This document shows, one piece after another, positions 1 through 34,380 of a stretch of DNA of 34,380 nucleotides. The stretch is taken from positions 1-34,380 of the forward strand of contig JBOHQB010000231.1 of the NCBI GenBank assembly GCA_050731995.1. The letters run 5' to 3'. The position numbers and the translations under genes were made by a program. Under the pieces are notes generated by a model that was not told the origin of the DNA, did not search any database, and worked only from the letters and a program-made list of their open reading frames with translations. Every line of letters begins with the position of its first letter. The first letter of the stretch is position 1. Origin of the DNA: Candidatus Rokuibacteriota bacterium (lineage in GTDB: Bacteria; Methylomirabilota; Methylomirabilia; Rokubacteriales; CSP1-6).

Positions 1-145
1 CCGCCTTCCCGCACGGCCCGTCCCTTGGACGGGAGCACGCGCGTGCCGCCCACGTCCACCACGGTCGGATAGTGGACGCAACCGCCGAGCGCCACCGCCG
101 CCGCGCAGGCACGGAGGGCCACGATGACGAGCGCCCGGCGCCGGA

Positions 146-1465
146 TCACCGGCCGAAGGCCCCGTCGGCGACCATCGCCACGAAGGCGCGGCCGTACGCG
201 CGCGCGGTAAGGTCAAGATCCTCGTCCGTGTGGAAGGCCGAGATCCAGCCGTGGTTCGTCGAGCAGTCGACGCCCTGGTTGAGGAGCGCGCACCGCAACA
301 AATGATAGAGCGCGCCCTTGCGCGGCCGGTCGAAGCCGGCGAGTCCCGGCTTGCCCTCGAACGACACGTGGTAGATGGACGCCTCACCGTAGCAGGTGCC
401 GGGCGCGCCGGCGCGCTTGAGAGCGTCGGCGAGCGCCGCGCGGAGCTGGTCGCCGGCCTTGTTGGCGCGCGCCTGCAGCGACGCGTCGCTGCAGAGCTCG
501 AGCGTGGCGATCGCGGCCGCGGCGCTGAGCGGGTTGGCGTTGAACGTGCCGGCGTGAGCGACGCGCTGACCCCGGTCCCAGTCCGGGTCGCCCCGGAACG
601 CCAGCATCGACATGAGCGCGCGGCTGCCGGACAGCGCGCCGCCGGGCAGGCCGCCCGCGACGATCTTGGCCAGGGTCGTGAGGTCGGGCGTGACGCCGTA
701 GTACTCCTGCGCGCCGCCCGGCGCGTAGCGGAACCCCGTGATCACCTCGTCGAAGATCAGCACGACGCCGTGGCGCGTCGTCCGCGCGCGCAGCTCTTGA
801 AGATAGCCGGGGATCGTCGGCGTCGTCCCGGACTGGCCCCCGGCGGGCTCGAGAATCACCGCGGCGATGTCGCCGCGCTCCAGCGCGACCTCGACCGCCT
901 TGACGTCGTTCGGCGGGCAGATCACCACCTGGTCGAGCGTCGCGCCGGGGATCCCCGCGGACATCGGCACGTCGTACGGCGGATTCACGGCCGCGACGGC
1001 TCCGTCGTGCCAGCCGTGGAAATGGCCCGCGAGCTTTACGATCCGGGGCCGGCCCGTGAAGGCGCGGGCGACCCGCATCGCCAGGTGCGTCGCCTCGGTG
1101 CCCGACATCGTGAAACGCGTGAGCTCCGCGCACGGCACGAGACGGTTGACGAGCTCCGCCCAGCGCACTTCGAGCTCGTGGCACGCACCCACGTGCGTAC
1201 CCCGCGCCACCTGCGCCTGGACCGCCTGGACGACGGCGGGGTGACAGTGGCCGAGGAACAGGGCGCCGTGACCCATCCAGTAGTCGATGTACTCGTGGCC
1301 GTCCACGCTCCACTTGCGCGTGCCCTGCGCGCGCTCGATGTAGACGGGGAAGGGCTGCAGGTGGCGGATGTCGTGGGTGATCCCGCCCGGGATCGCGGCG
1401 CGCGCGCGCTCCGCCAAGGCGGCCGATTTCGGATGTCTCGCGCGGTACTCGTCGAGGATGCTCAT
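146..1465 (-). CDS. PLP-dependent class-III aminotransferase, glutamate-1-semialdehyde 2,1-aminomutase-like
   Basis: Trimmed from ORF 146..2539. ATG at 1465 gives MSILDEYRARHPKSAALAERA... (439 aa). Family-typical strings: GGITHD, YIDYWMGHGALFLGH, FTMSGTEATHLAMRVARAFTGR, LIFDEVITGFR and TLAKIVAGGLPGG (PLP-lysine context as in HemL-type enzymes). The 358 codons upstream in the listed ORF are Arg/Gly/Pro shadow sequence. Confidence 0.85.
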   Translation of the reverse strand: MSILDEYRARHPKSAALAERARAAIPGGITHDIRHLQPFPVYIERAQGTRKWSVDGHEYIDYWMGHGALFLGHCHPAVVQAVQAQVARGTHVGACHELEVRWAELVNRLVPCAELTRFTMSGTEATHLAMRVARAFTGRPRIVKLAGHFHGWHDGAVAAVNPPYDVPMSAGIPGATLDQVVICPPNDVKAVEVALERGDIAAVILEPAGGQSGTTPTIPGYLQELRARTTRHGVVLIFDEVITGFRYAPGGAQEYYGVTPDLTTLAKIVAGGLPGGALSGSRALMSMLAFRGDPDWDRGQRVAHAGTFNANPLSAAAAIATLELCSDASLQARANKAGDQLRAALADALKRAGAPGTCYGEASIYHVSFEGKPGLAGFDRPRKGALYHLLRCALLNQGVDCSTNHGWISAFHTDEDLDLTARAYGRAFVAMVADGAFGR

Positions 1466-2385
1466 CGCGGCCCCCATGATACCCCGAGCAGCGCGACGAC
1501 CGCCTCGTGGACCTCGACGGGGAAGCCGTCCACGGTGGTCTCGCGCCGCCGGGTGACGCCGTCGACGGCCCCCGCGGCGACGCACGCCTCGATCATCCGC
1601 CGCTCCTGGGCCGGCGAGTGCAGGAGTGGCCGGCGCGACAGGCGCGCCAGCGCCGCGACGATCCCGTACGCGCCCCAGTTCGACACGCCGGCGACGACCA
1701 GGTGGTCGGCCTTGACAACCGACGCGACACGCGCCATCGGACCCCCCGCGCGCAGGAGCCGCGCGCGCGCGCTTCCCATGCCGACCTCGTTGCCGCCGTC
1801 CCCGACGCCGACCGTGACCGCCCGCGAGCGCGCCAGGAACAGCTCGTCGAGCGGCAGGTTCAGCGCGGCGACGGACTGGCCGCGCATGTTCACATAGTCG
1901 CCGGCCCGGTTGCGCCCGGGACGCTCGATCGCGACGAGGTGCGTCGGCCGCTCGGCCGCGAGCAGCGCGCGGGCGGCGTGCGGCGCGTCGGCGTACTCGA
2001 CGATGTCGGGCGCCTCGTCGAGGACCGAGAGCGCCGCGGCGAGCAGCGGGACGACCGGACGGTCCGTCACCCAGCGCACGCGGGCGCCGAGCGCGCGGAG
2101 CGCCCGGCCCAGCGCCGCGGCGCCCGGCGGGCCGTCGGTCTCGGCGAGGCCCGGCTCGACGCAGAAGCCCGTGACGATCAGCACGCGACGGGCGCGGCGC
2201 AGCGCCCGCGCAGCCGCGGCAGCCGCCCCGGGACGGAAGATCGTCGCGATACCGCGGTCGCCGGGGTCCAGAGCGATGAGGTGATCGATCGCGTCCCACG
2301 TCTGCGCGGGCGTCGGCACGAGGCCAGACGCTATCACCCGCCGGCGTCCAACGCCAACACCTGCCGGGCGCGCGGGGTCGTACAA
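1462..2385 (-). CDS. DUF4392 / D-glutamate cyclase-like domain protein
   Basis: ORF 1462..2385 (307 aa). GDGGNEVGMG and VAGVSNWGAYG strings and the overall layout recall the DUF4392 (D-glutamate cyclase C-terminal-like) family. ATGA stop/start overlap with the aminotransferase (1462-1465). The listed start at 2385 is TTG; an in-frame GTG at 2337 (VIASGLVPTPAQTWD...) is an alternative. Confidence 0.7.
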   Translation of the reverse strand: MYDPARPAGVGVGRRRVIASGLVPTPAQTWDAIDHLIALDPGDRGIATIFRPGAAAAAARALRRARRVLIVTGFCVEPGLAETDGPPGAAALGRALRALGARVRWVTDRPVVPLLAAALSVLDEAPDIVEYADAPHAARALLAAERPTHLVAIERPGRNRAGDYVNMRGQSVAALNLPLDELFLARSRAVTVGVGDGGNEVGMGSARARLLRAGGPMARVASVVKADHLVVAGVSNWGAYGIVAALARLSRRPLLHSPAQERRMIEACVAAGAVDGVTRRRETTVDGFPVEVHEAVVALLGVSWGPR

Positions 2386-2801
2386 TGCGCGGTATGAGGC
2401 GCGGCCCGTCGAGCACGCTCGGGCTCATGGTCGGCGTCGCGCTGCTGGCGGCGGGGTGCGCCGGCACGCGGGCCGACGACTCTCCGCTGCCGGACGTCGC
2501 CGGGACGTGGGTAGGCTCCATCGCCCCGGTCGGCGGCATCCTCGCGACGATGGCGGGCGTCGGTGCCGGCGAGGTCCGGATGATCCTCGTTCAGCGCGGT
2601 CGCGCGGTGTCGGGCGAGGTCGCGCTTCCGGGCGCCCGCGGCACGCTCAGCGGGGCGCTCTACGAAAATGAGTTCGGCGGGTCGTTCACCGGGCGGACGG
2701 GCCAGGGCGCGGGCGACGTTCCGGTGACCCTCACAGTGACAGGCGATCACATGAAGGGCTTCGTCGAGTACTCGCCCATCACCCTGCGGCGGGCGCGGTA
2801 G
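2385..2801 (+). CDS. small lipoprotein, function unknown
   Basis: MRGMRRGPSSTLGLMVGVALLAAGC/AGT has a basic n-region, a hydrophobic core and the lipobox LAAGC. Third-codon positions are strongly G/C. Start is ATG 2385 or ATG 2394. TACAAT (2381-2386) lies 7 nt before ATG 2394, which would be compatible with a leaderless mRNA. Confidence 0.6.
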   Translation: MRGMRRGPSSTLGLMVGVALLAAGCAGTRADDSPLPDVAGTWVGSIAPVGGILATMAGVGAGEVRMILVQRGRAVSGEVALPGARGTLSGALYENEFGGSFTGRTGQGAGDVPVTLTVTGDHMKGFVEYSPITLRRAR

Positions 2802-2815
2802 CGATCGGGACGGCG

Positions 2816-4618
2816 TCACCCGCCGGTGTCGTACAGCGACACCTGCCACGGTACCAGCGGCGCGGCTCCGCCCCCGCCGGCGAAGCGCGATTCCTCGCTG
2901 TCGAGCAGCAATCGCCACGCCGCGTCCGGTGCCCACGTCCGGCGCTCGGCCGAAAGATTGGCGACCAGCCGGACGCGCGCGCCCGACGGCGCCGCGCGCG
3001 CGAGGGTGAGCACGGCGCCGTCGGCGTCCCACGCGGCGTGCGCCCCCTCCTTGGCGCCGCAGCCGAGCGCCGGGTGCTCGCGGCGCAGCGACAGCCAGGC
3101 GCGGTAGTACTCCCGCAGCTCGCGGTGGCGCGGGACCTCGTCGAGCGCCGCGTGGAGGCGGGAGGCCTCGAACGTCGCGGCCAGCGCGGGGTCGGGGGCA
3201 GTGTCGTCCCAGCCGAACCGCGCGAATTCCCGCCGCCGGCCCCGCCGCGCGCCTTCCGTGAGGGCGGGATCGAGGAACGACGTGAAGAAGTGGAAGGGCG
3301 CCGTCTCGCCGTCCTCCTCGCCCATGAAGAGCAGCGGGATCGCGGGCGCGGCCAGGAGCAGCGCGACGGCGCACTTCACCGCGCCGAAGGGCACGAGCGC
3401 GCCGAGGCGGTCGCCGCGCGTCCGGTTGCCGACCGGGTCGTGGTTCTGCGCGAAGAAGACGACCCGCTCGCCGGGGAGATCGCGCGACGGCGTGCCGCGC
3501 GTCACGCCGTACCACGCCGACGGCTCGCCCTGGAAGGCGAACCCCTCGGCGAGCGCGCGCGTGAGACGCGCCGGATCCGCGTAGTCCGCGTAGTAGCCGC
3601 GGGCCTCGCCCGTGAGTCGCCGGTGCAGGGCGTGATGGAAGTCCTCGCACCAGACGGCGTCGAGCCCGAGCCCTCCCTCAGCGCGCGGCAGCACGAGGCG
3701 CCGGTCGTTGTCGTGCGACTCGGCGATCACGTGCACCGGACGGCCGAGCCGCGCCGCCTCGGCGCGCGCAGCCTCGGCGAGCTCGGTCAGGACATGGACC
3801 GGGCTCGAGTCGGCGATGGCGTGGGCCGCGTCGAGCCGGAGGCCGTCGACGTGGAACTCGCGCACCCAGAAGGCGGCGTTGTCGATCACGTGGCGACGCA
3901 CGCCGGCGGAACCCTCCCCGTCGAAGTTGACCGCGTCGCCCCACGGCGTCCGGCGGCGGCCGGTGAGGTACGGGCCGTACTCGCCGAGGTAGCAGCCCTC
4001 CGGGCCGAAGTGGTTGTAGACGACGTCGAGGATGACGCTGAGACCGTGGGCGTGGCACGCGTCCACGAAGCGCCGCAGGCCGCGGGGCCCTCCGTAGGAG
4101 GACTGCGGGGCGTAGAGGTGCGCGCCGTCGTATCCCCAGTTGCGCGCGCCGGGAAACTCGGCGACCGGCATCAGCTCCACGGCCGTCACGCCGAGATCCA
4201 CGAGCCGCGCCAGCCGGCCCGTCGCCGCCTCGAACGTGCCGGGCGCCGTGAACGTCCCGATGTGGAGCTCGTAGACGACGAGGTCGCCGAGCGCGTGGCC
4301 GCGAAGGCCTCCGTCGGTCCACGGAAAGCCCGCCGGGTCCACGACCGCCGACGGGCCGTGCACGCCCTGGGGCTGCCGGCGCGACCGCGGATCGGGCCGC
4401 TGACGCTCCGTATCCAACCGGTAGTAGTAGCGCGCCCCCGCCGCGACGCCCGCTAGTGTGGCCTCGAAGACGTCGTCCTCGCCGCGCACCAGCGGAACCG
4501 GCGCGCTCCCCCCCACGACCACGTCGACCGTCCGGCACCGAGGCGCCCAGACGCGAAAGGTCGCGCCATCGTCACGGAGCGTCGCGCCCAGATGGGTTCT
4601 TGCGCCGGACGCGCTCAT
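2816..4618 (-). CDS. treZ: malto-oligosyltrehalose trehalohydrolase (GH13)
   Basis: ORF 2816..4627. The listed start is TTG; ATG at 4618 gives MSASGARTHLGATLRDDGATFRVWAP... (600 aa). TreZ-typical strings: VYELHIGTFT, GVTAVELMPVAEFPGARNWGYDG, ILDVVYNHFGPEG, GLRLDA, FAQNHD. Confidence 0.85.
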   Translation of the reverse strand: MSASGARTHLGATLRDDGATFRVWAPRCRTVDVVVGGSAPVPLVRGEDDVFEATLAGVAAGARYYYRLDTERQRPDPRSRRQPQGVHGPSAVVDPAGFPWTDGGLRGHALGDLVVYELHIGTFTAPGTFEAATGRLARLVDLGVTAVELMPVAEFPGARNWGYDGAHLYAPQSSYGGPRGLRRFVDACHAHGLSVILDVVYNHFGPEGCYLGEYGPYLTGRRRTPWGDAVNFDGEGSAGVRRHVIDNAAFWVREFHVDGLRLDAAHAIADSSPVHVLTELAEAARAEAARLGRPVHVIAESHDNDRRLVLPRAEGGLGLDAVWCEDFHHALHRRLTGEARGYYADYADPARLTRALAEGFAFQGEPSAWYGVTRGTPSRDLPGERVVFFAQNHDPVGNRTRGDRLGALVPFGAVKCAVALLLAAPAIPLLFMGEEDGETAPFHFFTSFLDPALTEGARRGRRREFARFGWDDTAPDPALAATFEASRLHAALDEVPRHRELREYYRAWLSLRREHPALGCGAKEGAHAAWDADGAVLTLARAAPSGARVRLVANLSAERRTWAPDAAWRLLLDSEESRFAGGGGAAPLVPWQVSLYDTGG

Positions 4619-4647
4619 ACGGTCCAATTGAGCCGGGTCACTGCCCG

Positions 4648-6333
4648 ATGATCAAACCATTTTGCCTGGTGCTGCACACGCATCTCCCGATGGTCGTTAA
4701 CCACGGCCGCTGGCCGCACGGCAGTGACTGGCTGTGCGAGGCCACCTTCGAATGCTACCTGCCCCTGCTCGAGACCGCGCACCGGCTGGTCGCGGATGGG
4801 CTCTCGCCCAAGTGGACGATCAATCTCTCGCCGGTGCTGACCGAGCAGCTCGCCTCGCCGGAGTTCCAGAAGGAGCTCGCGTTCTACTACGAGAACGTGC
4901 GCCGCGCGTGCGTGGAGAGCCGCGAGCACTTCGCCCGGCAGGGCGAGAAAGAGATCGTCGCGCTCACGCACTTCTGGGAGCAGTTCTACGAGCGGATGTG
5001 GGAGCTGCACCGTCGTATCGGCGGTGACATCCCCGGCACCTTCGCCGAGCTGCAGCGCGCGGGCCACGTCGAGATCATCACCTGCGCGGCGACGCACGGC
5101 TACCTCCCGCTCCTCTCGCGCGACGAGTCCATCCATCTGCAGCTCCGGACGGCCGTCGAGACGCACCGCCGTCACTTCGGCAAGGCGCCACGCGGCATCT
5201 GGCTGCCCGAGTGCGCGTACCGGCCCCGCTACGAGTGGACGCCGCCGACGGGACACCTGCGGGGCCGCGACCGGCGCGTGCGCCCCGGCATCGAGGAGAT
5301 GCTCGCGGCGCACGGGCTCGAGTACTTCGTCGCCGACGCGCACCTCGTGGCGGCGGGCGAGCCGGTCTTCCTCTATCGCGATTACCTGCCGCGGCGCGGC
5401 CAGGCGCTCGAGCGCGCCCCCGCCGCGCCGCTCGGCGAGGCGCGCTCGCCTCACGAGGCTTATCGTGTGGCGTCGCGGGGCGGCACGGGCGGCGCCGTCG
5501 CCTTCATCCGCGACCCGCGCTCGATCCAGGTCTGGAGCCGCGACAACGGCTACCCGGGTGACTACCACTTCCTCGAGTTCCACAAGAAGCACTTCCCGGG
5601 CGGCCTCCGCTTCTGGCGGATCACCGACGCCTCCGGCGACCTCGGACGCAAGGTCGTCTACGAGCCCAAGACCGCGCTCGACAAGGTGGGGATGCAGGCG
5701 GGCCACTTTGCGAACCTCGTGCGCGAGACGCTCGAGCAGGCCGGCCCGCCCGGCTCGGCGCTCGTGTGCGCGCCCTACGACGCCGAGCTGTTCGGCCACT
5801 GGTGGTTCGAGGGTCCGGTGTGGCTCGAGCGCGTGGCGCGAGCGATGGCGCGCGAGGGCGTGACGCCGATGACGCTCTCCGAGGCCCTCGCGGCCGTCCC
5901 GCCGCGGGTCACGCTCACGCTGCCCGAGGGCTCGTGGGGCGAGGGAGGCGACCACCGCATCTGGCTCAACCGCGACACCGAGTGGACGTGGGACCGCGTC
6001 TACTCCACCGAGCACGAGTGGGCCGGGCAGCTCGCCCACCGGAACGGGTCGGCGGAGCACCGCCGGGTGCTCGCCCAGGCCGCGCGCGAGCTCCTGCTCC
6101 TGCAGTCCTCGGACTGGCAATTTCTCATAACGACGGGCTCGGCGCGCGACTACGCCGAGCGGCGCGTCGCCGAGCACTACGCGGAGTTCAAGCGCCTGAG
6201 CGAGCTGGCGACGGCGCTGCGCTCGGGCGAGCCGCTCTCGCCCGAGGCCGCGGGTGCGCTCCGGCGGCTCGAGCGGGAGGACTTCATCTTCCCCGACCTG
6301 GATCCCGCGTGGGCGGAGGCGCCGAAGGCGTGA
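4648..6333 (+). CDS. GH57-family 1,4-alpha-glucan branching enzyme (DUF1957-type C-terminus)
   Basis: Trimmed from ORF 4456..6333. ATG 4648 gives MIKPFCLVLHTHLPMVVNHGRWPHGSDWLCEATFECYLPLL... (561 aa). The N-terminal HTHLP...GRWP...EA..E.YLPLL pattern and WLPECAY / ELFGHWW strings are typical of Thermus/Thermococcus-type GH57 branching enzymes. Confidence 0.8.
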   Translation: MIKPFCLVLHTHLPMVVNHGRWPHGSDWLCEATFECYLPLLETAHRLVADGLSPKWTINLSPVLTEQLASPEFQKELAFYYENVRRACVESREHFARQGEKEIVALTHFWEQFYERMWELHRRIGGDIPGTFAELQRAGHVEIITCAATHGYLPLLSRDESIHLQLRTAVETHRRHFGKAPRGIWLPECAYRPRYEWTPPTGHLRGRDRRVRPGIEEMLAAHGLEYFVADAHLVAAGEPVFLYRDYLPRRGQALERAPAAPLGEARSPHEAYRVASRGGTGGAVAFIRDPRSIQVWSRDNGYPGDYHFLEFHKKHFPGGLRFWRITDASGDLGRKVVYEPKTALDKVGMQAGHFANLVRETLEQAGPPGSALVCAPYDAELFGHWWFEGPVWLERVARAMAREGVTPMTLSEALAAVPPRVTLTLPEGSWGEGGDHRIWLNRDTEWTWDRVYSTEHEWAGQLAHRNGSAEHRRVLAQAARELLLLQSSDWQFLITTGSARDYAERRVAEHYAEFKRLSELATALRSGEPLSPEAAGALRRLEREDFIFPDLDPAWAEAPKA

Positions 6334-7571
6334 GGCGTCGCGCGCGCGTGCTCGCCATGATCATGGCCGGCGGCAAGGGCGAGCGCCTCCACCCGCTGAC
6401 GCGCGACCGCTCGAAGCCGGCCGTCCCCTTCGGCGGGCGGTACCGCATCGTCGACTTCGTGCTCTCGAGCTTTGTCAACTCCGAGGTCCTCTCCATCTAT
6501 ATCCTCGTGCAGTACAAGTCGCAGTCGCTGATCGAGCACGTGCGCCAGTCGTGGCGCCCGACCGGCATCGTATCTGACCACTTCGTCACCGCGGTGCCGC
6601 CGCAGATGCGGTTCGGCCCCGCGTGGTACCGGGGCACGGCCGACGCGGTGCTCCAAAACCTCAACATCGTGGACGACTTCGGTCCCGACGTCGTCGCGAT
6701 CTTCGGCGCCGACCACATCTACCGGATGGACATCGGCCAGATGCTCGTCTACCACGAAGAGGCCGGCGCCGACGTCACGATCGCGGCGCGCGCGGTACCC
6801 CTGCGCGAGGCGTCGCAGTTCGGCGTCCTCGAGGTGGACCGAACCGGACGCGTCGTGCAGTTCGTCGAGAAGCCCGTCGTGCCCTTCGCGATGCCGGACG
6901 ACGCTGGACACGCGCTCGTCTCCATGGGCAACTACCTCTTCACGCGTCAGGCGCTGGTCGATGCGCTCCTCGCCGACGCGCGACGCTCCACCGACCACGA
7001 CTTCGGCCGCTCGATCATCCCCGAGATGGTCCCGTCCGGCCGCGTCTACGCCTACGCCTTCCAGCGGAACGAGGTTCCCGGCGTGAAGCCCTACGAGGAG
7101 CACGGCTACTGGCGCGACGTCGGCACGGTCCACGCCTACTGGGAGGCGCACATGGACCTGCTCGGCGAATCGCCGCGCTTCGATCTGGACAACCGTCACT
7201 GGCCGATCCACGCCGGCCACCACCCGGGGCCGCCGGCGCGCTTCATCGGCGGCGACGTCGACAACGCCCACATCGGCGAGGCGTCGCTCGTGAAGCGCGC
7301 GACCATCCGCAACTCGATCCTCGGCCGGTCGGTGTGGGTCAACGAGGGCGCCGTCATCGAGGACTCGATCGTCATGGATCACACGACGGTCGGCAAGGGC
7401 GCCCACATCCGCCGCGCGATCGTCGATCGCTTCAACATCATCCCGGCCGACGGTGAGATCGGCCTCGACCCCGTGCTCGACCGCCGGCGGCACTACGTGG
7501 ACGCGTCCGGGCTGATCGTCGTGCCGCGCGGCGGACGTCGCGAGTTCCTGCTGGGGCTCGAGGAGTTCTGA
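6330..7571 (+). CDS. glgC: glucose-1-phosphate adenylyltransferase
   Basis: Trimmed from ORF 5766..7571. VLAMIMAGGKGERLHPLTRDRSKPAVPFGGRYRIVDFVLSSFVNS is the canonical GlgC N-terminus, and a left-handed beta-helix-like C-terminus is present. Start is either GTG 6330 (GTGA overlap with the upstream stop, GGAGG 10 nt upstream) or GTG 6348 / ATG 6357. Confidence 0.9.
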   Translation: MRRRARVLAMIMAGGKGERLHPLTRDRSKPAVPFGGRYRIVDFVLSSFVNSEVLSIYILVQYKSQSLIEHVRQSWRPTGIVSDHFVTAVPPQMRFGPAWYRGTADAVLQNLNIVDDFGPDVVAIFGADHIYRMDIGQMLVYHEEAGADVTIAARAVPLREASQFGVLEVDRTGRVVQFVEKPVVPFAMPDDAGHALVSMGNYLFTRQALVDALLADARRSTDHDFGRSIIPEMVPSGRVYAYAFQRNEVPGVKPYEEHGYWRDVGTVHAYWEAHMDLLGESPRFDLDNRHWPIHAGHHPGPPARFIGGDVDNAHIGEASLVKRATIRNSILGRSVWVNEGAVIEDSIVMDHTTVGKGAHIRRAIVDRFNIIPADGEIGLDPVLDRRRHYVDASGLIVVPRGGRREFLLGLEEF

Positions 7572-7582
7572 GCGCGCGCGTG

Positions 7583-9976
7583 ATGCCGCTCCGGTGCGTC
7601 GCCGTCCATGGCCACTTCTACCAACCCCCGCGCGAGAATCCGTGGCTCGAGGCCGTCGAGGTCCAGGATTCGGCGGCGCCGTGGCACGACTGGAACGAGC
7701 GCATCACCGCCGAGTGCTACGCGCCGAACACCGCCGCGCGGCGCGTGGACGCGGCCAACCGGATCGTCGACATCGTCAACAATTTCGAGAAGATCTCGTT
7801 CAACGTCGGCCCCACGCTCTTCGCGTGGCTCGCGCGCCACGCCCCCGACGTCGTGCGGCGCATCGTCGAGGCGGACCGGGCCAGCGTCCGCGCGCGCGGC
7901 CACGGCAACGCGATCGCGCAGGTCTACAACCACATGATCATGCCGCTCGCGACGCGGCGGGACAAGGTCACGCAGGTTCGCTGGGGGATCGCAGACTTCC
8001 GCGTGCGCTTCGGGCGCGATCCGGAGGGACTGTGGCTTCCCGAGACGGCGGTGGACGACGAGACCCTCGAGATCCTCGCCGAGGCCGGCCTGCGCTTCAC
8101 GATCCTGGCACCCAAGCAGGCGCGGCGCGTCCGGCCGCTCGGCGCGGGGGACTGGGAGGAGACGAACGGCGGGGTGGACACGACCCGTCCCTATCTCTGG
8201 CGCGGACCGCGCGGGCTCAGCCTGGCGCTCTTCTTCTACGACGGACCGATCTCCCACGCGATCGCGTTCGGCGGGTTACTCGGCCGCTCCGAGAACTTCG
8301 TCGCGCGTCTGACCTCCGCGTTCGGCGACGGGGCGGATCGGCCGCAGCTCGTACACTGCGCGACGGACGGCGAGTCGTACGGTCACCACAGCCGCTTCGG
8401 CGAGATGGCGCTGGCGGCCGCGGTGCGCGCGCTCGAGGGCGACCCGACGCTCGCGCTCACCAATTACGGCGCCTTCCTCGCGGCGCACCCGCCCGCGCAC
8501 GAGGTCGAGATCCACGCGCGGACGTCGTGGTCGTGCGCGCACGGCGTCGAGCGCTGGAGGGCCGACTGCGGCTGCCGTGTCCGGGCGGAGTCGCAGCAGG
8601 GCTGGCGCGGCCCGCTGCGCGAGGCGCTCGACTGGCTGCGCGATCAGGCAGACCCGTTCTACGAGGCACGCGCCTCGGCGTGGCTGAAAGACCCGTGGGC
8701 GGCGCGCGAGGACTACGTCGGGGTGATCCTCGACCGCGGCCCCGACCGGCTCGAGGCGTTTCTCGCGCGCCACCAGCGCGCCGCGCTCGACGCCGCCGCG
8801 CGCCTGGAGACGCGCCGGCTGCTCGAGCTCCAGCGCAATCGCCTGCTCATGTACACCTCGTGCGGCTGGTTCTTCGACGAGATCTCGGGCCTCGAGCCCG
8901 TGCAGGTGCTCCGCTACGCGGCGCTGGCGCTCCAGTACCTGCGTGACCTCGGCGCGGGCGACCTCGAAGACGCGTTCGTGCGGCGCCTCGCGCAGGCCCC
9001 GAGCAACGTCCCCGAGTACGGGGACGGCGCCGGCGTGTGGCGGCGGCTGATCCGGCCCGCGGTGGTGAGCCTGCCGCGCGTGGTCGCGCACTACGCGATC
9101 ACCGGGCTGTTCGAGGAGCACCCGGCGGAGACCGCGGTCTACGCGTACCGGGTACGGCGGCTGGACGAGGTGCGCGCCTCCACGGGCGGGACGGCACTGC
9201 GCCTGGCGCACGTGAGCGTCGCGTCGGAGGTGACGGGCGAGACGAGCGAGGCGACGTACGCCGCCGCGCACTTCGGCGCCCACGACCTGACCTGCGCGAT
9301 CCGCCCCTGGCGCGACGCCGCGACGTGGGAGCGCGTGACAGCCGACCTGCTCGCGCGCTGCGCCGGCGGGGCACTGGCCAATCTCGTGCGCGGCGTGGAC
9401 GACCACTTCCCGGGCCCCGCCTTCGCACTGCCCCACCTCTTCATCGACGAGCGCCGCCGGGTGCTCGCGCGCGCGATCTCGACGCTCCTCGAGCGCCACG
9501 AGGAGACGTACCGGCGGGTCTGGGAGGAGAGCCGCACGCTCGTCCATTACCTGAACGAGGCGGACGCGCCCATTCCCGACGCCCTCGAGCTCGTCGGGCG
9601 GCACGTCCTCGGCTCGGCGATCGTCGCCGAGGTGCAGGGGCTCGACCGCGCTTCGGCCGCCGGGCCGCTGCCGCCGCGCATGCTCGAGCTGGGCGACGAG
9701 GCGCGAGTCCTGGAGCTGGCGCTCGACCTGTCCGCCGCACGCGATGCCATGCACCGGATCGTCGGGCGGGCCCTGGACGCGGTGGACAACGCGCCGACCG
9801 GCGAGCACGTGCACCGCGCGACCCAGCTGCTCGACGACGTGCGGCGGCTCCAGGCCCCGTTCGGCCGCTGGGCGACGCAGAACCGCTTCTTCGACATCTG
9901 GCAGCGCCGGGCGCTCGCGCGCCCGTTGCTGACCCCGCTGGCCGAGCGCCTCGGCTTCCACCTCTCCCTGGACTGA
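7583..9976 (+). CDS. GH57 catalytic domain + DUF3536 protein (alpha-glucan-active enzyme of unknown specificity)
   Basis: ORF 7580..9976 (GTG 7580 or ATG 7583). The GH57-like N-terminal half contains VAVHGHFYQPPRENPW..., NVGPTLFAWL, WLPETAV and CATDGESYGHH. The long alpha-helical C-terminal half (SCGWFFDEISGLEP...) resembles DUF3536. Confidence 0.8.
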   Translation: MPLRCVAVHGHFYQPPRENPWLEAVEVQDSAAPWHDWNERITAECYAPNTAARRVDAANRIVDIVNNFEKISFNVGPTLFAWLARHAPDVVRRIVEADRASVRARGHGNAIAQVYNHMIMPLATRRDKVTQVRWGIADFRVRFGRDPEGLWLPETAVDDETLEILAEAGLRFTILAPKQARRVRPLGAGDWEETNGGVDTTRPYLWRGPRGLSLALFFYDGPISHAIAFGGLLGRSENFVARLTSAFGDGADRPQLVHCATDGESYGHHSRFGEMALAAAVRALEGDPTLALTNYGAFLAAHPPAHEVEIHARTSWSCAHGVERWRADCGCRVRAESQQGWRGPLREALDWLRDQADPFYEARASAWLKDPWAAREDYVGVILDRGPDRLEAFLARHQRAALDAAARLETRRLLELQRNRLLMYTSCGWFFDEISGLEPVQVLRYAALALQYLRDLGAGDLEDAFVRRLAQAPSNVPEYGDGAGVWRRLIRPAVVSLPRVVAHYAITGLFEEHPAETAVYAYRVRRLDEVRASTGGTALRLAHVSVASEVTGETSEATYAAAHFGAHDLTCAIRPWRDAATWERVTADLLARCAGGALANLVRGVDDHFPGPAFALPHLFIDERRRVLARAISTLLERHEETYRRVWEESRTLVHYLNEADAPIPDALELVGRHVLGSAIVAEVQGLDRASAAGPLPPRMLELGDEARVLELALDLSAARDAMHRIVGRALDAVDNAPTGEHVHRATQLLDDVRRLQAPFGRWATQNRFFDIWQRRALARPLLTPLAERLGFHLSLD

Positions 9977-11919
9977 TGCCGCTGCCCAAGGACCCGAGAA
10001 GGACGGTCGTCATCGAGAACGTCACCCCGATGGTGGACGGCGGGCGGTACCCGGTGAAACGTATCGTCGGCGACGTCGTCGAGGTCACGGCCGACGTGTT
10101 CAAGGAGGGACACGACGTCCTCGTCGCCTTCGTGCGCTACCGGCGCGCCGATGAGACCGCGTGGCGCGAGGCGGAGATGCGCCTGGTGGACGAAGACCGC
10201 TGGGCGGGCAGCTTCGTCCCCGACGCCAACACGCGCTGGGTGTTCACGATCGAGGCGCTCGCCGACCCGTTCCAGTCGTGGCTCGCCGATCTGGTGACGC
10301 GTCAGGATGCCGGTCAACCGGATCTCACGAGCGAGCTGCTCCAAGGCGCGGCGCTCGTCCGCGCGGCGGCGGATCGCGCCAGCGGCGCCACCGCGACCGC
10401 GCTGCGGGATTTCCTGACGCGCGCCGGGCGCGCGCCCGACGCGACGCGGGTCTTTCGCGATCCCGCGCTCGCCGATCTCATGCACGGCACGCTCGACCGG
10501 AGCGAGGCGACGTGGTGCGACTACCTGTTCGACGTGGTCGTCGACCGCGAGCGCGCGCGCTTCGCCGCCTGGTACGAGTTCTTCCCGCGCTCGGCGCGCG
10601 GCGATGGACGCCACGCCACGCTCCGCGACGCGGAGACGATGCTCGAGCGCGCCGCCGCGATGGGCTTCGACACGGTCTACCTGCCCCCGATCCACCCGAT
10701 CGGCCGCGCGCACCGCAAGGGGCGGAACAACGCGCTGACGGCGCAGCCGGGCGACCCGGGGAGCCCGTGGGCGATCGGCGCCGCCGACGGCGGCCACACC
10801 GCCGTGCACCCCGAGCTCGGCACGCTCGCCGATTTCGACCGCTTCGTCGCGCGCGCGGCGGCCCTCGGCCTCGAGGTGGCCCTCGACTTCGCGATCCAGT
10901 GCTCGCCCGACCATCCCTGGGTCCGCGAGCATCCCGAGTGGTTCTTCCACCGCCCGGACGGCACGCTCAAGTACGCCGAGAACCCGCCGAAGAAGTACCA
11001 GGACGTCTGCCCGCTGAACTTCGTCGGCGACGACCCGGGACCGCTCTGGGAGGAGATGAAGCGCGTCGTCGAATTCTGGATCGGTCACGGCGTGCGCGCG
11101 TTCCGGGTGGACAACCCGCACACCAAGCCGCTCCGGTTCTGGGAGTGGCTCATCCGCGAGGTGCAGGCCAAGCATCCGGACTCGATCTTCCTCGCCGAGG
11201 CCTTCACGCGCCCGGCGATGATGCGGGCGCTGTCGAAGGCGGGCTTCACGCAGTCCTATACCTATTTCACGTGGCACAACGGCAAGCACGAGCTGATCGA
11301 CTACCTCTCCGAGATCACCCGGCCGCCGGTGTCCGAGTACTTCCGCGGCAACCTCTGGCCCAACACGCCGGACATCCTCCACGCGACCCTGGTCCGCGGC
11401 GGCCCCCCGGCGTTCCACGCCCGGGTCGTGCTGGCGGCGACGCTGTCGCCGCTCTACGGCATCTACAGCGGTTACGAGCTGTGCGAGAACGTGGCGCGCG
11501 AGCCCGGCTCCGAGGAGTATCTCGACTCGGAGAAGTACGAGCTCAAGCGGCGGGACTGGACGGACCCTGGCCACATCACAAACCTAATAGCGCGCGTCAA
11601 CGCGATCCGCCGTGCCCACCGCGCCCTCCAGCGCCACGACAACCTGGTCTTCCTCGCCTCCGACGATCCGAATATTCTCTGGTACGGCAAGTGGACGCCC
11701 GAGCGCGACGACTGCGTCTTCGTCGCGGTCAACCTCGATCCCTTCGGACGGCACGCGACGATGGCGGACGTGCCCGTGTCGGAGCTCGGCTTGGCGCCCG
11801 ACGCCACGTACTGGATGCACGAAGAGCTGAGCGGGACCTCCTGGCAGTGGCGGGGTGCGCGGGGCTATGTCGAGCTTGACCCCTCGAGCCCGGCTCGGAT
11901 CTTCCACCTGCGCCGCTGA
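9976..11919 (+). CDS. glgE: alpha-1,4-glucan:maltose-1-phosphate maltosyltransferase
   Basis: Trimmed from ORF 9037..11919. ATG 9976 (TGATG overlap with the upstream stop) gives MPLPKDPRRTVVIENVTPMVDGGRYPVKRIVGD... (647 aa). Hallmark GlgE strings: AWYEFFPRS, FDTVYLPPIHPIG..HRKGRNN, AIQCSPDHPW, EHPEWF.HRPDG...YAENPPKKYQD, FRVDNPHTKP. Confidence 0.9.
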   Translation: MPLPKDPRRTVVIENVTPMVDGGRYPVKRIVGDVVEVTADVFKEGHDVLVAFVRYRRADETAWREAEMRLVDEDRWAGSFVPDANTRWVFTIEALADPFQSWLADLVTRQDAGQPDLTSELLQGAALVRAAADRASGATATALRDFLTRAGRAPDATRVFRDPALADLMHGTLDRSEATWCDYLFDVVVDRERARFAAWYEFFPRSARGDGRHATLRDAETMLERAAAMGFDTVYLPPIHPIGRAHRKGRNNALTAQPGDPGSPWAIGAADGGHTAVHPELGTLADFDRFVARAAALGLEVALDFAIQCSPDHPWVREHPEWFFHRPDGTLKYAENPPKKYQDVCPLNFVGDDPGPLWEEMKRVVEFWIGHGVRAFRVDNPHTKPLRFWEWLIREVQAKHPDSIFLAEAFTRPAMMRALSKAGFTQSYTYFTWHNGKHELIDYLSEITRPPVSEYFRGNLWPNTPDILHATLVRGGPPAFHARVVLAATLSPLYGIYSGYELCENVAREPGSEEYLDSEKYELKRRDWTDPGHITNLIARVNAIRRAHRALQRHDNLVFLASDDPNILWYGKWTPERDDCVFVAVNLDPFGRHATMADVPVSELGLAPDATYWMHEELSGTSWQWRGARGYVELDPSSPARIFHLRR

Positions 11920-11925
11920 CGCCGC

Positions 11926-12417
11926 TCAGCGCGGCGGCGCAACCGGCGGCGGGAGCTGCTGCGGTATGCCGAAGAGCAGGAGTCTCGGGTCTAGCGCTTC
12001 AGGGTTGTCGAAGTACGCGATGAGGCCCGACGCCCAGACGAAGATCTCGGTCTGGCCCTCGCGCCCAACGCGGTCGGGATCGCCCCAGCCCTTGGCGAGG
12101 ATCCCCTTGTGGAAGACGCCGGTCTTGGGCTCCATGCTGAACGCGCGCAGCACCTCGCGACGGTAGCCCCGGTCGTCCTTGAGCCCGAACTCGAGCACCA
12201 GCCGCAAGACACCCGGCGGCGCCTGGGCGCCGTCGTAGGTCCAGCGGTCCGTGTCGAAGCCCTCGACCTTCACCACCTCGGCGCGCGTGGGGGCGCCGAA
12301 CCGCTCGCGCGCCTGCGGCTGCGTCGTTTTCGCCGGCACGAGCAGGCCCCAGTCGGCGGCGGCCGCCGGCAGCGCGGCGAGCAGCAGCAGCGCGCCGAGC
12401 GCGATCCGCGGGCGCAC
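11926..12417 (-). CDS. secreted hypothetical protein (signal peptide)
   Basis: GTG 12417 gives (M)RPRIALGALLLLAALPAAAA/DWG, with a signal-peptidase I type cleavage site. Its start lies 1 nt after the ggt stop, so it is likely the last gene of the PurM-like/GGT operon. It is convergent with glgE, with only 6 nt between the two stops. Confidence 0.6.
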   Translation of the reverse strand: MRPRIALGALLLLAALPAAAADWGLLVPAKTTQPQARERFGAPTRAEVVKVEGFDTDRWTYDGAQAPPGVLRLVLEFGLKDDRGYRREVLRAFSMEPKTGVFHKGILAKGWGDPDRVGREGQTEIFVWASGLIAYFDNPEALDPRLLLFGIPQQLPPPVAPPR

Positions 12418-12418
12418 G

Positions 12419-14017
12419 TCAGAACCCGAGCGCGGCGCCGTCGCCGCGCGGATCGGCGCCGCCCATCAGCGTGCCGTCGTGGAACGCAACGCCGTGCGCG
12501 TGGCCGACCCGCGTGAAGAAGTCCGGCGCCGCCTTCACGCGATGTCCGCGACGCTCGAGCCCGGCGAAGACGCGCCGCGGGACGCGCCCCTCGAGGTGGA
12601 TCGCATCGGCGGGATCGTCGGGCAGGAACGCGCCGATCAGGAAGCGCGGCCGCTCGATCGCCTCCTGGATGTCCATACCGTAGTCGAGCACGTTCGTCAG
12701 GATCTGCAGGTGGAACATCGCCTGGCCGTTGCCGCCCATCGTCGCGAGGCCGAGCACCGGATGCTCGTGCCGCGTGACGACGGCCGCGATCAGCGTGTGG
12801 AACGGCCGCTTGCGCGGCGCCAGGCAGGCCGGGTGCGCCGGGTCGAGCGTGAAGTGGCGCCCACGGTTCTGGAGCATGACGCCGGTGCCGGGCACGACGA
12901 CCCCCGAGCCGAATCGGTTGAAGAGACTCTGGATGACGCTGATCACGTTGCCCCGGCCGTCGGCGACGACGAAGCCGGTCGTGTCACCCTCCGGGTCGCC
13001 CGCTGCATAGGGCTGCGCCTTGCCGCGGTCGAAGGCGCTCCGGCGCCCGGCCGCGTAGTCTTTGTCGAGCAGCGCCGCGACCGGCACGCGCGCGTGCGCC
13101 AGGTCGCCGATCCAGCGGTCCCGGTCGGCGTACGCGAGCTTCGTCAGCTCGAGGAGCAGGTGCACGTGCTCGAGCGAGTGGATCGCGAGTTCGGCGAGCG
13201 GAAAACCCTCCACGAGGTTCAGCGCGAGGAGCGCCGCGAGGCCCTGGGTGGGCGGCGGCGTCTCGTGCACCGTGAAGCCACGGTAGGTCGTCGTGATCGG
13301 ATCGCCCCACTCGCCCGTGTGCGCGGCGAGGTCGTCCGGCGTGAGGAACCCCTCGGCCGCCATCCGCCGCGCGATCGCCTGTCCGACGCGCCCCGTGTAG
13401 AAGAGGTCGGGGCCGTCGCTCGCCAGATCCGCAAGCGTGCGCGCGAGGTCCGGCTGGCGGAAGAGCTGGCCCATCGCCGGAGGCTTGCCGCCCGGCTCGA
13501 AGACGCGATGCCACTCGCCATCCGGGGTGACTCCACGGAACTCGTCGATCGACTGGCTCGTGAGCGACGAGAGCGCGAAGCCCTGCTCGGCGTGACGGAT
13601 CGCGGGCCGGAGCAGCTCGCCGAGGGGACGCGTGCCGAAGCGCTCCAGCAGCATCGCCCATGCCCGCACGCAGCCCGGCACGCTGACCGTCGGCGGTCCG
13701 ATCACCGGCAGCCGGTCCATGCCGCGGCGCGAGAGCTCGTCGAGCGATGCGCGCGAGCCCGAGCGCCCGGCGCCGGCCAGGAAGTGAACGCGACCGGTCG
13801 CCGCCTCCCGGAAGAGGCAGAACAGATCGCCGCCGACGCCACACATGTCCGGCTGCGTGACGGCGAGCACGGCGTTGACCGCCACGGCGGCGTCAACCAC
13901 GTTGCCGCCCGCCTTCAGCGTCTCGACGCCGGCGAGGGTCGCGAGCGGATGCGCCGCCGCGACCATGCCCTCGCGGCCCAGTGCGACGGGACGGTGCGAG
14001 TAGCCGATCTGCGGCAT
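12419..14017 (-). CDS. ggt: gamma-glutamyltransferase family protein (Ntn hydrolase), no signal peptide
   Basis: Trimmed from ORF 12419..14404. ATG 14017 gives MPQIGYSHRPVALGREGMVAAAHPLATLAGVETLKAGGNVVDAAVA... (532 aa). The autoprocessing/nucleophile context GDTTGFVVADGRGNVISVIQSL and the C-terminal GGADPRGDGAALGF are GGT-typical. Confidence 0.9.
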   Translation of the reverse strand: MPQIGYSHRPVALGREGMVAAAHPLATLAGVETLKAGGNVVDAAVAVNAVLAVTQPDMCGVGGDLFCLFREAATGRVHFLAGAGRSGSRASLDELSRRGMDRLPVIGPPTVSVPGCVRAWAMLLERFGTRPLGELLRPAIRHAEQGFALSSLTSQSIDEFRGVTPDGEWHRVFEPGGKPPAMGQLFRQPDLARTLADLASDGPDLFYTGRVGQAIARRMAAEGFLTPDDLAAHTGEWGDPITTTYRGFTVHETPPPTQGLAALLALNLVEGFPLAELAIHSLEHVHLLLELTKLAYADRDRWIGDLAHARVPVAALLDKDYAAGRRSAFDRGKAQPYAAGDPEGDTTGFVVADGRGNVISVIQSLFNRFGSGVVVPGTGVMLQNRGRHFTLDPAHPACLAPRKRPFHTLIAAVVTRHEHPVLGLATMGGNGQAMFHLQILTNVLDYGMDIQEAIERPRFLIGAFLPDDPADAIHLEGRVPRRVFAGLERRGHRVKAAPDFFTRVGHAHGVAFHDGTLMGGADPRGDGAALGF

Positions 14018-15039
14018 CAGGCGGATTCCCGGAAGAGGCGCGTGATCTCGTCCTGGGCGAACACCGGCAGCGGCCGCGAGCGACCGCCCTCCACCAGCGT
14101 CACGCCCTGCTCGCGCGGGACGACCTGGCCGATGAAGTGGCAATCGATCGACTCGCGGGCGAGCGCGTGGATCACGATGGCGGCGTCCGCGGGCGTGAGC
14201 GTCAGCAGGAGTGCGCCGGACGCGATCGTCCCGAGCGGGTCGAGACCGAAGGCGTCGCAGACCGCGCGCCCCTCCGGCAGGATCATGATCCGCTCGCCGT
14301 CGATCCGGAGCCCGACGCCCGCGGCGTCCGCCAGCTCGTGCAGCGCGGTCGCGATCCCGCCCTCGGTCGGATCGTGCATCGCGTGGATCTCCGCCAGCTC
14401 GCACGCGATCTCCGCCTCGGGCAGCACGCTGATGCCCGGCGTCTTGAGCAACGCTTTCGCGCGCCGGATCATCGCCGCCGGCACGCCGCGGGCCTTCAGC
14501 TCAGCTTCCTGCTCGCGCGCGATGAGCGCCGCGCCCTCGAGCGGCACGCCCTTGGTCATGACGACGGCGTCGCCGACGCGGGCGCCCGACGTCGTGACGA
14601 GCCGGTCCCGGGCGACCTCGCCGAGCATCGTGCCGACCACGATCGGGCGATCGAGGCCGTGCGTCACCTCGGTGTGGCCTCCGACGAGCGCCACGTCCAG
14701 CTCCGCGCACGCGCGCCCCAGCTCGTCGAAGAGCGCCTCGACCGTCGCGTCCGTCGTGGCGCCGTCGGGCAGGAGCAGCGTCGCGAGGAACCACTTGGGG
14801 CGCGCGCCGCGCACCGCGACGTCGTTCGCGTTGACGTGCAGGGCGTACCACGCCGCCTCGTCCGTCGTGAACGTGATCGGGTCGGTGGTCGCGACGAGGC
14901 AGCGGTCGCCCATGTCGATCACCGCGGCGTCCTCGCCGACGCGCGGCCCGACGAGGACACGCGGATCCGCGCGGGGGAGCCGATCGAACATCTTCTGGAG
15001 CGTTTCGGCGCGCAGCTTGCCGACGGGCAGCCTCGTCAT
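14017..15039 (-). CDS. AIR-synthase-related (PurM/HypE/ThiL superfamily) protein
   Basis: Trimmed from ORF 14017..15159. ATG 15039 (GGAG 4-7 nt upstream) gives MTRLPVGKLRAETLQKMF... (340 aa). It has the GEDAAVID, TTDPITF and VALVGGHTEV motifs of the PurM-like fold. It lacks the C-terminal Cys of true HypE. TGATG overlap with ggt at 14017. Confidence 0.8.
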   Translation of the reverse strand: MTRLPVGKLRAETLQKMFDRLPRADPRVLVGPRVGEDAAVIDMGDRCLVATTDPITFTTDEAAWYALHVNANDVAVRGARPKWFLATLLLPDGATTDATVEALFDELGRACAELDVALVGGHTEVTHGLDRPIVVGTMLGEVARDRLVTTSGARVGDAVVMTKGVPLEGAALIAREQEAELKARGVPAAMIRRAKALLKTPGISVLPEAEIACELAEIHAMHDPTEGGIATALHELADAAGVGLRIDGERIMILPEGRAVCDAFGLDPLGTIASGALLLTLTPADAAIVIHALARESIDCHFIGQVVPREQGVTLVEGGRSRPLPVFAQDEITRLFRESA

Positions 15040-15046
15040 GACTCCA

Positions 15047-15066
15047 GCGCGTAGTATACACGCGCG
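15047..15066 (-). promoter_or_regulatory. GC-clamped palindrome around a -10-like TATACT, upstream of the PurM-like/GGT operon
   Basis: GCGCGT-A-GTATAC-ACGCGC (15047-15065). On the minus strand it reads GCGCGTGTATACTACGCGC, then CTGGAGTC, then ATG(15039). It is a candidate promoter/operator; no experimental support. Confidence 0.35.
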
Positions 15067-15180
15067 CCCGAGGCGCGCTTCGAGCGCGGCCGGGACGTCA
15101 GTACAACCCGCGCATCTCGGTGCACCATCTCCTCCGATGATCCAGCGGGGGTCGTACAAGACGGCTGATGGTTGGGATCC

Positions 15181-15987
15181 TCAGGCTCGCGACGCGAGCG
15201 TGATGATATATTCGCGGCCCCAACGCACCTTTCCGTCCGCCGGCGTGACGTAGCCGCGGTACAGCTCGATGAGATCCTTGCGAAATGCCGCCGCCTTATC
15301 GGGCGGCAGGGAGCTGTATGCGCGATACGTGGGACCAAACTGTTCGATGAAGAGGTCGGCCAGCTGCTCGGGCGTGTCGGTGAACCCAGGGCAGTCGTAC
15401 CGTTCGAACCGGTAGTCTCGGAACGAAAGGCCGAGGAGGGACTTCACTTTTCCCTCGTCGCCCCACTCGAAGGGGCTTGGCACGCCTGGCGGCGGGGGGA
15501 GGTAGGCATTCGTGAGCCTGAACATGCGACCGACTCCGCCCTCGCGCGTCCACGCTTGGATCGCGATACGGCCGCCGAGCCTCGTCACGCGCGCCAGCTC
15601 TTTCGCCACCTTGTGCTGGTCCGGCGCGAACATGAGACCGCACGAGGACACGACGACATCGAACGCACCGTCCGGGAACGGGAGGTTCTCGGCGTCCCCT
15701 TCCTGCCACGTGATGTCGTCGTACCCTTGCTCCGCTCCACACTTCCGAGCGACGGCAAGGAGCTCGGGTGTGAGGTCAAGTCCCGTGACGACAGCGCCGC
15801 GCGCGCGGGCCATGAGCGTCGTGTTCCCGGTTCCGCACGCGATGTCAAGCACGCGCTCGCTGGCACGGATGCGCCCGACCCGCACCACATGGTCGGCAAC
15901 AGCCAGGATGCCCTGGGCAATCTGGTCGTAGTCACCGGATGCCCAGGTCGCTCTGTGTTTCTGCTTGAGTTCAGTGAAGTCTGGCAT
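15181..15987 (-). CDS. class I SAM-dependent methyltransferase (Methyltransf_11-like)
   Basis: ATG 15987, 268 aa. Motif I is VLDIACGTGN, followed by an acidic loop VVTGLD and motif post-I/II DAENLPFPDGAFDVVVS. GGAGA lies directly upstream of the ATG. Confidence 0.85.
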   Translation of the reverse strand: MPDFTELKQKHRATWASGDYDQIAQGILAVADHVVRVGRIRASERVLDIACGTGNTTLMARARGAVVTGLDLTPELLAVARKCGAEQGYDDITWQEGDAENLPFPDGAFDVVVSSCGLMFAPDQHKVAKELARVTRLGGRIAIQAWTREGGVGRMFRLTNAYLPPPPGVPSPFEWGDEGKVKSLLGLSFRDYRFERYDCPGFTDTPEQLADLFIEQFGPTYRAYSSLPPDKAAAFRKDLIELYRGYVTPADGKVRWGREYIITLASRA

Positions 15988-16043
15988 TCTCCATCTCGTT
16001 GTCGGTACCGCTCACAAACGGTGCGTGCCTTCGGCCGCGCGTC

Positions 16044-16466
16044 TCAAAGAAATGCACGTTCCAGTGATGCGATGAAGTGGATACCGGGGACGGAACATCG
16101 GCTCAGTCGGTTGTCGTTCGTGATGAAAAGATCAACCCTGGCGGTCGCCGCGCACGCGAGTTGCACGGCGTCCGGGGCCTTGATTCCACGATCGGTCCTG
16201 ATACCCGCATAGACCATCGCGGCGTCACGGTCGAACGGGATCAGTTCTACAGTGCGCGAGAGCGTTTCCAGGTAGGTCCGCTGGAGCGTCTGGTCTCCGC
16301 GCTCAATGGGCTTGACCAGAACCTCACCAAGCGTAAGCGTGGACGTACAAAGCTGGTCGTTTCGCTCAAGCATGCGCTCGCGGAGCTTCGCGGTGCGTTC
16401 CGCGCGATCGCCTTGGCCTTCGAGAAGGTAGATGAAGAGGTTCGTGTCCCAGAAGACGCGACTCAT
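16044..16466 (-). CDS. vapC: PIN-domain ribonuclease toxin
   Basis: MSRVFWDTNLFIYLLEG... The acidic PIN residues are in the expected places (D in WDTN, E in LGEV, D in PDAVQLA, D in ITNDNR). ATG 16466 forms an ATGA overlap with the upstream gene's stop; ATG 16472 is also possible. Confidence 0.85.
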   Translation of the reverse strand: MSRVFWDTNLFIYLLEGQGDRAERTAKLRERMLERNDQLCTSTLTLGEVLVKPIERGDQTLQRTYLETLSRTVELIPFDRDAAMVYAGIRTDRGIKAPDAVQLACAATARVDLFITNDNRLSRCSVPGIHFIASLERAFL

Positions 16467-16960
16467 TCCCATCCCTCTCGAAGCCGACGAACGTAATCGT
16501 CCGCGCGTTCATCGGCCCAGACCGCGCGACCACTCCCACGAAGCGCCAACAGTCGATCGGGGCGCGTGCTGGACGCCGACGTTCTCACGTGCTCGCGGTT
16601 GTACCAATCAATTAGATCTCGGTAGCGCGCCGGAATATCTTCTCTGGCGGGAGCCGTCTTGGCACCCTCCCGCGCCGGATGGAATGGATCGCCAGGGCGG
16701 AAGAGACGTCGGCGGCTCTTCCCAGTCTCAAGCAGCATCCGGTAGCGGCCGGGGTTCGGCCGTCGGTTGGCGACGCAGTGCTGGACCACGTGGACGTGGA
16801 CACTGCCCCTCAACCCGAGCGCTGAAGCTTCCTTGCGTGCTCGCTCAACAATCTCCGCGATAGAGAAGTCCTCCCGGTCCGGATGCTCTCGATGGAGCAG
16901 TGCCGCGGCGATCCAGACTTCGTCTGCGACTTTGGTCTGGGGTTCCGATGCGGCTTTCAC
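16463..16960 (-). CDS. putative cognate antitoxin of VapC, atypically large (165 aa), uncharacterised N-terminal domain
   Basis: GTG 16960. Position and the 4-nt overlap with vapC argue for an antitoxin. The C-terminal tail is LLALRGSGRAVWADERADDYVRRLREGWE. The first ~120 aa (EVWIAAALLHREHPDREDFSIAEIVERARKEA...HVVQHCVANRRPNPGRYRMLLETG...) do not look like AbrB, RHH, Phd or MerR-type VapB domains. Confidence 0.6.
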   Translation of the reverse strand: MKAASEPQTKVADEVWIAAALLHREHPDREDFSIAEIVERARKEASALGLRGSVHVHVVQHCVANRRPNPGRYRMLLETGKSRRRLFRPGDPFHPAREGAKTAPAREDIPARYRDLIDWYNREHVRTSASSTRPDRLLALRGSGRAVWADERADDYVRRLREGWE

Positions 16961-16961
16961 A

Positions 16962-16991
16962 TACTAAGACTACCTTAGTATCGAGGTAGTC
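16962..16991 (-). promoter_or_regulatory. interlocked inverted repeats upstream of the TA operon (candidate operator)
   Basis: TACTAAG-N5-CTTAGTA (16962-16980) overlaps GACTACC (16968-16974) / GGTAGTC (16985-16991). A TTGACA hexamer lies on the minus strand at 17003-17008. The whole 62-nt spacer to the upstream DUF2889 stop is unusually A/T-rich. Confidence 0.4.
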
Positions 16992-17022
16992 TCAAATCGT
17001 AGTGTCAAAGCCCTTCGGAGAG

Positions 17023-17901
17023 TCAGGCGAGGAGCTTCAGGAGATCGGCCGTGAGGTCGTAGAGCTGGGCGCACCCGGTCACGCCGCCGAGGTGGCCCTG
17101 GATGCGCTTTCGCAAGCCCGCATCGACGGTCTCGCCGAGCATCGCGCGCATCCGCTTCTGCGGCTCCGAGCAGACGCCCGCGTAGGGCAGCCGCGGCGTG
17201 ACATGCTCCGCGCGCGCGATCCGGCCGGTCCCGAGATCGATCTCGTAGGTCAGCTCGAAGCCGTGGACGTTGTCGTGCATCGAGTGGAAGAGGCGCAGGC
17301 GGGCGCCGGCGCGCGCGAGGCGCGCCACCTTGCGACGCTCGAATACGCGCCGTTGCCCCGCGCGGGGACTGTAGAGGTCCGGTGTCGCCGCCGCGACGAT
17401 GCCGGGACCGAGCAGCGCGCGGCCCGCCGCACTGTAGGAAAAGCACGAGTCCGGAAGATCCGCCCAGGCGGTCGTGTCCAGCCGCCAGCACTCGAGCGGA
17501 TCACCGCCGGCCGCGAGCGAAGCCTCGGCGCGTGGGAGCTTCGCGACCTGACGCGCCAGGCGAGCGACCTCGATCACGGCGTCGACGACCAGCGCCGCAC
17601 CGTCACCCGTGCCCGTCGCCTCGGCCGCGCGCCGGGTGAGTCCGCCGACCATCGGCACGCCGGCGAGGCGCCCGACCCCGGAGAGGACGGACGGGGCGAC
17701 CGCGCCCCGCAGCAGGCGACCGGCAGCCGCGCGGATCTCGTACGACGGCGAGGGCAGCGCCACGACCGCGAGCTCGAGGGCCCGGTCATCGTCCGACAGC
17801 CGCACCGTGTGGGTGAGCGCGTCCGCGTGGGTGTTGTCGATCCATCCCTCCATGACGCGCTCGTAGCGGTCCCGGCCGTGGAGCAGCGCGGGCTCGACCA
17901 C
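17023..17901 (-). CDS. DUF2889-like protein
   Basis: Trimmed from ORF 17023..18054. Start is GTG 17901 (2 nt after the YHS ORF stop) or ATG 17853 (MEGWIDNTHAD...). The C-terminal GGVTGCAQLYDLTADL resembles the conserved G.GC.HL motif I associate with DUF2889. The first ~50 codons of the listed ORF overlap the YHS ORF in another frame and are rejected. Confidence 0.65.
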   Translation of the reverse strand: MVEPALLHGRDRYERVMEGWIDNTHADALTHTVRLSDDDRALELAVVALPSPSYEIRAAAGRLLRGAVAPSVLSGVGRLAGVPMVGGLTRRAAEATGTGDGAALVVDAVIEVARLARQVAKLPRAEASLAAGGDPLECWRLDTTAWADLPDSCFSYSAAGRALLGPGIVAAATPDLYSPRAGQRRVFERRKVARLARAGARLRLFHSMHDNVHGFELTYEIDLGTGRIARAEHVTPRLPYAGVCSEPQKRMRAMLGETVDAGLRKRIQGHLGGVTGCAQLYDLTADLLKLLA

Positions 17902-17903
17902 GC

Positions 17904-18071
17904 TCAGCGCTCCATGGGGGTCGCGCCGCCCGCCAGGTATGTCTCGGGCTCGCGGTCGAACTTCTGCTTGCAGCCGACCGCGCAGAAGTAGTAGGTCCGC
18001 CCCTCGTGGACCGACTGCGCGGCCGCGCGCGCGGGCTCGACGGTCATCTTGCACACCGGATCAACCGCCAT
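17904..18071 (-). CDS. YHS-domain (TRASH-like) small metal-binding protein, 55 aa
   Basis: Not in the ORF track (below its apparent ~60-aa cutoff). Minus-strand ATG at 18071 gives [55 protein letters not shown], with TGA at 17904-17906. It matches the YHS pattern DPVC.M.V......Y.G.TYYFC...C...F...PE.Y. The start overlaps the last 11 nt of copA. Confidence 0.7.
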
Positions 18072-20304
18072 CGCTGGGCCTCCATCGCTTGAGCCTGAGG
18101 CTGTTGGTGACCACGGACACGGACGAGAACGCCATCGCGGCGCCGGCGAGGATCGGTGAGAGCTGCACGTGCCAGAGCGGGTAGAGCACGCCCGCCGCCA
18201 CCGGGATCAGCACGGCGTTGTAGCCGAACGCCCAGACCAGATTTTCCTTGATCACCCGGATCGTCCGCCGCGACAGCTCCACCGCCGCGACGACTCCCCG
18301 TAGATCGCCCCGCATGAGCGTGACGTCGGCGGCGTCGATCGCCACGTCCGTGCCCGTACCCATGGCGATGCCGACGTCGGCCCGCGCCAGCGCCGGCGCG
18401 TCGTTGATCCCGTCGCCGACCATGGCGACGCGCCGCCCCGAGGCCTGGAGCGCCTGGATCTCACGCGCCTTGTCGGCCGGTAGCACCTCGGCGAGGACGC
18501 GGTCGACGCCGGCTTCGACCGCGATGGCCTGCGCGGTGGCGCGATTGTCGCCGGTCAGCATGACGACGGCGAGCCCGGCCCGCTTGAGCGCGGCGACGGC
18601 GCCGCGCGCCTCGGGCTTCAGCGTGTCGGCGACGGCGAGGAGCCCGAGCGGCCGCCCGGCGTGGACGAGGTACACGACGGTCTTGCCCGAGGCGGCGAGC
18701 GCGGCGCCGCGCGCGGCCAGCGGCCCCGGGTCGAAGCCGCGGGTTCGCAGAAGGGTGAGGTTGCCGAGAAGCACGCGGCCGTCGGGCGCCATCGCGTCCA
18801 CCCCCTGGCCCGGCACGGTCGCGAACTCCGTGACCAGGGGCAAGCCGAGCCCCGCCTCCTTCGCCCGCGCGACGATGGCTTCGCCGATCGGATGCTCGGA
18901 TCCCTGCTCTGCCGCGGCCGCGAGCGCCAGGACCTCGTCCTCCGTCGCGGGCTGGAGCGCCACGACGTCGGTGACCGACGGACGCCCATGTGTGAGCGTG
19001 CCGGTCTTGTCGAAGACGGCCGTGTCCACCCGGTGGAGCACCTCGAGCGCCGCCGCGCTCTTGATGAGGATGCCGTGCTCGGCGCCGCGGCCCGTGCCGA
19101 CCATGATCGCCGTCGGCGTCGCGAGACCCATCGCGCACGGGCACGCGATGACGAGCACCGCGACCGCATTCGTCAGCGCCGAGAGCACGGCCGGCTCCGG
19201 CCCCAGGAACCACCACGCGAGGAACGTGGCCCCGGCGATGGCGAGCACGACCGGCACGAAGACCGCGGCGACCCGATCCGCGACTCGCTGGATCGGCGCG
19301 CGCGAGCCCTGCGCCTCCTCCACGAGCCGGACGATGCGCGCCAGCGTCGTCTCGGCACCGACGCGCGTGGCGCGGAACACGAACGAGCCTGTACGGTTGA
19401 TCGTGCCCCCGATCACCTGGGCGCCGGACGCCTTTTCGATCGGGAGGCTCTCGCCGGTCAGCATGGACTCGTCCACCGCGGAGGCGCCCTCCAGGACGAT
19501 GCCGTCCACCGGAATGCGCTCCCCCGGGCGGACCCGCACGACGTCACCGACGACCACCTCCGCCGTCGGAACGTCCACCTCGGCGCCGCCGCGCAGCACG
19601 CGCGCCGTGCGCGGCGCGAGCGCGACCAGCCGACGGATCGCGTCCGACGTGCGCCCGCGTGCCCGCGCCTCGAGCCAGCGCCCCAGCACGACCAGCGTGA
19701 TGACGACTGCGCTGACATCGTAATAGGTCATGCCGCCGACGGCCATGAACGCGTGGGGCCTGAGCGTCACCGCGACGCTGAAGGCGTAGGCCGCGGTCGT
19801 GCCCAGGGAGACCAGCGTGGACATCGAGGCGCTGCGGTAGCGCAGGTCGTACAGAAAGCCCCGGTGGAACGCGGCGCCGACCCAGAACTGCACCGGCGTG
19901 GTGAGCACGAGCAGCGTCCACGGGTCGGCCAGCCACGCGGGCGCCCAGGGGAAGACGTGACGCATCCCGCCGACGAGCACCGGAATCGAGAGCGCGGCGC
20001 CGACGACGAGCTTGACGAGCTCGCGCCGCTGCTCCTCTGCCCGCGCCGCGCGCGCTGGGTCGGACGCCGGCGCCGCCGCTCCGCCGGAGGCCGCGGGCGC
20101 GCCGAGCTCGTACCCCGCGGCCGCGACGGCGGCCCGGAGCGCCTCGAGCGACGCGCGCGCGGGCTCGAGCTCCACCGTCGCCCGCTCGGTGGCGAGGTTG
20201 ACCGACGCGGCCGTGACCCCATCGACCGAGCCGAGCGCACGCTCGACGCGGCCGACGCACGCGGCGCAGTGCATGCCGCGCACCGGCAGCGTGATCCGCT
20301 CCAT
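18061..20304 (-). CDS. copA: copper-translocating P1B-type ATPase
   Basis: Trimmed from ORF 18061..20400. ATG 20304 gives [24 protein letters not shown] (HMA domain with the CxxC motif). It also has TGES, the CPC motif ([11 protein letters not shown]), DKTGTLT and [13 protein letters not shown] overlap with csoR. Confidence 0.95.
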
Positions 20305-20585
20305 CAACGGCCTCCGAAGCGGGAGAAGACGTCGAGCAGCTCGTCGAGCTTCTGCTGCCGGTCGCCGCGCGACCCCGACCGGAGCGCGTCCGCGACGCAC
20401 GACTCGATGTGCCGGCCGAGGAGGAGCTTCTGCACCTGCTCGAGCGCCCCCTGCACCGCCGAGATCTGGAGCAGGATGTCCACGCAGTACGCGTCGTTGT
20501 CGAGCATCCGCTGCAGCCCCTGCACCTGCCCCTCGATGCGACGCAGCCGTCCCCGCGCCTTCGTTTTCGTCTCGTCGTTGATCAC
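20304..20585 (-). CDS. csoR: CsoR-family copper-sensing transcriptional repressor
   Basis: GTG 20585, 93 aa. The RL+RIEGQV.G+.RM core is present, with a Cys (AYCVD) plus His-x3-Cys (RHIESC) ligand set, i.e. the Cu(I) x-C-H-C signature. Confidence 0.9.
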
Positions 20586-20589
20586 CCTA

Positions 20590-20604
20590 TACCCCCTAGG
20601 GGTA
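20590..20604 (-). promoter_or_regulatory. CsoR-type operator pseudopalindrome
   Basis: TACCCC-CTA-GGGGTA lies 5 nt upstream of the csoR GTG. GC-rich inverted repeats capped by TAC/GTA are the known CsoR operator style. On the minus strand the site is followed by TATAGG and then GTG. Confidence 0.6.
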
Positions 20605-20639
20605 GTCTGCGCCGGGCGCCGGGTCGTGTCAACCGCGTG

Positions 20640-21545
20640 TCAGCGGCGGAGGCGGAGCGCGCCGGGCTCGACGGTCACGTCGACGGGCGCGTCCGGCGCG
20701 GCCTCGCCATCGAGGTGGACGGGCAGGGGCACCGCCGCCCGTATCGCGAAGGTCCGCCCCGGAATCGTGACGACGCGCGGATGACGGAGATGGCCGCCGC
20801 TGTAGACGCGCGGAAGCCAGCGGAGCAGCTCGGCACGCCCCATCTCGCCGAGGACGACGAGGTCCAGCCGGCCGTCGTCCGGCGCCGCCGACGGCGCGAT
20901 CCGCATGCCGCCGCCGTAGTGCCGCCCGTTGGCAACGACGGCGGCGGTCAGCGGTCCCGACCACGCCCGGCGTCCGTCCACGGAGATCTCGGCGTCGACA
21001 GGACGGTGGCGCGCGAGCGTGAGGAGCACCGCGACGAGATAGGGCACCGTCCCGCCGCCGCGGAGCGACGCCGCGCGACGCGCGACCGCCGCGTCGAAGC
21101 CGACGCCCGCTGCCGCGACGAAGCGGCGCCGCGTGCCGTCGGGCCATTCCGCGGCGCCGAGATCGAGCGTAACGTCCGCGCCGTCGGCCAGACGCCGCGC
21201 CGCGGCAACCGGATCGGTCGGAATCCCGAGGTTGCGGCACGCGTCGCACCCCCGGCCCGTCGGAATGAAGCCGACGCTCGCCCGCGTGCCGCCGGCGGGC
21301 GCGACCACACCCGCGACGCCGTTGACGACCTCGAGAAGCGTGCCGTCGCCGCCGACGGCGACGACCAGGGGCCAGCCGCGCTCCGCCGCGGCCCGCGCCA
21401 ACGCCGTGGCCTCGCCGGGCTCGCGTGTCTCCACCGCTTCGAGATCGGCGCCGAGGCGCCGGAGCGCATCGCGCGCGTGCGGCCAGACGCGGCGCGTCCG
21501 CCCGCCGCCGGCCGCGGGGTTGACGACGGCGAACGCGCGCGTCAC
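20640..21545 (-). CDS. diacylglycerol/lipid kinase family protein (YegS/BmrU-like)
   Basis: Trimmed from ORF 20640..22052. GTG 21545 gives (V)TRAFAVVNPAAGGGRT... (301 aa), with VVAVGGDGTLLEVVNG (GGDGT motif) and GFIPTGRG. GTGA overlap with the upstream gene. Confidence 0.85.
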   Translation of the reverse strand: MTRAFAVVNPAAGGGRTRRVWPHARDALRRLGADLEAVETREPGEATALARAAAERGWPLVVAVGGDGTLLEVVNGVAGVVAPAGGTRASVGFIPTGRGCDACRNLGIPTDPVAAARRLADGADVTLDLGAAEWPDGTRRRFVAAAGVGFDAAVARRAASLRGGGTVPYLVAVLLTLARHRPVDAEISVDGRRAWSGPLTAAVVANGRHYGGGMRIAPSAAPDDGRLDLVVLGEMGRAELLRWLPRVYSGGHLRHPRVVTIPGRTFAIRAAVPLPVHLDGEAAPDAPVDVTVEPGALRLRR

Positions 21546-21895
21546 TCGAAGAGCGAGGGCTGGATCGCGCCGGCCGACGGCGTCGCGCGGCGCCGCTTCG
21601 CCTTCTTCCCCTTTCGCGTCCTCGTCGTAGCGTCCGACGCCGTCGCCCGCGGCAGCTTCCAGCCCTTCTGGTGGGCGATGCGCTCGCCCTGCTTGATGAC
21701 CAGGAGGTCCACGAGCCGCGCGAGCGGGTTGCCGAGCAGCATCAGGTAGCGCTCCCAGTAGCGCGGCGAAAACGCGAGTGTGCGCATCTGGTCGAGCGCG
21801 AGCGACAGCGTCGCGCGGTCGCCCTTCCGCGCCGCCAGCCTCAGCTGGCCGAGGAGCCGCTGCGCGCTGATTCGTGAGGGCGCGGTCTTGGCCAT
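21542..21895 (-). CDS. small basic hypothetical protein (117 aa)
   Basis: ATG 21895, with high GC3. A helical N-terminal part (RYWERYLMLLGNPLARLVDLLVIKQG) is followed by a Lys/Arg-rich tail (TRKGKKAKRRR) ending in QPSLFE. It is translationally coupled to the lipid kinase. Confidence 0.55.
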   Translation of the reverse strand: MAKTAPSRISAQRLLGQLRLAARKGDRATLSLALDQMRTLAFSPRYWERYLMLLGNPLARLVDLLVIKQGERIAHQKGWKLPRATASDATTRTRKGKKAKRRRATPSAGAIQPSLFE

Positions 21896-21922
21896 GCGCG
21901 CGCGATGCTACCACGCGCGGGT

Positions 21923-22083
21923 GGGCCGGGGGGCGGGGTCTCCAAGGAAATCCGCGAGCACCGCGGCGCCGGTGACGCTCGCGGGGTGAGGCGGTGGCCG
22001 GCGAAGGAAATCCGTTGGCCCTACCTGCGTCGAAGGCAGCGGCCTTCGACATGTCGCCGCGTCGGATCTACTCGCGGATTTCC
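21923..22083. repeat. intergenic GGAAATCCG-module repeats (3 copies)
   Basis: GGAAATCCGCGAG lies at 21946-21958, and its exact reverse complement CTCGCGGATTTCC at 22071-22083. GGAAATCCGTTGGCCCTAC lies at 22006-22024. A G-rich run (GGGCCGGGGGGCGGGG) precedes the first copy. An internal hairpin GTCGAAGGC/GCCTTCGAC lies at 22029-22050. Confidence 0.8.
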
Positions 22084-22128
22084 ACGTCGGCTACTGCCTC
22101 GCCCCGCGAGCGCCGGCCGCGCCCCGCG

Positions 22129-23670
22129 TCAGCGCAGGCGGACCTCGAAGTCGTCGCGGTGCACCTGCCCGGTCGCGGCCTGGACCGTGAGCTTCACGTC
22201 CAGCGCCTCCTCCATCCGCCGCACGTCGTCCCGACCGGCGCCCTCGAGGTACGCGGCGAACGCCGGATGCACGCGCACGACGACCTGGCGTCCGCCGGCG
22301 GGCGCCTCCTCCATGGCGAGCTTGGCCTGGACGGCGCGGCAAACCTCGGCGGCGAGCGTCATCTCGGATTTGGTCACACCGCTCCCGCGGCAGACGTCGC
22401 ACGTCTCGGTCAGCAGCGCGCGCAGGTCCTGGCGCACGCGCTTGCGGGTCATCTCGACGATACCGAGCTCCGAGATGTCGAGGACATTCGTCCGCGCCTT
22501 GTCGTCGGCCAGCGCCTTGTTCAGCGCGCGCGACACCTGCTCGCGGTGCTCCGGGATCTCCATGTCGATGAAGTCGATGATGATGATCCCGCCGAGGTCG
22601 CGCAGCCGGATCTGGCGCACGATCTCGCCGATGGCCTCCAGATTGATCTTGAGGACCGTCTGCTCGAAATCCCGCTTGCCGACGTACTTGCCGCTGTTGA
22701 CGTCGATGGAGACGAGCGCCTCCGTGTGGTCGATGACGATGTAGCCGCCGGACTTGAGCCAGACACGCCGCCGCAGCGCCTTCTCGATGTCCTTCTCGAT
22801 GTCGTGCGTCTCGAAGATCGGCGTCCGGTCGGTGTAGAGGCGCACGCGCTCGGACAGCGCGGGGACGAGAGCCTCGACGTAGCCGAGGCACTTGTCGTAC
22901 ACCTCCCGGCTGTCCACGACGAACTCGTCGATCTCGGGCGAGAAAAGGTCGCGGATCACGCGAAACGGCAGGTCGGCCTCCTCGTGGAGGACGGCCGGCG
23001 CCGCCGCCTGCTCGAAGCGTGTCTGGATCTGCGCCCAGAGGCGCGAGAGGAACGCGACGTCGTGGGCGAACTCCGCCTCCCCCTTGCCCTCGGCGTTGGT
23101 CCGCACGATGAACCCGCCGGGCGGGAGCGGAAGATCGCGCAGCGCCGCGCGCAGCCGGTCGCGTTCCGCCTCGTCCCGGATCCGGCGCGAGACCCCGACG
23201 TGATTCGACTGCGGCATGTACACGAGGTAGCGGCCGGGTAGCGAGATGAACGACGTGATCCGGGCGCCCTTGGAGCCGAGCGACTCCTTGGACACCTGCA
23301 CGAGCACGTGCTGGCCCTTGTGCAGCATCGTCTCGATGGGTGCCGCCGATTCCCGGCGCGGCTCGGCCTCGTCGACCTCGACGTCGGCCGTCTCGTCCTC
23401 CTCGTCGGCGTGGCCGAGCAGCGCGCGGACCTCGGCGTCGAGGTTGGCGGTGTAATCCCCCACGTAGAGGAAGGCGTCCTTCGTGAGACCGAGGTCGACG
23501 AACGCCGCCTGCATCCCCGGCAGGACGTTCGTCACCGTGCCCTTGTAGACACTCCCCACGATCGAGCGCTGTCCCGGCCGCTCGAGGTACAGCTCGGTGA
23601 GGAGGCTACCCTCCTGGACTGCGACGCGGGTCTCCAGCAGACCCGCGTTGACGACGATCCGTTTGCTCAC
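22129..23670 (-). CDS. rng: ribonuclease G/E family endoribonuclease
   Basis: GTG 23670, 513 aa. It has an S1 domain (GSVYKGTVTNVLPGMQAAFVDLG) and a catalytic core (GGIIIIDFIDM, ISELGIVEMTRKR). It lacks the long RNase E scaffold tail, so it is RNase G-like. Confidence 0.9.
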   Translation of the reverse strand: MSKRIVVNAGLLETRVAVQEGSLLTELYLERPGQRSIVGSVYKGTVTNVLPGMQAAFVDLGLTKDAFLYVGDYTANLDAEVRALLGHADEEDETADVEVDEAEPRRESAAPIETMLHKGQHVLVQVSKESLGSKGARITSFISLPGRYLVYMPQSNHVGVSRRIRDEAERDRLRAALRDLPLPPGGFIVRTNAEGKGEAEFAHDVAFLSRLWAQIQTRFEQAAAPAVLHEEADLPFRVIRDLFSPEIDEFVVDSREVYDKCLGYVEALVPALSERVRLYTDRTPIFETHDIEKDIEKALRRRVWLKSGGYIVIDHTEALVSIDVNSGKYVGKRDFEQTVLKINLEAIGEIVRQIRLRDLGGIIIIDFIDMEIPEHREQVSRALNKALADDKARTNVLDISELGIVEMTRKRVRQDLRALLTETCDVCRGSGVTKSEMTLAAEVCRAVQAKLAMEEAPAGGRQVVVRVHPAFAAYLEGAGRDDVRRMEEALDVKLTVQAATGQVHRDDFEVRLR

Positions 23671-23724
23671 GGCAGCACCTCATCGACGCGCGCGCGCGCG
23701 TCACAGCAACGGCGAGCGCGCGTC

Positions 23725-24819
23725 TCATTGGAACTGCCGCATCCGCACGGAGAGCAGGATCCCGAGCGCCGCGAGGGAGACGAGGACCGAGGAGCCGCCG
23801 TAGCTCATGAGCGGCAGCGGCACACCGACCACGGGCAGGAGCCCGGTCACCATCCCCACGTTGACGAGCACCTGCGTCGCCAGCAGGGCGGTGATGCCCA
23901 GCGCGACGAGGCGGCCCACGGGCTCACGCGCGGTCACCGCGATGTCGAATCCTCGCAGCAGCAGCAGCGCATAGCACGTGAGCAACACGAGACAACCGAC
24001 GAATCCCCACATCTCGGCGAACACGGCGAAGATGAAATCCGTATGACGCTCCGGCAGGAACGCGAGCCGGCTCTGCGTCGCGCCGGCCACGCCCTTGCCC
24101 AGGAGCTGTCCCGAGCCGATGGCAATCTTGGCCTGGATCACGTTGTACGCGCTCCCGAGGGGATCGCGGAATGGGTCCAGGAAGACGAGTATCCGTTCAC
24201 GCTGGTAGTCCTTCATGGCGAGCCAGATCAGCGGCAGCGCGGCCATCCCGGCGAGGACGAAGCCGACCAGGAGGCGCAGGCGTATGCCGGCCGCCACGAG
24301 CAGCGCGCCGAGCGCCGGAATCAGCAGCAGCGCGGTGCCGAGGTCGGGTTGCCGGACGATCAGCACCAGCGGCACGGCGACGAGCGGCACGAGCAACGCG
24401 AGCGTGGAGCGGCCGAGCGGCTGGGCCCAGCGCGACGTCAGCAGCCAGACCACCATGAGAATGAAGCAGATCTTGAAGAGCTCCGACGGCTGCACCGACA
24501 CCGGGCCGACCAGAACCCAGCGGCGCGCCCCCGAGACGGTCCGCCCGAAGGCGACGACGAGCAGCAGCCCGCCGAGACCCACGAGGTAGAGGAGCGGCGC
24601 CGCGCGCACGACGCGCCGGTAGTCGAGGCTCGCCGCGACGACGAGGGCGAGGAAGCCGAGACCGAACCACGCGAGCTGGCGGTACGCCACGGTGCCGCCC
24701 GCGCGCCCGACGTGGAGACTGATGAGCGTCGAGGCGCTGAGGACGACGAGCCCCGCCGCCGCGCCGAGCAGCAGCCAGTCCACGTTCTGGAGCAGCCGTC
24801 GATCGAACCCGATGATCAC
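23725..24819 (-). CDS. rodA: rod shape-determining SEDS glycosyltransferase
   Basis: GTG 24819, 364 aa. It is a polytopic membrane protein of the FtsW/RodA/SpoVE family (PERHTDFIFAV, GVPLPLMSYGGSS). It lies directly downstream of mrdA. Confidence 0.9.
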   Translation of the reverse strand: MIIGFDRRLLQNVDWLLLGAAAGLVVLSASTLISLHVGRAGGTVAYRQLAWFGLGFLALVVAASLDYRRVVRAAPLLYLVGLGGLLLVVAFGRTVSGARRWVLVGPVSVQPSELFKICFILMVVWLLTSRWAQPLGRSTLALLVPLVAVPLVLIVRQPDLGTALLLIPALGALLVAAGIRLRLLVGFVLAGMAALPLIWLAMKDYQRERILVFLDPFRDPLGSAYNVIQAKIAIGSGQLLGKGVAGATQSRLAFLPERHTDFIFAVFAEMWGFVGCLVLLTCYALLLLRGFDIAVTAREPVGRLVALGITALLATQVLVNVGMVTGLLPVVGVPLPLMSYGGSSVLVSLAALGILLSVRMRQFQ

Positions 24820-24820
24820 G

Positions 24821-26659
24821 CTAGCCTCCGAGCCCGACCATGGCGACCTTCTCGTAGAAGACGGCGTTGAAGATCCGCCGCGCGATCGGCGCCGCCACCT
24901 GCCCGCCCTTGCCGCCGCGCTCGGCGAGCACGACGACGACCACTTGCGGGTCCTGGGCGGGCGCGAAGGCGGCGAACCACGCGTGGTCCTGGCCCTTCTC
25001 CGACTTCGACTTGGCCATCAGCTGCGCCGTGCCGGTCTTGCCCGCGACGTCGATGCCGGGGATCCGCGCGGCGGCCCCGGTGCCGCCCTCGTTGACGACC
25101 GCCCACAGACTTTGACGGAGGAAGGCCCACACCAGCGGCGACAACTCGACGCTGCCCGTGACGCGGCCATCGTCACGCCAGACGACGCCTTGCTCGGGGC
25201 GCTCCACGCGCTGCACGAGTCGCGGCTTCCAGAGCACGCCGCCGTTGGCGACGGCGGCCATGAAGCGCGCGACCTGGATGGGCGTGACGAGCACCTGACC
25301 CTGGCCGATCGCCATGTTGATCGTCTCGCCGGCGCTCCACGGCGGCGCGCGCCGGTCGCGCCGCGACCGCGGATGCGGGATGAGTCCCGCCTTCTCGCCC
25401 ACGAGCTCGACACGCGTCGGCGCGCCGAAGCCGAACATCTCCGCGTACCGCGCGATCGCCACACCGCCCACCTTGAGGCCGGCCTGGTAGAAGAAGACGT
25501 TGCAGGACTGCGCGATCGCGCGATGGAGGTCCACGGTGCCGTGGCCTCCTTCCTTCCAGTCCTTGAACGTCCACTGACCGAGCGAGAACTCGCCCGAGCA
25601 GTGCACGCGGTCTGCGGGCGTCAGCGTGCCCTCCTGCAGGCCCGCTGCCGCGACGACAACCTTGAAGACCGAGCCCGGCGCGTACTGCGACTGCACGGCG
25701 CGGTTGAGCAGCGGGAACTCGGGATCCTGCACCACGCGCTGCCACGCGGTCCGGTCGATCGCGCCGGTGAACCGGTCGATCTCGAACGCGGGCGCCGAGA
25801 CGAGCGCGAGCACGTCGCCGTTGCGCGGATCCATCACGACGACGGCGCCGGCATGGCCCTCCAGCGCGCGCTCGGCGGCCTCCTGGATGCGGCGGTCCAC
25901 CGTCGTGACGACCGTCGCGCCCGGGTTGGGCTCCGTGGACTGGATCAGGCGCACGGGCCGGCCCATGGCGTCCACCTCGATGCGCTCGCCGCCGTCGCGT
26001 CCACGCAGGTGCTCGTCGAGCAGCCGCTCGAGTCCGCTCTGCCCGACCATGTCGCCGCGCCGGTGACGGCCCTGCTTGAGCTGCTCGTCGTTCGCCTCGC
26101 GCACGTAGCCGAGGAGGTGCGCCGCGAAGCGGCTCGTCGGGTAGGCGCGCTGCGGCTCGACCTCCACGATGACGCCCGGCAGCTCGAGCTTCCACTCCTC
26201 GACCCGCGCGACGTCGTCCATCGTGAGGCCGCGGCGCACTCGGACGGGCAGCAGCGAGTCGGGCGAGACGCGCCCGACCGCGTCCACGAGCTCCTGGTAC
26301 GGGATCTGCAGCAGCACCGCGAGGCGCCCGAGCACCGCGTTGCGCCGGTCCACGTCGCGGTCGAGCTCGCGCGGGATCAGCGACAGCGTGAAGGCAGGCC
26401 GGTTGTCCACGAGCGGAGCGCCGTTGCGATCGAAAAGGATGCCGCGGGGAGCGGCGATGGGCCGGATGCGGATCCGGTTCTTCTCCGACGCCTCGTGGAA
26501 GCGCCCGCCCTCGAGCACTTGCAGATACCAGAGCTGGCAGAGGACGACGAGGAGCGCGGCCACGACGATCCCCGACATCGCCGCGATCCGCCGCTGGCCG
26601 GCGTCGCGCTGGCTCGGAAACGGCGAGGGCCCGAGGCGCGGACGGAACGGACGGCGCAT
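24821..26659 (-). CDS. mrdA: penicillin-binding protein 2 (elongasome transpeptidase)
   Basis: Trimmed from ORF 24821..26998. ATG 26659 (TGATG overlap with mreD) gives a 612-aa protein. It has an N-terminal TM segment (IVVAALLVVLCQLWYLQV), SxxK (PGSVFKVV) and KTGT (AGKTGTAQ). Confidence 0.9.
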   Translation of the reverse strand: MRRPFRPRLGPSPFPSQRDAGQRRIAAMSGIVVAALLVVLCQLWYLQVLEGGRFHEASEKNRIRIRPIAAPRGILFDRNGAPLVDNRPAFTLSLIPRELDRDVDRRNAVLGRLAVLLQIPYQELVDAVGRVSPDSLLPVRVRRGLTMDDVARVEEWKLELPGVIVEVEPQRAYPTSRFAAHLLGYVREANDEQLKQGRHRRGDMVGQSGLERLLDEHLRGRDGGERIEVDAMGRPVRLIQSTEPNPGATVVTTVDRRIQEAAERALEGHAGAVVVMDPRNGDVLALVSAPAFEIDRFTGAIDRTAWQRVVQDPEFPLLNRAVQSQYAPGSVFKVVVAAAGLQEGTLTPADRVHCSGEFSLGQWTFKDWKEGGHGTVDLHRAIAQSCNVFFYQAGLKVGGVAIARYAEMFGFGAPTRVELVGEKAGLIPHPRSRRDRRAPPWSAGETINMAIGQGQVLVTPIQVARFMAAVANGGVLWKPRLVQRVERPEQGVVWRDDGRVTGSVELSPLVWAFLRQSLWAVVNEGGTGAAARIPGIDVAGKTGTAQLMAKSKSEKGQDHAWFAAFAPAQDPQVVVVVLAERGGKGGQVAAPIARRIFNAVFYEKVAMVGLGG

Positions 26660-27144
26660 CAGGCGCGCCGCCCGACCCACTGCGCGGAGGCCAGCGCGAA
26701 CGCGACCAGCGCGCCGAGGAAGCCGTTGTAGAGCGCCTGCGGCAACACGAGATAGATGAGCACCTCGCCGAACGGCGCCGGAAAGCCCACGAGGCGGAGG
26801 AGCCCGAAACGGGTGACGCCCTCGGCCACGGTGAGCAGCACGATCCCGAGCACCTGCACGGCCGGCTGCTGGACCGCCAGGCGGGCGCCGGCCAGACCGA
26901 TCGCGAAGCCGACCGCCGCCTTGGTGAGCGCCTGCACGCCGAGGAACCCGCCGCTCGCGGCGTCCTGGAACAGCCCGGCGACGAACCCGCCGACGCACCC
27001 GAACTCGGGGCCGCGCCGGAGGGCCAGCAGCACGACGACAATCAGCGCGATGTCGGGCGTGACGTCGGCGATGCGCAGCGCCGGCGCGAGCGTCGTGCCC
27101 GCCACCCCGCCGCCGATCACGGCCGCCGCGAGGAGCCCGCGCAT
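26659..27144 (-). CDS. mreD: rod shape-determining protein MreD
   Basis: ATG 27144. It is a 161-aa polytopic hydrophobic protein in the canonical position between mreC and mrdA, with 1-nt overlaps on both sides. Confidence 0.8.
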   Translation of the reverse strand: MRGLLAAAVIGGGVAGTTLAPALRIADVTPDIALIVVVLLALRRGPEFGCVGGFVAGLFQDAASGGFLGVQALTKAAVGFAIGLAGARLAVQQPAVQVLGIVLLTVAEGVTRFGLLRLVGFPAPFGEVLIYLVLPQALYNGFLGALVAFALASAQWVGRRA

Positions 27145-27980
27145 CAGCTCCCGTCCCCGAAGAACGACGCGACGTCGCGCGCCGCGTCGCCGACCAGCAG
27201 CAGCACCTCGTCGACGCGCCCGAAGTCCACCGCCGGCGTGAGTTGCGCGTAGTGGAAGAGCGCCGAGCCGCGGTCGTCGATCGCGCGCACGCGGCCGACG
27301 GGAATGCCGCGCGGGAACAGGCCGCCCGCGCCCGAGGACACCACGAGGTCGCCGACCTGGATCCCCGCGCCGTCGCGCGCCATATACTTCAGCCGGATCG
27401 TGCCGCGCGGCTCGCCCTCCACGATGCCGGGCGTGCGTGTGCGGACGACGACGCCGCCGACCGTCGAGGCGGGATCCGTGAGCACCTGCACGATCGACAC
27501 GCCGAGGCGCACGTCGACGACGCGCCCGACGAGCCCGTCGGGCGCGATCACCGCCGAGAGCCGCGACACGCTGTCGCCGCGGCCGCGGTTGACGGTCAGC
27601 GAGCGGACCCAGCCGCCCCAGTCGCGCGCGATGATCTCACCGGAGAGCGTCGTGAGCGGCAGCGCCTCCTTGAGCTCGAGCAGCCGGCGGAGGCGGGCGT
27701 TCTCCTCCGCGGTCTCGTTGACGCGGAGCGCCTCCACGCGGAGCCGCCGGGCCTCTTCGCGCAGCCGCTGGTTCTCGACGCGGACGTTCTTCCAGTCCAC
27801 GTACGTCGCCCACGTTGCGACGGCTGCGCGGTGGGCGCCGGCCAGCACGGCCTGGACGGGCGCGGTGACGAGGGTGAGGGCATCGGCGGCGCCCGAGCCG
27901 TGGCCCCGCGTCTGGAGCGTCAGCAGCACGAAGCACACGCCGGCGACGGCGCCGAGCAGTACGACCGCACGAATCTTCAC
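27144..27980 (-). CDS. mreC: rod shape-determining protein MreC
   Basis: Trimmed from ORF 27144..28241. GTG 27980 has GGAG 7 nt upstream and gives a 278-aa protein. It has a TM anchor, a coiled coil (ENQRLREEARRLRVEALRVNETAEENARLRRLL) and a beta-rich C-terminal domain (VVSSGAGGLFPRGIPVG). Confidence 0.85.
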   Translation of the reverse strand: MKIRAVVLLGAVAGVCFVLLTLQTRGHGSGAADALTLVTAPVQAVLAGAHRAAVATWATYVDWKNVRVENQRLREEARRLRVEALRVNETAEENARLRRLLELKEALPLTTLSGEIIARDWGGWVRSLTVNRGRGDSVSRLSAVIAPDGLVGRVVDVRLGVSIVQVLTDPASTVGGVVVRTRTPGIVEGEPRGTIRLKYMARDGAGIQVGDLVVSSGAGGLFPRGIPVGRVRAIDDRGSALFHYAQLTPAVDFGRVDEVLLLVGDAARDVASFFGDGS

Positions 27981-28018
27981 GTTCGACTCCGAGACCGCGA
28001 CGCCCCGGCGCGAAACGA

Positions 28019-29071
<1,053 letters not shown>

Positions 29072-29216
29072 TTACGCGCCCCGGTTCTCGGGCGCAGTTA
29101 CCTTAGCACAGTCCGTGCCACGGCCTCACCGAAAACGCCGATTTTCCGCCACGTTAGGGCCGCCGAGCGAGCGGGCCCGCCGGGACGGGCGCGCCTTCCA
29201 GAAAACGGACGGTTTT

Positions 29217-29396
29217 TCAGCGGCTTTGCGACTGAAGGCGTCGCCGGACGTAGGGCGCGAGCCCGCCGGCGCGGATGAGCTCCTGGAGGAACGGCGGGAA
29301 GGGCGCGCCCTGCCAGGTCCTGCCCTGCGTCACATCCGCGATCACGCCCGTCGCACGTGCCGCGTGCGCCGCGACGATCTTCTCGGTGATCGTCAT
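29217..29396 (-). pseudogene. in-frame relic of an aconitase-family dehydratase pair (LeuC/HacA N-terminus fused to LeuD/HacB C-terminus), 59 codons
   Basis: The ORF encodes MTITEKIVAAHAARATGVIADVTQGRTWQGAPFPPFLQELIRAGGLAPYVRRRLQSQSR. MTITEKI(L/V)AAHA is the stereotyped start of type-2 isopropylmalate/homoaconitate dehydratase large subunits. ...V.D.T.G......P.P.F..E.I.AGGL..Y.+.RL is the stereotyped end of the small subunits. The ~580 residues in between are absent. Confidence 0.5.
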
Positions 29397-29419
29397 CCCC
29401 ACGCCGCGAGTATACCCGC

Positions 29420-29608
29420 GTGGCGGCGGACCGGGGCCGGGGGCGTGCCCCGAAATCCGCGAGGCAATCGGGCGCGCGACAATACACACGTGTGCGGCTC
29501 CGATCGCTGTAGGGCCAACGGATTTCTTGGGCACACCCCCGGCCCCGGTCCGCCGCCACCGCCAGGAGACCACGACGGATTTCCTTCACCGACCCCCGGC
29601 CCCGGCCC
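29420..29608. repeat. long near-perfect inverted repeat plus a third copy of the GAAATCCG / CCGGGGCCGGGGG module
   Basis: The left arm 29420-29459 is GTGGCGGCGGACCGGGGCCGGGGGCGTGCCCCGAAATCCG. The right arm 29519-29559 is its reverse complement, with 24 nt perfect and the rest differing by 1 substitution and a 2- vs 3-nt patch. A third, same-orientation partial copy CGGATTTCCTTCACCGACCCCCGGCCCCGGCCC lies at 29576-29608. Confidence 0.85.
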
Positions 29609-29654
29609 TACATCGCGGATCGGGGTATAGTGCGGGCGCCGTGAGGGTGGGCCC

Positions 29655-30707
29655 GTGATCGACGAGTTCGAGCTGTTCTTCGACAAGGGCGTCACCGACG
29701 GGCTGCCCGTCGTGCCCCCGACGCGCGAGCGGGTCGAGCGTATGCTGGCCGGCACCGCGCGTGACCGCGCGGAGCTGATCGGCGAGCTACCGCCGAACTA
29801 CGGACGCCTCACCGTCGAGAAGGCCGCGATCAACGCGGTCATGGCCGGATGCCGGCCCGAGTACCTGCCCGTCGTTCTCGCGGCGGCGGAGTGCGCGTGC
29901 GACCCCGACTTCAACCTGCACGGCATGGCCACCTCCACGCACTTCTCGGCGCCCCTCATCGTCGTCAACGGACCGATCCGCGCGCGCATCGGCCTCAACG
30001 CGTCCTTCGGCGTCTTCGGACCCGGCTACCGCGCCAACGCGACGATCGGGCGCGCGCTGCGTCTTCTGATGATCAACGTCGGAGGCGCCCGGCCCGGCGA
30101 GACGTCGATGTCCACCTTCGGCCATCCGGGCCGCTACACCTACTGCATCGCCGAGCACGAGGAGGCAAGCCCGTGGCCCCCGCTCCACGCGAGCCGCGGC
30201 TGCGACCCCTCGCACAGCGCCGTGACGCTCTTCGCCGGAGAGGCACCGCACGGCATCTCGGACCACGCGAGCCGCACGGCACGGGCGCTGGCGGGCTCGC
30301 TCGGCTGGACGATGGCCGGACTCTGGAACAGCAAGCACTTCCCGCTCTACTCGCACACCATGCTCGTGGTCGGGCCCGAGCACGCGCGCACCTTCGCCGA
30401 CGACGGGTGGTCGCGCGCGGACCTCGCGCGCTATCTCTGGGAGACGATCCGCGTGCCGTACCGGACGCTCGTGCCCGACGACCTGCACGGTGAGGGCACC
30501 AATCTGAGGTACACGAAGGCGCCCCCCGTCGCCGACGAGCCGATTCCGAAATTCCCCTCGCCGGACGAGATCCACATCGTCGTCGCCGGCGGCACCGCGG
30601 GCCGCTTCTCGGTCGCGATTCCCGGCTGGCTCGGCACGAGGAACGGCTCGCGTCCGATCACGCGCGTGATCGAGACGCGCCGAGATCCGGGCGCAAAAAT
30701 CGGTTGA
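29655..30707 (+). CDS. conserved hypothetical protein (350 aa), family not recognised
   Basis: GTG 29655 has GAGG ~8 nt upstream and TATAGT at 29626-29631. Codon bias is coherent and the sequence is non-repetitive ([68 protein letters not shown]). An intrinsic terminator follows. Confidence 0.7.
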
Positions 30708-30788
30708 CTTGCGCGCGCCCGCCGTGCGATCCTCCAAACAGTTCTGGTTCAACACGGAGTCGGTAGCGATTGACGAAATCGAAACGAA

Positions 30789-30825
30789 CGCCGCGCGGTC
30801 CCAGCTCGCGCGGCGTTTTTTCTTT
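30789..30825 (+). terminator. rho-independent terminator
   Basis: CGCCGCGCG (30789-30797), a 9-nt loop, CGCGCGGCG (30807-30815), then TTTTTTCTTT (30816-30825). It lies 82 nt after the stop of the 350-aa gene. Confidence 0.75.
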
Positions 30826-30906
30826 GCCTGCCAATCCCGGCAGGTGACCCCGCCATCGTGGCGGGAGCATGCAGGGGCTGAAGACCCCCAAGAGAGAGGT
30901 CGCGGG

Positions 30907-31107
30907 ATGGCAACAGGACAGGTGAAGTGGTTCAACGACGCGAAGGGCTACGGGTTCATCACGCAGGAGGGCGGGGAGGACGTGTTCGTCCACTACAGCG
31001 CCATTCAGGCCCAGGGCTTCAAGTCCCTGGCCGAAGGTGACAAGGTCGACTTCGAGGTCACCCGCGGTCCGAAGGGTCTTCAGGCAGCCAACGTCCGGAA
31101 AGCCTAG
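30907..31107 (+). CDS. cspA: cold-shock protein (CspA family)
   Basis: Trimmed from ORF 30709..31107. ATG 30907 (GAGAGG upstream) gives [34 protein letters not shown]... (66 aa), with RNP1 (KGYGFI) and RNP2 (VFVHY). Confidence 0.95.
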
Positions 31108-31120
31108 CCTCACGCATCGC

Positions 31121-31150
31121 GCGCCCGGGTCCGGCGACGGGCCCGGGCGC
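31121..31150 (+). terminator. GC-rich hairpin after cspA (possible attenuator/terminator, no U-tract)
   Basis: GCGCCCGGG (31121-31129) pairs with CCCGGGCGC (31142-31150). It is followed by TTCCAATAAC rather than a T-run. Confidence 0.35.
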
Positions 31151-31185
31151 TTCCAATAACCTCAGACCGAAAGGCTCACACACTG

Positions 31186-32358
31186 ATGGTTCGCTCATTC
31201 ACTGATCTTCCGCTCACTGAACCCATGCTCGCCGCGATCGCACGCGCCGGGTACGCGACGCCCACGCCCATCCAGGCCCAGGTCATCGGTCCGATCCTGG
31301 ATGGGCGCGACGTCATCGGCTGCGCCCAGACGGGCACCGGCAAGACCGCGGCGTTTGCGATTCCGACCATTGAACGCCTCGCCGGGGCGGGTGAACGCCT
31401 CGCCGGGGCGGGTGAACGCCTCGCCGGGGCGGGCTCACTCCTCACCGGGAGGGTTTCACCGCCCGCGGGCCCGCGCGCACTGGTGCTGGCGCCGACTCGC
31501 GAGCTGGCGCTCCAGATCGCGGAGACATTCGACACGCTCGGCCCGGCGCTCAGGACCGTCGTCCTGATCGGCGGTGAGTCGATGGGGCCTCAGGTGTCCG
31601 CCCTCGGCAAGCGCCCCGACGTCATCGTGGCCACGCCGGGGCGTCTCTTCGACCATCTCGAGCGCCGGACGACGAGCCTCGGGACGATCCGGCTCGTCAT
31701 TCTCGACGAGGCCGACCGGATGCTCGACATGGGCTTCGCGCCCCAGGTCGAGCGCATCCTTCGCGTGGTTCCGCTCGACCGGCAGACGCTCTGCTTCTCG
31801 GCGACGATGCCGAAAGAGGTCGAGGCCCTCGTCCGCCAGCATCTGGTCCGGCCGGTCCGGATCGATGCGGGCACGATCGCCCGGCCCGTCGCCAAGGTCA
31901 CGCAGGTGCTCTACCGGGCGCAGGTGCAGGACAAGACACCGCTCCTGCTGAGGCTCCTCGGCCAGGAGCGCGGCCAAACACTGGTCTTCACCCGCACCAA
32001 GCACCGCGCCGACCGCGTGGCGCGCGCCGTGCAAGCGGCGGGGCATCGCGTCACGCGTCTGCACGCCAACCGCTCGATGGCCCAACGCCGTGAGGCGCTC
32101 GACGGGTTCCGTGAGGGACGCTACCGGGTGCTCGTGGCCACCGACATCGCGGCGCGCGGCATCGACGTCCCGGATATCGCGCACATCGTGAACTTCGATC
32201 TGCCGCACACGCCGGAGGACTACATCCATCGCATTGGCCGCACCGCGCGCGCCGAGGCGAGCGGCACGGCGTCGAGCTTTGCGTCACCGGAGGAGCACGA
32301 TCAGCTCCGCCAGATCGAGCGCCATCTCGGACACGCCGTCCCGCAGCTGCAGGCGTAA
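31186..32358 (+). CDS. DEAD-box ATP-dependent RNA helicase (short, 390 aa)
   Basis: ATG 31186. Motifs present: Q motif (GYATPTPIQ), I (AQTGTGKT), Ia (PTRELA), Ib (TPGR), II (DEAD in ILDEADRM), III (SAT), V (ARGID) and VI (HRIGRTAR). Confidence 0.9.
   Translation: MVRSFTDLPLTEPMLAAIARAGYATPTPIQAQVIGPILDGRDVIGCAQTGTGKTAAFAIPTIERLAGAGERLAGAGERLAGAGSLLTGRVSPPAGPRALVLAPTRELALQIAETFDTLGPALRTVVLIGGESMGPQVSALGKRPDVIVATPGRLFDHLERRTTSLGTIRLVILDEADRMLDMGFAPQVERILRVVPLDRQTLCFSATMPKEVEALVRQHLVRPVRIDAGTIARPVAKVTQVLYRAQVQDKTPLLLRLLGQERGQTLVFTRTKHRADRVARAVQAAGHRVTRLHANRSMAQRREALDGFREGRYRVLVATDIAARGIDVPDIAHIVNFDLPHTPEDYIHRIGRTARAEASGTASSFASPEEHDQLRQIERHLGHAVPQLQA
31372..31434 (+). repeat. 21-bp x3 in-frame tandem repeat inside the helicase gene
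   Basis: GAACGCCTCGCCGGGGCGGGT occurs at 31372-31392 and 31393-31413, and GAACGCCTCGCCGGGGCGGGC at 31414-31434. Together they encode ERLAGAG x3 between helicase motifs I and Ia. Confidence 0.95.
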
Positions 32359-32372
32359 AAGGCGTCGACTGC

Positions 32373-32808
32373 TGGGGGAGTCCGAGGGGGGTCGCCCCCC
32401 TCGGCACAAATGAAAACCCCGACGATGGCTTGCGGCGCGTGATGCTGTCACTCGCCGTTGCGCCGCCCCGCTTGGTGAGGCGGGATCGTCGGGGTCGGTG
32501 GCGCCTGGACTCCCAGGCAATTCCACCCTGCGCTAGCGTGGACCCTGCCTAGGAGGCAACCACCTCACAGATCACCGTAGGAGTACACATCGGCTGGATC
32601 ACCTCCTGTTCTCGGCAAGGCCGCCACGCGGGCCCAGTTCCCACCCACCCAGAACCGGATGCCGACTCCCGGCCCGGGGCTCGGCCACGTCAGCCGCCGA
32701 CGGGATTGTCGGTGGGGACGCCCTGAGGAGCGCTGTTGTCGCTCCGGCCGATTTGCCCACATCCTACCGCAGCGGCCGGGCGCGCCAAAGAAAAAGTCGG
32801 GTGCGCGT
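32373..32808. ncRNA. candidate structured non-coding RNA region, unclassified, containing a 16S rRNA 3'-end look-alike
   Basis: The gap between convergent genes has no credible ORF. It contains several nested perfect 5-10 bp helices, listed in the findings. CGGCTGGATCACCTCCT (32591-32607) is identical to the 16S 3' terminus. Strand and boundaries are unknown. Confidence 0.3.
32382..32404. terminator. 10-bp perfect GC hairpin between convergent genes
   Basis: CCGAGGGGGG-TCG-CCCCCCTCGG lies 24 nt after the helicase stop. There is no U-tract on either strand, so terminator function is uncertain. Confidence 0.4.
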
Positions 32809-33129
32809 TCACTTGATGACGATGCGCTCGCGGTTCTTCTCCCACAGCACGCCGCCGACGCCCTCGACCTTGCGCAAGTCCTCCGCCTTCCGGAACGGGC
32901 CGTGCGCGTCACGGTACTCGACGATCCGCTCCGCGAGCTTGGGCCCGACCCCCTCGAGCGTCGTCAGCTCCTTCACGGACGCGCTGTTGATGTTGACCTT
33001 GTCGCGGGTCGCCGCCGAGGCGATCGGACCGGCGACGGCCCCGGCGGATGGGACCAGCGCGGCGGCCGCCGGCGCGGCATGCGAGACAACGCAGAGGAGC
33101 AGCACGAGCAACGAAACGAATGTGGTCAT
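32809..33129 (-). CDS. comEA: ComEA-like helix-hairpin-helix DNA-binding protein (secreted/periplasmic)
   Basis: Trimmed from ORF 32809..33729. ATG 33129 (AGGAGAG 7 nt upstream) gives MTTFVSLLVLLLCVVSHAAPAAA... (a signal peptide) followed by VNINSASVKELTTLEGVGPKLAERIVEYRDAHGPFRKAEDLRKVEGVG (tandem HhH). The protein is 106 aa. Confidence 0.8.
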   Translation of the reverse strand: MTTFVSLLVLLLCVVSHAAPAAAALVPSAGAVAGPIASAATRDKVNINSASVKELTTLEGVGPKLAERIVEYRDAHGPFRKAEDLRKVEGVGGVLWEKNRERIVIK

Positions 33130-33244
33130 CGACGCTCTCCTGTATTTTCCGGTGCACGGCACGCTCGAGCATTCGAGCGTCGCCATTGCACGTCCGGCGT
33201 GGAGGCGCGTCAATGTCCACTCTTTCAGACGCCGGCTGTATCCC

Positions 33245-33487
33245 TCAGGGACTCTTCTCGCGGCGCGCGGCCCGCAGGAGTCGCAGGCCGAGCTTCCGGA
33301 GCCCGGCCGGGCTCGCCAGTTCCTCGTAACGGGCGAGGGTGACCCGCTTACAGTACCGGCAGAGCAGCTCCACGCCCTCGTCGCTGAATCGCACGAGCTG
33401 CTTGGTGCAGGTGCACAACAGCCTCTCGAGCTCTCTCGGTGCCACGGTGCCGATCCCCCGGCGAAGAACACAAGAGCCCAGAGCCAC
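33245..33487 (-). CDS. possible small zinc-ribbon protein, Mu Com-like
   Basis: LLCTCTKQLVRFSDEGVELLCRYCKRVT aligns by eye with the Mu Com core CKNCNKLLFKADSFDHIEIRCPRCKRHI. GC3 is high through the ORF. The start is uncertain (GTG 33487 or GTG 33445). The first Cys pair is CxC rather than CxxC. Confidence 0.4.
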   Translation of the reverse strand: MALGSCVLRRGIGTVAPRELERLLCTCTKQLVRFSDEGVELLCRYCKRVTLARYEELASPAGLRKLGLRLLRAARREKSP

Positions 33488-33731
33488 GGCTCGGGCTTTG
33501 GATTCTGGGCTCTGGGTTCTCGAGCTCGGGGCGACCGGGCTCGGGATCGTGGTTCGATCCGACCTCTGGCCTCTACGTCATCGAGTCCCCCGCCGGACAG
33601 GTGCTGCGTCTCTGGGCTCGGCTCCCCTCCTGTGAAAGGTTCCCGTTCTCGCGGCAGGGGACTCGGCCCGATCGTAGCCAAGAACGCGGGACAACGCGAG
33701 CCGGCCAGCGCGGGGTAGAATGCCGGCACCG

Positions 33732-34075
33732 ATGCGCGAGGTTCACGAGATCTGGATCGAGCAGTGCGAGGCCGCTTGGGATATCCGCGAGGCGTTCGGT
33801 CTCCAGAAGGCGCTCGGCTACCTGATCGGCGAGAAGCTCCTCAACCTCCCGCGGGCGAGGTGCTGAATTTCGTGACGGAGATCAAGGACGTCTTCGATCG
33901 CGAGGAGATACGGACGTACCTCGACAGCGTGCAGCGTGTCGGCGCGCTCGGTCACGTCGCGACCGACGAGGCCTACGAGGAGATGCGTGAGGCGGGGGCG
34001 ATTGACGAGGATCATGTCTGGTGGGCCGAGGACATCCTCCTGATCGAGCGCGCGAAGGAGTTACCGCTCGGGTGA
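33732..34075 (+). pseudogene. hypothetical gene split by a 1-nt frameshift (or assembly indel)
   Basis: ATG 33732 gives MREVHEIWIEQCEAAWDIREAFGLQKALGYLIGEKLLNLPRARC, ending at TGA 33864-33866. The reading continues sensibly in the frame displaced by one base from ~33850 (..AGEVLNFVTEIKDVFDREEIRTYLDSVQRVGALGH...ERAKELPLG, the tail of listed ORF 33764..34075). TAGAAT lies at 33715-33720, 11 nt before the ATG. Confidence 0.45.
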
Positions 34076-34380
34076 GTGGCACGCACCCCCTCGAAGGCTG
34101 CAGCGGGGGAAACAATTCTTCGTGCCCGGACGGAGCGGCCGAAAGTCCGCCGCCCTCGTTGCTCTGCGTTCGTTGAGACGGCTGTCCGATGCGTTCGACG
34201 ACGTACTGGTAGGCGAAGAGATCGGCCAGGAGCTTCAGTATCTCGGTGTCGTCGAGGGGGGGGGTCAAGGAGCGTAGACGGGACAAACGCGCTCTTGACG
34301 GAACGTCCCTTCTCGGAACCTCCGCCCCTTCCTGCGACCCTGCTGAACCAGGGCCGCCGTTCCGCCCTCCGCCCCCCCCC

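Follow-up and report, generated by a model that had tools for sequence, protein, structure and literature searches.

Dual-function small RNAs (sRNAs) such as SgrS/SgrT, RNAIII/hld and SR1/SR1P carry open reading frames (ORFs) of 26–43 codons, which are largely distinct from the part of the RNA that base-pairs and whose peptides are functional in their own right. 6C RNA has neither an ORF nor a Shine-Dalgarno (SD) sequence and, in common with similar sRNAs of Gram-positive bacteria, bears C-rich loops. Another short-ORF RNA, rnTrpL, is an attenuator-derived sRNA (PMC6614838). The closest described system is Ms_IGR-5 (Rfam RF02471), for which ribosome footprints are reported in Mycobacterium abscessus and M. 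smegmatis (PMC4974804), and RNA-seq and transcript-boundary evidence in Streptomyces (PMC8079986, PMC8780764). The Ms_IGR-5 RNA goes unmentioned in the M. smegmatis ribosome-profiling paper, and we found no mention of a tiny ORF in this family in the open literature searched; searches on the peptide, RF02471, the Rv0812/Rv0813c sRNAs and candidate M. tuberculosis sRNAs returned nothing relevant.

The locus described here resembles each of these RNAs in part. Like the dual-function sRNAs it is a stand-alone structured small RNA with a short ORF (translated in those, predicted here), but the ORF of its family has only 12–15 codons and is itself the structural hub. With attenuators and rnTrpL it shares a 12–15-codon ORF, an opposition between translation and alternative helices, and a terminator, and the released RNA could act in trans; it differs in having its own promoter, in being tied to no pathway, and in lacking a conserved downstream operon or a regulatory run of codons. 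The likeness to 6C RNA is that of a conserved structured sRNA which occurs in Actinobacteria and whose C-rich loops might base-pair to G-rich SD regions, although there is no Rfam 6C match and the loops in question, CCUCC, CCACC and CUCACC, differ.

We analysed a 450-nt intergenic gap in a 34,380-nt stretch of DNA (hereafter the window, meaning the whole of that stretch), which has a GC content of 71% and whose nearest element and synteny matches are Rokubacteria/Methylomirabilota MAGs. An initial annotation had described this gap as ORF-free, dense in helices and carrying an exact copy of the 16S rRNA 3' end; its sequence facts hold, but strand and meaning are inverted. Our overall reading, which we consider likely, combines a structured-RNA gene, an SD sequence with a tiny ORF, kinship with Ms_IGR-5, a covarying leader and a putative switch operated by translation. 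A false lead is removed, since the gap holds neither an rRNA relic nor a plus-strand anti-SD decoy, and a gap that had seemed empty gains a concrete feature. An sRNA family listed as actinobacterial becomes one branch of a far wider, multi-phylum family with a conserved 12–15-codon ORF embedded in its structural core. Should the RNA indeed be operated by translation, it would exemplify, on a wide scale, a free-standing RNA with a fold controlled by the passage of ribosomes.

Results

An independent gene on the minus strand

Comparison of related loci showed that the whole gap corresponds to a single independent minus-strand gene, predicted to specify a structured RNA of ~345 nt, that begins at a promoter of its own and ends in an intrinsic terminator. 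The flanking genes were found where the initial annotation had placed them. The features of the locus are as follows.

31186-32358, plus strand: DEAD-box helicase gene, flanking the gap
32809-33129, minus strand: gene for a ComEA-like HHH_3 protein, flanking the gap
32788..32783, minus strand: -35-like TTGGCG, with a T-rich stretch upstream
32766..32761, minus strand: promoter -10 element TAGGAT (conservation and position)
32406..32754, minus strand: whole predicted RNA, ~345 nt (conserved block, fold, RF02471 match)
32681..32751, minus strand: 5' three-way junction of P1, P2 and P3 (covariation)
32733..32737, minus strand: P2 apical loop AACAG, CACAG in most relatives (proposed pairing)
32613..32664, minus strand: second leader sub-domain, its closing stem 5 nt upstream of the SD
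32591..32607, minus strand: extended SD AGGAGGUGAUCCAGCCG, reverse complement of a plus-strand 17-mer
32549..32590, minus strand: 13-codon ORF (conserved start, frame and stop)
32560..32569, minus strand: core UGUGAGGUGG, the codons Cys-Glu-Val and one G
32546..32558, minus strand: stop-codon hairpin UGCC(UCCUA)GGCA (covariation)
32503..32518, minus strand: hairpin GCCUGG-GAGU-CCAGGC (exact in the window)
32408..32496, minus strand: terminator, with outer stem, two inner hairpins, then U tract
32496..32485 with 32426..32415, minus strand: terminator outer stem, GACCCCGACGAU with AUCGUCGGGGUU, then UUUUCAUUU
32484..32467, minus strand: inner hairpin 1, CCCGC and GCGGG around CUCACCAA
32466..32432, minus strand: inner hairpin 2, GCGGCGC...GCGCCGC

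Several features favour the minus strand, namely the promoter -10, a terminator that has a U tract, the G-U pairs, the ORF and the Rfam match. Folding of the region gave -179.3 kcal/mol on this strand (z -3.26, none of 100 shuffles as good) and -167.1 kcal/mol on the plus strand (z -2.15). G-U pairs make up 8.8% of paired cells, and 93.2% of cells are paired on the minus strand compared to 86.0% on the other. Judged from the -10 element, the predicted 5' end lies at ~32754, and the U tract places the predicted 3' end at ~32408; the block conserved among 13 close and 81 diverse relatives begins past the former element and ends at the latter.

A TAnnnT hexamer occupies one alignment position in at least 90% of the 81 relatives. 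A simple sigma-70 promoter scan gave no match in 32200-33300 and the -35 is weak, so the promoter assignment rests on conservation and position. The terminator is likewise absent from a simple terminator scan of 32200-33300, owing to its long loop. Its outer stem is 96.1% paired and both sides change at 9 of 11 pairs in the 81 relatives, 6 of 7 pairs covary in the second inner hairpin, and a UCACC loop is conserved at 90% or more. The three helices that the initial annotation had picked out here, the stem and the two hairpins within it, all show compensatory changes.

The independence of the unit is borne out by its neighbours, which vary from phylum to phylum, and by the downstream gene in the window, which is convergent. 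In Rokubacteria, conservation starts at the promoter regardless of which gene is upstream. No partner or modifying gene was found to be conserved in the neighbourhoods of the collected loci; synteny was dropped as a hint to function, given that neighbours are not conserved across phyla.

The Shine-Dalgarno sequence and the tiny ORF

The 17-mer CGGCTGGATCACCTCCT (32591-32607, plus strand) occurs once in the window, even with two mismatches allowed, and in none of 100 dinucleotide shuffles, in agreement with the earlier view that it is not there by chance. On the minus strand it reads AGGAGGUGAUCCAGCCG, complementary to the 17 nt of the consensus 16S rRNA that immediately precede its terminal UUUCU, and a start codon adjoins it directly. 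The apparent copy of the 16S 3' end is thus shown to be the antisense image of the RNA's own SD, which is followed by AUG and the 13-codon ORF. Correspondingly, AGGAGG at 32551-32556, noted previously as SD-like on the plus strand, reads CCUCCU on the RNA, which is anti-SD-like and lies where the ORF ends.

Conservation of the SD beyond its core is partly a sampling effect, since both scans used for collection demanded the extended SD. AGCCG (SD bases 13–17), which the genome search pattern did not demand, is present in most Rokubacteria loci and is AGUCG in one (L073). The SD positions beyond the core are lower-case in Rfam's own RF02471 consensus. Intramolecular partners of the SD extension vary by type, and the 16S tail is the sole partner common to all.

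The ORF reads AUG UGU ACU CCU ACG GUG AUC UGU GAG GUG GUU GCC UCC UAG, with the predicted product MCTPTVICEVVAS, and its conservation as an ORF in relatives overturns the description of the gap as ORF-free. An in-frame start codon stands at SD spacing in 167 of 170 unique relatives, whereas the two alternative frames have one in 6 and 24, and in 170/170 a stop sits exactly six codons past the Cys codon, interchanging among UAG, UGA and UAA. The distance from SD to core ranges from 34 to 43 nt. The core UGUGAGGUGG was kept in nearly all of 84 unique metagenome sequences, a sample collected with no constraint on the ORF. The Cys and Val codons show three single-base variants, each of them silent (UGC twice, GUA once), and in one relative Ser replaces Cys. 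Residues ahead of the core vary (W/R/G in actinobacteria; I/F/L/T/S/V in the long type to which the window belongs) while the nucleotides GGAC or GGUGA are fixed. Unpaired positions of the ORF are free in both sequence and length, as in LIASW, LIDLW, MINHR, MCTPTVI and MSSGSSKP.

Two other readings of the frame were set aside: an upstream in-frame GTG at 32644, giving a 31-aa ORF, is disrupted by single-base indels in relatives, and 'AUG-UGA' start-stop readings in the -1 frame are not consistent across lineages. Two more SD-like segments, GGUGAUC and GAGGUGG, lie within the ORF; GAGGUG is 6 nt ahead of the last sense codon, a usual SD-to-start spacing.

Covarying structure and the leader

Across 81 relatives the 65 pairs of the model were 93.2% paired, compared to 85.5% in shuffles, and compensatory changes occurred at 43 pairs compared to 25.2 in shuffles, a count that none of 500 shuffles reached; slid controls were 32–49% paired. 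The suggestion of an unclassified structured RNA is therefore upheld by covariation, with no Rfam family at gathering score in the window.

In the three-way junction of the leader, P1 (UCGGCC 32751..32746 with GGCCGA 32686..32681) is 95.4% paired with compensatory changes at 5/6 pairs, P2 (GGAGC 32745..32741 with GCUCC 32731..32727) 91.9% with 5/5, and P3 (ACCG 32713..32710 with CGGC 32699..32696) 95.6% with 4/4. The stem of the second sub-domain (CGGCA 32664..32660 with UGCCG 32617..32613) is 96–99% paired and at one pair switches from A-U to G-C in 31 sequences. By sequence comparison, then, the window's type is shown to have an added, covarying leader of ~150 nt.

Downstream, the stop-codon hairpin pairs the G of UAG and presents the anti-SD-like CCUCC in its loop. 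It has compensatory changes at 3 of 4 pairs, one of them in 33 of the 81 sequences, and occurs as UGCC/GGCA, GGCC/GGCC and GACC/GGUC. A covariation scan also flagged the CCUCC loop as kissing a GGGAG loop. We do not claim this interaction, given its overlap with a stem and with a region where the alignment is uncertain.

All seven complementary pairs listed in the initial annotation are exact at the coordinates given, and most of these helices are backed by covariation, but they differ in how they fare among relatives. The local helix GGTGG/CCACC has 86.8% of cells paired, with 20–26 of 81 sequences unpaired at two positions. CCTGG/CCAGG, the hairpin GCCUGG-GAGU-CCAGGC on the RNA, reaches only 83.7% as measured in a MAFFT alignment, and a subgroup has a different hairpin. 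The hairpin at 32382-32404 falls outside the conserved RNA, and the proposed closing of a larger domain by GGGAGTCC/GGACTCCC (32376-32383 with 32507-32514) is unsupported, as it passes the terminator into unconserved sequence.

The ORF core as a proposed structural hub

Immediately before the terminator, GCCACC (32502..32497) forms a long-range helix with GGUGGU of the ORF core (32564..32559, both minus strand), 99% paired in 81 sequences. The actinobacterial counterpart, GGUGGCNNNN/NNNNGYCACC, covaries, and its complementarity is 10/10 in 55 of 90 sequences compared to 5.5% of shuffles. The relative with the GUA variant (L185) breaks the helix without compensation. A rival hairpin, SD:CCUCCU, is 96.6% paired and belongs to the minimum-energy fold of the window, where it sequesters the SD; as both helices are nearly invariant in the long type, covariation does not decide between them there.

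We propose, on the evidence of sequence, a further pairing at the core: CUGUG at the Cys codon (32570..32566) is a possible partner for (C)ACAG in the P2 loop. Pairing is possible at four positions in 75–79 of the 81 sequences. In the two natural UGC variants (L175, L195), G replaces A at the facing position of the P2 loop, and a third sequence (L171) has CACGA opposite UUGUG, so that the informative sequences number three. Actinobacterial RNAs carry CACAG at the 5' end, and in acidobacterial copies the entire core pairs with one downstream strand. The signal for an actinobacterial start-codon hairpin, UCCNN/NNGGA, was modest (1.27 extra pairs compared to 0.91 +/- 0.10 in partner shuffles) and the candidate was dropped.

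Spread of the element and relationship to Ms_IGR-5

Of 239 loci retrieved, 237 contain the element. Its hosts are Actinobacteria, Rokubacteria/Methylomirabilota, Binatia, Desulfobacterota, Nitrospirota and Acidobacteriota, and common to the loci are the SD, a start codon in frame, UGUGAGGUGG as core, and a stop fixed at six codons past Cys; the SD-core pattern had no match in viral contigs.

These comparisons showed the RNA to be, at the level of sequence, a distant and 5'-extended relative of the actinobacterial family Ms_IGR-5, of a type found outside the Actinobacteria; the host of the window's copy probably belongs to Rokubacteria/Methylomirabilota. The RF02471 model matches over its full length (32616..32409, minus strand; model positions 1–184; E=0.0035 corrected for 4227 families), with a score of 23.1 bits that is below the gathering cut-off of 45 for membership. 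All of the 10 tested actinobacterial loci with the SD-core pattern match Ms_IGR-5, at 58–185 bits, while none of seven non-actinobacterial loci reaches the RF02471 cut-off and no Rfam family at gathering score covers the element in five long-type loci. Riboswitch aptamer models gave no match at E<=10 over 32250-32900, and an HDV_ribozyme match at 32359-32419 (plus strand, E=4.7) was set aside as noise. ARAGORN and Rfam both found no tmRNA, whose tag frame lacks an SD or start codon, in contrast to the window's ORF, which has both.

The two types share the SD AGGAGGUG(A/G)UCC, the start, a 12–15-codon ORF, UGUGAGGUGG and a stop three codons past Cys-Glu-Val. The window accordingly has AGGAGGUGAUCC, AUG, 13 codons and UAG, and the Rfam consensus contains UUG AUU GAU UUA UGG ACA UGU GAG GUG GCU GCC CGC UAG. 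Both have their own promoter and, in matching order, later hairpins, (N)CCACC and the terminator; in both, GGUGG of the ORF pairs with CCACC before the terminator; and both have a CACAG motif, in a hairpin loop in the window's type and at the 5' end in Ms_IGR-5. They differ in the long-range helix, which has 6 bp in the window's type compared to 9–10 bp, and in the leader of ~150 nt between the -10 and the SD in the window and 80 relatives. Ms_IGR-5, the short form, which is expressed in M. smegmatis and Streptomyces, is characterised by a transcript start ~13 nt before the SD, and in Actinobacteria and Acidobacteria the promoter lies directly upstream, with no leader.

Discussion

We infer that the RNA is a switch operated by translation. 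Ribosomes would load at the strong SD and translate the ORF; because the core of the ORF is the hub of the fold, each passage would have to unzip the fold centred on it, which would make folding and translation mutually exclusive. Opening of the switch may then free the anti-SD-like, C-rich loops CCUCC, CCACC and CUCACC, or alter the stability of the RNA. Since codon identities track RNA pairing, translation as such probably counts for more than its peptide product, which would probably be a by-product. A fuller version is possible but tentative: that throughout an Ms_IGR-5 superfamily of at least six phyla the ribosome, recruited by a near-maximal SD, is the effector; that the 12–15-codon ORF is a pseudoknotted hub moving between closed and open states; that the loops of the open state act on mRNAs or ribosomes, or that this state marks the RNA for decay; and that the 150-nt leader serves as a gating sensor in some phyla.

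Of the alternatives, the one that fares best, while still improbable, is that the locus is a micropeptide gene, with a product of 12–15 residues ending C-E-V-(A/V)-x-x and an RNA structure that tunes synthesis and the stability of the message. Strong conservation of the ORF as such, the synonymous nature of all variants in the Cys and Val codons, and an SD suggestive of high output would be expected of such a gene, and a 14-residue leader peptide of rnTrpL is reportedly functional. However, the residues that are conserved fall on paired nucleotides, both synonymous UGC changes are matched by a change in the P2 loop, and unpaired positions vary freely, all of which favour RNA pairing as the source of constraint; the relative with Ser for Cys and the lack of a conserved partner or modifying gene nearby also speak against a peptide product.

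At the other extreme, a purely non-coding sRNA, whose SD-, start- and stop-like triplets are untranslated by-products of structure, seems to us a poor fit and less probable still. It would agree with Rfam's classification of Ms_IGR-5 as an sRNA, with sequestration of the SD by CCUCCU and with the placement of every conserved codon in a helix, but it does not account for a frame kept despite the variable SD-to-core spacing, for stop codons that exchange at one fixed position, or for the ribosome footprints on Ms_IGR-5 in two mycobacteria (PMC4974804).

More doubtful again is a trap for ribosomes or 30S subunits, in which the extended SD and the internal SD-like sites bind the 16S 3' tail and so titrate or park ribosomes. 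Complementarity of 12–17 nt to that tail, the only partner of the SD extension common to all types, is in its favour, as are the two segments inside the ORF, one of them at start-codon spacing; yet a pure trap needs no conserved frame or stop, and the conservation of the SD extension comes partly from sampling.

A decaying remnant from the edge of an rRNA operon, or a plus-strand mimic of the anti-SD, has a negligible probability, even though the plus strand matches the 3' end of the consensus 16S rRNA at 17/17 positions: no tRNA (ARAGORN) or rRNA (Rfam) was found in the window, there is no SSU_rRNA match to helices 44–45 or the GUCGUAACAAGGUA block at gathering score or at E<=10, the 17-mer is retained across several phyla with a start codon and ORF on the opposite strand, where it serves as an SD, and the promoter, terminator and G-U pairs all belong to that minus strand. 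We attach equally little weight to attenuation of a downstream gene in cis by a leader peptide. The short ORF, alternative helices and terminator do have an attenuator-like layout, and at a few actinobacterial loci a co-oriented gene follows the terminator, but the next gene is convergent in the window (the helicase) and at most loci, downstream genes are unrelated across lineages, and reading of the sequence revealed no complement to the 5' half of the terminator and hence no anti-terminator pairing.

For annotation, both the RF02471 model and its structure line need revision. The structure line in Rfam is drawn without the long-range helix.

A minus-strand RNA gene between the helicase and ComEA-like genes

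The gap between the DEAD-box helicase gene (31186-32358, +) and the gene for a ComEA-like HHH_3 protein (32809-33129, -), both neighbours being confirmed here, had been described in the initial annotation as a helix-rich plus-strand region carrying a copy of the 16S rRNA 3' end. The seven complementary pairs recorded there are each exact, and the 17-mer CGGCTGGATCACCTCCT is present at 32591-32607 (+) and is not a chance match, occurring once in the window with up to two mismatches allowed and in none of 100 dinucleotide-preserving shuffles. The 17-mer and the structured region are real, but the strand was misread, and it is the minus strand that is informative. Read in that direction the '16S copy' is AGGAGGUGAUCCAGCCG, a Shine-Dalgarno (SD) sequence able to pair with 17 nt of the 16S tail, and directly 3' of it lies the AUG of a tiny ORF. 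Readings of the element as an rRNA relic or an anti-SD decoy are rejected; it is a conserved structured RNA gene of the minus strand, holding a tiny ORF and a very long SD. 3' of the ORF come several hairpins, then a long stem CCCCGACGAU...AUCGUCGGGG, then UUUUCAUUU. Both the 5' and 3' ends of the RNA are predicted; its features are as follows.

Features of the RNA gene
32766..32761 (-), -10 hexamer TAGGAT, conserved in long-type copies
32751..32746 with 32686..32681 (-), leader helix P1, well supported
32745..32741 with 32731..32727 (-), leader helix P2, well supported
32713..32710 with 32699..32696 (-), leader helix P3, well supported
32664..32660 with 32617..32613 (-), UGCCG helix from leader to SD-proximal sequence, well supported
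32590..32549 (-), tiny ORF, AUG UGU ACU CCU ACG GUG AUC UGU GAG GUG GUU GCC UCC UAG, encoding MCTPTVICEVVAS
32558..32546 (-), stop-codon hairpin, well supported
32496..32485 with 32426..32415 (-), terminator outer stem, well supported
Within the terminator (-), two hairpins, well supported

The minus strand folds at -179.3 kcal/mol (z -3.26), a stability equalled by none of 100 shuffles, and is better by 12 kcal/mol than the plus strand (-167.1 kcal/mol, z -2.15). No tRNA or tmRNA genes were found in the window. The comparison with Rfam proposed in the initial annotation gave no match anywhere in the window at gathering score; a permissive search of 32250-32900 returned one notable match, on the minus strand, to the actinobacterial sRNA family Ms_IGR-5 (RF02471).

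Relationship to Ms_IGR-5

The match (32616..32409, -) aligns model positions 1-184 of 184 and scores 23.1 bits, short of the gathering score of 45 (E=0.0035, corrected for 4227 families). All ten actinobacterial loci tested score above this cut-off (58-185 bits), and none of the seven non-actinobacterial loci tested reaches it. The Ms_IGR-5 consensus has the same layout, an SD followed by UUG AUU GAU UUA UGG ACA UGU GAG GUG GCU GCC CGC UAG. In actinobacterial copies a promoter, TTGtcg-N17-TACGGT, stands directly upstream and the RNA begins ACACAGG, and acidobacterial copies resemble them; in the long type, to which the window belongs, a conserved, structured leader of about 150 nt separates the conserved -10 hexamer from the SD. 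We are confident that the minus strand carries the gene for an RNA related to Ms_IGR-5, a new variant that is extended 5' and comes from outside Actinobacteria.

Publications back the short form as a genuine RNA that comes into contact with ribosomes: RNA-seq validated it in S. lividans (PMC8079986), in S. avermitilis it has a defined transcription unit as an sRNA (PMC8780764), and ribosome footprints lie on it in both M. abscessus and M. smegmatis (PMC4974804). We found no description of an Ms_IGR-5 ORF or function in the open-access texts searched, and the Rfam entry (type 'Gene; sRNA') is silent on the 12-codon ORF visible in its own consensus.

Distribution and conservation of the tiny ORF

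Species-representative genomes scanned with the pattern AGGAGGTGNTCC-N15-45-TGTGAGGTGG yielded at least 119 loci, two of which (L011 and L021) are chance matches among the 119 listed. Hosts among the matches listed include the actinobacteria Mycobacterium, Streptomyces, Kitasatospora, Pseudonocardia, Brachybacterium and others, together with Rokubacteria/Methylomirabilota, Binatia, Thermodesulfobacteriota, Desulfuromonadales, Nitrospiria and Acidobacteriota. A metagenome scan, which asked only for the SD and, 70-100 nt 3' of it, CCAGGNNCCACYG and hence left the ORF unconstrained, added at least 120 further loci (84 unique sequences); no copy was found in viral contigs. The taxon labels of MAGs can be wrong: locus L058, from a MAG labelled Gammaproteobacteria, has a mycobacterial-type element LVDLWTCEVAAS and mycobacterial neighbour genes, likely through binning contamination. 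In one Desulfuromonadales copy (L060:3005-3462) about 170 nt of inserted sequence separate the stop hairpin from the GGGAG hairpin.

Among the matches listed, the 117 genuine genome-scan loci and the window have ATG, GTG or TTG 7-13 nt past AGGAGG and an ORF of 12-15 codons, with its stop exactly six codons past the Cys codon, although neither start codon, ORF length nor stop position was imposed by the pattern. Among the 170 unique elements listed, an in-frame start at SD spacing, open to the conserved core around the Cys codon, is found in 167, against 6 and 24 with a start in the other two frames, and the stop at +6 codons is found in all 170; SD and core stand 34 to 43 nt apart, multiples of three not being favoured. 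The conservation is thus that of a reading frame. The ORF is probably translated. UGUGAGGUGG is almost invariant among the 84 unique metagenome sequences listed, the only changes being UGC twice, GUA once and UCG in one divergent copy. The invariance of the SD in these samples is in part due to both scans having demanded an extended SD; its bases 13-17 (AGCCG), not demanded by the genome pattern, occur in most Rokubacteria loci, and the extension is lower-case in the RF02471 consensus.

The stops among the matches listed are UAG in 106 of 120 (88%), UGA in 10 and UAA in 4, compared with 26% UAG and 63% UGA in roughly called neighbouring genes. Pairing of the G of UAG in the stop hairpin (window 32549-32551) partly explains the excess; a connection to RF1 is speculation.

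RNA structure and covariation

In an alignment of 81 long-type sequences, no two more than 93% identical, compensatory changes occur in 30 of the 49 pairs that RNAalifold predicts. In a structure put together by hand from 65 pairs, 93.2% of cells are paired (85.5% in shuffles), 43 pairs have both-side changes (25.2 in shuffles; none of 500 reaches 43) and 454 cells carry both-side changes (137 in shuffles); sliding the partners by 1-3 columns leaves 32-49% of cells paired. G-U makes up 8.8% of paired cells, and pairing falls to 86.0% when the sequences are read on the other strand, which points to the minus strand.

The earlier helices CCCCGACGAT/ATCGTCGGGG, GCGGCGC/GCGCCGC and CCCGC/GCGGG are backed by covariation. 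GGTGG/CCACC is paired in 86.8% of cells but is not universal; CCTGG/CCAGG is weaker, with 83.7% of cells paired and a different hairpin in a subgroup; and the GGGAGTCC/GGACTCCC pairing is unsupported. Two highly conserved loops are anti-SD-like, CUCACCA (32473-32479, -) in a hairpin within the terminator and CCUCCUA (32550-32556, -) in the stop hairpin; CUCACC is also the complement of GGUGAG/GGUGA within the ORF, and every one of these partners is invariant.

The ORF lies at the hub of the fold. GGUGGU of the Glu-Val-Val codons (32564..32559) pairs in 99% of cells (81 sequences) with (A/G)CCACC (32502..32497), directly 5' of the terminator. The actinobacterial helix is 9-10 bp, GGUGGCNNNN/NNNNGYCACC, complementary along its whole length in 55 of 90 unique sequences (5.5% in shuffles), with clear compensatory sets UGC/GCA, UAC/GUA, UCG/CGA and CGC/GCG (examples L008:3298-3480 and L010:848-1029); the RF02471 structure line omits it. 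In 75-79 of 81 sequences the P2 apical loop (C)ACAG (32737..32733) is complementary to CUGUG at the Cys codon (32570..32566). This pairing is supported by both natural UGU-to-UGC variants (L175, L195), which face G instead of A in the loop (of the 76 sequences that carry A or G there, just 6 have G; Fisher's exact p ~0.007, computed by hand from counts), by CACGA opposite UUGUG in L171, and by CACAG at the 5' end of actinobacterial RNAs. Acidobacterial copies are without CACAG, and one downstream strand pairs with the whole of UGUGAGGUGGCC, as does GGCCGCCUCACA in L111.

Equally compatible in the long type is a fold pairing AGGAGG with CCUCCU at the ORF end, which is 96.6% paired and is the minimum-energy fold of the window, although these strands are nearly invariant; it may alternate with the hub fold.

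Translation as a possible switch

Conserved peptide residues fall on paired nucleotides, and wherever the RNA is unpaired the peptide is free to change, both in sequence and in length. Where nucleotides are constrained but codon phase is permissive the amino acid does change: actinobacterial (U/C/A/G)GG-ACN gives W, R or G, then T, and the long-type Ile position is I, F, L, T, S or V with GGUGA retained. A 'synonymous' change to UGC has to be offset by a second change at another place in the RNA. From these patterns we infer selection on how the RNA folds, on having a ribosome-binding site and on a frame that stays open up to a defined stop, and apparently none on the peptide itself.

Because the frame passes through the hub, a translating ribosome would have to unzip it, and the most economical model, which we put forward tentatively, is a conformational switch operated by translation. 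In the open state the C-rich loops CCUCC, CCACC and CUCACC might become accessible, RNA stability might change, or the internal SD-like GAGGUGG might hold back a 30S subunit; the GAGGUG part lies 6 nt ahead of the last sense codon. The leader may serve as a sensor. A cis-acting attenuator is unlikely, since the next downstream gene in the window is convergent.

Genomic context

The element is an independent unit whose neighbours vary from phylum to phylum. Mycobacterial copies lie between an Rv0812-like aminotransferase gene and a convergent Rv0813c-like gene, Pseudonocardia copies 3' of purK-purE, and Rokubacteria copies 3' of a ComEA-like gene, facing cspA, DEAD-box helicase and c15-family genes. 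Judged by the nearest relatives of the window, its host would be Rokubacteria-like. In the window the co-oriented c15-family (29658-30671), CspA-like (30778-31101) and helicase (31186-32358) genes, which together span 29658-32358 (+), look like a cold-shock-type RNA-chaperone cluster converging on the RNA gene, and these neighbours recur in other Rokubacteria loci. Elsewhere in the window, MreB (28022-29050; Pfam MreB_Mbl, E=1e-152) and, after it, an MreC-like gene form an ordinary cell-shape operon (27198-29050, -).

The perfect GC-rich palindrome CCGAGGGGGG-TCG-CCCCCCTCGG (32382-32404), previously counted within the structured region, falls outside the conserved RNA, between the terminator and the helicase stop codon. 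An HDV_ribozyme match over it (32359-32419, +; 17.9 bits, E=4.7) is weak and was taken as noise. The palindrome has no U tract on either strand and is single-copy in the window; near-identical GAGGGGGGCGACCCCCCTC hairpins lie shortly 3' of the element in Rokubacteria loci L033, L077 and L220. A REP-like element and a bidirectional terminator are both candidate identities for the palindrome.
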